Both the position numbers and the translations under genes were made by a program. 64,000 nt of DNA from Setoptus koraiensis (Eukaryota > Animalia > Arthropoda), in assembly GCA_048013815.1 (NCBI GenBank), contig CM106585.1, positions 15,562,001 to 15,626,000 of the forward strand, written 5' to 3'. The notes under the pieces are model-generated. The model had not been told where the DNA came from and made no database searches. It saw nothing but the letters and a program-made list of their open reading frames with translations. How positions within the stretch are numbered: the first letter of the stretch is position 1; each line of letters starts with the position of its first letter. Below are positions 1 through 64,000 of this stretch, piece after piece.

Positions 1-991
1 GTCCCAACTATATATTGCATTTGCAATAATTTGTGCTATCGAAATAATGATGTTGACTGATCTTGAAGTGGCAAATTGCAAATGGATAATGAACGGATAA
101 TGACGACGATCTGTTTCATTCAAACTCTCTGCAAACTTTTTATCTCTGCAACGCCTGGCACGCGAACCCGATCTTTGCCACAGGTGAGATAGGATGCGGA
201 CAGGCGAGGGCGCCCGCCATTCGTTCACAACACAAAGTGTTTGCTCGTCGATGACAGATTGTCGTCGCGAATGCGACAACAACGCCCGACAATCACAGAA
301 CGAGCCTCACTGTGTTGCCCCAACGTACTCGTTGGTGTCGGATGTGTCGAAAGAGGCAAGCTTGTTCGGATCAGATAGGCCAAAAAGATATTCTAACAAC
401 ACGAAAATTCATTGTCAAGTGTACGATGAGAGCAGACACTTTTTCAGCGCAGTTTATGAAACATCCGCAGCAAAAATACAAATCCCGGCAACAACACATT
501 ATCATACATTGGCGACATTATATCAGCAGATATTTCCAACAGCGTTGCGATAATTATTTGCCAATAACTGACACTACACGATTCGTTATCTTCGCGACAC
601 AATTTTGCAATCGTTGAGCTACGTAACCGTTTGTTATCGTTGCTGTGACACACAGGTGACGCTAGTCGCCGTGGGCCTTGTATCACTGATACCACTGACA
701 ATCAATCGAAATTGGTCTCTTCCAGTCCATGGGCAAGGCCACAACCAGCAGCAACATGTGTTACGTCAATATTACGTTATTCAAGTGCATCAATTAGGGA
801 ATAAGTTTATCTATTTGTCTGGCCATTCCACTTGCTAATTGTTGATTCCGTTATGGACAGTCTGCATTCCAAACTCTGGAAGTTAGATCGGATTTATTGA
901 AAATTAAAATTAAATCACTTCTAGTCCAGTTATGAGTGCGGATTCACAGATGACGGGCGATGATTTCCATTGCAAGCATTGGCCGCTTGGT

Positions 992-3357
992 TTACATTGC
1001 AACGGCACCAGGTGAGCAATGTCCAGTAATATCCTTTTCGCATTCAGCGCCCAATCGTGTGTCAGCCAGCCCTTCCTGTTCGGAGCGTCCGCTGTTTGGG
1101 GTCCGTCGTTTCGCCTCGATGGGCTCCGCTTTGACCACCAGCGTAAACACTAGACCGCCAACAAAACTGCAACCTGCCACCAGGCGCAACAACACGTTCC
1201 AACGGGCGTTGTCGTTACCCCGATCGCCCAATATCTGGCCCGTCACCAGAGCCATCACCAGACCGGATATTCCGCAAGCGCTATGCGCTATGCCCACTAT
1301 GGTAGCCGGATATTTCTCGCTCAGATCGTAGGGCAGCATGGTTTCGCCGCCGGCCCCGAACATCCAAAAGAACGAGATCAATTGCAGCAAAACGGCCACC
1401 AGGGTGATGTTGCAGTTGCTGTACGAGATCAACAGGTACACTATGGCCATGGAGAAGTTTGCTGCACCGGAAAAGATGTGAAGAGCCGAAGAGAATAGTA
1501 TAGCGAGAAAAGTATAGAGGACAATGTTATTTACTACTCAGTAATTAGTTTAGTGGAGCCGGAAATAAGCACGGAAAAGGGGCCAACAGCGAGCTACTTA
1601 CCCAGTCCCTGGAACACCTTTCGCGTGGTGGTTTTGGACCAGCCGAAGGCCTTGTTTCTGACCATGTTCTTGGCCAGTATTCCCACAAGCACTATGAAAA
1701 GAACCTGAATGGCGTACATGACCACGGTGATGGCACTTATCTGTTGGATTAGACACAAACATTGAATTAGCGTCGATCGATAAACTCAGAAAAAAGTCGA
1801 CGAGTGTTTCTCGGGAAAAGTTGTGGGATTATCGCGAAGATGTTCCACTCAATCCGGCATTTTGCGGTTTGAATTGGTACTCACTGTTTCCACGGGCGCA
1901 TGGAAGGGTTTCTTCAGGTAGCTGGCAAGTTCAATTGAGGCGAAATCTAGACACAGCTGATAGGTGAATTTGACCAAAATCAACGACAACACCGAAGGCG
2001 ATGTCAGTATGAGGCCCCAAGGGGTTTTTTCTCTCGCTTGTGCATTGTTATGAGCCGATTTTGGTCCTAGATCACATGTATCGTTGGCATGTGAATTGGT
2101 GTCAATTTTTGCTTTTTCTGTGTCCGGGCAAAAACTGTCCAGCGAGCTGGCCGCTAACGGAGCTTTCTTCCTCATAATTCTGTTTAGCTCGGGCTGGCCA
2201 ACAAATCTACTTTGTTGGGGCGACGAGTCGCTCACGAAAAACCACACAAGTGCCCACACCAGACAGATGGCTCCCGATGACTGAAAAACTAGCGGCCATC
2301 CGTATCCGTTTCCAATGATCACGCCGGGCAGCAGCGAACCCAGCAGGATGCCTAGCGAGAAGGAAACTTTTATCAGGGGCGCAAATATGCTCGTTTCTGT
2401 CATAGTGAGCCATTTGGCAAACAGATCGTACAATGCGGGAAAAATGGCCGCCTGCATGACGCCCAATAGCATTCGAGATGCCACCAATATCTCAAAACTA
2501 AAACGGGCCAAGGCAGGCGTCGCGAAGTTTATAATTGAGGAACCTCCGACGCTCATGAATATCAGATATTTGTTTCCGTATCGCTCAGACAGAACACCGC
2601 CTAGAAGAATGACGAGAGACAGTGGGTGAAAATGACGTTAGCGTATGGTCAAATTTGCAGCAATTTCTACGATCATGCCTGAGTTATTTCACTTCGACAT
2701 ATTGATACACATACCTAAAATCATCAGCGGTGCATAAGTGATGTAAAAGGCACCTAAAAGCAAATTCTGTTGCTTGCTTGTCCAGTTAAATTTGCGATAT
2801 TTCGTCGTTTGCATTCTCTGAATGGACGAGGCACCCGTTGTTATGTTCTTGGCAGGTTGGCCCCCGTCGACAATGGACGACGTAACATTAATACGGTCTC
2901 TCATGAGCGATTTGGCATCTTGTGAACTTGACCTGTTGTTGTTTTTGTCAGGAATTTCTTTGTACAATTTTGTCGGCAGCAAAATTGTCCTGATCGGTAT
3001 CAGATTACTACGGTTGCTGGTTTCAATTCTATCGCCATAGGGACACGAGCCATCGTATTTATTTGTGCGCGGACGACTGGCGTTGACCCGATCCTCGGAA
3101 TTGATGGTCATTTCAACAATGGACACATTCAAATTCATCTTAGACATCTGACACAGCGTTAAACCCATTAAAGCATATATACAAAGTGCAATCCTGAATT
3201 TTTTATCTTTTTCGCCACTTGATTCATTATCGCACGATCTCCTCGCCGGTTCGCTGTATCTTAGCCTGTTGTTTTTGTCTGTAGTCACTGCTGTTGGGGC
3301 CCACTTACCCGTAAATAATGCGATATTCGACGTTGAGCATTTGGTGGATTGCTCCAT
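992..3357 (-). CDS. SLC17-family (sialin/VGLUT/Picot-like) MFS anion/phosphate transporter, 4 exons: 2715-3357, 1885-2600, 1602-1740, 992-1461
   Basis: Joined ORFs give typical SLC17 motifs (FNWTSKQQNLLLGAFYITY, GGVLSERYG, LLGVMQAAIFPALYDLFAKW, GWPLVFQSSG, TPWGLILTSPSV). Three GT-AG introns with compatible phases read from the sequence. Confidence 0.85.
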
Positions 3358-5850
3358 GTTGATGATTTTATTGATTGGAAAAGGAAATTCTTAGAACGGA
3401 ATCGCAGGTCATAAGTTATTCATTCAAGTTTAAGTAACTGTATTGGCATATCTATTGGTGGTTGTCGTAAATGCACGCCATTAGACCGGCTCCGTTTACG
3501 TTATTAATTGAGCGAAACTGTTGACCGAATATTCAACAGCAAAACAATTAAATAACGATTGTTATTGCCGAGCACATGATGTGGTGGTGTTAACCAAATT
3601 AATTGAATTTTCTCAGTTTATCATCCATGAGTCGTTAGTAGAGATAACACAGGTTTGAATCTACTCCATCTTTTATCTTCGCGTTTATCTTAATCCAAGA
3701 AAGTAACATCAACTTGACTATGTGTAAATAACCACTCATGCAATCAACAACTCGCTACACTCAGAACGGATGTGTTGAAAGAAGATGGAGACGATCAATC
3801 TGATTGGAATTGGATCTTGTCAGTTAGTTGACAGCGGAAAATTTACTGAGTTAGTCATCGTTACATCAAATGATAATGAAAGTCAATATGTGCGTCAATA
3901 AATAAACGAGTTTCTCTTTAGTTTTGTAGACATTACAACCTTCTCAACCACAACAATAGTAATTCTGTTCTGTCTTGTGTTTGTATACATAAACATACAA
4001 TTTATATCACAAGATAAGAGGCGAGCCAAGATTGATCAATTATCTCAACTTAGGTAATCAATTGGAAGATCATGCCGGGCGTCTATCGTGCATCGCGAGT
4101 ATTTTCTGCGAGCAAATCCCAAAAAGGAAATGGATGCCAGAGAGAAGGACATTTCAAAAGCAGCAACAAACATCAATCAATCGATATTTCTATAACAGAA
4201 CTCGATTTTGCACCGAATCTGCATTCGGTTAGCTTGGCAGCTCTACCTAGCTGACCTCTGATGCTTACTTGGTGAGTGTTTATAGCGCTCCGGTGACTAT
4301 ATCCGGAAAAGTGCGATGATCAGATTGATACAACTATTATTGATTGACTATAGATATGAGATAGAGAGATAGAATTTAACAGACATGCAATGAGCTGCTT
4401 AAGTTGAGCATGATATATTTTCCGCTTGCGGCTGCCTATGGTAGGCCAAGAAAGGGTTCGCTTGAGCAAATTGGTTGTCATACCCGATGTATTTTTTAAA
4501 GATGCGTGCACTAGACAATATTTTAGACCTCTCGTTGGTGGTATAAAAACACAATTTGCATAAAAATGCTGCTGAATCTGGAATAAGGCGTCATAATTAT
4601 TGTTTCTGTTTTAGTTGTTGCCATTTATTCCGACAAAAATTTTTAGAGATAATTGATTAGCGATATTGAGTCGAGAAAATTGTTTGCATGGGTGCAGGGG
4701 CCATTTTTTCGGATCTTCTGATCTCTCAATATTCCTGTTTTTCTATCTAACGATACCTGCAGTCTCTCCCTCCAGCGTCAAATCAATTCAGAATTCTAAT
4801 CAACATTCTCGTACTTTCATTAGTGATTGAATGATCTCAAGTCAGCAACTAGCACTCTCTCAGGCTTAGCGCTACTTTAAATGCTGCTTCCTATCGAAAC
4901 TGATGCCACACCAGCTTTTAGGGCAATCTAACCTGTGAATCTTCTATCGCTCTTGCAGCAACGCCGTAAATAATGATCGTTCAAGATCACCGTATCAGTT
5001 TTTAGATTAAGGATTACTAAGGAGATCAGAATCTGTTTTCTGTTCTAAAGACTAAAAATCGGGTATGTTTTTATCAAATTTTTAAGGGGACGATATCCCA
5101 CCTTTCGCCGTCTTTCTTAGACCGTGAGGGCCTCCTTTCCTCCCCTGATCACTAATTTCGGCTGGAAGAAACCGAAAAACGTACGTTTGGTTCGCATCAA
5201 AACCGAATCGGAGTAGTTTTAACGACCGATTCTGTTCTCTCTACCAACGATGCATGAGACCGATCACGGCAATCGTCGATACCACTCTCAATGGATACTG
5301 TAATAAAATTAGAAGAATCAATTTCAATCGAAGAATTATGTTACAAATTGCAAAAGTTCAGCCCGGTTACACAAGATTAAGCATCTGCATCTGTCTATCT
5401 ATCATTTTTCAGGAATGTCCAGCATTCACTATAAATATGAGGGAAATCTCCATATATTATGCACTTGTACGTTAGCCTTCATATAGTAAACATATACCTA
5501 CATTGAAGCACGCATACATAGTCCAATCTCAACTTTACTCTCTAACTCTCGTAGTTGGTTTTTGCTCTCTATACGGCGGCATAGCTGGATTGTCACAACA
5601 CAATCAACGTCGGTTCACACCAGCGAGATAGTTCAGATGGACTGATAAAGAATTGGGGGCACTCTGATGAGAGATGGCACCATATAGAAGAAAATGGGTT
5701 TGTTGTCAAGTTTTAAAGTTTTCTCATGTTCTCAATAATCGATCGGATTCCGTAAATCAGACATTCATCGAATATCCATGGTTATTCGTTGCCAATGTGC
5801 ATTGCCTACAAGTATAAATTGGTCTATACGTCACATCAGATGAGCTGGTT

Positions 5851-7821
5851 TCAAAATGCTCGAAGATTACTTTCAGCTGAACCGCCTGGAATTTTAATGG
5901 GCGAAACTGACCAACTGGTTCAGGTTGAAAATGAAGCGGAAATGTATGAGTGTTACACAATGTTGACAATTTGTTGCGAAAAAACTCAATGATGGATATC
6001 AAATACTTACGTGTCAGTGCCAGGATCGTATTCGAATAGGAGGTACGTGTACTCCGATTCGAATACGATCTCCTGTTCACGATCGCACCTTATTAATGCG
6101 TAAAGCAAACCATTGAAGCCGGTCAAACTGGCAATATACGCACTTTCTGTTAGCTCTTCTGGGATTAATTTGTCATCCAGAGATGCTATGCGCGTCCAAG
6201 TGTCGATGCGTGGATCGTACTTTTCTCCGCTAAAGCGATTAGAGGTACGCTTAATGGTATCACAATCTAGTCCTACTGCATAAATCAGTCCTTGAGATGC
6301 TGCAACTTGCAAATCCATTCTCGCTTTGAGCATTCGTGCCCGCGCTTGCCATTGATCAGTTGAAGGATCATAGCGCATGACAGTGTTTGTAAATGTCTGA
6401 AGGCTACGTCCCCCGATTGCATAAATGTAATTGTTCGAGCTGACCAATTGCTGACCCCAAATATCATTTTGCATGGTGCTGCGGTTGATCCACTTCTTAT
6501 CCTCGAGAGAATATTGTAGAAATTCATATTCTTTATGTACCCAATCAGTAATGCTCACGTACAGCGAACCAAGGTGACCGACTAAACCATAAACACACCA
6601 CGGTATGCCACATCTGGGGGGTGGCAATGTATGATGGTAGAATATCTCAGGATGATAGATTGCTGTATGTTTATGCTCCCTATCGAAGATGAAGAATGCG
6701 TCACTTACTAACATAGTCCTTGAATTCGTACCGAATGATATTGGATCTATATCTTCCCAATCATTTATAACGGCGTCGTATCGCTTGAGAAATTTTTCAG
6801 TGCGCTCTCCCGTGAACAAGTACAATGAAATCTCTCTGCAGCTTTCGGGGGACTGTTCTTTATCCATGTTCTCTCGAGAAGTAGAGCTGCTCGAGGCAAT
6901 TCGTTTGCTGGAAAGCAATCCAATCATAGCGTGTCTAATGTATTCACGACATCGTTTGTCATCGTCAATCAACGGATCGTTAGAAATGTCGACGAGATAA
7001 TCAGGCTCCATTTGCGAGAAATCAACATGTTGCAGCAAATCGGGAAGAATCTTCCGACGATCGATACCAGAATCTTGATCGGCATGATTGCACCATTTCA
7101 CGATAGCCTCGTACACAGTTGCTGCAGATGATTTCAGATTGTCACATCTAATAATTTCAATCAATTGACCTGACTCCAATATCATAAATGCATCTCGTTT
7201 GGCAACATCGTCGAAATTCTCCACTATAAACTCTCTCGTAGATTTTGACAAATCCTCAGATGAAAACTTTTGTGCTAGTATGTTTAAACTTATGCAATTA
7301 GATACATCCAAATTATGCTCAATGCTAGGTGGATCGCTCCAGTGCTTGACAAGATTCTGAAGAGATTTTTGCTGATCGATGGAAATGGGTATTTGATCGC
7401 CGGAAGTTGCATCTTGTTCGAACAGTATGTTTGTTGCAGCCAGATCAATCAGGCACGGGGTAAGCTGTTCGAGTGTTTTGTTTCCGAAGAAACAATTCCG
7501 GAGGGTGTCTATCATATCTCGTTTCAAAATCCATGGGTTCTTTTTTTCCATCTCCTCGGGTGGATCATCAGAACCGATATTGTTTGATGTACTACTCAAA
7601 ATTGACAGCCCCATCGAGCGTATTATCGGTATGTGCATATACTTGACCAGCATATCGAGTGCTTGTGCTTTGGCCAGACCAAGGGCCATTGCTGCTTCTT
7701 TCTTGCTGGCACCCCTATTTGCCAGCACGCCTTGACAGCTATCACCGTTGCGGTAAGAGAAAATAATGTCACACCATTGGACGGCTGTCTCAAATATGTA
7801 TTCGATTTCCGGAGTGTCCAT
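5851..7821 (-). CDS. Kelch-like protein (degenerate BTB, BACK domain, Kelch repeats); exons 6011-7821 and 5851-5914
   Basis: BACK-like segment (SNCISLNILAQKF...FIVENFDDVAK...VYEAIVKW) and Kelch motifs (YIYAIGG, VMRYDPSTDQW, GEKYDPRIDTW). The apparent ORF stop overlaps a GTAAGT donor; a 96-nt intron restores YDPGTDTWS. Confidence 0.85.
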
Positions 7822-7874
7822 ATTGAAAAATGTTACAACAACAGCATAGATACCGGTATGAATCGATCAAAAAG

Positions 7875-8264
7875 TTAGTGTATAGTTAGATATATTAATA
7901 AGTAGATTGTCTAATATTAACGGACGATGTAACTAAAAAGCTTCCTATTTATGTCCGGATTCAGTGTAATACTGTGCTCAGCGAGATGAGAGATGGAAAT
8001 GATTATATTTTATCTGATTGATTAATCTCATCTGACTTTGCAAGCCACCTACAATGCCGTTGTTTTGAATTTGTCACATAATGTAATAAAAGAGTAATAA
8101 AAGAGTGTGTTAGTTAGACACAATACAAGCTTTGATGTTTTTGGGCTATACATATAAATTTATGTTTTAACAATTACAGTGCATTGAACAGATCATCATT
8201 CGAGTGGTGCAAAAGTAGTTGAGTAACAGTAAGCGACTATGTTTTGCTGGATTATTGATACATG
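7875..8264. repeat. Non-coding direct repeat copy A1 (upstream region of the Kelch gene)
   Basis: Aligns by eye with 8782-9282 (e.g. gatgtaactaaaaagcttcctatttatg, aatgccgttgttttgaatttgtcacataatgtaat, agttgagtaacagtaagcgactatgttttgctggattattgatacatg). Confidence 0.9.
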
Positions 8265-8764
8265 NNNNNNNNNNNNNNNNNNNNNNNNNNNNNNNNNNNN
8301 NNNNNNNNNNNNNNNNNNNNNNNNNNNNNNNNNNNNNNNNNNNNNNNNNNNNNNNNNNNNNNNNNNNNNNNNNNNNNNNNNNNNNNNNNNNNNNNNNNNN
8401 NNNNNNNNNNNNNNNNNNNNNNNNNNNNNNNNNNNNNNNNNNNNNNNNNNNNNNNNNNNNNNNNNNNNNNNNNNNNNNNNNNNNNNNNNNNNNNNNNNNN
8501 NNNNNNNNNNNNNNNNNNNNNNNNNNNNNNNNNNNNNNNNNNNNNNNNNNNNNNNNNNNNNNNNNNNNNNNNNNNNNNNNNNNNNNNNNNNNNNNNNNNN
8601 NNNNNNNNNNNNNNNNNNNNNNNNNNNNNNNNNNNNNNNNNNNNNNNNNNNNNNNNNNNNNNNNNNNNNNNNNNNNNNNNNNNNNNNNNNNNNNNNNNNN
8701 NNNNNNNNNNNNNNNNNNNNNNNNNNNNNNNNNNNNNNNNNNNNNNNNNNNNNNNNNNNNNNNN
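8265..8764. other. Assembly gap (exactly 500 N)
   Basis: Run of N; the round length suggests a placeholder size. Confidence 0.99.
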
Positions 8765-8781
8765 GGTACAAAATGGACAAA

Positions 8782-9282
8782 TTAGTGTATAATTGGATAT
8801 ATTGATAAGTGGATTGTCTAATATTAACGAAAGATGTAACTAAAAAGCTTCCTATTTATGTTCAGATTCAGTGTAATACTGTGCTCAGCGAGAAGAGCGA
8901 TGAAAATGATTATATTATATCTGGATTGATTAATCTCATCTGACTTTGCTAGCCACCTATAATGCCGTTGTTTTGAATTTGTCACATAATGTAATTTAGC
9001 CCTCCTTCGTGGCTAAACCTCCCACAACAGATCATGATCGACCAAATAGAATAGTCAAAGATTAAAAGATTGTGTTCACGTTTAGAATCAATGAGAAAAC
9101 ATCCACCACATCGATACGACAGAATAGAGTGTGTTAGTTAGACACGAGACAAGCATAGATGTTTTTGGGCTACATGTTTTAACAATTACAGTGCATTGAA
9201 CAGATATATCCCATCATTCGAGTAGTGCAAAAGTAGTTGAGTAACAGTAAGCGACTATGTTTTGCTGGATTATTGATACATG
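8782..9282. repeat. Non-coding direct repeat copy A2, with an extra ~130 bp (about 8996-9125) relative to A1
   Basis: Direct similarity to 7875-8264. Confidence 0.9.
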
Positions 9283-9615
9283 AGCACAGGTAAAACTGTG
9301 GCGAGTTTATTAAGGTCGGAAGGTGGTGAGATTAGGTGAGAAAAATAGACAAAAAAACAAATAATAATTATAGTTGTAACAAGAATAAAAATAAATGCGT
9401 CTATTCTGTAATATTTCGCACAATGCACGGGGCTACGAGATACAGATTACACACAATAACTGTATTGATGGACCATGCTGATTTCTTGTGATCACAAGTC
9501 TGTCTACCAAAGAATGAACAAGTTAAAAGTCAATAAAAATAAGTGACCACAATAACGGAGCGAGAAAATTGACGCGAGGAAAATAAATGATCAAATGGTA
9601 TTAAAATTTATTTTA

Positions 9616-12600
9616 TCATCGATTGATTAATGAGAGTCGAGAGGTCAGTTGTCCAGCATACAGGGGATTGATTGCATATAACCAATCATGCAATTCTCGT
9701 TGCGAATCAGATTGAATTAGATAAGCTCGATGCTTGGTGGTAATTGTGAACACATTTCCTAAGTTCAGATCGTCCTCAGGTTGCTCAATATTGGCTGTTG
9801 TTAGATTTATGATGTCTCTTTCCACCTGTTCTTTGTCATTCTTGTATATTATCAAATAGGGTCTCTTGACCACAAACCAACGCCTAAACCACTCATGAGC
9901 TCTATCCTCTGAATAGTTCAGGTAGCCTCGACGAGAAACGACCAGACTCAATCTGACTTCCTCTATTTCCGGAATGAGTAGACATTTGGCGAATGTCCCG
10001 ATGAGAATATTAGAAGCTGATGTATGACTCATATTAGTGTTGTTGTTATTTGTATCGAAGTCACTCATCATCTTGTGTCTGTGCATTAGAAGATTGTTCA
10101 GCTTATTCGTGGGCGGTATCCAAGTATCGGGACTGGACGCGTTAGATTCTGGAGAGTGATCGTCATTTTGGTCTGTAACACAACTCTGGCATCGAGATTG
10201 AATGTTGTCATTTTCTTGTTGTGGCAGATTATCTAGTTCCTCGTTATTCCATGGCTTATGCCGTGTGAGAAGGTGATAACGCATCAGTCTTAAATACTTC
10301 AGACACAGATTTCTTTCTTCGATAGTCGCGAACCACGGTTCCATGGGTTTTTCCTCCAGCCAATGAGCATTTGATACACTTGCCAGTGACGGACTCCTGC
10401 TCATGGATTGGATCAAATTAAACAGACTAGAGCTGTGTGGTATGCTAGATCTCTTCAGGCTTCCCTGATAGCCATTTCGATTCGTCGAGTCACGTTGTTG
10501 CTGACTTGAATTTGAGTCAATATTGAATCTCTTCGTTTTCCATTCTTTGGCAGACATTCTATGCTTTGTCTTTTCTACCTCACAGAGGCGTAAAATCTTC
10601 TCCAAGTTCCATTGGTGCTCAGCAATCAAAGAATCGATTCTCGGCTCCCATGACTCACAATTCGGTGATCTCTGGTATGCATCTATTGACCACTCAGATT
10701 GAGTCCACGATTGCTCCATGCACGTTGTATTCAATCTAGATAGATTGGATCTGTTTGGCTGAGTTGTGTTTAAAATTGAAGATAAGTTTGCGGATGACAT
10801 TGAGGAAGCTAAAGAAAACAAATTATATGTTGATTGTGAGGAGCTAGGTCTCGGCAGGTTGTGATGTCTAAGACTGCCATGATCAATAGCGCGATACATC
10901 GCCAACTCATAAATCGAGCTCAAGTGGCTGCAATGTTTAGTTGAGTTAGTAAAAAATGATTTTATAGTTTTGCTGTTTGTGTAACTCATCAGCCTCGTAG
11001 CACGACTATCGCGCTCTACTATCATAACAGCTAGATCCTTTGTTATTATTGCTGGTTGAGAACATCCCTCCAAATCTATGTAGACAGATAATGTCAAGAA
11101 TACTCTTTCGTCTAATGGTGTTATCTTGTTTAGGAGAGTCGTATTGTGCAAAGATGTATCCCAATTGGCCTCAATTCTATAAACAATTCGATGGTCTATT
11201 TGATTGAGATACTGACATGATAAGATATTCAAAGAAAGTATGGGATTCTCGGGATCTGTATCACTCGCATCATCTGGATATTCTGCTTGCTTTCTCACTC
11301 TACCAATGACTAGCTCTCTGACATCTTGCCAATTGATCGCGCTATCTTCTTCATGCACAATTGTAATGCAAATTTTCCTCTGAATTCCTTGATGCAGTAA
11401 AAAAGTTGATTTGTGAGGCATTTCATCACACCGATCAACTGTTACAGGTATGTATTCATCGCTGTTCAATGCCAATTCGCATATCTCGAACCATATCAAC
11501 AGATCGAATCTGGATTGAATCTGGGAACTTTTTTTTAACCCAACAATATTCTGAATTTTAGGAGATGGCACTGGTTGTGAAATTGTCATCATATGGGGGA
11601 ACAATCTTTTTGGAGGCTGCCTAACTACGGAATTCCGTGGACCAACATTGCAAAACGGGTGACGCAGATCTTTGGCCTCCCTATGAAGTGGATGTTGTTC
11701 AATATGACCAAAAACTTCAAAGACAATTGGATGGTGTCTCAGATAGTTGATAAAAGCATTTGTTACTTCATTTACCGTGAAATTATGCACACTGTGAAAG
11801 GTTGATGGAGGTCTAGTATTTTTAATAGGATCAGTGCTGAATATTTTCTCTGGCTTGTGGATGAAACTAAATTGACAGAACACGTCCGAATAAGTTTTGG
11901 GTAGATCGATAATGCGGTCGATCTTGATTCTGAAGGTGAATTGCGTTTTAATTCTGAGGTGCTTGTTTCGATCAGACTTTTCATCTGACTCGCACGTGGA
12001 TGGTTCGGGCGTTTTACTTGGCGTTGGAGTGTTTTCGTCGTCATCTTTGATTGTATCATTTTCATCATCTTCTACCTCTTCCTTGATGTCGTTGTAATAA
12101 CTTTCAATGGTCTCTATTGATGCATTGAGGTCAGGATATGCACTAAAAATTATACCATTTGTCTTTTGACAGTACCTATAGCTTGTCGCTTCAAATCTAC
12201 ATGTTCTAAGGTTTGGACAGCATCTATGTTGAAGTAAATCATCCAGTAGATCATCACATTCTCTTTCTACTGATATTAGATTGGCATCACTGTCGTCAAA
12301 CTTCAATTCATGTGACTGTCCACTCAAGTCTTTGGAATCTCTGATTGCTTCTAAACTCACTTCGAGATATCCCTTGACATCTCCGTGCTCATTCACTATT
12401 GGAATCTTTTGTTCGCACTTTGTAGGATATGTTAAATTAGATATGTATAAATAGGCCCTTCCAATCACTTTAAACCAAGACCATCGATCTCTATCATCGA
12501 ATGGATCTCGAGGATCGAATCCATCGCTTGGATTCGAAGTTTCTTGTGATGAATCGCGGGATGCATTATGAATTTCACGCATTAATTCCAATCTCTGTTT

Positions 12601-14307
12601 CAGTTTATCTAGTGACCAATGACTCGTGGTACCATTTTTCTTATCATGAACCTCTACAGCTACGAATGTTGGATAGTAATGATCCTTGAGATTACCGTCC
12701 TCGTCAAAGAATCGTCTCAAGAGCTTTTCTGGTATGAGATCCTTTGATATCGGCGAGTAGATGGTGTGACGAAGCAAGATAAATTCAAAAGTAGTGCGTT
12801 TTTTCAATTCTCGCGACAGAGTATTGGCCTCTTCCAAGAATATGCTATTACTCCACAACTCATCTCGAATGCCAGCAAACTGATAATATCTCCATTTTCT
12901 AGCAACTCTCCTGGCAAGAACGAGATGTTCGGGAGTCCAATCACAAGGACTTTGTTCGTCGAAAGTGTGTTTAGATCGGATTGCGGCGGTTCTTTTCAAT
13001 TTTTGGTCCTTTGTTTCAAGTAAATCAGAGATGAGTTTTTCACTTTCTTGAAGTTGTTCGATTGCACTATGATCTTCACAAGCTACGATTTCGCCCGACT
13101 CTTTTACGCTCTCTTGCTTTATCACAGGTTCATGATTGCAAATCTCAGAAGTTATATTTTCTTGTGAAGATTTTGTTTGCTGTCCGGACGATTCTAAACA
13201 GATACCTTTTGATTGCAGCACAGCTTTCAATTTCTCAATTTCTTTCTTAAGTTCTCTTATGAGTTTAACTTTTTCATCTTCGTTAACTACGGCCTTACAG
13301 AGAATACTTTTGGCTCTGTCCGCATATCGAAGGGTGCTCAACGTTTCTTCATAATTGATATCTGCAGGGCTCAAAGCAGCCACCATGGCTGTTTTAGAGT
13401 TTCCGCCCAAATTTTCGCGTAGTAACCAAGTAAGTACAGAGTCTCTATAGGGTATGTGCTGATCGCCATTCTTTTTCGCTAACGCTGATATCACCTGTCC
13501 TAGTGTGGCTAAAGATTTGTTGATATTAGCGCCTTCCTTCAATCTAACGCCCTGAGCGCCTGTCGAATCGGCTCTTTCGCTACCGGCCAGATCAACTAAT
13601 GAGATTTTACTAACCAAGGTGCTTACTTTATCAGTATCAGTGCATTTCATTTTTTGCGTTAAAATTATTGTTAATACTGCATGAGATCTACTGCTGGTCT
13701 CATTCATGTTTGTCGAAGCGACTGTTCTAGATTTGTTTCCCGTGTCAAGCCAATTTTTGATATCTTTGTAGCTTGTAACAACTACCTTGGACAAGTCTTC
13801 AACGTAAGGCCCCGTGAGGTTGTGTTCGCGTACACGCAGTGATTTTCCTTGTGGATTGAGTAAATCTTTCACTCTCTCGCAATATATTTCCATATATGAG
13901 ACTTCAATGGTATACTCTAGGATATCTTTGGCTTGCAACCGTTCGAAGAGATCATTACACAAACGAGGTATTATACCTTCTTCTTGTTTGGTGCCCATCA
14001 TAGTGTAACTCTTGCCTGCCCCAGTTTGTCCATAAGCAAATATACAAATATTGTAGCCTTGCAGAGCGTGTTCTAACATTTCTAGTCCAATATCTGAATA
14101 TACCAACTCCTGATTGGCATAATGAGCGTCCTCTCTGTTGTGTGACCAATAAGAATAATCAAATCTGAAGCTCTTGCTATTATCTCTATCTCCCAATTTG
14201 CTAATAATGGTAGATTGGCCATCCACCGAGATACAACATTGACAATCGCGCTCAATCTCACGCCTGTTAAAGGGTCTAACACGTACGGCTACTTTGATTG
14301 ACGACAT
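9616..14307 (-). CDS. unc-104: Kinesin-3 motor unc-104/KIF1A, single exon, 1563 aa, lacking the FHA domain
   Basis: Motor motifs ([33 protein letters not shown]), KIF1-type stalk (KWRYYQF...[11 protein letters not shown]) and C-terminal PH domain (RRGYLNY...[10 protein letters not shown]). Confidence 0.95.
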
Positions 14308-14521
14308 GGCTATGATTGCAATGACGTTTAATATTGTAGAGTGAATCCCTTCAAGTTATTACAATACAATAAAGATATGCAACTCTCATACTATATTAGT
14401 ACTATGTTAATGCTAATGATTTTATAATAGATAGAAGATCTGGTCCTTTCCTATTGTGCCGCTGTTTATTTACTTCTTCTTTGAAACTTTTATAATAATA
14501 GAACAATAAATAATAATAACA

Positions 14522-14603
14522 AAATCTGGCCCCTTTGTGTCGAGTGCTAACAGTAAAATTCTATGGTTATTTACACGCATCGATCATCATGGGGGCCAGA
14601 TTT
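14522..14603. repeat. Perfect 12-bp inverted repeat (aaatctggcccc / ggggccagattt) with a 58-nt spacer
   Basis: Arms at 14522-14533 and 14592-14603. Confidence 0.8.
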
Positions 14604-14825
14604 AATGAGTATTCTCCTATATGGATAATCCCTTGTGGACTTTCGTTGTGTTGGCAGCTGAATGAGATCTACACGGGGCGATTACCATAAATTATGATTT
14701 ACATTTACATTGAATTAATTATAATAAATAATGATAGTAAAACCAGACTTGTCGATATATAAAAACTATCTGAATTTTGATGTCAAGACATTATCATGAT
14801 TGATCTGATATGTAGTTTTGCTTGG

Positions 14826-14880
14826 ATAATACCACTAATAATAATAATAGTAATAGTAATAATAATAACAACAACATTAA
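14826..14880. repeat. Imperfect (AAT/AGT/AAC)n microsatellite
   Basis: taataataataatagtaatagtaataataataacaacaac. Confidence 0.8.
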
Positions 14881-14966
14881 TGTGCATTGAGACTGCCCAG
14901 CTGTCACCAGAGAACCAGCGCTCCTTGAACCTCAAAGCTCGTGGCATATTGCGTGCAAATGCCGCG

Positions 14967-15207
14967 CTAAAGCATAGGGCCGTCATTGTTGCGATCAAGA
15001 GGTTTTGGCCTAACATACCAAAGTAATAAAAGAGCTAATAAGGCTGAAGACTGGGCCTATAGTTCAAGATTAGTCGCGTGTGTGCGGAGAATGAAGTCAA
15101 AATATTTCCGGTTTTGAAAAACCAAAAAAACGCAGTAGTAGATCGGTCTATGCCCAGACTGAAGACTAACTCACCTTTTGAAGATGTGACTGTGAGTAGC
15201 GAGTCAT
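14967..15207 (-). CDS. Candidate spliced small ORF or uORF, 40 aa (MTRYSQSHLQK|AQSSALLALLLLWYVRPKPLDRNNDGPML)
   Basis: AAG|GTGAGT donor at 15174 and TAG acceptor at 15057 define a 118-nt phase-0 intron. No homologue recognised; may be a non-coding unc-104 5' UTR exon. Confidence 0.2.
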
Positions 15208-15447
15208 CTGAGTTGAATATTTTATCAGGGAACGTCCCTCCAAAAATGTTCCAACAGGATGGAAGTCCGTTAAACGCTACTACCCGTCTGGTGAATCAAC
15301 TTTTCTTATCAAGAGTCATAACTCCGAACCAATTTCTGTGATTATCAACAACAACCCAATAATGAGCCGCTTCAGCGAAGTGACGTACCGTTCAGTTTAT
15401 TTTAAATACATCATGACATATATTACTTTCTTTATATAGTTTGAATC

Positions 15448-17561
15448 TTAATCAACTTTGACCACGCTGTATATTTTTCTAACAAACCAGAAACAAGCAA
15501 AGAATCCTACTGTTCCGGTGAGCAGAAAGAATAAAAACACCATTATCAATGTATATCCGAAGTATAGTAATGTTGACACAGTTCCTGAGATGCTTAGTTT
15601 GGCTATGAAATAATGTAAACAATATACAAATAAATAGAAAGCAGCAAAACCACTTGTCAAGAATGACCTCCACCACCATGCATGATCCTCGGCGCATAAA
15701 TGGAAATAGCAAAGTAGTATGGTTGTTTCACTGCAGGTCACTACCAGGATATTGTATACCAAAAATAAGAAACCAAACATGTAGTACATTTGGTTGGACC
15801 ATATACTATTCAAGATGAAGAAGAGCTGTATGAATATACAACCAAACGGTAGAATACCACCCATGACAATTCCAGGTACTGGTTGAGTATAGATTGATTG
15901 CACTGGTATCTGTCGGGGTATCTGATTTGTCCTCACCGGGTGCTCAATAGTTCTTTTCTTAAAGCCGAAATAAGCACCCACAAATGTAAGGGGCAGAGAG
16001 ATTAGCATCCACATAGCGAGTAGAGCTACTAGAATTCCAAAGGGCACGGCGGCTGAACTAGAGTTGGCCCATAGCATCAAGTTCATGATGAAGAATAAAC
16101 CAAATACTATGCCAGGACATAAGAGAGCAGTGAGAAGTACATTCATTTTCCAGCGATACTCTCCAAATGATTTGCATAGCCTGGCAGATACATAACCTAT
16201 TTAGGTTAAATTGATGAAAGATAGAAAAGTAGTTAGATCGAATCAATCAATCGATGAAATGAATCGAGAATATTCAAATCAATGCTTTGTGGAGCGTGAT
16301 TAAAATTACCTGCTGGAGTTCCTAGACAGACAAACAGAACCAAGGCACAAGTCATGAGAGAACCTCTATTGGCTGGGGACAGAAAACCTAGGCATGCGAA
16401 AAATAAGGTGATCAGGGTCATAAAGGTCACTTGAACACCACTTCCTAGTAATACTGATAATAGCATCGCATGTTGAGGTGGCCTAAATACATCACCATGA
16501 ACTAGTTTCCACCCAAACTCTTCTTGGGCATCATCTTCTGGATCTAACTGATTGTATCTGGCTATATCTTTGTGTAAAGTTCTCAATAGAATCATTGCTA
16601 CCATACCAGTGAGGAATAATACGATGACTAGTGAATTCAAGATGGAGAACCATTGTATGTTTGTATGCGTCGATGATCCAAGTATGTAATCCCATCTTGA
16701 AGACCACTTGATAGTATTATTTTTAGCAAATTTTATAGAGTAAGAGTAGGTGATATTGAGAACATTGTCGGTTATCTTATCCTCAGGTATAGTCATCAAA
16801 TCCACATCTCTTGCACACTGTGAAGGATCTCCATTGGGAGGTGTCTGATGTTTGATACTACGCGGTTCTATTACAACGGATGTTATACGGCCGCCTTTGT
16901 CCCCAAAGTCGACACCCCAAGCCTCGTGCTCTCCCGAGTGGTATGTGACTAAAATGTCGACGTGGTTGAATATGTAGTATGAACTAGACTGATCAAATCT
17001 ACCATCCATGAAACAGGCTCCGTGGGCTATTCCGTCTGGTCCTACACTGCAACCCATTGGAAATCCAACGGAACAGTATTGTTCTTCGCTATCGACCGCA
17101 TAACACCATGTGACGGGCATGTTGTCTACAATCCAGTGATGCTGATAATTGTAATGTATACCTTTTTTAAGGCGGTCCAATTTTTTCACATCATCTGGAT
17201 TATTCAGATCATAAGATTTGTGGCATAATTTTTTGCAGCTTTCATCCTTAAGGAATGATATATTATATGGTGACGGGCGAATGCGTTCCCCGAAAACAAT
17301 TTGACCCAAATTTTCCACTGGCCAATCTTGTGAGTCTGATTGACAGAAATCAAAATAACTGTACTCATATGGTATAGCTGATTCTTCTGAGTCCAGCCGG
17401 TTCACAAATAATTTCACTTCAGATTTGCATGAATCTGTTGTTTTGTCCTCTTCGCAAAAGTTAACTGGTGCCAAACCGGGCAAATAAAACGAATCAACAA
17501 TAATTGGTAATGATGATATTATTGCCAACAAGGATAGGTGATATAAGAGAAGATTTTTCAT
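15448..17561 (-). CDS. TM9SF2: Transmembrane 9 superfamily member 2 (nonaspanin); exons 16310-17561 and 15448-16196
   Basis: [61 protein letters not shown] and a C-terminal KVD; 113-nt phase-1 intron. Confidence 0.95.
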
Positions 17562-18957
17562 TTTGACGATCTCCGATGGACACGATGGTTTTGTAGTTGT
17601 TGATTATAATATATGATAATATATATAAATGCTAATATAAATATATTTGTGTATTCTATATTATCCTCTACTATTATCTGGCCGAGCTTGTTGTTCTAAT
17701 ATGGATAGTAATCATTTGATATGATGAATATATTGTATCTATCTCAGTATATAGTAAATGGTAATAGATTGATTGATAATCTGATTAAAGTGTAAAGCAT
17801 GTGAGTCCCCTTTCCCTTATTGTTGTCGTGTTCCTGCATAGATTGCTTACAAGATTAAATATGGTCAGTGCAATAACGAGTTTTGCTCATACATGACATG
17901 AATGTGTATCATCGTTACCATTCAACATAGATAGTTGCTGACTTATATTTTTATTGTCATATGGCCTTTGTTGTTAAGATCGTCGTCAACATTTATTGGA
18001 TAATATCTGTATTATTTGTTAGCTAGGTGGCGACATTCACTGACAACTGTGAAGCAATATTTTCTCATTACTGCCAACAGTTACTGCACTGTGTATTATC
18101 TTCTCAGCTGATTAGCGTTACGTAAAGCACGTCTCACAAGCGTTATGTAACGACTGAAAATGCTTTTACAAGTTGACTTGTGATTGAACGACGTCTCATC
18201 GTGAGTAGACAGAGGAGAAATCAGAAAGAATATGCTTTGTGGTGGGCATAAATTCACGTATAAATATACAATGTTTTTCACCTTGAGAAATGAAATTGGG
18301 TGCATTTTGAGGCACATTTCGCTCAGTTCTTCACGCGATTGCAAAAAGTGTGCGCGTCACTTGCCGTTTTTCCCATCTGAGAATATGTGCAAGAGGCATC
18401 AGCAGTGATGGTCACTTGCTCTTTGCACAACAGTAATATCGCCAGAATTACACGCTGGAAATCGTGGGACCCCCATCGGCTTTACTTAATCATTCCGCAT
18501 GACATATTAATAATTGATGCAATATCCCGATTCAATATAGAGACTATCCAACCTCACCTTTCAAATTCCGCCACTTGGGTGCTGAGAGAACAACTGATGG
18601 CAGCGCGCTCTTCCAGTCGCTCACAAAGCCGCCGTGAATGCAACCGTGGCATACGTTCCACAATGTTGCGGCCACGACATCCACTGTAGAAGATTGAATG
18701 ATGTGAACGTTGCAATACGAACCAATTGTTAGATGTTATTATCAAATATGTAATATTCACCACGATTGACTCTGATAATCTTATCACCTTTCTGGAAAAT
18801 TAACTTGAACGTATTCAGGAACACATAAAACTCATCTACATACTCACAAGGCTCCAGGAATTGTTGGACCCACAAAACGACTTGTCTTCTCAACGTCACC
18901 CAATGATTGTTTTCTTTCATTATCAGCATGCATACATCGAATAACAAGAGCGTTCAG

Positions 18958-20022
18958 ATGGTTAAGCGAACCAGATTGAGAATCAGGTCAAACTCCGGTT
19001 GTTCTAGCGAGGATGACTCATCCAATTCACACAACGGCATTTATCACAATTCCAAAAGAATTAAGACCGAACACCATACCACTAATAATAGTCATAATTT
19101 GACTCAGATAGTACAAAATAACGATCTTTTTGCCCCTTTGAAAGATCACTCTAGGATATACAATTTTGGTTACAGGAAAAAACCGGCCGAACTGTTCAGG
19201 AAGGATCTAATATCGGCTATGAAATTAGCTGATACGGAGCAATTAAATGAGGCTGAATATATTACTATCACAGACCCGTGGAAAGAGGAATGGGAAAAGG
19301 GTGTTCAAGTCCCAGTGAATCCAGAGGCTCTACCCACTGCCAGTTTTCGACTCATTTGTAATAAGCGCACGAACGAAACCATTATTGGTCGAAGTAATGA
19401 CCCAAACAATGCTGATGTAGATCCAGTAGAAAAGTCGCAGGAAGCGGAATCAACACTGTCCACATTCAAGATGCCAAAAGATTACATCAAGGACCGCTGC
19501 AGTCGACATACTGACCACCTCAAATATGAGCTTGACCTCATAGATCTCAGCTGGCGCGAACTAATGTCAGCCACCTGTGTTCCAACTATATCAGAATCTC
19601 TGATTGAAGATGTTATAACTGAATTGGAAAGACAATGTGCAGAGAACATGAAGAATCACAAAATAGGAATCGAGTTTAATGATGCAGTCGTTTGCGACGT
19701 TTGCAGAAGTCCCTACAGTGAAGAAGGTAATGAGATGGTCTTCTGTGACAGTTGCAACGTTTGCGTCCATCAAGCTTGCTATGGCGTGGAAGAAATTCCC
19801 GAAGGTGACTGGTATTGTCAGCCATGCAAAGAGTTGGGTAAATCTGACAAAGCGAGCTGCATCCTATGTCCCAATAAAAACGGCGCTATGAAACGTACAC
19901 CTGAAGATCATTGGGCTCATGTATCCTGTTCATTATGGGTTGTGTCACAGATTGATGGTGACCATAAGGACGGAACACAAGTTAGCTACAACAAAAAGAA
20001 TAATAAAAGTAAGAAAAAATGA
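18958..20022 (+). CDS. JADE/PHF17/rhinoceros-like PHD finger protein, truncated after the zinc knuckle
   Basis: JADE domain I (ELFRKDLISAMK...DPWKEEWEKGVQVPV), EPC-like region, PHD1 (CDVC...CDSC..CVHQACYG...WYCQPC) and Zn knuckle (CILC...HVSC), then a divergent basic tail and stop. Confidence 0.85.
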   Translation: MVKRTRLRIRSNSGCSSEDDSSNSHNGIYHNSKRIKTEHHTTNNSHNLTQIVQNNDLFAPLKDHSRIYNFGYRKKPAELFRKDLISAMKLADTEQLNEAEYITITDPWKEEWEKGVQVPVNPEALPTASFRLICNKRTNETIIGRSNDPNNADVDPVEKSQEAESTLSTFKMPKDYIKDRCSRHTDHLKYELDLIDLSWRELMSATCVPTISESLIEDVITELERQCAENMKNHKIGIEFNDAVVCDVCRSPYSEEGNEMVFCDSCNVCVHQACYGVEEIPEGDWYCQPCKELGKSDKASCILCPNKNGAMKRTPEDHWAHVSCSLWVVSQIDGDHKDGTQVSYNKKNNKSKKK

Positions 20023-20119
20023 CAATTTGAACGGAGGAAGGTTAATCTCAACTAACTGTATCAAACTGCGCTAAGATTTTATTTGGGACTTTTCTCCATG
20101 TGTAAATATCGTAGATTGA

Positions 20120-21132
20120 CTATAATCTACCGAGGCGGTTGGTTTCGTTTCCAAGAGTAACCATCTTTCCCCGCCATAAATCCGAGCTTCCGGCATTGTC
20201 TAGGTCTTCTGTTTCCTCGTCGTTGTCATCAGTGCTTGATCCACCACCCAATCCAATACCAAAACCATCGGCTCTAACTGAGACATCCGCACAGTTCCTA
20301 TACAGTTCCTGAAGACCGCAGCCGGTTCGTTGCTTTCCGTCTGGACATCTACCCCAGTTATTAGCAGCTCTATAATCCCACCTGATTATGCAAGCCTTGC
20401 AGGTTTTATTTGGTGGCAATTTCACCGACATTGCCATGATGCCTCTCTCAGAATGATCATTTTTCAATCGATATACCTCGTCGCCATTTATAAGTGGGAG
20501 ATCTTCAAAGCATTCCTCGGTTTCTGTTTGAAAGATTTAGAAACAATTAGAGTCGACGAACTACATGTCTCTAAACATCTACACATACATGATGAGGAGT
20601 TGTAGTTACTTATTTTCAGCAGAAACATACCTCTGACCTTGAATGAATTTCGCCAACATATTTGAAATCGGAAGGTACCTCCGTGATTTGTATCTAAGTC
20701 TACAATTAGTTCTATAGATGACCCAGGAAAATAGTTTTTAACAGTTCGATTTGTCGCCATGTAGCCGCCAGTTTCGTGTATCCTAGGTCCGAGATATGGA
20801 TCGCCACAAACTCCACATTTGCCGTTAGCTTGACGGAGTCCCTTAGTTGTTGTAAATGAGATGATTGGTCTAGCTTATCTATGTCAATACAAAGACTTAA
20901 GTTTGGAAACTGTGATTGATATGCTTACCCCTATGCCGCCACAGAAGAGCTGATTGTCATCGTAGTTTACTGGAGCCGATGAGTCGAGTCTCCACAGGGA
21001 GTTTCGTGCTGCTGGTTCAATAAGGAATCCATGACCATCGACTGAGTTTATTCGTGTTACGAGGAAAACTAAGAGAGTATTAGCTAGAGAACAAATCACT
21101 TTGTTTTGAGACACATTTGCCTCCATCATCAC
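20120..21132 (-). CDS. AA15 lytic polysaccharide monooxygenase; exons 20929-21132, 20631-20841, 20120-20523
   Basis: Signal peptide then His1 (HGFLIEPAARNS); NYDDNQLFCGG, GKCGVCGDPY, second His (DTNHGG), CKACIIRWDYRAANNWG, QELYRNCADV. Two GT-AG introns with matching phases. Confidence 0.9.
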
Positions 21133-21960
21133 TAGATCTCGATTTGGTGCGTAATTATTTTTTATCTTAAAAGTTAATAGGCCTCCAAGATGCTTCAGTG
21201 GTTGTCAATCCAAGGATGTCAATTAAGTTTACTCTTTTCCCTGGTTGGGCAATTTATTTCTAGACTGCCTGAACTGAACTGGTGTGGAGCTCCAGGAAAC
21301 TATTGTTCATTTATACTACTCTAAAAATATAGCACTTTTGAAGTTTTCTATTATTTACAGGATTCAGAGGCGGTACGTTCATTCATACGTCGATTGAACA
21401 AATATCGCAGTGTCGAGCATATATAAAAGAGTTAATTGTAAAAGGGGAATAAAAGATACGGAAATAATTGACGAAATGATGACATCAATCAAGGTTGCAA
21501 CTAGACCGTTAGAATACTAATTCTATCTCGAAATAAACCCAATCATGCTAACCCTATAGTTAACAGGTTAATATAGAAAGAATTTTACCATAACGGAGAT
21601 CCATGGCAATCACTATGCGGATTAGAGCTTGATTATGGTAATAGATTCGCTGCTCAATTTGATTATGTCTCGATACAGAGAAATCATTGTTTAATTGACG
21701 TAAGTGCTAGATGAATGCATGTGTATACTTGAAATGTATATTTGTGGTAGCGACATAAATGAAGTCAGAACGTCATTGTCGACTCGTGCTCGTCAAATAC
21801 GAAGATCATTAAAGATTTTTAGCCCAATAGATATATTAACATTGACATTGTGTAGATGCGTTTGTAACCAGAGATACCGTTATAGAGAACAACAACAATA
21901 TGCCGCTGTAACATCCTCTGTTAGCGCTTATGAGTGTGCGAATTTTTATAGCTCTTTTAT

Positions 21961-22234
21961 TGATCACATTAAATAATCAAAGCAATCAGTAGCTAGGCAA
22001 TAACTAGCCGACTTCTTCGATAATAATTTACAGTAGTTATTAGGTCCTTCGGGAACAAAAACGACCTGTCAGGCCGCCAACTAAATGTACAAGATTGTAA
22101 AATCAACGATGGTGATTGATGTAAAGTAAAGCAACTTTTCTTTAAAGGCTCGCGGACACCAAGACTACGATTAGGTTCGATCATTAATCATCGTTTCAAA
22201 AGTTTCATAGAGGTGATGAGATTTCTTGAGCTAT
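21961..22234. repeat. Non-coding direct repeat copy B1
   Basis: Aligns with 23241-23497 (aataactagccgacttcttcgataataattt, gtacaagattgtaaaatcaac, cgcggacaccaagactacgattaggttcgatcattaatcatc). Confidence 0.9.
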
Positions 22235-22431
22235 CAACCTTCTTCTGAAAGTATTACGCAAAACCAAAGATGAACCTACAGATCCACGAAGAGTGAATTT
22301 GTGATTACGAACTTTATAACATGGCCTGCATAGTCAGGCTTTAGAGGGCGCATACATTTGTCGGGTTTCCGCTATCAACGAATCACATCTGGGATAGTTT
22401 GCGTAATCATCCACACGGAGCTAGAGTTGAC

Positions 22432-22933
22432 CTAGCTTGACTCTTTGACTTCTAGTTTCTTTGATGCAACAACATCTTTCTTTGTCCACTGGAGTCTTCT
22501 TCGGCGGATTCTATTGATTTCATCTTTGATTTGCTCCATATCATCACAGTTTTGTGGTAATTCAATATGTCTTACTCTAGGTCCCTTAACAAAGTAATAA
22601 TCATACCGTTTGTTCATGGTCACCTGTTGGTCTTGAAGCGGAATGGTGTCATAAAAGGTGTCCCGAGAAATGACAACATTAGCCATTTCGAAATTCATGC
22701 GACCATCGACTCTGTCAACGGTACCATGTACGAGACTATCGTCTGGATGTCAGCGCAAGAAGATTTCAGTTGTTGTAGTTAGATTGAACAATTAATGAGG
22801 ACGGAAAGAGGCCACTGAGAGTGTACTTACCACGCAGATTTATTGTGACAGTTTTCCCTCTAAGAGACTGCAACAAGACTAGCAAGGTTTTCACCGACTT
22901 GGCTATATCTTTTTGAGAAAGTCCCGAGGACAT
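22432..22933 (-). CDS. LSM10: U7 snRNP-specific Sm-like protein LSm10; exons 22831-22933 and 22432-22742, 137 aa
   Basis: KTLLVLLQSLRGKTVTINLR|DDSLVHGTVDRVDGRMNF...YFVKGPRVRHIELP matches the LSm10 pattern (SLIILLQGLQG..TTVDLRDES..HG.IDNVD..MNI); 88-nt GTAAGT..CAG intron. Confidence 0.85.
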
Positions 22934-23240
22934 CACTTGATGAGATCAACTTCTTAGGGATTGATGTCCGACTTGAGTTAATGAATGTGCTAAAGTAAAA
23001 CCGAAGATCAACTTTTGTTTCAGGTGTCGATTTGGGTTGGCAGACGAAGAGCAGATCAACATGAAATCAGCAACACGAGCACACATTCTTTCAGAGAGCG
23101 CAAGTTTTGAATTGATAAAACTTGACAAGTTTAACTGGTCAAGTTTCACTTGTGAGATGAACTTGGAATGCAGGAAGGTCCTACTCACTGTAAATTGATT
23201 TTCAATTTTTATCTTAAATTTTATTTTAAAGTTCTTTTTT

Positions 23241-23497
23241 TGATCACATCAAGTAATCAAAGCAATCAGTGGTTATACAATAACTAGCCGACTTCTTCGA
23301 TAATAATTTATTAGTAGTTATAACGTCCCCCGGAGACAAAAACAACCTGTCATACTGCTAACTAACTGTACAAGATTGTAAAATCAACAATCGTGATTGA
23401 TGTGAAGTCAATCTCCCTAAAAGGCACGCGGACACCAAGACTACGATTAGGTTCGATCATTAATCATCTATAGAGGTGATGAAATTTCTTGAGCTAT
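23241..23497. repeat. Non-coding direct repeat copy B2, immediately 3' of the NBAS-like stop
   Basis: Direct similarity to 21961-22234. Confidence 0.9.
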
Positions 23498-23512
23498 AGA
23501 CATTCTTGACAC

Positions 23513-25312
23513 TTAGCCTAATCCATTCATCATTAATTCGAGATAAATCCTTTGTAGCCTTTCGTCACGCTTACTTAATTCGATGACATAGTTGAGCATT
23601 TTCGACGTTTGTTCGCCGTTTTCATCTTTACAATGTAACAAAGCAAATGCGATCAACTTACATTTTGCATCATAGTCCTTAAAATTGTTGTTCAAACCCA
23701 AAGAGGAACATACAGGCCAACATGAACTGAATTTTTGATCCATGATCAGTTTACAAGCTTCATAACATGCCTTATAGTCGCCCATTTTCAAGGTCTTTGA
23801 GGCCAAGTTGCTAATAGTTTTAGCTTGCCTATCCTTGACTATGCGCTGAATCTCAGCACCTATTTCATCGATTGTGTCATCTAGATCTTTGGTCCATTCC
23901 GCGATTTGATCATCATTCTCAATATGATCCAAAAGGGTCTTGTACAGATTGTGGCATATTTGCTCCCTGAAATTGGCCAGTTTCTGAAAAAGTTCTTTAA
24001 AAAGTTGAATTTTTCCATCCTGTCCCAATTCAGCCTCACGTCGACATATGTAAGGTATAATGTAATATTTCAATTTTTCGTAGATGTTTGCATTATTATC
24101 ACCAATTATCATGAGCAACCTGTCCAAGTTGCTCATTTGCTTGAATCTACTCAAACTCATATCTAAATTATCCTCTGAGCAACAATCATATATGATCTTA
24201 TGGAATTCATCTAGTTCGTCGCGTGTCTTTTCGAGATGTGGAACATTTAAATGCATGCCTAATTCTAACAGTTGTATTGCGTTTGATATAAGAAGGGTTT
24301 TGGACTCAATTTCAAGAGCTCGTTCGATGAACCATTCCGTCAAAACATCACTAGTTAGTGGCTTGCGATAATTTCCGAGATTTGGATGAAGTTCATAAAA
24401 CTCTTCGATATAGTCATTGGTGATGTCTCTATATTCCTTGTCGGGTTCAATAAATCTTTCTGACCAATCAGTGTCCTGCATTAATTTAGTACCCTTCCAT
24501 TCGTAAATATCATTTTTATTGCAGTAAGGTAATAGATCTCTGTATTGATATGGCGAAAGAGTTTCAGGAAAGTTGGATAGGATGGGTAACAGGTGCTCAT
24601 TGATATGCTCTGTACAATAGTTAAACATTGAAGTGACTGCCCTACAGTCTGAATTTCTGGCGAATTCAATGCATGCCTCAAAAGGAGATTTGTATCGAAA
24701 CTCCGCATAGAACAAGTGATCGAAATGCTGCCTAATAGATTTTGGGTCGCCAAGTATTCTCTCATAAATCAATAGACTATGCCAATGGCGTAGCAGTTGT
24801 CTCCTAAATCTACAGAGTTCTCTTTGTTGCTCATTCAAGGCATTAAAATCTATCAGCCCTATAATATCCTCATCAGGTGTATCCTCAGACAGACAAGTTT
24901 GAGTGTTGATTTTGTCACGATCATTGTTCAGCGTTTCATTTCCCAGCACGTAAAGCAGCCTGAGGTTGGATTGCTGTAGGCCATATTCAATCAGAGAACT
25001 GCATGCTTCGAAAGTAGTAGGAACAACGTGCACGCATTCGTTGATAGCCCAAAGTTTGTCTTCAATCTCGGTTAGAACACTTTTGATAAAATGAGATGTG
25101 TGTTCGCTATTACGCCATTTGCACTTGTATACCATATCCCTATCCAGCGACTTGTGGCTACAAGCCAACCGGAGAGCCTCGTCATAGTTTCCTTCTAATA
25201 GCCTCTGATAAAATATCTCTTCATAGTCCTGCTTTTGAGCAAATCCTAGATAAATTGTGAATGGCAGAGTCCACTGTTGTATCAATTCCAATATTTGATA
25301 AACATATTCCAT
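23513..25312 (-). CDS. NBAS: Miniaturised NBAS/Sec39 protein (599 aa, single exon)
   Basis: Blocks match NBAS: YDEALRLA...LDRDMVYKCKW, EQQRELCRFRRQLL, LLPILSNFPETLSPYQYRDLLP, WFIERALEIE, and the later block DYKACYEACKLIM...CWPVCSSLG...KLIAFALLHC. Confidence 0.8.
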   Translation of the reverse strand: MEYVYQILELIQQWTLPFTIYLGFAQKQDYEEIFYQRLLEGNYDEALRLACSHKSLDRDMVYKCKWRNSEHTSHFIKSVLTEIEDKLWAINECVHVVPTTFEACSSLIEYGLQQSNLRLLYVLGNETLNNDRDKINTQTCLSEDTPDEDIIGLIDFNALNEQQRELCRFRRQLLRHWHSLLIYERILGDPKSIRQHFDHLFYAEFRYKSPFEACIEFARNSDCRAVTSMFNYCTEHINEHLLPILSNFPETLSPYQYRDLLPYCNKNDIYEWKGTKLMQDTDWSERFIEPDKEYRDITNDYIEEFYELHPNLGNYRKPLTSDVLTEWFIERALEIESKTLLISNAIQLLELGMHLNVPHLEKTRDELDEFHKIIYDCCSEDNLDMSLSRFKQMSNLDRLLMIIGDNNANIYEKLKYYIIPYICRREAELGQDGKIQLFKELFQKLANFREQICHNLYKTLLDHIENDDQIAEWTKDLDDTIDEIGAEIQRIVKDRQAKTISNLASKTLKMGDYKACYEACKLIMDQKFSSCWPVCSSLGLNNNFKDYDAKCKLIAFALLHCKDENGEQTSKMLNYVIELSKRDERLQRIYLELMMNGLG

Positions 25313-25647
25313 ATTTAGGTGATAATTCCCATTTAGTTATTCATGGTAGAATGCCAATATCAGATTGAAGTAGAGACAATGTAGCAACAGCTACGGCTGT
25401 GAGGTGTCATTCGGTCCCATTCGCACTGTTGATGGTAGCGGTACATTCAAAATTTTTCCAATCAGCTGACATCTTAATCTTTATTTTGGAACGGTGAGCC
25501 AACCTTGTTTATCTTCATTCTGTATCGGCACCCGATTGAAAATAAACTTGACACCACAAAGACAATTTATTAAATAATTAGATAATCCATCTTCAGATAC
25601 AAACATTTACAATATAATCAGGTTACCTATTATCAAACAGCTCAGAC
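25313..25647. promoter_or_regulatory. Probable compact bidirectional promoter (NBAS / crn)
   Basis: 335 bp between divergent start codons; positional inference only. Confidence 0.4.
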
Positions 25648-27737
25648 ATGGACGGTGAACGGCGAGGAAAAGTGGCCAGTACCAAGGTATGTATTCTCAT
25701 CTAGTCTATCGACTACTACTGACATCTTATAATTTGTCGCAATAACATGATTTACATTCATTGCCTTTATTCTTGTTCTTTCATTAGGTCAAAAACAAAG
25801 CCCCCGCTGAGGTCCAGATAACCGCAGAGCAACTGCTGCGAGAGGCAAAGGAGCGCGAATTAGAGGTTGTCCCACCACCACCCAAACAAAAGATCTCAGA
25901 TCCAGTTGAGTTAGCCGACTATCAACTGAGGAAGAGGAAATTCTTCGAGGACAATATCAGGAAGAATCGTATGGTTGTTAGCAACTGGCTCAAATATGCA
26001 GCTTGGGAGGAAAGTCAAAAGGAGATTCAACGCGCCAGGTCAGTTTTTGAGCGCGCCCTCGATGTCGACAGTAGGAATACCACCTTCTGGCTCAAATACT
26101 TGGAAATGGAAATGAAAAACAGACAAGTTAATCATGCCAGGAATCTTTTTGATCGAGCTGTGACCTTACTGCCGAGAAATAGCCAGTTCTGGTATAAATA
26201 TGTCTACTTCGAGGAGATACTTAACAACATTCCAGCTTGTCGCCATGTATTCGAGAGATGGATGAAATGGTGGCCCGACGAACAGGCTTGGAACACATAT
26301 ATCAACTTCGAAATGAGATACAAAGAAGTTGGTAGGGCCCGTGATATATATTCACAGTTTGTGATGCTTCACCCTGACGCCAAGAACTGGATAAAGTTCG
26401 CTAAATTTGAAGAAAGAAACTCAGGCCCAGACAACGCAAGGAAAGTCTATGAGTTTGCTGTGGAGTTCTTCGGAGATATGAATCTAGATGAGCGATTGTT
26501 CATCGCTTTTGCTAAATTTGAAGAGAGTCAACATGAGTATGAACGTGTCAGAACGATCTTTAAATTTGCTTTAGAAAAACTGCCCAGAGACAAGGCCCCT
26601 GATCTGTATACTCAATATACTTTGTTTGAAAAGAAACACGGAGCTCAAGAGGGTATTGAAGCACTCATAACCACAAAACGAAAACTACAGTATGAACAAC
26701 AGCTAGCCAAAGATCCTCATGACTACGACACTTGGTTCGATTATATCAAATTAGCTGAAAATGAATTAGAACTAGAAGAAATAAGAGAGATTTACGAGAG
26801 AGCTGTCGCTAATGTACCTACTCTCCTGGAAAAGCGACACTGGCGAAGGTACATATATTTGTGGATTTATCGGGTATTATTTGAGGAATTGGACGTTGGC
26901 GACATTGAAAAGACTCGCGAAGTATACGAATTTTGCCTTGATAAACTCATACCCCATAAAAAGTTCACTTTTGCTAAACTTTGGCTAATGGCAGCAAAAT
27001 TTGAAATTAGACAAGGAAATATTGGAAAAGCTAGAAGAATACTGGGTAACGCCATAGGTAGATGTCCAAAAGGCAAACTTTTCAAGGAGTATATAGAGTT
27101 AGAAATTTTGATGAGAGAATTTGACAATTGTAGGCGTCTGTACGGAAAATATTTAGAATTTAATTTGGAAAACAGCGCTGTTTGGGTTAGCTATGCTGAG
27201 CTAGAATCAGACCTCGGTGAGGAGGCTAGAGCTCGTGGTATATATAAGATGGCTATAGATAGACCTAGGCTGGACATACCCGAAATTGTCTGGAAAGCTT
27301 ATATAGATTTCGAAGCAGAGCTCGGCAACAATGATGAAGTGATAAAACTCTATGAAGAGCTTCTGTCTAGGACGAAACATGTCAAAGTTTGGGCATGCTA
27401 TGCCAGGTTCCATGAAAATTTAGACGAATTCAACAAATCTCGTTCCATTTATGAAAGAGCTCACAAAGAGTTGGCCGACGAACCAGCCGCAACTCGTCTT
27501 TTACTATTAGAATCGTGGCAAGAGTTTGAAAATCGCCTAGGCCCTGAAGGGCGAGACCTGGGCTATCTCATGCCAACAAGAATAAGGAAGAGGCGTAAAT
27601 TGGCTGGCGAAGACGAGTGGGAAGATTATTACGAATATTCGTTCCCAAGCGGTGAGAAAGAAAAGAAGACTTCCAAATTGTTGGAGAAAGTGAAGATGTG
27701 GAAATCACAAAGCAACAACTCTTCAACAACTACTTGA
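25648..27737 (+). CDS. crn: Crooked neck / CRNKL1 spliceosomal HAT-repeat protein; exons 25648-25686 and 25788-27737
   Basis: VKNKAPAEVQITAEQLLREAKER, WLKYAAWEESQKEIQRARSVFERAL, HKKFTFAKLW; 101-nt phase-0 intron. Confidence 0.95.
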
Positions 27738-29190
27738 TGAAGCTAGATAAGAACAAAGTGTTTGTATAGAAATTTGTGTGTATAATTGTTTTGTGTAAAT
27801 ATTTTTTAACATTAAACCACACGGTGATTGCCTTGTTTTTACACAGTTTAAGTCACGAAACAGTTGGCTTGATTGTATGTACGTTGCTCTGATTGTTTCA
27901 AGTGCTTACTACAAGAGGTATCTGTAAACAATCGACTAGTCGATACCCAATAACGTCGATATGCACTAAGTTGTCACAAATTACTCCATGCCTGATGTGT
28001 TCAATTTTCAGTTAACACCAACAAGTACCAAAATATTAATCATGACCGTTAATGGGCACAAGCGATAGGTGATGGTCAAAATTGACGATTGTTCGATTGC
28101 AAACAACAGTTACTATGTCGGCCATTTCAAACAAGCTGATATGCGATATATATCAGCTAATCAAAACATAATTGTAAAGGCGAAGAGACACTTGAAGAAA
28201 TTTCCAAAGTTGGCGAACAAGCAAGAGGATTGGCAATTACTCTCATGGTTGGGCACATTACGAATTGGCTACACCAACTTGCTACATCCGCGATTGAGCC
28301 AGAGGGAGAGTAAAAGAGTGCGACACAACAACAGCAAAAAATTGGTTAGACTTTCTCTATCTCGATGATAATTATAATAATAATAGGCATTGCGCAACAA
28401 TCTAGTCCTCAAATGAGAATTTTTTTCTCTCACGTTCTCCGTATCTAAGTCAAGGTTTTGACTTCTTCTTCACTGAAATTATCTGTGATTTAACAGGCAG
28501 CAGTCTCGAACAGTCAGTAGTCATTGTTCGATTCAATGGACTGCCAGCAACAGCAACGGCAGCAATTGAGATTAGGCCGACAGAAAGACAGACAGACAGA
28601 AGGATAGATGGATGGACTTTTTCTCTTGTAGTTGTTATCTAGCTAAATCTAGATTGTGCATGGAGAGAAAAAAAAAGTGATTGACAAGCGAAACACCTCA
28701 CACATCCTAAGGAATATCACAAACGAACGAACTCACAGAAGATGCAATTATCACTATAACACATATAAGTATTATGCGTTCTTGAGTTAGTTTGCGATAG
28801 GTCATTTTCGTTGATATCACAACACATAGCTAACACTTTCAGCACAATTCATTGTTACGAAACAGTTAGTTCTTATGTGTATGTTCTCTACCTGTTGAGT
28901 AGTCGCTAGTCAATTGGTTGTTTGTTGTCGTTGTTGTTGATGACCACTACACGACGACAAACAGGCGGAAACATTGCGAGTGACTGCTAGCTAGTTGCAC
29001 ATAACTGACACAATTTATTTGAACATTCTCTTCTGGGTGATGAAACGCCAGACCGACGCTAGTAGTCCGAGAATCATTTGAGAGTTTCAGCTCGACACAT
29101 CGACATCGAATTTAGAACGAAAAGTTTCATGTTATATTGTTTGCAATAAATTTATTCATTCGTTATACACACATATCGCAGTTTGTAGCT

Positions 29191-29997
29191 ATGGCCCAAC
29201 TATTTAATGTAAGTGATCAGTGACACTACTACAATTTTCCTTTCCCATTTGATTCTCATTGGTGACTTTGTCTCTAATATACAACTCGTTCATCAAAAAC
29301 AATGTTTGCCGACAACAATTAGGTTTTGATAGCCTCTTTAGCTTTGGCTTGCATCTTGGTTACAGTCAGGGCGCAATCAGATGATTACGGTGAGAATGAT
29401 GGAAATTCTGGCGGTGACAACGACGGTAACTATGGCAGCAACAACGATGACAGTTTCAACAATTACCAGCCCAATCAACAATCCGGAGTGAATGCTGAAG
29501 GCAGTGAGAATGCCCCAGCAAACTCTTACTCGCCCCAAAATTCAAACGATGCTGATAATGATGACTACAGTGATGATTCAGCCAGTGCAGCTAGCAACAT
29601 CCAACCAACTATAGTTAAGCGTGTCAGGTAGGAATGCTAACTAATTGATATGACTTGACTTTTACATTTAAAACTTTTTGAATAATCATAATAAAATGTT
29701 AATGTTCGACGATTTTTTTTTTAATTTCAGACGATCAATCTTAGCTGAAGCCGATCAAATCAAGCCTGAAGAGTCTATCGAGGCACCAAAATTGAGAGTG
29801 AAACGATGGGGCAAGCACTACATTGGACCAGTTTACACCTATGTCAAGACCGACAAGCATGCCAACTTTAAATGGGGTGTGAGTATCACTACCGTTGCCA
29901 AACTCAGTCAAAATATCAGTTCATTGTGTTAACTTTAATGAAATTTGCTTTCCCCACACAATAGGTCAAACACAAGGTCGGTAAGAAACACGGATAA
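29191..29997 (+). CDS. Secreted prepropeptide, 4 exons (29191-29208, 29323-29627, 29731-29878, 29965-29997); predicted mature peptide WGKHYIGPVYTYVKTDKHANFKWGVKHKVGKKH-G
   Basis: Signal peptide MAQLFNVLIASLALACILVTVRA, acidic N/D-rich spacer, furin-type sites RVRR and RVKR, terminal Gly. Three GT-AG introns join in frame. Confidence 0.8.
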
Positions 29998-31178
29998 TAA
30001 GCACGATATTTAATTGATGAGGCTTCATCATACTTATTGGAAGTTATACAACTATGGTGAATCGAGTATATCAAACATGAACAGTCTTTTTCTAAGAAAC
30101 ACCTGCCCCTTGCGGCCTTTCCACAGAGAGTTTCTTGCAATCTTGCTGTACATTTATTGTATGTTTCAATCATAAACAATAAATATCTCACAGATTATAT
30201 AATCAGTCTAATACAGTTATAATAACAAAACAGATCTATAAACGTGAAGATAACATGGCTTCGCAGCGATGTTGACTCTTATCAGCCACTTAAGTTTTGC
30301 CTATCAATATACCTAATGAGTTTGCGACAAGGCAAACGTAACAAAGATAGTCGACAACAACTATTGGCAATGTGTGACAATAGTTAGAGTAATGCATACA
30401 GTCATCACTGTTACATGATAAACTGGCACAATCTACCATAAATCTAGTAGTATAAGTATAATAGGATTCCATCGTTGCACTAGACTACATATGTAGTCAT
30501 TAAAAAAGTTTCATCGTCTACTACTAACAGTCTCTTGCAAATGTATTAATCCGCCATTGAAATCCCAACTGTGTTGTGTAAGAGCACGTAAGCGCCTGTA
30601 TACAGGATAATTTACATATCTAGAATGTCATTTGTCTCCATTGTGTACCGTTGTTTTGTTTGCTCTATTAGTGCGTGAACCACTTCCGAAAAGGATATCT
30701 CTTTTGGCGCATCAGATATTATATAGATGCACTTGTTCTTTATCATGCGCGTTATCATCATTTAGCGCGTCTGCGCTACTTGAATTTCTTGTCTAGAGGC
30801 GCGTTAATTTGCGAAATATACAACCAACTAAAAGCTTTAAAAGCGGATCAGCTTGACACGCAAGCACATGTTTGATTTTTGTGTATATTTTGTTTTTGTC
30901 GAATGGACGCAGTTTTTGTTTCTATCCTGTATACATGTTCATCAGATTCATTTGTAATATCCGAGCCAAGTGACAAGATCTCTTAAATGATCATGTCAAC
31001 ATAGCATTCCACACATATATTCATCAGTTTGAGAGAATTAGTCGTCACAATATTATCTTGGCGTATAAATACAATGATTGGCCAAACGATTGGATAAATT
31101 TGTTATACATAGACAGATCTCCACACATATATATTTTTACACATATTCAACATTCACCACCAGAGAGCCAAACACATC

Positions 31179-32783
31179 ATGAAGCCGACTACCAGTCACA
31201 AATCGTCCATTCGTGGAGACGACCCAGTATTGGACATCAAACGACACTCGATGAAGAAAGCCAAACAAAACAAAAAGCCTGACATATCTAACAAGGTGGG
31301 CGGTAGCTTGGATAAGACCCTCAAAGGTGTAATTGTTATCACGCTTGTTTCAATTATCGCATACTTTATCAATATTTGGTATTTTAACACATTTCCCACA
31401 TACAATGTTATTGTTGAGGACACCCTAAAGAGCATGCTTAGGATTGAGAGTCGTGTATCGATTAATCCCAATCTGAATGTGGCTGTCGGATTTGGATCTT
31501 GCCTAGACCTCTATGTGTCTAGCAAGGATTTGATTCTAGATGTTAGCGAAGCACCACAGTTGCTAGTACATCATGAATCTATTCAGAACCAGGAGCACCT
31601 GAGTGAGCTATTTGGTTATTTCTTCTCAGAGGGAGCGGCAGCCGAGAGGTACATAGACAATAGGTCGTTCTTCGGTGAACTTGTTACTAGAGCTCGGTCC
31701 GCTCAGAAAGTACGCAAGGCCATAGGTGGTAATGCAGCTGTCATGGCCAACAGATTTGTCATGGAGGGCGTTGAGCGTGTTATTCTCGGCACCCAAATGA
31801 GCCGAGAGACTCAAAACGATTTCTCCGATAAACTTATGGTGTCGGGACCCCTAGTCGATCAAGATGACATTCATATATGCATAGAGTATCCAGCGGGAGA
31901 AAAATGGGGCAAGTACGTTGCTCCGCGCGCAAATAGACTGATAATTCACAGTGATCATTTTAATTCTGTTATGGAGTCCGTGGACAAGTTTATTGATAGA
32001 CTCGAGAGTACTAAAAAACTAGACCTTCTGGTCATAGGAGGTTTGCAAATGATGGACAATATCCCTAAACCAATGGATGTCAGACGTAAAAAGCTGGAGA
32101 GATTGAACCAAGTCCTCAAAAAATTATCGTTAGATCCAAAATCAACTACAAAAGTGCATTTAGAACTGGCCTCATTCACCGAAGAAGCTCTACTGAGAAG
32201 TATTCAGCATTTAGTTATACCACATGTTCACTCATTGGGTATGAATGAACAGGAACTGCCCAATCTTTTAAATTTCTTATCAAATGAAGGTGTCAATCTG
32301 TTGTCTGAATCATATCCCAGAGTCGCTACATCGTTGGATCAAATGCGCTCAGTATTTCAATTATTGCAAGCTCCAACGAATGGATCATTGAGCCGTATCC
32401 ATGTACATACATTGGCTTTTCAGGCGATATTAACCAAGGCCAAATCACCTTGGAGGAACACCCTCACCTCATCAGTAAAAGCTGCCTTGACTGCTCACCG
32501 ATACACATGTGGATCTCACGACATAGATGTTGTCAAAGCCAAACTAATTATGGACGAATCATACACCACCAGTCAAAAAGAGTCACGACGGCACATATCT
32601 TTCGATCCCAATCATCCAGTTGTTTGTTGGCAAGAAAACATCACCTACAAAGATGGCTTACAGAATACTATTGTAGATCAGATAGAGATTTGTGTAGCAC
32701 CTGTATTAGTTTGCACGAAAGTGAAGCAAACCGCGGGGGCCGGCGACAACGTTTCAGCTGCCGGATTGATATACCAACTTTGA
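31179..32783 (+). CDS. ADPGK: ADP-dependent glucokinase, single exon
   Basis: N-terminal TM helix, VAVGFGSCLD, GGNAAVMANRF, DDIHICIEY, PRANRLIIHSD, SLGMNEQEL, catalytic TAGAGD. Confidence 0.95.
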   Translation: MKPTTSHKSSIRGDDPVLDIKRHSMKKAKQNKKPDISNKVGGSLDKTLKGVIVITLVSIIAYFINIWYFNTFPTYNVIVEDTLKSMLRIESRVSINPNLNVAVGFGSCLDLYVSSKDLILDVSEAPQLLVHHESIQNQEHLSELFGYFFSEGAAAERYIDNRSFFGELVTRARSAQKVRKAIGGNAAVMANRFVMEGVERVILGTQMSRETQNDFSDKLMVSGPLVDQDDIHICIEYPAGEKWGKYVAPRANRLIIHSDHFNSVMESVDKFIDRLESTKKLDLLVIGGLQMMDNIPKPMDVRRKKLERLNQVLKKLSLDPKSTTKVHLELASFTEEALLRSIQHLVIPHVHSLGMNEQELPNLLNFLSNEGVNLLSESYPRVATSLDQMRSVFQLLQAPTNGSLSRIHVHTLAFQAILTKAKSPWRNTLTSSVKAALTAHRYTCGSHDIDVVKAKLIMDESYTTSQKESRRHISFDPNHPVVCWQENITYKDGLQNTIVDQIEICVAPVLVCTKVKQTAGAGDNVSAAGLIYQL

Positions 32784-33063
32784 TATCCTAACCTAATGAG
32801 ATGGGACATCTAACTACTCTCACATGTATAATGACACTAATATGCATGTTCCCTGTCGATACACCAAGAACCATTACTAATCACAAAAAAAAAGTTATAT
32901 ACTTGTATCAAGGTTACAAGCACAGTGATAGAAACATTATTGACCCGCTACTTTTAGCTTTTCACATGAAATATGTATAAGTAGAACTATTTTATAGAAT
33001 ACAATTATTAGAAGCTATCAGACAATATATTCGTGCCATTTCGACTCATGTTAGGATACACAA

Positions 33064-33680
33064 TCACTCTACCTCTTCGTCTTCCAAGATGCCATTTTCA
33101 TTCTTTTTGGCACTGCTAATTACTATCTCGTTGGCTATTGGCAACCTCTCTAATAGTTGTCTGTAGGCAGATGGTGGCAATGTCTCTTTAAAGTAGCTCA
33201 GTACTGCCTGTGGTTGACTACAAACAACAATTGCGAGACTCAAATGTTTGACAGCTCTCTCCATTTGACCAGCCTCCAATAACTCTTCACCTATCTGCAA
33301 CTCTTGGATGAAGAATTTCTCCACGGCAATCTTGTCTCTTATGTCGGGTATCTCGATGTCATCTTCGGATTCTTGCTTCCTCTTTTCTTCTGCTCGTCCT
33401 GAGATGATTACGGGATTATTATGAGAATACGGAAGTTTTCACAAAGATTTTTAATGAATTATTCATAGTAGGTTCTAGTAGAAGCGATAGAATCTAGAAT
33501 AGCTTCGATATCAGGCTGGCTACATGGACAATGGCATTGAGTTCGATACTTACTGGCCGTAACTTTATCCCTATAATCAGGTGCGCTTCGGCGTTTATGG
33601 TCAAAGTAGATACAGTAGGCAAGGAATCCAACTCCGCAAGCAAGTCCAATAGATTGGGTGGTGGTTATATGTTCGATCAT
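33064..33680 (-). CDS. TOMM20: Mitochondrial import receptor TOM20; exons 33554-33680 and 33064-33398
   Basis: GVGFLAYCIYFDHKRRSAPDYR and FFIQELQIGEELL...AIVVCSQPQAVL; 155-nt phase-1 intron. Confidence 0.95.
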
Positions 33681-35275
33681 TTTGTTTTGAGCTGATTTAG
33701 TTTAGTTATCACAAAATAAACGATGACAAATGACAAAATTCAATTGTAAAGAGTCGGCATGTGTAAAACATGCGGAATTAGACCGATTACAGCCAAGATT
33801 TCCGAGGCTCTGTTATTGTATTTCGAGCACATGTTTTACATCTGCGAGCGGCTGGAAAGAGCGCCAAATCTGAACTGTTGAAAAGTTTCTGATGATGTAG
33901 CCGGAGAAGCGATTTTATACACAATTAATGATTGGTTGATAAAAGGCTGGGTCACATCAAATAGATATATGATCGAAATTCGAAATATATTCTGTAATAC
34001 ATGTGAGGTGAGTGTTGGTACAATTAGTGTGGGTGAGCCGCAAAAGAATAGGTGATTGACGAAAAAATTGGTCAGATAAATGTGAGCGATTTTGGAAGCT
34101 AAAAACAATGGGCGAAATTATTTAGACACACTCAACAGAAAAGAACTGAATATTACGAGTTGCAAGATGGGTCATGAGGTCACAACTCATGAAGTCAACC
34201 TTGGATCTCAAGTATCTGAGGAGCAGGATGTCTAGCGATCAAAAGGCAAATTTAAACTAGCAATATTGGTGGATTATTGAAAATATCAAATCTCGGATTG
34301 GACGCGGCCCTCGATTCACAGCCAATCTCGTATCAACGATTACGAGAGAAACTTTCGACAAACGGAATCATGTTGAAAGTATTATAGTGAGTGTGTTCTA
34401 TCAACAATTTAGTTTCGCTTGGAGCGACGAAGTGTAGGAACTAGATGAGGAAAATCACCGGGCTTCATCTCATGACGTGTGTGCGTACGAAGCGGTCGAT
34501 ACTTGGCTCATCCTCGTGACAGATTGAATGGAAATAGTGTAGTCGTGTAGTATTGATGCGTTGTTGTGTAATACCGGAAGAAATAGATGATGTAACGTTC
34601 GAAAAAGAAAAAAACAATTCATTTGCAAGGTTTGTGTCAAAAGAAATATCCGCCCCTTGTTGTTGTGGTTGTTGTGTGCGAGTGAGCAGGTCAACAACCA
34701 TGGATATCTGCCGTTACAAATACAGAACAAATTAGTTTTGTTTGTTGTTCAGCAGAAGCACCGCGGATGGATAAACCATGTCTTTTTTCCGCATCTATCA
34801 TACAGATCGAGAGAATGCCAGTTGTGTGGGCCATATCACACATAAGGCCTACAAACATTCAAACTACTGTGTGCTAATTCGGTTAGCTGACTGAGATTTA
34901 TTAGTAAATGATCTAGCCAACAAGCTGAGCAGCGATGTACTTCAGCTCAATGGTTCATATAGTAAATGTAAATAGATAGGCTGATGGTGGCCTAGATTCA
35001 CATCATTTATAGTTGATGCTGCTGCTGCTGTCGCTATAACATGCATCGCCTTCATATATTATTACATCATCACTTGAAATTGAAAGGTCGTATTGATCCC
35101 TTCGAACCTATGCCACCTATTGGAGGCTTGTCATCTCTGCCTGGTGATGCGTTTTCTCTCCCTTTTCGTTTGCGCCAAGCCCCAGAGTCCAAGAGCGAGA
35201 GGCGGAGGAGCCACTACCCCAAAGTGTGACATAAGCATTCATCAATTAGCTCCTCTTGCCATCGCTTCTTGTCGC

Positions 35276-35313
35276 TGTTGTTGTTGTTGTTGTTGTTGTC
35301 GTTGTTGTTGTTG
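35276..35313. repeat. (TGT)n microsatellite
   Basis: tgttgttgttgttgttgttgttgtcgttgttgttgttg. Confidence 0.9.
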
Positions 35314-36164
35314 GAGACAGTCTTTCTTAACTTGGTGAGCCATAAACAGCCCACCAAATATACTGTGCGAATGGACTCCTTTTCTAGTGAGTTTATGTTT
35401 ATTTGGCATTCATTTTATTCCATAGTTAACCCTTAATACTTACATAATTTGTTGTTAATTTAAACTAGACCACACAAGCTAGCACAGGGCTACGGAGCTC
35501 GACAATCCCCGTCGCCTGAGCCAGCGATACGAAAAAAGCACGATTTATCCTTGGATATGTGTGCTGCCGATTGTGCGCAAACGACACGATACGGCAAGGC
35601 GTATAGCGATAAAGCCAAGTTGAGTTTGTGATATACTTAACTTGCACTATTAAACGGTGAAGCCGCAAAATCATTACCAAAAATATCAACGAAACAATGT
35701 CAAAAGAGAAGCGCCAACATATTGCGACGCACTCCACATTTGTTGTTGTTTTTCTTCACTGTTCAATCATCTCATTACGTATTCTAATTAGCCTGCTCGA
35801 TCGTTATTTTGAAGATTCCCTCGAGAGCATCGTCATCTGAGTTAAGTTGAGTTGAGTCGAGTGAACTGTTTGAGCAGCAAGAGACAGGGAAGCAACAATT
35901 GAGCAAGTCACCGAAACTTTCATTTGTGCACTCTTTTTTTATGCCACCAGCAACCATTCAACCAATCAGGCGATCTAAGAAAACAACGAAACGACGAAAA
36001 GAAAATTTTAGTTCAAAGTGACCAATCACCTGTGTTAGTAACACTCTGAGGTCAGTTGGTCGTCTTTTCGATCGGCAAGTTTATCAAAAGTGGCGACGTC
36101 TGGTCGCATAGATGTCAGCGCTGTAGCGGTCGATAACTGTGATTCGGATAACGATTCAGAGCGG

Positions 36165-39100
36165 ATGGATGAAATTCAGCAGCGAAGCCGGTGCGATCAG
36201 GATGGCCAAGACAAGCTTTTGAATCATGTTTATCCGTGCTCCTCATCATCGAAGCGTTCACACGCTAAGAACAATAGCGATAAATTTGTGAATGGTGGCG
36301 ATAGAAGTGACATAAGAATAGAGGCAGATGAACAAACAAAATCTTCGTCGGTGTGCCGAGCTGATGTGACTGGAAATGATATCATTGCTAACTTGACTAA
36401 CGAGCAATCAACTCAGCATTGTGCTAAACACAATCACACGACTCACAGCGGCACCATCAAGTCAACTAAATCAAGCGGCAACAATGGAACCGGTAGCAAC
36501 AGAAGAAAGAATCACCATATTTATTCAACGAAATTATCACAAACTCGCCAGCCATTTAGTAAATCTATATTCACCGGCTTGGCCTGGAGAATGAATCGTG
36601 GCCGCAAAAGGAACTATAAGTCAATATTGTCTTCAACGAAGGACTCCATGCAAAAAGAATTAAACAGTGATGGTGATTTGGAAAAGAGTGGCTTGTCATT
36701 TTATCGTGCCCAGGATAGAATGTACCAACACGAGAGTTGCAACAAAACAGACCAACAGAATGATAAAACAAAAAGACAACAACATATCGGACAATGTTTG
36801 TGTGGTTCGGGGCGGCATGAGCATGATTGCGATTCCGTTGGTTGTAACAATAACAACAGCAAATCAACAGCAGCAAACAGCAACAAAATGAGTAAAAAGA
36901 AGCTGCTCAAGAGGAAATTGAAAGTTGCACAACATGAACGAGAGTCCACAATTAGTGAGAAAAACAGCATTCCATCGAGCAAGACTTCAATAGTTAAGAC
37001 ATTTCTAACAAAGAATATAGACTCTTACCAGCCAAGTGCCAAGCAAAGTTTGTCACAACGAATTGTCCATGGTAAACAAACAAAAAGTTTGCATGATCAA
37101 TTGGCCATATTTCAGTTGTCTAATCAATCGTCGGCCTCCTCATTGTCGTCGTCGTCGTCCGACGGCGTCACTAACAACGCAATCAGTTGCTCTGACGTGT
37201 CTTGCAGCTCCATCGAGATAGTCTGGCAAGAAAATGTTGTCAAGCAGCAGAAGTTAGCCACACCGTGTTCTCAATTGGCGACAGGTGCGGATATAGTGTC
37301 GCCAATGAGACAGTGCTGTGGACAGAAGCACGACGACGACAACGAGACAAGTGGAGTGGCCAACGGCAAGCAGCTTGGCCTATATAAAGTGATCACAAAG
37401 AAGCCTCAAGCGATGAAAGTGAACGACCCGCTTTCCTCGGTTCTTTCTCAACCGAACGAGGCCTCGTCGGCGCGGGCAAACGGCTTCAATTATCCCTGTT
37501 CGTCTCGGCGGTCGGTTTTGGAACGGGCGAAGGCGTTCGATAAGCCCATTTCAGTGGGCCATTCTAGGCCGTCGAGGCAGCATCGAGCAAACGACAGTGA
37601 AAAAGTCGTGATTGATACATTAACGTTAACGAAAGAAGACGAATCGTTATTATCAGCGGCAGTGCAAGAGAAAAAACATACAATTGGCAACAGTGACAAC
37701 ATTGGTTTGGCGGACAGCCGCGAGGGCTGGAATAATAATCCTTTGTGGTCTTCCGGAAGTCAGAGCATGGAATGTGATAAGGGCGCCAAAAATGTGCACA
37801 ATGACAAAAACAATGTGTCAGTAGCAACATCCGTAGAGGTTACACAACAGAAGCATCAAGAATTGTTGTTATCGTCAACAAACAATGTGAAACAACAGCA
37901 ATCCTCAGATGCTGGCCCATCTCAAGGGTGCAGCATTGATACTGCTGCAGCGCCGTTGCAATCTCAGCAGGACCACAAGCGATCGCAGGCCGTGATATCT
38001 GCAGATGACGATGATTCTACCAGCATTAGCAGCATTACCAGTTGTGATGGCATCAGCAGCGACGTCGGTAGCAATGAAAATGAAAGTGTTAAAAACAGTA
38101 ACAGCAATAATAATATTAATCAAGATAACAACGACGATACCTCAGATAAAATACTTCATTTAGACCCATTGTCTGGCAATATACAAATTATAAAAAGAGA
38201 CAACAGCAACAATTTTTTCCTAGATAAATCAATAAATTTCGTAAATTCGCTGAGATCGTCCATAAGCTCCAAGCTGAAATCCACCATTGCCAGTGGCAGC
38301 AATCGTAGTAGTAGTGGTGGCGGTGGTGCGGATCAAGCGAATAATAAGAATAGAATTGAAGAACCTCCAAGATGTTCCAGCAAGAACGATAGCACGGCAT
38401 CCAACAGCAACAGGAATAGTATAAATTTCGATAGTGACTCAACAAAATGGACCCTCACCAATGTGGCAAGAACGAGACATTCTGTAGACGGTGGCAGTAG
38501 TGTGATAGTGGCAAGAAGGAAGCACCAAATAGACAATTCGTTGTCGGACAACAGCAATGATCCGTTCTCGTTAATTCACAGCCATTTGATTGGTAGCAGT
38601 GGCAAGACAACTGGCGACAATTCCAATTCCAAGGCAATTTCGAGGGCACCCTTGGAGGTCACCCAAGCTGACGATGATGCACTGACGCACGAGATTATTG
38701 GCCAAGCCATGACAGAGCACGCTGGCGAAACAAATCATGACATTAGCTTAGGAAAAGTGAAGAGCAGCTCAACCGAACCGGCAGCAGCAGCAACTCATTT
38801 GAATGTGTGTAACGATAGCAGAGATCATCATTTCACCATAACAAATCTCGACGACGACGACGACGACGCCGACAACGCGACCAGCCGGCAAGCCATCTCA
38901 TCCAGCAACAAGCTGGCCACCAGTCCACAAGGTCAACAGGTTTGCTCGCTCATTGACAAAATTAATCAAGGAATCGCTAGCGGAAAGTATATTCCTTCGG
39001 CGTCGTTTAATTCCAAACGATTGAGCACGCCGACAAGTAGCAGCGAAGCAAGACTAAAGTCGTCGCTTGCCGACGATGGACGACCACCAAAACAAATTGC

Positions 39101-42100
39101 ATGCCAACAACCATATAAACCGGCCGACCATCTTGATGCCACCAAGCCACGTGATAATGATGGTAATGTTCTCAATTGGGACCCGATAGAGTCATCAATT
39201 AGATCGCTTGATAATTTGTCGTCGTCAGAGGGCGGCCTCACAAGCAGCAACAAGTGCAATCATAGCTGGCCACAAAAAGATAACAGAAGAACTACTAGTG
39301 GCTCAGAGATAATAAATGACAGCAAGAATCGATCGCAAGATATTGGCCAAAAAATAAAAGCCATAGATATTGCGTCGTCTGGTTACAAGTCGTCGTCGTG
39401 CAAGACTAGTGATAATGGTGCTAGTGGCAAGTCAAAACTGCTCACCAGCATAGATAACAGCGTAATTATCAGGCCAACAGAAAATGTCAACGGTAGGTAC
39501 AATTCAAATATTGAATTGAATGCATGGAAAAATAGTTCAATTAACAGACAGCTAAACAATGCCAACAGCAGCAGAGATGATAATACTAAACAAAGAGAGG
39601 ATTGCAATTTATCTTGTTCTTCTAATTTATCTAATAATATAGCAACCAATGCTGCTGTTGTTGTTATTTCACCAAAGTCTACAGTCACTAGCTGTCGTAA
39701 CAAGAGCAAACTTGAGCGACATAATCGTTGTCGCCAAGATGATTGTTTACCCTCTTCATCGCCACCACTGGTGGCTAGCAATAGGGCATTAGGCAATCAA
39801 GTGCTTGATCACCACCACTACAATGGCATCGCCACAAAACACAGTAAACCACTAGCTTATAATAATAATAATGATAATATTAATAAGAATGGTTGTAACG
39901 ATAATAATAGTGATTTAGATGTTGGGCATACGATTGTGGCAAACAGTGGCGCTTCTATAGCGCTGATAACATCATCTGCTACCAGCGGCGACAGTAGCAG
40001 TACCGATATTGGTGGTTGCATAGCGCCAGAATTAGACAGATACAATTTATTTGCATCATCATCAAAACATAAGCCAGGCAACAACAACAACAACAACAAC
40101 AATAGCTCAATTATCTGTGCCAATAGTATTAGTAAAGCGTCTGATTCAATTAGTAGGCTATCTACTGATACATCTGCTCAACAAGAAGACAAACAGCTAT
40201 TGAGCATAAGTGATAGCTGTAAACTTATCAGCGGCGGGCGGACACCTGAACGTTGTTCCATCAACAACAATCGCCGATCGTTTCCCATGTCCATGAAAAG
40301 AATAGTCACATATAACAGCGACATAAACACGGCCAGCCGGCATAATGACAAACAAGTGACACTTGACGAGAGTTACGCAACAATCACAGAAGCTGCAACG
40401 AAAGCCAGCAGTCTATTTGGTCAATCGACGACGCAACACAGTTGCTCACTAAACTATCCACTCAACTATCCACGCGCGAATAGTAACATTAGCTTGCCAG
40501 CTTGTCGCGAAAAATCAGTGAACGGGTTTCATAGCGGCAATTTGCAACAAACGAGATCATCATCATCAACAACAGCTGCTGCTGCTGCCACTGCCGAAAG
40601 GGCTGCATCCGTCGGCGGCTCAAATGTTGGCGGCTCAAAGAATTTGTCAAAAATAAAGCGTCGCACCGAGAGATACTGGTTTCGAAAATTGGCATTGCAT
40701 CGTCAGTCAAAAGACCCGCAAAACGAGTCGTTGCCATTTGAGCTTGTTCGAGCCAAAGTGAAAACCAATCGCTCGCTAAACGGAGTCACCTCGTCGGAGG
40801 ACGACGCATCGGGCCCAGATAATTTGGGAGTAGGTCATCCAGTGGCAAGTGGCAGCCAACAGCGCTTCGCATCAACTGAGGGCAACAATCAAATCGGGCA
40901 GCCCTTATATCAGCCAACTCACAATAGTGATCAGCGCTACTCATCGCTGGCATGCACGTCGTCGTCGACGACGACGTTTAAAAATAGCCCAGCGGCAGCA
41001 TCATCATTATTATTATTCGCAGACAGCAAGCGTTATCCCAGTGGCTCACTTGAGCCATTAACAGTTAGACAGACGCCGACAACAACAGAGGATCAAATAT
41101 CATCGCTATCGGTGTCGCTAGTGCGCAAAAATGGCACATGGAAAACATCGAATTTATACACGAATCCCCTTTCTACTCAAAACAAACAAATCAACCACAG
41201 CAGCCAGCATAATGGCTTGATTATTTCGCCATCAATTGTAAGCCATAACACCACTACCACTAATAATAATAGTAATAATCAATTTATACCACCGCTGCCG
41301 GCACCGCAACAAGTGTCCGTCGCCGAGAAGCCGCTGGATAGTGGCGGCCGCCATACTAGCAACCGGATTAACAGTGATAAATATAATCGGCTGCTGTTGA
41401 GCCGTTTTGGCGACACCAGTGCAAACAACAACAACACCACTGGCAGAGTCAATCAGGCGAACAATTTTGAGACAACAACAACGCCAACAACTAATGAGCT
41501 AAAACTGAGCGACACGATGAAGAATGTTCGAGAGAAGAATGCTCATTCGGAACACACGCTAATGAATGGCAAGGCTAGCTATCAGAGCAATTGCAACAGT
41601 TGTAGTGCAACAATTAATCATAATGTTCAGCAACAACAAAAGCAATCTATCAAACATTCACATCTATCAAACGATTCAGTCAGCCGGCCCACTGTAGCCA
41701 CGACTAAAACAACAATGTCAACGACAACCAACAACAGCTGCGACACTTCCAATAATAATAATCATAATAATACTGGCAACTATTCTGCAACAGTAACAAC
41801 TCCGACACATTTACACAAACTATTGGATAACTCAACAGAACGGTCCGACGGCAATAGTAAGCTAGCTAATGTAGCCATGGGTGGTGAAAGTGGTGCCAGA
41901 AAATTGGAACAGCAGCGACAATCGGGCGCCCAGTTGAAATTGACCTCGAATAATGACGACAATAGAGAAGGGCTGTTGTTGCAACACGACACTTTCCAAC
42001 TGAATAATACTAATACTAGCAACTGTGAAAGCAAAAGAAACAATGATTGCATTTTGGATACATCTTCTAATTGTTCGCTAACTACTAATAAAAACAACCA

Positions 42101-45100
42101 CCGCACTGCCAGCGACACAAACCAGCCAGAACAAGTCAACAAGCAAACTGCCAGCCCGAATGCAAATGCGTCCGCTAATAATAGCAATAATAATAACAGC
42201 AATAATAACAGCAATAATCGGCCTGATGGTACAACAGTGCACATAGTCGACTATGTCACTTATCGACAACCGCATTACAGAACGCCAATATTGCCTGTTG
42301 GAATTATCAAGGATATTTATCTGAAACGAGCCCAGCGTTCGTCGTTGCCTGGCGTCGCCTATCCATACAACAATGATAAATTGAAGCCGTGTATCTCGAT
42401 CGATTGCTCATCATGCTCCACATCATCGTCGTCATCGCTTTCCATCATGCCATCACCATGTAAACAAACTGCTTCAACTTCCTATTGTTACTACTCTAAA
42501 CAAACTCAACCAATTGCCATCACAGATCCGGAGCGCACCGAAACTGCACGACAATTTACCACGTCTAGCCTCACTAGCAGATCGTCTGCGGCCACAAATA
42601 GTGTCATGATTGGCGAGGGCGTTGTCCGGCGTGACACTGCAACGTCGCCAGAGACAAGCTTGGGCCAAAAGAACAGTCTAGGCGGCGGCGGCAGCAAGAC
42701 CAAGCCAGTGAGACACAGAAAATCGGTTATGGATCTAGTGCGCAACATCGAAGGTCAAATATCGTCGACCATCAGCGGCAACGGTTGCTCCAGTTTGCAG
42801 AGTAACAAAGCAAACAATGGCAGAGCAAGCAACATGTCGTTGTTTGCTCGCGACGACAACACTACCACCAACAGTAATCATCCGCAACAGCAAACATCAT
42901 CGACAAAAAATTTATTGCCCCTAACAGTTGATAGTGGCAACAGTGATCGACGACGCTACTCAACAACGAGTAGTGTCGATTCGAAAAGAAGCCTAGACAA
43001 GCTGAGAAAAGTGTACCATGTGTCAACAAAAGGTGCCTTGGTGCTTCCTGTGAAACAGAAAGAACAACAAGAGTCACGTAATAGCATGGACACACGACAA
43101 CAGCAGCAACAGGGTCATAAACAACAGGCGTCGATGTCCTCATTCGAGCAGCCAACAACTGGCGCGGACGATAGTGATTACGAGTATCAAGAGGACAATT
43201 TCAATTTAGATGACGACGACGCAGTCGACGATGCAAACAACGCAGGGCCTTTCTATTTGCATGAACCAACACCAAAATCCAATTTGCTCACATCAGATAG
43301 GACTAATAATTACTATTCAGAAAACAAAACAACAACTAATAATGCTCAACCAACAACAACGACACAACAACAGTGTGTGCAAAGATCTCGTTCTAGTCCA
43401 GCGACAATAGTGGCAAATAATAGCAACAATTATATTAATACTAATAATAGTACAGCAGCTTCACAACAACAAAAATTGTCCATAGTCAGGCATACAGATC
43501 ATTCAATTTCGCAAAGATTTTCAAATAATCCAAAACTGAGCTCTTGTTACAAGATGCGCAGGTCGCCTAGAGACGAACAAATAGAAGAGGCCATATGCGA
43601 TCTGGAGTCTGTGTGTCATTGCATTCAAGAAGATGAGGACCTGTTCGAGCGGGCAGAGCGAAGAGATTTGCCAACTAAATTTCAAGAGATGAGATTCTCC
43701 GAAAACAACAACACTACCAATCGGCTTAAACGATCCACCAATCCCATCATTAAAAATAACAACAATGAAAATAGATACTCTGCGCCATCACTTTCGAGAA
43801 ACGACTTTGAACAAGCACCAGCTAACGGTGTTGCAGATAAGCCACAAACAAAGAACAACGGTAGCAGCAACAACAGATTTAGTGAAGATGTCAATAATAA
43901 CAACATGATCAAAGATGATGTATCGCTTGTGTCGAGAAGTCACAGCGATAACGCGTTTAGTTATTTTGGCCGTCGCGATCATGTCGACACTATAGAGACG
44001 GACGCGATTGAACGTAATCATTCGTTACATCGTTACAGGGGCGCATCAAGCTCCTCAACCTTGCTGGGTACCGGTCTGACTCGAAGGACCCCACCTCTGA
44101 GAAGATCGGCAATACCTGATAAATTTCTAGATGATTATGCCTACAGGAGACTATCACCAGTGCAACAGCGAACCAACTATTCGCCCACTAGCCCCATTAT
44201 AAACAACAACATGAGCTATCTGTTGTGTTCGGTCGCCCACTCGGCCCCGTCTGTTGATGTTGAGCCAATATTTGATAGCAACCATCTGGTAGAATTAGAT
44301 AGAATTGGTAAAGATGATTCCATCTCGAGCAGATTAGGTCTGGAGCGGTCAGATAGCGCCGGTCAAGATGTCGCAGTGATCAATGATTTGGCCTATAGGA
44401 AGATGAGTCAGTCCGAGTCCAGCAGACCGTCTAACGCACCGCCGGATATGAGTTTGCCGGTGGTCACCAGTCAGCAATCAAAGAAGAATGTCTCTCTCGT
44501 GGTGCCCAACGCCAACTCCAAACATCAGTGCCAGGTCGAAGGTAAAGACAGACCCAATCCATTCAGAGTAAAACTTGTCGACGACAATAGGTCGCACGAA
44601 CATACTAATGATGATAATGATAGCGCTATAATTGAATTGGGTTTGCTAAGTGAGGATGATCGAGCATGGAAGAATCTGAAAAAAGATTGTGATAAGAAGA
44701 AGGGCGTTGCACGTCGGTCTCCAAGATGCTGTCAAGCGTTGTCGCCCCATTCAGTTTCCTCCTCAAGAAAATATCCCTACTCCTATGAAACGCCTAGTGA
44801 TCAGAGCCTTGTGAATTCGAATCCATCTAGCGGACGCGAATCTGCGGCCGCTCAACAATCACCCACTTACCTGTATCACCATCACGGGCACGATGAGCGA
44901 TCAAATTCTTCTAACACTTTCAATGATCACCAGCGCCTAATAGACAGCAGTTGTAGCAACAGTAGCAGTATTCACAGGAATAATATCACCACCACCTATA
45001 ATTCATCGCCGTCAATTGATGCAACAACTGCGACACCTTCACCAGAAACTATGTATCGACACGAATCATCCTCTCCACTCATCAAAAGGGAACAACGAGA

Positions 45101-45887
45101 CCAGTCCACTAATAGTCAAACGGAGCGTTGTTTATCGTCGGCCTGCTCTAACCGAACGACATTCTCACAAACCAGCTGCCCAAGTGCCGAACGTCTAAAG
45201 ACTAGCATATTAGATACACCCAAGAAGACACGACCAAAGATTACAATTGGGAGACCAGGCTCAAGAAATTCGTTATTAGACGCCAAATCTGTCAAATCCT
45301 CACATAGCGGTCAAGATTCTCCGAGTCCTGTTGGGAACAAGCAACAAATTAAGCAAGCCAGTGATTCGATTTTCAGCGAAGAGAAAAGAAATGATACTAT
45401 CGAGGAGTTGAAACCATCTAGGATAACTCCAGTTATTTTGGACTCAAAATCGACAGATGACGACGACGATGAGGAATACAGAGAGCTACTGGCCGATTCG
45501 ATCAGACCAGATGATAGAGTAATCGTTCGCTCTAATGACTGCCGGAGAAGTACCAAACCAATCTCAATCATCTACAAGTCGCTGACGGACCTACATAATG
45601 CAAATAATGATTGTGGAGGGAAGCAGTCTGCGGATGATTGCACAATGAAACAACAAGCTCAACGAGACGACAAATATGGAAACTGTGACAAAGAGACTGA
45701 CTTTCAGGTGCATCTCGTTGACCATAAACAAATGTTGAGGAACAACGACGACAGTCTGATAAATGGGACTCAGTTGGACAAAACTAGAAAACAATTGCCA
45801 ACAATAGGTAAAAAAGAGAAGCCTTTTTTCTCCATCAACGAGTATTCATCTGTTTCGCGACCGAAAACCCCATTATATACAGTTTAG
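36165..45887 (+). CDS. Giant uninterrupted ORF (~3,240 aa from the first ATG); S/N/T/D/Q-rich, predicted largely disordered, function unknown
   Basis: 9.7 kb without an in-frame stop while other frames are repeatedly closed; no folded domain recognised. Confidence 0.8.
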   Translation: MDEIQQRSRCDQDGQDKLLNHVYPCSSSSKRSHAKNNSDKFVNGGDRSDIRIEADEQTKSSSVCRADVTGNDIIANLTNEQSTQHCAKHNHTTHSGTIKSTKSSGNNGTGSNRRKNHHIYSTKLSQTRQPFSKSIFTGLAWRMNRGRKRNYKSILSSTKDSMQKELNSDGDLEKSGLSFYRAQDRMYQHESCNKTDQQNDKTKRQQHIGQCLCGSGRHEHDCDSVGCNNNNSKSTAANSNKMSKKKLLKRKLKVAQHERESTISEKNSIPSSKTSIVKTFLTKNIDSYQPSAKQSLSQRIVHGKQTKSLHDQLAIFQLSNQSSASSLSSSSSDGVTNNAISCSDVSCSSIEIVWQENVVKQQKLATPCSQLATGADIVSPMRQCCGQKHDDDNETSGVANGKQLGLYKVITKKPQAMKVNDPLSSVLSQPNEASSARANGFNYPCSSRRSVLERAKAFDKPISVGHSRPSRQHRANDSEKVVIDTLTLTKEDESLLSAAVQEKKHTIGNSDNIGLADSREGWNNNPLWSSGSQSMECDKGAKNVHNDKNNVSVATSVEVTQQKHQELLLSSTNNVKQQQSSDAGPSQGCSIDTAAAPLQSQQDHKRSQAVISADDDDSTSISSITSCDGISSDVGSNENESVKNSNSNNNINQDNNDDTSDKILHLDPLSGNIQIIKRDNSNNFFLDKSINFVNSLRSSISSKLKSTIASGSNRSSSGGGGADQANNKNRIEEPPRCSSKNDSTASNSNRNSINFDSDSTKWTLTNVARTRHSVDGGSSVIVARRKHQIDNSLSDNSNDPFSLIHSHLIGSSGKTTGDNSNSKAISRAPLEVTQADDDALTHEIIGQAMTEHAGETNHDISLGKVKSSSTEPAAAATHLNVCNDSRDHHFTITNLDDDDDDADNATSRQAISSSNKLATSPQGQQVCSLIDKINQGIASGKYIPSASFNSKRLSTPTSSSEARLKSSLADDGRPPKQIACQQPYKPADHLDATKPRDNDGNVLNWDPIESSIRSLDNLSSSEGGLTSSNKCNHSWPQKDNRRTTSGSEIINDSKNRSQDIGQKIKAIDIASSGYKSSSCKTSDNGASGKSKLLTSIDNSVIIRPTENVNGRYNSNIELNAWKNSSINRQLNNANSSRDDNTKQREDCNLSCSSNLSNNIATNAAVVVISPKSTVTSCRNKSKLERHNRCRQDDCLPSSSPPLVASNRALGNQVLDHHHYNGIATKHSKPLAYNNNNDNINKNGCNDNNSDLDVGHTIVANSGASIALITSSATSGDSSSTDIGGCIAPELDRYNLFASSSKHKPGNNNNNNNNSSIICANSISKASDSISRLSTDTSAQQEDKQLLSISDSCKLISGGRTPERCSINNNRRSFPMSMKRIVTYNSDINTASRHNDKQVTLDESYATITEAATKASSLFGQSTTQHSCSLNYPLNYPRANSNISLPACREKSVNGFHSGNLQQTRSSSSTTAAAAATAERAASVGGSNVGGSKNLSKIKRRTERYWFRKLALHRQSKDPQNESLPFELVRAKVKTNRSLNGVTSSEDDASGPDNLGVGHPVASGSQQRFASTEGNNQIGQPLYQPTHNSDQRYSSLACTSSSTTTFKNSPAAASSLLLFADSKRYPSGSLEPLTVRQTPTTTEDQISSLSVSLVRKNGTWKTSNLYTNPLSTQNKQINHSSQHNGLIISPSIVSHNTTTTNNNSNNQFIPPLPAPQQVSVAEKPLDSGGRHTSNRINSDKYNRLLLSRFGDTSANNNNTTGRVNQANNFETTTTPTTNELKLSDTMKNVREKNAHSEHTLMNGKASYQSNCNSCSATINHNVQQQQKQSIKHSHLSNDSVSRPTVATTKTTMSTTTNNSCDTSNNNNHNNTGNYSATVTTPTHLHKLLDNSTERSDGNSKLANVAMGGESGARKLEQQRQSGAQLKLTSNNDDNREGLLLQHDTFQLNNTNTSNCESKRNNDCILDTSSNCSLTTNKNNHRTASDTNQPEQVNKQTASPNANASANNSNNNNSNNNSNNRPDGTTVHIVDYVTYRQPHYRTPILPVGIIKDIYLKRAQRSSLPGVAYPYNNDKLKPCISIDCSSCSTSSSSSLSIMPSPCKQTASTSYCYYSKQTQPIAITDPERTETARQFTTSSLTSRSSAATNSVMIGEGVVRRDTATSPETSLGQKNSLGGGGSKTKPVRHRKSVMDLVRNIEGQISSTISGNGCSSLQSNKANNGRASNMSLFARDDNTTTNSNHPQQQTSSTKNLLPLTVDSGNSDRRRYSTTSSVDSKRSLDKLRKVYHVSTKGALVLPVKQKEQQESRNSMDTRQQQQQGHKQQASMSSFEQPTTGADDSDYEYQEDNFNLDDDDAVDDANNAGPFYLHEPTPKSNLLTSDRTNNYYSENKTTTNNAQPTTTTQQQCVQRSRSSPATIVANNSNNYINTNNSTAASQQQKLSIVRHTDHSISQRFSNNPKLSSCYKMRRSPRDEQIEEAICDLESVCHCIQEDEDLFERAERRDLPTKFQEMRFSENNNTTNRLKRSTNPIIKNNNNENRYSAPSLSRNDFEQAPANGVADKPQTKNNGSSNNRFSEDVNNNNMIKDDVSLVSRSHSDNAFSYFGRRDHVDTIETDAIERNHSLHRYRGASSSSTLLGTGLTRRTPPLRRSAIPDKFLDDYAYRRLSPVQQRTNYSPTSPIINNNMSYLLCSVAHSAPSVDVEPIFDSNHLVELDRIGKDDSISSRLGLERSDSAGQDVAVINDLAYRKMSQSESSRPSNAPPDMSLPVVTSQQSKKNVSLVVPNANSKHQCQVEGKDRPNPFRVKLVDDNRSHEHTNDDNDSAIIELGLLSEDDRAWKNLKKDCDKKKGVARRSPRCCQALSPHSVSSSRKYPYSYETPSDQSLVNSNPSSGRESAAAQQSPTYLYHHHGHDERSNSSNTFNDHQRLIDSSCSNSSSIHRNNITTTYNSSPSIDATTATPSPETMYRHESSSPLIKREQRDQSTNSQTERCLSSACSNRTTFSQTSCPSAERLKTSILDTPKKTRPKITIGRPGSRNSLLDAKSVKSSHSGQDSPSPVGNKQQIKQASDSIFSEEKRNDTIEELKPSRITPVILDSKSTDDDDDEEYRELLADSIRPDDRVIVRSNDCRRSTKPISIIYKSLTDLHNANNDCGGKQSADDCTMKQQAQRDDKYGNCDKETDFQVHLVDHKQMLRNNDDSLINGTQLDKTRKQLPTIGKKEKPFFSINEYSSVSRPKTPLYTV

Positions 45888-46643
45888 TTGCATAGGCGCA
45901 TGTTTACAGTAGACTGAGACACACCACAATTGTGTGGGCCCCGAGGATCGTTTTCGCCGTCCGATTCCAAGAACAAATTAGCTAGTTATATAACAGATTA
46001 TATTGATGAAAAATTGGAGATCGCGGAAATTTTATTCGCGCGTTCGAGGTGTTGCTACCCCACGTATCTGTCCTTATTGGGTGCTTATAATCTGATTGAT
46101 TTTTGTTTTTTACTATTTCATTACTATATTATGCCAGCTCATTTAAATAACAATAACTCCTCATAACTGTATTGCTAGTAGGCAGAGTTATGTCTGGCAT
46201 GAGCTGTATAGATTAGTTGCAACTAATACACACACTTACTGTAGAATAGATGCGGATGTGATAATGATTATTATTGTTGCTATCATGGCCAGAATTGTGT
46301 TTGCATCATAAACATTATTAATATACATAAAAGATTGTAACTTACAAATTGTAAGTGTGTGTGTCTTGATTTTCAGACGCATACGACAAACAACAGAAAA
46401 CAACTTGTTATAATCAGCAAATCTTTGTTTGATCAGGTAGTCTCTTTAATCCTATGTGGTGTGTCGACAATGCCACAACTCCCACGTTTGTGTCTATACT
46501 CAAGCTCTAAGATGTTGGATTAGTTTTTAATGGACATGTAATAGAGTAACAACTTTTAAGAGTGATCGACGTCATTAATACCTCTCTCGCTCTCTATAAA
46601 TATGTTACTGTTCACACCTGTAATTGCATATTGAATTGGGCAG

Positions 46644-48754
46644 GAAAAGAAGGAGAGAGCTCAGCGAGCCAGCCGATTATGCCTGTGGTTTGTGTGGATG
46701 ATTTGGTGGGAGGCGAAGCAAGAAACAAAATTGAAAAAATATCCGAAACGCAACAAAACAAACAACAAGACGAATATTTGCAAACGGCAACAGGTGCTCG
46801 CGGAGTGTATTCTGGAAAAGAACTGAAGCGACCTCTAGAGGAGCTTAATTATGACCAAGTAAAAAAACAGTTATACTTGTCTCACTACTACGTGATGGAA
46901 CGTGCTGGCGCAAGCGCCAGTGACGGTGGTTGCCATATTAAAACTGACAAACGTGATGATAATACGAGCGCTATCGCAAACGAAAATCATGATACGATTG
47001 CTTCTAGAAAACAGATTGATCAGGAGATAACTCATTCGCCACAAGACAACGACGACGACGACAGCAAATTCATCGATTTTAATGATATTGACAGGCGTTC
47101 AGTGAGACGTGCCCTCAGTGACAGAAAGAATTCCGGCATCAAATCATGTCAGGACGAGCACAGCAACAACAATATTAACGATAATCCAAGCGATTGCGAC
47201 CAAGTAATGAAATTACCAACTGCCAAAGACAACAGCTCATCATCGTTTAGTTATCAAAAGTCTTCGCACCAAGTGCTGGAAAATAATCATTCTGCCGAAC
47301 CAGCATCACAGTCAACAATTAAAACACCAATGCAGCGGACCAACATGAACAGCGACCCCTCCAAATTGATCAAATGTGTCCAAAAGGACCTAGTGTCCGA
47401 TAGGATAAAAAGAATGGAAGAAATGTTAGCCAACGTAACAAACAACAGAGTGACCGTCACAACCACTACCACCACTACTAATACTATTTCTACTACAAGT
47501 AGTAATAACAATAATAATATTGTTGACAAAATCAAGGAGCCCAACTTTGACCACGAAGAAATGCTGTTCGAAGGGAGAGCCAAGAAAAGAGACAATAAAC
47601 CTATCACCGTTGTCTCACCACAAAAGACACGCTCTATGCTTACGTTGCATGTGAGAGAGGAGATGCAATTGACCAAAGAGGAAGAACATCTTTTGGGTAT
47701 TGACGATCCGATTAAAATGAAACAATTACTGCTGGACAATGATTGTAGCCTACATTTGTTTGGGTCCGATGCCTCGCCTACGCTTGACCAGAGACAGGGA
47801 CGCCGCAGGTCTAAATCTTTCAATCAATTGTTGAGCAATTCTGATCCAATCGAAAGGAACAGCAGCAGAGCTACGAGTGGTAATTGTCGCCCTCAAAGCG
47901 TTAGCAACAAACTTGCTGCCACAATTTTACCGCATAACAAGCAACCTGTCCAAAACAATTTTAGCGTTAATGCTATGGACAAAAGTGAGAAAGTGGCCGG
48001 TAGAATCAATCAAGCTGCCACCATCAATTCACAAAAAAATATATTGGTCACTAAAATTGACAACGGCCCACCAAAATCACTGAGCAAAGTGGAACAGCTT
48101 AAGATCGACCTAGCCGAGGCGGCCAGAAAACCCATTGCCATCCGCAGCCCTAAACCCAAGCTTGCAAGCAATCAAATCCATATGGCAACCTCTCACTCAC
48201 CTGAAGTGCAGTGCCAAACCGACAAATCTCTGAAGTTCTCTAATGGCCACAAGATTTCAGAGTTGGATGATAATGTATCAACCAGACGAAAAACTGATAT
48301 TCCGAGTTACCTAAAGAACAGCAAACCATCAAATAATAACGTTACTGCCTCCCCAATCGTTTCGCCTTTCACCCAGAGCAGCATCCAGAACGGCGAAAAG
48401 AAAAATTTTCATTCAGCGCTAGACAAACAGCAAGCGAAGCAGAATATTGTCAACAAACTTGATAGTCTGCTGAACACCAAACACCCAGCAATCAAGGAGG
48501 ATAACCTGTTGCAACGGCAGCAAAACAAGCCACAGGTTGTTGGCAAAAATCAACTGGCGTCAACAAAATTAATTGAATTGTTTGAAATAAAATCTATTGA
48601 CAGCAGTAACAAGCCAGATGCTGATGTGCAACAAAAACATCAAGATACCGCCAACAAATCAGTTAGTGTTTTGCCACCAAAAACAACCAGCTTAGCCATA
48701 AATGATGAAATAACTAGTGATCATAGTCAACATCATGCACCTAGCATATTGTGA
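46644..48754 (+). CDS. Low-complexity ORF (~700 aa), probably a downstream exon of the giant gene
   Basis: Open frame 46562-48754 with the same S/N/T/Q composition; CAG acceptor at 46643 is phase 1 and matches a phase-1 donor at 45808. Confidence 0.55.
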
Positions 48755-49369
48755 GTTGATACGTCACAATTCCAAGTTACTTCTTTTTACCAAATAATCT
48801 TCCTGTTAATCTTTCTATCACTGTCTTTGATACTAATCTCCCTTTTTTAATCTTTGACCCATATCTGCACCAATCTTCGCTTACCAATTTGATCAGACCC
48901 AGAATAGAGGGACGAATAAAAGGAGCTAAAAACAGACGAGCATCAAAGTTTGGCAATCCGGTCAAGTCGTTGATGGCGAGAAATTTAGATATATCCCCGA
49001 CAGACAATTAGATGTTGCTCTCAGAATGTCTACCATATACCCCACCTGTGGATTGCAGAGGCACTTAAGGAGTTAGGAGTCGATAAAGTGACATAAATGC
49101 CATAATTTCATTCAGGACAAAGTTATCTGTGTATAGTTGTATATATCTTGGTTATAACTTCTACCCAACAGACAAATGAATATTGAATTATTGAGACATA
49201 CATCATTGTGCTACAATAACTGAGGTAATCTGCAGACGCTCACTATACCATACACTCAGGTTATACTACTGTTACACATGACGCATTTTTTTTTCTATTA
49301 AAATTGATTCGATGTTAAGTCGCAAGTCGACTGTGATTGTCATCAGCATGTTATACGGATCACCGTGCC

Positions 49370-49621
49370 CTTAATTCACTTGTAATAGTTGATTAAAACA
49401 ATCGCAACATAATTAGTTTGGGATCTCGTTCATAGTGATGTATTTAGGCCACCTCGACATGCTTGCATGTAATACCAGAGAGTGGTATTTTGTTAATGAC
49501 CGTTGTGGATCATTTATAGCCTATAGCTTATTTTTTCGCCCTCCTGGGTTTTCTGTTCTCACCATCTAGAGCTCCTTGACTTATGCCTTAGTCTTATTTG
49601 CTCATCTAAGAACTTCAGCAG
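49370..49621 (+). pseudogene. Decayed, inverted fragment of a TM9SF2-like gene
   Basis: gttcatagtgatgtatttaggccacctcgacatgc (49428-49462) differs at 2 of 35 nt from the TM9SF2 coding strand and encodes VHSDVFRPPRHA. Similarity resumes at about 49528-49621, with indels and a stop. Confidence 0.85.
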
Positions 49622-49954
49622 TTGAGATGACTAGCATAACTCACGAGGCCTCGTTCTGATGGCTTGATCTTAGCTATAGGCTGACTCAATCTAACAACTT
49701 CAGACGATCGAGCCTTTCAATGGACACCGAGATGATCAAAAGCTCATATAGCGCATGGTTGAACTTGTTGATCAGCTGTTGTTGGATAAATTATGATTGG
49801 AGTAGAAAAGTTTGCCATGTAGATAAAATAATAAAGATAATCATATAATGATTGATTTATTGATACTTGATGGGAATTATCAGCGCAATATGATCGTTGA
49901 TTGAGCATCAACTCACAAATCAAAAGTCTGCTACCGTGTCTTGCATAGATGGTC

Positions 49955-51295
49955 TCATCGGCGCTCTCTTGGACGCATCTTGCCTTCTTTACTTTGAGAG
50001 GGGGTCGGCAAGAATTCTTTCATGGCTAGCTCCCAGCGGGACGACAATTCCGATCTCATTTTTAAAGCGGCCTGGTGTGTAGCATGATTCTCCGGGTAAA
50101 ACATGCAGGCATTTTGGAACATGAGTAACAAATTATTTTGTAATTCGATCGGGTTGTCCCATGTGTCCATTTTCTTTTTGAGTTGAGCGAGGTCAATTGG
50201 TTTATAGATGACTGAGTTGTACATTTCTGTGTCAGGCTGTCCCACTGGCTTGTCCAATAATTTTATATTATCATGTTTCTTGGTATCTCTCAATATCATG
50301 GCCATAACTCTCTTAATACTCTGTTTGTTGCTCTCAGATTGTTGACGGTTCGATTCGCGGCGTGTTGTAGCTCTGATAGGTTTGGTATCAGATGATTTGT
50401 TCAAAGAGTCGTTGGCATCCAAACTCAGTTTCTCTGTCTCTTTTTCCTCAACGACAGCGGTCTTAGATGCCTTAGTGTCGTCTTTGACCTCTTCTTTGCT
50501 GGAACTTTGTTTGTTGCTCTCGGATTGTTGGCGGTTTGATTCGCGACGAGTTGAAGTTCTAATCGGTTTAGTATCAGACAATTTATTCAAGGAATCGTTG
50601 GCGTCCAAGTTCGATTTGTCAGCTTCTTTTGCTTCTACGATAGTGACCTTGGATACTCTGGTATCGTCTTTGATCTCGTCCTTAGTACTGTGTTTGTTAC
50701 TTTCAGATTGTTGACGGTTTGATTCGCGGCGCGTAGAAGCTCTGATCGGTTTGTTATCGGACGATTTGTTCATGGAATCGTTGATGTCTAAGCTCAGCTT
50801 CTCTGTGGCTGTGTCAGTCTCTTTTGCTTCAACGGGACTCTCAATCGAATCGTTCTTTCGTTTAGTCTCCTCAGCATCTTCTCTCATTTGCTGCACCTTC
50901 TTCTCTATCCTAGCTCTATCCTGTGGTGATGCTTTTGCACTCCTAAGCAATTCTAAATCACTTTTTAAAGCTAATAACGTTTTTCGTTTCTCAGGCAAAT
51001 CTTTTCTGAGCTCGTCCAATCGTCGTTCGGCTAATTTTCTATAAATCTTCTGACGGTATATCGTTGGATCTGAAACATGTGAGTGCCGTTTTGAGCGGCC
51101 CCTCAAAAATAGTGCCAGCTCGGGATCTTCTTCTTTTAGTTTCTCGTATTTAGCGGCACAATGATTCGGCAGAATATCAGTGGATCTATCACTTTCTATA
51201 AACGATCGAATACTTGACTTCACAGATAGCCATTGTTCGTTATGCTCTATAGCTAACGAAGCCAGTAAGAGCTCATCCTTTGTGGTCCATTCCAT
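49955..51295 (-). CDS. BRD8: BRD8 (TIP60/NuA4 subunit) with an internal tandem repeat and an atypical bromodomain
   Basis: N-terminus WTTKDELLLAS...QWLSV...HCAAKY and RKLAERRLDEL match BRD8; bromodomain YNSVIYKPIDL...LLLMFQNACMF...H. Confidence 0.8.
   Translation of the reverse strand: MEWTTKDELLLASLAIEHNEQWLSVKSSIRSFIESDRSTDILPNHCAAKYEKLKEEDPELALFLRGRSKRHSHVSDPTIYRQKIYRKLAERRLDELRKDLPEKRKTLLALKSDLELLRSAKASPQDRARIEKKVQQMREDAEETKRKNDSIESPVEAKETDTATEKLSLDINDSMNKSSDNKPIRASTRRESNRQQSESNKHSTKDEIKDDTRVSKVTIVEAKEADKSNLDANDSLNKLSDTKPIRTSTRRESNRQQSESNKQSSSKEEVKDDTKASKTAVVEEKETEKLSLDANDSLNKSSDTKPIRATTRRESNRQQSESNKQSIKRVMAMILRDTKKHDNIKLLDKPVGQPDTEMYNSVIYKPIDLAQLKKKMDTWDNPIELQNNLLLMFQNACMFYPENHATHQAALKMRSELSSRWELAMKEFLPTPSQSKEGKMRPRERR
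50318..50806 (-). repeat. Coding tandem repeat in BRD8: units of 183 and 186 nt plus a 120-nt partial unit
   Basis: Three copies of (T/A)(E/D)K.(S/N)LD.NDS.NK.SD.KPIR..TRRESNRQQSESNK. Confidence 0.95.
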
Positions 51296-51811
51296 GGTTT
51301 AGAATGATTAAAATTAATAATGTATTATTATTAGTAATTGGCGTGACTATTACGAGCAGTAAACAGCCAAGCGCTCCATTCCACAATGCAAGTCCTAACG
51401 CATCAACTAGTCACATGTTTTCTATTTTTTCTCAAATAACGTGCATTCTGCTCATGGCGCAAATTCAAAAAATCGTGGATATTGAAAATTACATATGAAT
51501 ATTCATGAATGGGTTCATTTCAATTCACTTGAAAATTTTGTATATAGCACGTGTTCCTAGTTGAATAAACAATGTGCTCCATATCGCGCCTTAATTGGCA
51601 AGTACAAAGACCTGTTTTCTCAAGTTCAAATGTGTCCGTTGTACCACACGGTATACTACGATTAATCTATTCGTCAAAACAACAATCGTACAATGTGATA
51701 CACACCAAGATTATCCTTCGAGCAATATCGGACAAATGGTTACGAATACTCTCTTTCATTAGTATTTTTATTTATGTGATAAACAGCTTACGCCACAATT
51801 AACCACCAACC

Positions 51812-52705
51812 ATGTCTCAACAATCTATAACTTCATTCTTTGTCAAAAGACCAGCCACCGACGCAGCCAATTCACCCAAAAGACAATGTGTCACTCCAAC
51901 TAAATCAGACACACCAAAAAAGAAAGGTGATGAAGGCGATGATTTCAAGACCCCCACCCTTTACATTTCACCAACTATCGACATTAATGTTGTTATTGCT
52001 AACACCATTAAGCGGGGAGCGTTTGCCTTACACTCTAATATTGGAACAACCTGGTTCAGGGCTCTCCAAGCTGAGTTTAACAAAGACTATTTTTATAAAC
52101 TGAGTAGATTCGTGAAAGAGCAAAGAAACTCGCGCCAAGTATTTCCCCCTGAGGACATGGTATTCAGTTGGACTCATCATCATGACATACGAGCCACAAG
52201 AGTTGTTATTATTGGCCAAGACCCATATCACGGGTCTAAACAGGCGCATGGCCTCAGTTTTAGCGTTCAGAAAGGGATTGCGAAGCCTCCAAGTCTCATC
52301 AACATATTTAAAGAATTAGAAGATGATGTGAAAGGATTTACATCACCAAGTCACGGAGATCTCACGGGATGGGCGAAGCAAGGAGTACTAATGCTCAACG
52401 CATGCCTTACCGTAAATGCTGGACAAGCTAACAGTCATGCCAATCAAGGTTGGGAAACGTTTACGGACCAAGTCATATCATGGCTGAGCAAAAATCTGAA
52501 AGGACCCATCGTCTTCTTATTGTGGGGTGCATATGCTCAAAAGAAGAGATCTTTGATAGGTGCTCGGCACAAAACGCTGACCGGTGTTCATCCTAGCCCA
52601 CTTTCGGCTCATCGTGGATTCTTCGGTTGTAAACATTTCTCCAAGACTAACGAATTATTACGTCAGGCAGGTCTACCCGAAATAGACTGGAAAAAACTTG
52701 ACTGA
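51812..52705 (+). CDS. UNG: Uracil-DNA glycosylase (family 1), single exon
   Basis: PIP box QQSITSFF, catalytic GQDPYH, PPSLINIFKEL, GVLMLNACLTV, HPSPLS. Confidence 0.97.
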   Translation: MSQQSITSFFVKRPATDAANSPKRQCVTPTKSDTPKKKGDEGDDFKTPTLYISPTIDINVVIANTIKRGAFALHSNIGTTWFRALQAEFNKDYFYKLSRFVKEQRNSRQVFPPEDMVFSWTHHHDIRATRVVIIGQDPYHGSKQAHGLSFSVQKGIAKPPSLINIFKELEDDVKGFTSPSHGDLTGWAKQGVLMLNACLTVNAGQANSHANQGWETFTDQVISWLSKNLKGPIVFLLWGAYAQKKRSLIGARHKTLTGVHPSPLSAHRGFFGCKHFSKTNELLRQAGLPEIDWKKLD

Positions 52706-52943
52706 AGTACAATGTAGACAAAATGTGATTGGGAGGTGTGCAGATGTGATCCCCAAACCTCTGGATTCTGAGATACTTTGCTATCCAGTTTTATTCCGAG
52801 CCGCAAACGTTTATTGCTGCCAAACATGGCGAAATAAAGAACCAGATAATTGACAATCTACAAACACATGTGTTTATCTCATTTAATTTAATCTAATCAC
52901 TCAAGATCGTGGTTTCCGCTTGCCTGTCAATGATGAACTCAAT

Positions 52944-53965
52944 CTATGGACTGCTGAAAAACACCTGTTCGGTATTCTGGTAGATTTGTTCGGCCAATTC
53001 CGATATGTCCTCTTGTCGAATTTCAGACAGTACTTCTAAAACTTGTATCAAATTAGAAGGTTCATTCCTTTCTCTCACCGGTAGTTTGGGAGCTGATTGT
53101 ATACTCTTCAATTTGACGCTTGGCGGGTTTGTTTTGACATGTTTGAAGCTAGCGTGAGATTGTTTAATACCACACCATGGACAGTCTGGAGAATGGGTTG
53201 AAGAACATGATTATTATTATGATCTAGATTAACGAGTACTTTTAAAGTCGATGGTAGACGAGATATTAATAAGTTATTAACTCTACCTGTTTCAATCATC
53301 AGTAATTCTTTAGGTATCCCGGCGACAACTTCAATGTTCGCTTCGGTCTTCAAAGAGCAACCGTTGATACCTATATGCAAATCAAGATCAATTATCTTAT
53401 TTACATCCTCTTTTGTTCCATCAAACGAATGAACCACTCCTCTATGGAATTTATCACGGTTCCTAGATAGAATGTGAAAAAAGTCATCGCTGGAGGCCCT
53501 ATTATGGAGAAACAGGGGTAATCCAGTATTCTCGGCTAGACTCAACTGCAGTTCAAAATATCTCTGCTGAATTTCTTTCGGACAGAAATGTAATCTATCA
53601 TAGTCCAATCCAATTTCTCCGACGGCAACAACTTTTGATCTAGACGAATTTATGAGATCTCGCAGATTTTTCAGATAATCTTCCGGACCAGATGCATGAT
53701 CTTCGAATTCTTTACATCGAGTCGGATGACAACCAACTGTGGAGTATAGGTTGTCATGTTCTTGTGATAAAGAGATTGCTTTCTGGCTTTCAGAGAGGTT
53801 GCCTCCAGTGATAATGATTTTTTCCACAGCATTTTCATTGGCTCGAACAATCACACTGGAGTAATCAGATTCGTGCTTACGCTTCGAGTTATATATACCT
53901 TGGAACATGGGGTCCGTCAGGTTTGCTCCAATATCGATCATCCGTTTGACTACCTGTCTAGCCAT
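52944..53965 (-). CDS. TATDN1: TatD DNase TATDN1; exons 53287-53965 and 52944-53185
   Basis: IDIGANLTDPMF, STVGCHPT, GEIGLDYDR, LPLFLHNR, GVVHSFDG, ET|DCPWC, RNEP; 101-nt phase-1 intron. Confidence 0.93.
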
Positions 53966-54253
53966 GTTGAAATTATTGTAAATATGCAATGTTTTGGAAC
54001 GATACATGCGATACCGAAGCCCAATTAGACATATTCTTGCTATCCGAATAAGTTTAACGCGCGGGGTTTAAAACTTCAAAATCTTAAAACTTCGAAGTCA
54101 GAAAAAAGATGGCCAGTTGTGAGTGACAAGTTAAATTTAGTTTAGTTAGCAGCTACAGAAGTTCAGAGATGTTCGATTGACTATCCAAGCGCGATCAGGT
54201 CAGTCACGACGTTCATCTAGCATTAGAATTATTAGGTGAACGAATCGAAGCAG

Positions 54254-57200
54254 TCAATGTTCTTCTTTTGAATCTTGAGATGTAACTGCTTCCTGTTTCT
54301 GCAGGGCCTGCTGCTTCCATCGCCTCCAACTATTTTGTATAAGTCTGGCGCAATAGTGTTGCCGTTGAAGTAAATAGGTTGTTGTCAACTTCTCAAATTG
54401 AGCCTGCAATTCATAATATATTATTTTGAGAAACTGTTAAATTGAGGATTCTCCCGAAAAGAAGTCTTAATTTAAAAGATTTCCTCTTACCTTGTGGAGA
54501 GTTGTTTGAACCTGTTGAAGTTGTTCATTCCCTTGGATGATAAGACCTTTCCTGGTGAAGAAATGCTTGGTCAGAGCGTCTAGTATATCCACGCAGTAGC
54601 AGATGTCATCCTTGTAAACAGGTATATCTAATAGTACGAGTGCTAAAGTGTTGGGCTTCGGAATCCTAAGTGGATCTTCTAGCGCATCAACAAAATCGGC
54701 TAGTTTCACATAAGGCAAAAATTGTGTACCTTTCGGATCAAATTTTTGCCAAATCTCATAGTACATATCGTAGTCATCATCTGTGAGGCCTTCTTGAACC
54801 TCCTCCGTTGCTTGGCTATAGTTCTCCAGAATCACAGCGATATACATGTTGATTATGATTAGAAATGTCACTATCACGTACGATACTAGATAGGCAATAG
54901 CGATCCCTTTATTACCACAAGTCCCCTCAATGTTGTTCACTGGATCTGCTTGCTCACAGTTATTTTCGTCATCCATGAGCGGATCGAGAACGAGATCCCA
55001 ACCCGCAGAGGTAGACATCTGAAATAGCAATGTGAGAGAGCTGAAGAAGGTACCAAAATTAAACGTTTCATCGATGCCCGCCCTAGGCCTGACATTCATG
55101 AAGAAAGACATACCAAATATGGCGTAAATAAACATGACCAGGAATAAAAGAAGGCAAATGTTAAATAGAGCTGGTAATGACATGGCCAATGCAAATAATA
55201 GTGTCCGGATTCCTTTTGCTCCCTTAACCAATCTAAGAACTCGTCCCACTTTTACGACTCTAACTACACGCAGTAATGTTGGTGAAACTAGATACTTGGC
55301 GATATATTCTTTCATAACAACTCCTAGAATCGATAGAATCACCACACAAGAATCGAAAATATTCCATGGCTCACGGAAGTAGAAATGGCGCATAGCGAAT
55401 ATTTTGAGCAAGCTCTCTATAGTGAATATAGCAATAAAAATCAAATTGAGGCGCTCCAGGACCATCGTGAAATAAGCCGATTGTCCATAATGTTCTAAGG
55501 CCATAACAAACATATTCAATCCAATGAATACCATTATCACCATATCGAATTTTTTATCTGTTGTCACGTCGAAGACCCAAGCCTGGAATCTAAATTTTGG
55601 TCTCGTCATGGCTCTGACAGGTTTCTTTGATCGCATTTTTTTCATTGCATTATAATACTTTTTTTGATCTTCTGTCATGAATATTTCAAGTGATCCACCT
55701 GTTTTCTTCTTTTGTTCGTTGAAATTGTCAATGATCACACCAATAAAGAGGTTGAGTGTGAAAAATGAACCAAATATCACGAAGAACACAAAGTAAAAGT
55801 ACATGTAGATGTTAGCTTCGCGACTTGGTTGTTCATCTCTCAATCGAGAGTCCGTTGCACTGTTCATGATGTCGATCCATCCTTTAAAAGTTGCCTGTAA
55901 AGATTACGACGAGTATATCAGTAAGTTAGTTTGCTGATCAGACAACTATGAATGATAATAATTACAGAGGAATTTATCTAATAATTATAAAGTCGTCGAG
56001 TTCTATTGTCATTTGGATAATTGTATCATTTGATTATAAGAATATCTTACCACTTGAAACAGAGCTAGATAAGCATTTAGAACATTGTCGAAATTGATCT
56101 GTGGATTTGACCATGTGTGGTTTTTCATCAGGCACTCTTGACGTGTTGGAACTTCGCTATAGTCTAACACCTCTTGATTGTTATCCACACAACGATGAAA
56201 TTTCCCTCCGAACATTTGGACACCCATTATGGCAAATATTAGCCAGAATATCAGACAAACTAGCAGCACATTGAATATAGCTGGTATCGCTTGTATGAGG
56301 GCATTCACTACGACTCGCATACCCTGAAATCTTGATAGAGCCCTCAGCGGCCTCAGTCCTCTCATGGCTCTCAATGTTCGCATGGTCTTGAGTGCTTGAA
56401 TTTTTCCACTGCCTAATAATGATGCCATCAGATTGACAAATGATACAAGCACTATCACAAAATCTAGCCAACTCCAAATATTCTCAAAATATCTCCGGAA
56501 ACCAAAAGCACACCATTTCATAAGCATTTCTAACGAAAATACTAGAGTGAATATATTGTCCAACATATCGAGTATTATTTTTAGAGTTGGTCTGGTCTTG
56601 AGATGCTTGTCTTCAAGAGCCAGTGTACACGAGCTCACTACGATCAATATTAAGATCAAAGTATCAAAGTATCTGTGCTCAACTATTTTGCGCATGAAAC
56701 GCCTAAATAGAAACCACCTCAAACAGAGGCTACCAAAGCAGATACTTTTCCTCATCAGCATGTCGATATATTCTAAATCGCGCTCATCCTCTTCTTCCAT
56801 GTCTTCTTTGTCTGGACCTTGTAGATAATAAGTAGTTTTGGACGGTGCTCTCTCATGCACTGATTCTTCGTCTTCTTTTGTTTGTGGACTATCTATTGGA
56901 GGACATTGAATCGTTATAGTTACATCTGTTGTTCCAGCATCCGTCTTCTGGTTCTGTTGGTTATCATTGTTATCGATAATAGATGTTTTTCCGTTACTAT
57001 CTATCGAAGAATTGTCAAGAGAATCTTCTTTAATAGGCTGCATGGCTTCATTCATGTATGCACTGGTTGCACTTGCACATGACATTGGTGGCAGATCGCC
57101 TGCGAGACGCACGCACGACCCCATCTTGGTATCAGCGTTGTTCAATTTGTTACAAGATCTCAGAGATGTTAAAGCTATACTTTGCCGCCTATTTTTTGTT

Positions 57201-60200
57201 GTAGAGCTATTATCACATTGAGCATTCGTTGGGATTTTTGGTACATCCTCGCTCTTATCGATAGTTGTGTCGTAACAATTTATATTGACACAGTTACCGT
57301 TATTATCTTCTTCAGGTGGTGAAATGGATATCGTTGTCTCAACATAATTTTTGGTGTAAATGCCTTTCTTTAAAAGATTTGTATGCCGCTCTATTCTTTT
57401 TAACCGATCTTGCTTTGATAATCTTACTATCCGCATAGACTTGCATTTTTTATCCTTCATATCCTCACCAGTGGACATTTTTTTTCGGCACAGAATAAAC
57501 CTGACGACTAATGAAACATACTTTCTGATAAATCTTCCTGCTTTCTTGAACCTCTCAATGGCCTCCTGTAGCTTTTTCGTGTCAACACTTTCAGCTTGAG
57601 GCGAAGATAGATTTGATGCCCCGAAAGATGCGAGCAAGAGTGCCAGGAATAAGTTTAAAACGACTAAATTTCCTACTGTCACAGCAACAAGGAAGAATGG
57701 TATACATGGCCAACCATCAACCAGGAGACAGTCCCACATTGGCTCAATCCATTCGGCGCATAATATCCTGAAGACTATCATGAAAGAGTGCATAAAATCG
57801 GTAAAGTTCCAACGGGGAACTTGATGATCTGGGAAGCGGTCTGAGTATAGCTCATAGTTTTTGCCAAATAGCTGCATTCCCATGACAGCAAAAATGAACA
57901 CTATAATTGCTAGGACAAATGTCAGGTTACCCAGATCACCCACTGCTTTTCCCATGATAGAAATAAGTAAATTGAGAGTGGGCCATGATTTCGCCAGTTT
58001 GAATACTCGCAGCTTTTGGATTAAATTTAAGTATGGTAGTAGATATATAGATCAGTCTTTAATAGAAAGATAGTGTCCATGCTAATACATGTGATGGGAT
58101 AATTGAACAGTATAACTTACCAATCGAAATGAACGCAGCACTGATAATCCGTAGACACCTTCAAGTCCTAGTTCGAGCAAGGATAGTCCCACAATGATTG
58201 TATCAAAGACATTCCACCCTTCGCGAAAATAAAACTTTGGGCTTAAAGCCATGATTTTCATAGATGCTTCAACCGCAAACGTAGCTGTAAAAAAATAGTT
58301 CCCCCGCTCTAAAATTGTTTTCAAGTCTGGATCAATTTCGTCATAATCCATAGCCATGAATAGAGTATTGATGACAATGCACAAAGTGATGAATAGTTCC
58401 ATGAATGGGTCGAATACTATCAAAGATATGATTTTTTGCATTCTTAACCACAATGGGCAACATTGCCAGATACAGAACATATCTAAAAAATCAAGACAAA
58501 ATCCCACACATTGATCTCGCCAGCTAAAACTTATCTGGTCCATATCGTCATTGAAGTTGATGGCATCGTATTGCATATTAGGATCTGGGCATCTATATCG
58601 ATTGAGAGCCGATATTAACTCCATGGCATGCCTCGAACCTGCCGAAGATCGTGATGGTCGCGAACTCTGATTGTGGAATGATTGTGCCGGTGAAGCATAA
58701 CCACTTGCATGCTGAACATGATGCACAATAAATATAGGATATCAGTATAAGATTGAGTACTAAATTTAAAGCTCGGTTCTCGAATGAAGTAAATATTTAC
58801 ACTCACGTTATAACTCCTATTTGACAAAGAGCCGCTACTTCGTCGGTTGTTATAAGGGTTTGTAGTTGACCACAAACGTATTACGCGTCTCAAATCAATA
58901 TTACCGCTCACCGATAATCTTGACCAATTACTTGATCTTCTGGTGTAGCGACGTTGCCAGTTCGAGTAACCTAGGGCGTCTAAATCTGGTCTATTCTCGG
59001 GAGGACAGAATTCAGTTGTTGTCTGTGATGGACGATTTTGGTGGCTATTGTTCATTTTGAACAAACTTATCGCTGTATTGCTAGCATTAGATGAATGACG
59101 GTATGGGTACCGCGTTTGAAAATTCTCTATAGATACTCTGTTTGCGGCATTTGATCGAACTCCTAATGAGGTTGAGTCTAGAAGTGAGAGTTCGGATTTC
59201 TTTTGTCCGCTAAGATTTTGTTTGGTATAGTCCCCCCGACATGATGAAACACTAAGCCTCGCATTATTATGATGGTGTGATGATTTTGACGGTGTACAAT
59301 CATGCGAATTCGCTCTCAATTTGTTGGCGTTCTGTTGTTTCAGCAAGTCATCTTCACTAGCTCTGTAGGTATAACATATAGGCTGGAGTGATTGGTGATG
59401 CGATGGTTGTCTAGGTGCTAGTCGATTAGATTGATCTATTGATAGTAAAACGTGAGCATGTTTTGGACTTAAATGATTATTATCTTTATCAGCTGAAAGC
59501 GTAGCTTGTACCGGCTTCTTCGGAGAGCTCGGCAGACTAAAACTGTTCTGCTTTTTACAGTTGAAATGCATTTCAGACGGAGAGACATGACAGAAAAGTA
59601 TAAGAAGGTTATTTTGTATGAGAAAATAGCTATAAACAGTTGATTAGGCACGTTGCCGAATTAAGTTGCTTTCTACGGAATATTGGTGCATCTATGTTGA
59701 AAGTGCTTGTTTGCTTGGCTAATCTATTAAACTACATAATCTAGAAACCTACATCAGTTGTGCATTCTATATCATCACTTACGATCCGAATTTGTGCAGC
59801 TCTTTGCTGCAAACTAAGAGTTGCGATGTTTTTTGTATTCTGGGCCATCTCGGTGCTATTAGTGGATACACTTCGATGGTATTTCATCTCTGGCTTGATT
59901 GAGCCGCTGGCAGATGAATCACTACGCTCAGTTATAGGTAAAATATTGGACTTGACAGAGTGCTCACTAATTACTGGTGATGCTCGCTGGCTTTTTACTC
60001 TCAGATCATTCATCGAAGATAGATAAGGTTGCAGAGAGTCTCGATGATGGTAGGCGGTCTGAGACAACCTTTTCACTTGTTGTTGGCTAAGCATTCCCTT
60101 TGGACATAACCCACCGATCAACGCTTGACCTACAATACCTAACTCCATAGATGGCCGGTACATTGATCTACCTCGCTGGCTACCGCACTCTGATCTTCGT

Positions 60201-62126
60201 TCTTGTTCTAGACGACAGCTTTGCAGAAATTGAGCTTCATCAGCGGCAGCAGCTTCCTCTTCTTCTTCTGCTCTTCTTTGTAGCTCATTATAAGACATTG
60301 CTACAATGGCTAAGATTAAATTCATAAGATAAATGGAACCTAGAAATATACTTATAATAAAAAAGATGATATGCCATGATCCGGCACATCTTAACACTTG
60401 TTGATATAGACCTTCCCAGAAATCTTGAGTCATTAGGCGAAAGGAAGATATAAGAGCCCAACCAAATGTGTCAAAACTTGTGAATCCATAATCCGGGTTT
60501 GGCCCGAAACCTTGAATGCACGTGTGACCGTCAGGACATAACTGCGCCCCGCTGGAATTACCGCACAACCAGGGCTGATAGATGGAATAAAAGGAAGTGG
60601 AAACTAGTAAATCAGTCAGTTTTTTTTTTCAGAGTTGCTTCCGCTATCAAAGATTATACTTATTGATTAATTACAATATGATCTTCGTCGTAATGCCAAT
60701 TGTTTGAATTGCTGCACCACTCGAACCATTGTTCGTCAGTCATGGTAGTGGGACCATCTTTGATACATTTTTGCGTAAGTTGACCCATGTATATTTGTAG
60801 TCCCAACAACGAGAACACAGACAGGGAAAATAATGTGAGAACTACAACATCTTTTAAATTTTTCACTGAATCGATCACAGCTCCAACGATAGTTTTCATG
60901 CCTGTACAAGAAAACAGAGTAGTATAGATTTCATTTTTTGAATTAATGTGTCAATCTTATTTTAAACAAGTTAATGAAAGAACAAAATTAAGTTTATGTC
61001 ACTTACCAGGTACTATAGCGACTGTTTTGAGCGCTCTGAGAACCCTAAACGTCCTTATAACGCTCAAGTTGCCTAAATCCTCTATTCCCAGCGTAAGATA
61101 TGCCATTATTATGACCAGAAAATCTAGCCAGTTCCTATAATTATTATTATTGATGCGGATTGTTATTATTAATGCGGATTGTTATCATTGATGGTTCAGC
61201 GCCAAAATGAATTATCGTAATATGATTTTGATTATATAGGTAGGACTAGGTTGATTTGCTATTGTCACTCACCATGGATCTCTCAAATAAGTGAACTCCT
61301 CCAGAATGAATCCTCTTGCCAAAACTTTTAGGCACATTTCTATAGTGTATATTATCGTAAAAATAATTCTGATGGCGAGCAGTGAACATTGATTAGCAGA
61401 TTTATATTTTTAGTTGGCGCTTTCCTATATTGAACAGACTTGAGCGAAGCTACACTCGACAGGCACACTTACTCGGTTTTTTCTACTAGATCATTGCTTT
61501 GAAGGGTCATTAAGACACAATTGATGAGTATTGTCACTATGACAAATAGGCTAAATATTGGATTAACTAGAATGTACATGGCCACTCTCCTGAACGGATT
61601 AAAAGGGTCCAAACAGAAAAGGGCCTGAGTGGCGCTAAATCTAAAAATATCTCTTCCTTTGCTGACAATCACAAAAGTCTTTTCGGTTAATTTTGTTTGT
61701 TTTTGTTGATATTGCAATGATTTTCGTTGGTCCATATTGCGTATTGATTTTATCATGTTGTCGAATGTGTGCAGATGTAAATATTATTGATTGCTTGATG
61801 CGACCGAGGCAGTGATGTTTATAGGATGGATGGAGAATAGAATATGGTAAATAACTCACCTCTTTGTTTGAGTAAAATTGATCAATGTCCTCGATGGGCT
61901 TGCCAATCAACTCTGGCGGTATACGCCTCTGAAAGGCGGGCGGCAGTTGCAATCCGGAAGCCAAATATGGGTCTGGCTTTTGTTTAGCTCTACTTTCCTG
62001 ATAGGATAGAGATGTTCTCTTGTTTGATTTTGATTCTTTTCTGTTGACAATATTCTGCAATGATTCTCTTGTGAACGGTTTGAATATTTGACAATGGGCG
62101 AGACCGATGGCAGCACTTGATGACAT
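54254..62126 (-). CDS. para: Voltage-gated sodium channel alpha subunit (para/Nav1), about 11 exons
   Basis: Four domains with a DEKA filter (TQDFWE, CAEWIE, TFKGWID, TSAGWD), IFMT inactivation gate, DIII-IV linker [12 protein letters not shown] and IQ motif ([10 protein letters not shown]). Exon borders read at GT-AG sites; two internal borders (near 60.6 kb) are approximate. Confidence 0.95.
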
Positions 62127-62947
62127 AATGCTGTTGTCGTTTTGTTAATTGAATACATGGACTTAGCACTTGGTGACCAGGCACTTTGACGCAATGTCGC
62201 GCTCGCTGTTTTCTATCACTAGTGATGCATTTAGCACTGATGGCACTGTGGCCGCCTGTTATAATTACTAATAACTCAATTACTAATTAACTTTGTCTTC
62301 GTGGAATCACCAATCGATTTTTTAATGTCGCTCTTAATTAGTTTTTTTCCTGAGTGAAACTGATTGGTGCGAACTGTGATCGTCGGCGCCGGCTCGTTCA
62401 TGGCGAGTGACTCATTTTGAATTGTTGTTTTGTTGACGATGATCGATAAATTAATTGACGACAATCTACTAATTGATTTATTCTAATTTGTTTCAATTTG
62501 TTGTATCCAATCGACTGCTTAATTTGATTTGTGAGTGTGTGACAATTAACTGATAGTGGCAGCAATAATAACAATAATGGTGGTCGCTCAACAGCTAATG
62601 GGCAATCCAATACAGAGGGGATTCGCACACTGGCCGATTAAAACTCGAGAGCGCTCAAATGAAGAGGTGCAACAGCCCAGATCAGCGCCAGCATACACAC
62701 GGTGCGTTCGGTGGCGGCACTGCATCATTGATTTGCGCATTCATATTGGTTTGGCTTGCACACACGACTCACATTCGATTATAATAATGTCGCGCTCGCT
62801 CTCCACGCTGCTAACAAGTCGAATTTTTTCTCGTTCTCTCTTAGTTAAGAGGATCCTGAAAACTATACGGCGGTTAGAATAGTTCGATTTATCGAATCTT
62901 ATTCGATCAGTTGAACGGAAATGAAACCACCAACAATTATGCTATAG

Positions 62948-62965
62948 TCTCTCTCTCTCTCTCTC
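62948..62965. repeat. (CT)n microsatellite
   Basis: tctctctctctctctctc. Confidence 0.85.
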
Positions 62966-63007
62966 ACTTCATTACTACACCGTGGAATATGTGGCGCACG
63001 CACGCAT

Positions 63008-63659
63008 GCAGACGCACACAGTAGCCTGTGTGTCTGCGTTTTCGCTGGTGGTGATGGTGGTCGAGGCAACAGAGTCTGTGTATGTGTGTATGCTAAAGTT
63101 CCATGAGTTCCATGCTACGGCCTGCATGCCACACTGGGGCAGAGTTCGTGGCATGGAGATAACTTTAGGCTGGGCTCTCAACCAGTGATCGGGGCAGCTC
63201 CCTCCTCCCTCTCGGGCCGAGTCCTCCTCCCCTAGCTCCCGTTGGCTGCCCGTGCCCGATTTTGCACATACAAAACACATACCAGGGGAGCGCAGAAAGG
63301 ACAGTCGAACAATTGCATAGAAACCAATTGCACTGGGCACCTGATATCTTTTGTGGGTGCGAAATTGGGCACGAGAAGCCAGCGACAAGCAGGGCGGCTA
63401 AGCCCTCCTCCCGCCCGGGACGAGGGAGCAAACAGGGGAGCAAGATATTTGCTGGTGCCCGACCACTAGCCCCACGCTACCACACGATACAATAGTGTGC
63501 ACTCTATAGCACGGACTATGGCGCCCACCGACGTGTAGCCATGAATGTATAGCGAGACACCAGCACACATTCACGAGCAGGTAATAACGAGAGTTAAACT
63601 CGTGTATGCCAGAGTTTGCAGGGGGCGCATCAATGTCGCGACTCGCGAGCCCCAGCAAA
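63008..63659 (+). other. GC-rich multi-hairpin region (putative structured RNA or 5' leader)
   Basis: Inverted repeats: 63008-63037; 63093-63100/63161-63168 enclosing 63110-63119/63147-63156; 63241-63275/63349-63383; 63615-63626/63649-63659. Confidence 0.5.
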
Positions 63660-64000
63660 AAAATATGAGCATAAATCCACATGCGTGCACGTTAATTGTC
63701 TCCATTGCGCCCGAACCACTGGCAGTTTGCGGTTAGCGTGTATAGCGTCAGTGAACGCGGACCACCGGCCGGCCAGCCAGCCAGCCAATCTAGCTAGGCA
63801 ACACAGAGGGGGAGGGCAGGTTAGGTGAACAAATAAAGGCCCTGCATACGAATTGTAGATATACCTGAATATTTGCAACCGCTTTTAGACTCCTGAAAAT
63901 AGCAACATTTTCGCTGTTGTCGTCGATAGCAACGATCAAATTGATATCTAAACAACGCATAAAGCTCATTTCTGCCCGCACCCCTCTCGATCAAGAGGGA

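What the first reader, a model, noticed from the sequence alone, without database searches (positions are those of the whole stretch)
56330..56385. Extra gating-charge unit in the domain III S4 voltage sensor of the sodium channel
The DNA reads [20 protein letters not shown], versus the conserved arthropod [17 protein letters not shown]. This is a clean 9-nt in-frame insertion (about 56357-56365, M-R-G or an equivalent register) that keeps the every-third-residue spacing and adds one Arg. DI, DII and DIV S4 in the same gene have normal length. S4 length in Nav1 channels is, to my knowledge, essentially invariant, so activation or inactivation coupling and toxin/pyrethroid response may differ.
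Basis: partly seen in the sequence, partly recalled or inferred. Interest (0 to 1): 0.75.

Follow-up and report, generated by a model that had tools for sequence, protein, structure and literature searches.

The report
Longer voltage sensor in mite sodium channel
The only nerve sodium-channel gene of this tiny plant mite has three extra amino acids, one of them a charged arginine, in a voltage-sensing helix whose length is the same in every other animal sodium channel I checked; related gall and rust mites share the change and it looks undescribed.

Summary
On the minus strand, 56330-56389 encodes the domain III S4 of a Nav1/para sodium channel. It has six regularly spaced basic residues before the Ser-Arg, where other Nav1 channels have five. 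The extra 9 nt (M-R-G register) lie at 56357-56365.

- **Not an artefact.** The same extended S4 occurs in 23 distinct sequences from at least 11 independent assemblies, runs or metagenomes. Across nine genomes the amino acids are invariant while synonymous sites are saturated.
- **Single origin.** The carriers form one clade (100/100 support). It includes the named eriophyoid mite Fragariocoptes setiger.
- **Absent elsewhere.** It is missing from Sarcoptes, Dermatophagoides, Oppia, Tetranychus, Panonychus, Leptotrombidium, Dinothrombium, Varroa, ticks, scorpions, spiders, horseshoe crabs, crustaceans, insects and vertebrates. All 199 Nav1-type entries outside the clade have the standard length.
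- **No back-up gene.** This genome has no second Nav1 gene.
- **Not in the literature searched.** I found no paper describing it.

A six- or seven-charge DIII S4 is normal in the sister family Nav2/60E, so the architecture is workable. The functional effect, most likely an added outer gating charge that retunes the domain III sensor, is inferred and was not tested. I rate it a new variant of a known kind, of moderate interest.

The parts
56357..56365 (-). The 9 extra nucleotides (codons ATG AGA GGA = M120-R121-G122, in the numbering of window:56051-56722:-). The register is ambiguous within the periodic S4.
   Evidence: gap opposite these residues
56330..56389 (-). DIII S4 charge ladder: K112, R115, R118, R121, R124, R127, then S130 and R131.
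   Evidence: invariant in nine genomes
56051..56722 (-). DIII S1 to S5 and the start of the pore turret. This is the 3' part of one large exon that ends at FQV|GTAAGA.
   Evidence: AF2 helices
56567..56569 (-). D52 in S2, one helical turn outside the conserved outer acid D55. It is fixed in the clade (22/22) and rare elsewhere (1/19). It is a candidate partner for the added charge.
56462..56539 (-). Conserved charge-transfer-centre residues F62 and E65 (S2) and D87 (S3), unchanged in the clade.
56051..57955 (-). Large exon (ORF 56009-57955) holding DII S5-S6, the DII-DIII linker and DIII S1-S5 without interruption. There is no room for the mutually exclusive IIIS3-S4 exons seen in other arthropods.
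55877..55894 (-). DIII pore motif ATFKGW, which supplies the Lys of the DEKA selectivity filter.
55664..55684 (-). Fast-inactivation gate IFMTEDQ in the DIII-DIV linker.
54254..62126 (-). Approximate extent of the whole Nav1/para gene (N-terminus near 62126, C-terminal exon ending near 54254-54269).

Best explanation
This is the single Nav1 (para-type) voltage-gated sodium channel gene of a small-genome mite, probably an eriophyoid. In the common ancestor of its clade, the S4 helix of the domain III voltage sensor gained three residues including one arginine. The charge ladder went from K-R-R-R-R to K-R-R-R-R-R, with the every-third-residue spacing kept. The inner end (RPLRAL-S-R, leading into the S4-S5 linker) and the S3-S4 loop are unchanged. 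The net effect is therefore one more charged helical turn at the outer end of S4. The change has since been held by strong purifying selection. Inferred, not shown: the extra turn acts as an additional outermost gating charge. It is probably partnered by the clade-specific acid D52 on S2 and helped by loss of the neighbouring basic residue. This would alter the voltage range, charge movement or kinetics of the domain III sensor. In Nav1 channels that sensor contributes to opening and to entry into and recovery from fast inactivation.
For: - **Identity as Nav1.** There are four Ion_trans domains and a DEKA filter: TQDFWE, CAEWIE, TFKGW, TSAGWD. An IFMT gate is present. The best PDB matches are Nav1.5, Nav1.8 and Nav1.7 at about E 1e-104.
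- **Insertion real and shared.** 23 distinct sequences carry it. They come from at least 11 independent sources.
- **Single clade.** Support is 100/100, with Fragariocoptes setiger basal.
- **Purifying selection.** In nine genomes 28 of 29 S4-region residues are invariant, while all 25 degenerate invariant codons vary synonymously.
- **Absent elsewhere.** All other Acari and other animals examined lack it. Counts are 199 of 199 standard against 3 of 3 extended among entries with a Lys pore.
- **Only one Nav1-type DIII in the genome**.
- **Co-occurring fixed changes.** D52 is present in 22/22 clade rows against 1/19 others, and K/R/Q56 becomes T/N.
- **Structure prediction.** AF2 predicts S4 as one continuous helix, residues 110-130, running through the insert.
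- **Workable elsewhere.** Six to seven charges in DIII S4 work in Nav2/60E and in protist four-domain channels.
Against: - No functional data exist, so the effect on gating is pure inference.
- AF2 confidence is lowest exactly at S4 (pLDDT 58-68), and I had no coordinates to see which Arg sits at the charge-transfer centre.
- An acidic residue at the D52 position also occurs in one channel without the insert (1 of 19 rows), so that pairing is only suggestive.
- The whole channel sits on a long branch with several other changes at otherwise invariant sites. The insert may be one of many relaxed or compensated changes.
- Only one clade member has a taxon name, so 'Eriophyoidea-wide' is probable but not shown.
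- Nematalycidae, Tarsonemidae and Demodex were not sampled.
Confidence: 0.8

Rival explanations
1. The insertion is real and conserved but functionally near-neutral. It only lengthens the extracellular end of S4 and the S3-S4 region by one turn that stays outside the electric field. It is conserved because any later indel or substitution in S4 would be harmful, not because it changed gating.
For: - The inner half of S4 and the S4-S5 linker are unchanged.
- The clade lies on a long branch with many other substitutions at conserved sites, which suggests a period of relaxed or shifted constraint.
- S4 is highly conserved in all Nav1 channels regardless.
Against: - The added turn carries an Arg in perfect register.
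- It is accompanied by clade-fixed charge changes on the facing outer S2 (D52 gained, basic residue 56 lost).
- No other Nav1 in the sample tolerated any length change here.
Confidence: 0.3
2. It is an assembly or annotation artefact, or a polymorphism private to this genome.
For: None beyond the prior that short indels can be assembly errors.
Against: The same amino-acid insert, with different synonymous codons, occurs in nine genomes and at least 11 independent datasets, including an NCBI assembly of another species. The 9 nt lie in the middle of an uninterrupted exon.
Confidence: 0.01
3. The gene is not the Nav1 orthologue. It is either a divergent paralogue or a Nav2/60E-type channel, in which long DIII S4 ladders are normal.
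For: Nav2/60E proteins have 4-5 basic triads upstream of RPLR. In the midpoint-rooted tree the clade sits outside all other Nav1 sequences on a long branch.
Against: - The DIII pore has Lys (DEKA), not the Glu of Nav2, and an IFMT gate is present.
- The DIII part is 60-67% identical to the arthropod Nav1 (para) rows, against 34-35% to the other four-domain channels of the same genome.
- The sequences flanking S4 follow the para pattern (IQAL-K...[18 protein letters not shown]), not the Nav2 pattern (SRWQGMRIVV).
- No other Nav1-type locus exists in the genome.
Confidence: 0.03

Closest known systems
Arthropod para / Nav1 channels (e.g. Varroa destructor VGSC, Tetranychus urticae para-like, Ixodes para, Drosophila para)
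   Same: Four-domain architecture, DEKA filter, hydrophobic inactivation gate, and standard-length S4 in DI, DII and DIV. Almost all of DIII outside the insert matches (60-67% identity over the DIII part compared, 224 residues).
   Different: - DIII S4 is three residues longer, with a sixth ladder charge.
- D52 is gained and basic residue 56 is lost on S2.
- The DII filter context is CAEWIEP instead of CGEWIES.
- The gate is IFMT instead of MFMT.
- There are no mutually exclusive IIIS3-S4 exons.
Fragariocoptes setiger protein annotated 'Sodium channel protein type 10 subunit alpha, partial' (GCA_019968535.1, P0158)
   Same: Identical extended DIII S4 and the same clade-specific substitutions. 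It is 62% identical to the window's gene in the main tblastn match, which covers about 1,400 of its residues.
   Different: It is a different and fairly distant species. Its public annotation gives no hint of the S4 peculiarity, and the name (a vertebrate Nav1.8 label) is automatic.
Nav2 / NaCP60E (DSC1/BSC1) channels
   Same: DIII S4 carries six to seven regularly spaced basic residues ending in RPLR-x-x-S-R, so a longer ladder in this domain is functional in a sister family.
   Different: In Nav2 the extra charges sit at the outer end where Nav1 has a neutral residue. The pore is DEEA and there is no Nav1-type inactivation gate. The window's gene has Lys in DIII and an IFMT gate.
DIV S4 of the same channel
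   Same: HMMER aligns the extended DIII S4 to Nav1.5 DIV S4 without any gap (domain 4), so the insert brings DIII to the DIV-like ladder length.
   Different: DIV has its own role (inactivation coupling) and its own flanking sequence. There is no evidence of gene conversion from DIV.

Membership tests
Nav1 (para-type) voltage-gated sodium channel | Four homologous six-helix domains in one polypeptide | tested here: met
   Ion_trans hits on four exon ORFs. tblastn of P0158 and P0273 maps DI to DIV at 62126-54269.
Nav1 (para-type) voltage-gated sodium channel | DEKA selectivity filter, with Lys in the DIII pore loop | tested here: met
   TQDFWE, CAEWIE, ATFKGW and TSAGWD located.
Nav1 (para-type) voltage-gated sodium channel | Hydrophobic fast-inactivation motif (IFM/MFM) in the DIII-DIV linker | tested here: met
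   IFMTEDQ at 55664-55684.
Nav1 (para-type) voltage-gated sodium channel | Closest relatives are Nav1/para proteins rather than Cav or Nav2 | tested here: met
   Best PDB hits are Nav1.x. Named hits are para channels. Other four-domain loci of the same genome are only 34-35% identical.
Nav1 (para-type) voltage-gated sodium channel | Canonical DIII S4 ladder K-x2-R-x2-R-x2-R-P-L-R (five charges before S-R). This is an empirical invariant, not a formal criterion. | tested here: not met
   There are six charges. 199 of 199 other Nav1-type entries have five. This departure is the finding itself.
Nav1 (para-type) voltage-gated sodium channel | Sodium-selective, fast-inactivating current | not testable with these tools
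   Needs electrophysiology.
Nav2 / NaCP60E | Glu instead of Lys in the DIII pore (DEEA) | tested here: not met
   The DIII pore reads TFKGW.

The most novel reading that the evidence does not exclude
The extra charged turn is an adaptive retuning of the domain III voltage sensor that arose once at the base of the four-legged (eriophyoid) mites, which are among the smallest animals and have sub-micrometre neurons. It changes the gating charge or the set-point of the sensor that links opening to fast inactivation. These channels would then be a natural experiment on how S4 length sets Nav1 gating, and possibly on sensitivity to acaricides or toxins that act through domain III.
Probability: 0.25. 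Interest if true: 0.65.

Novelty: new variant of a known kind. Interest (0 to 1): 0.5.

Why it matters
- **Biophysics.** The DIII S4 motif is one of the most invariant stretches of animal sodium channels. A naturally fixed, selected length change with an added arginine is a ready-made probe of how many charges the domain III sensor needs, and of how its travel couples to opening and inactivation.
- **Taxonomy.** The 9-nt insert is a clean molecular marker for a mite clade whose placement is debated.
- **Crop protection.** Eriophyoid mites are major pests and virus vectors. Their only Nav1 target differs from the insect and spider-mite channels at several otherwise invariant sites. Resistance numbering and homology models built on house fly or cockroach channels will be off by three residues after this point.

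Tried and rejected
- **Origin as a 9-nt tandem duplication.** In the window GGACTGAGG is followed by CCGCTGAGG (6/9 match). Synonymous sites are saturated among relatives and the resemblance is not shared, so this can be neither supported nor excluded.
- **Second para paralogue or a Nav2 gene in the same genome.** Only Cav3-like and two HVA-Cav-like loci were found.
- **Naming the unnamed clade members through their run or metagenome accessions.** Only JGI 3300030504 could be traced, to an agave and cactus epiphyte study. The others gave nothing.
- **Identity with the published two-chromosome eriophyoid genome from Rhodamnia (34.5 Mb, PMC11879100).** Rejected on size: this assembly is 48.76 Mb in two contigs. 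TTTGG arrays are present.
- **Literature on eriophyoid or other Nav1 S4 insertions.** Nothing was found.
- **AF2 and Foldseek.** They confirm a Nav-like sensor with a continuous S4 helix, but confidence is low at S4 and no coordinates were available to place individual arginines.
- **Joined model.** I did not build a spliced full-length protein model. All searches used single exons by reference, so no full-length search or fold was run.

Full report
**What is at the coordinates.** The stretch lies inside one long exon (ORF 56009-57955). That exon encodes DII S5-S6, the DII-DIII linker and DIII S1-S5, and it ends at FQV|GTAAGA at 56051.

**Which gene it is.** Pfam finds Ion_trans domains on four exon ORFs. 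tblastn of two mite sodium channels maps DI to DIV between about 62126 and 54269. The selectivity filter is DEKA: TQDFWE, CAEWIE, ATFKGW, TSAGWD. The DIII-DIV linker carries IFMTEDQ. The best solved-structure relatives are Nav1.5, Nav1.8 and Nav1.7 at about E 1e-104. It is therefore a Nav1/para channel and not a Nav2 or a Cav.

**Is the insertion real?**
- In each of the four alignments printed, the solved chain has a three-residue gap opposite 'mrg'.
- In a 36-row alignment, R115, T116, R118 and R124-A128 are invariant, and the only columns private to the window's group are M120, R121 and G122.
- The S3-S4 loop has the same length as in other arthropods. The domain is therefore three residues longer overall, all of it in S4.
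- DI ([14 protein letters not shown]...), DII and DIV S4 are standard length.

**Is it unique to this genome?** No. A search of 1.84 billion representatives and a word search seeded with one of its hits returned 22 further distinct proteins with the identical extended ladder.
- One is named: the Fragariocoptes setiger (Eriophyoidea) protein from GCA_019968535.1.
- The rest are unnamed ORFs from Logan, JGI and ENA assemblies.
- Their sources are independent: ERZ761561, JGI 3300030504, ERZ27241721, SRR4142433, SRR33593474, SRR31346743, SRR31346762, JGI 3300061473, SRR10674650 and SRR30758801.
- JGI 3300030504 belongs to a study of the epiphytic microbiome of agaves and cacti (PMC6978686). That fits plant-surface mites.

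**Codon evidence.** I compared the S4 region in nine different genomes. Of 29 residues, 28 are invariant; the exception is S or Q just before the final Arg. Every one of the 25 degenerate invariant codons shows synonymous variation, with up to six Leu and five Arg codons. This excludes an assembly artefact and shows strong purifying selection on the extended helix.

**Where it is absent.** The standard [14 protein letters not shown] is present in:
- Sarcoptes scabiei, Dermatophagoides pteronyssinus and Oppia nitens;
- Leptotrombidium deliense, Dinothrombium tinctorium, Tetranychus urticae and Panonychus citri;
- Varroa destructor and seven tick species;
- scorpions, spiders and horseshoe crabs;
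- Daphnia, copepods, springtails and about 75 insect entries;
- vertebrates.

I counted basic triads upstream of RPLR in every protein fetched. All 199 entries with a Lys pore outside the clade have three. The only entries with four are clade members.

**Phylogeny.** A maximum-likelihood tree of the DIII region (42 rows) puts all 23 carriers in one clade with 100/100 support. Fragariocoptes is basal. Next comes the window together with P0001, which is 98% identical in DIII. Then comes a 20-row group that has Q instead of S before the last Arg. One origin is the simplest reading.

**The organism.** The assembly is 48.76 Mb in two contigs, and earlier notes of this scan call it a mite. Taken with the tree, an eriophyoid is likely. 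It is not the 34.5-Mb Rhodamnia-associated mite of PMC11879100.

**No standard copy in reserve.** Searching the whole assembly with the DIII exon gives one 100% match, which is the window itself. The other matches are only 34-35% identical. They read as a Cav3-like channel and two high-voltage Cav-like channels. The extended S4 therefore sits in the animal's only Nav1. No Nav2-like locus appeared, but that search gives lower bounds only.

**Context in other arthropods.** Several public gene models contain two tandem copies of the IIIS3-S4 segment: D. pteronyssinus, Sarcoptes, Leptotrombidium, Dinothrombium, an Acari fusion entry and one Drosophila entry. These correspond to the mutually exclusive exons known for insect sodium channels (PMC3805903 abstract). 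Both copies have the standard length. In the window the region is part of one uninterrupted exon, so this alternative splicing is not available.

**What else changed.** Clade-fixed differences in the DIII sensor include:
- D52 on S2, one turn outside the conserved outer acid D55 (22/22 in the clade against 1/19 elsewhere);
- loss of the basic residue next to D55 (K/R/Q to T/N);
- C84S and F111L.

The charge-transfer-centre residues F62, E65 and D87 are unchanged. Elsewhere in the protein the clade has CAEWIEP where 123 of 123 standard arthropod entries have CGEWIES, and IFMT where they have MFMT. The channel as a whole is on a long branch.

**How it probably works.** This part is inference. 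The inner end of S4 and the S4-S5 linker are unchanged, and so is the S3-S4 loop. The helix is therefore extended by one charged turn at its outer end, in effect adding an outermost charge. AlphaFold2 predicts a single continuous helix from residue 110 to 130, running through the insert, but with its lowest confidence there (pLDDT 58-68; mean 77). Foldseek matches the model to Nav1.x structures. The gain of an acid and the loss of a base on the outer S2 fit a new salt-bridge partner for the added charge.

From established knowledge of Nav1 gating, the domain III sensor contributes to opening and is immobilised by fast inactivation. On that basis I expect a change in gating charge, voltage range or return kinetics of this sensor. 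A longer ladder is clearly workable. Nav2/60E channels of insects, shark, lamprey, paddlefish and coelacanth have four or five basic triads upstream of RPLR, as do protist four-domain channels. HMMER also aligns the extended DIII S4 to DIV S4 without a gap.

**Literature.** Searches for eriophyoid sodium channels, for mite domain III voltage sensors and for S4 insertions found no description of this feature. The Aculops lycopersici genome paper mentions only ENaC-type sodium channels. This covers the open-access library only.

**Verdict.** The correction is that the feature belongs to a whole mite clade rather than to this genome alone. It is a new variant of a known kind of protein. The evolutionary claim is strong and the functional claim is untested.

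Noticed in passing
window 57743-57760 (minus strand); also P0001, P0003-P0006, P0156-P0170: The DII pore loop reads [10 protein letters not shown] in 18 of 18 clade members that cover it. All 123 standard arthropod Nav1 entries that cover it read RVLCGEWIES. Gly becomes Ala directly before the selectivity-filter Glu, and Ser becomes Pro four residues after it.
   Followed up: partly
window 55664-55684 (minus strand): The fast-inactivation gate is IFMT, as in vertebrates. It is MFMT in 134 of 135 standard arthropod entries that cover the site. Both other clade members that cover the site also have IFMT.
   Followed up: partly
P0176, P0272, P0274, P0194, P0278, P0184 (public gene models): Several annotated sodium-channel models of mites and one Drosophila species contain both mutually exclusive IIIS3-S4 exons in tandem, which duplicates S4 in the predicted protein. 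This is an annotation error in public records.
   Followed up: partly
window 56051-57955 (minus strand): In this mite DII S5 to DIII S5 is one uninterrupted exon. The alternative IIIS3-S4 exons found in other arthropods have been lost along with the introns.
   Followed up: partly
G000 whole genome (C2:3.87 Mb, C1:3.55 Mb, C1:14.66 Mb): The DIII query found one Cav3-like and two high-voltage Cav-like loci but no Nav2/60E-like locus. Nav2 may have been lost in this streamlined genome. The search gives lower bounds only.
   Followed up: no
G000:C2:1407964-1408218, C2:10519037-10519076, C2:24499030-24499184: There are long TTTGG arrays, the repeat reported as the telomere of another eriophyoid genome. 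Some lie well inside contig 2 rather than at an end.
   Followed up: no
window 36090-45887 (+ strand): There is a 3,265-codon open reading frame, rich in Ser, Asn and Gln low-complexity sequence, upstream of the channel gene. I did not examine it.
   Followed up: no
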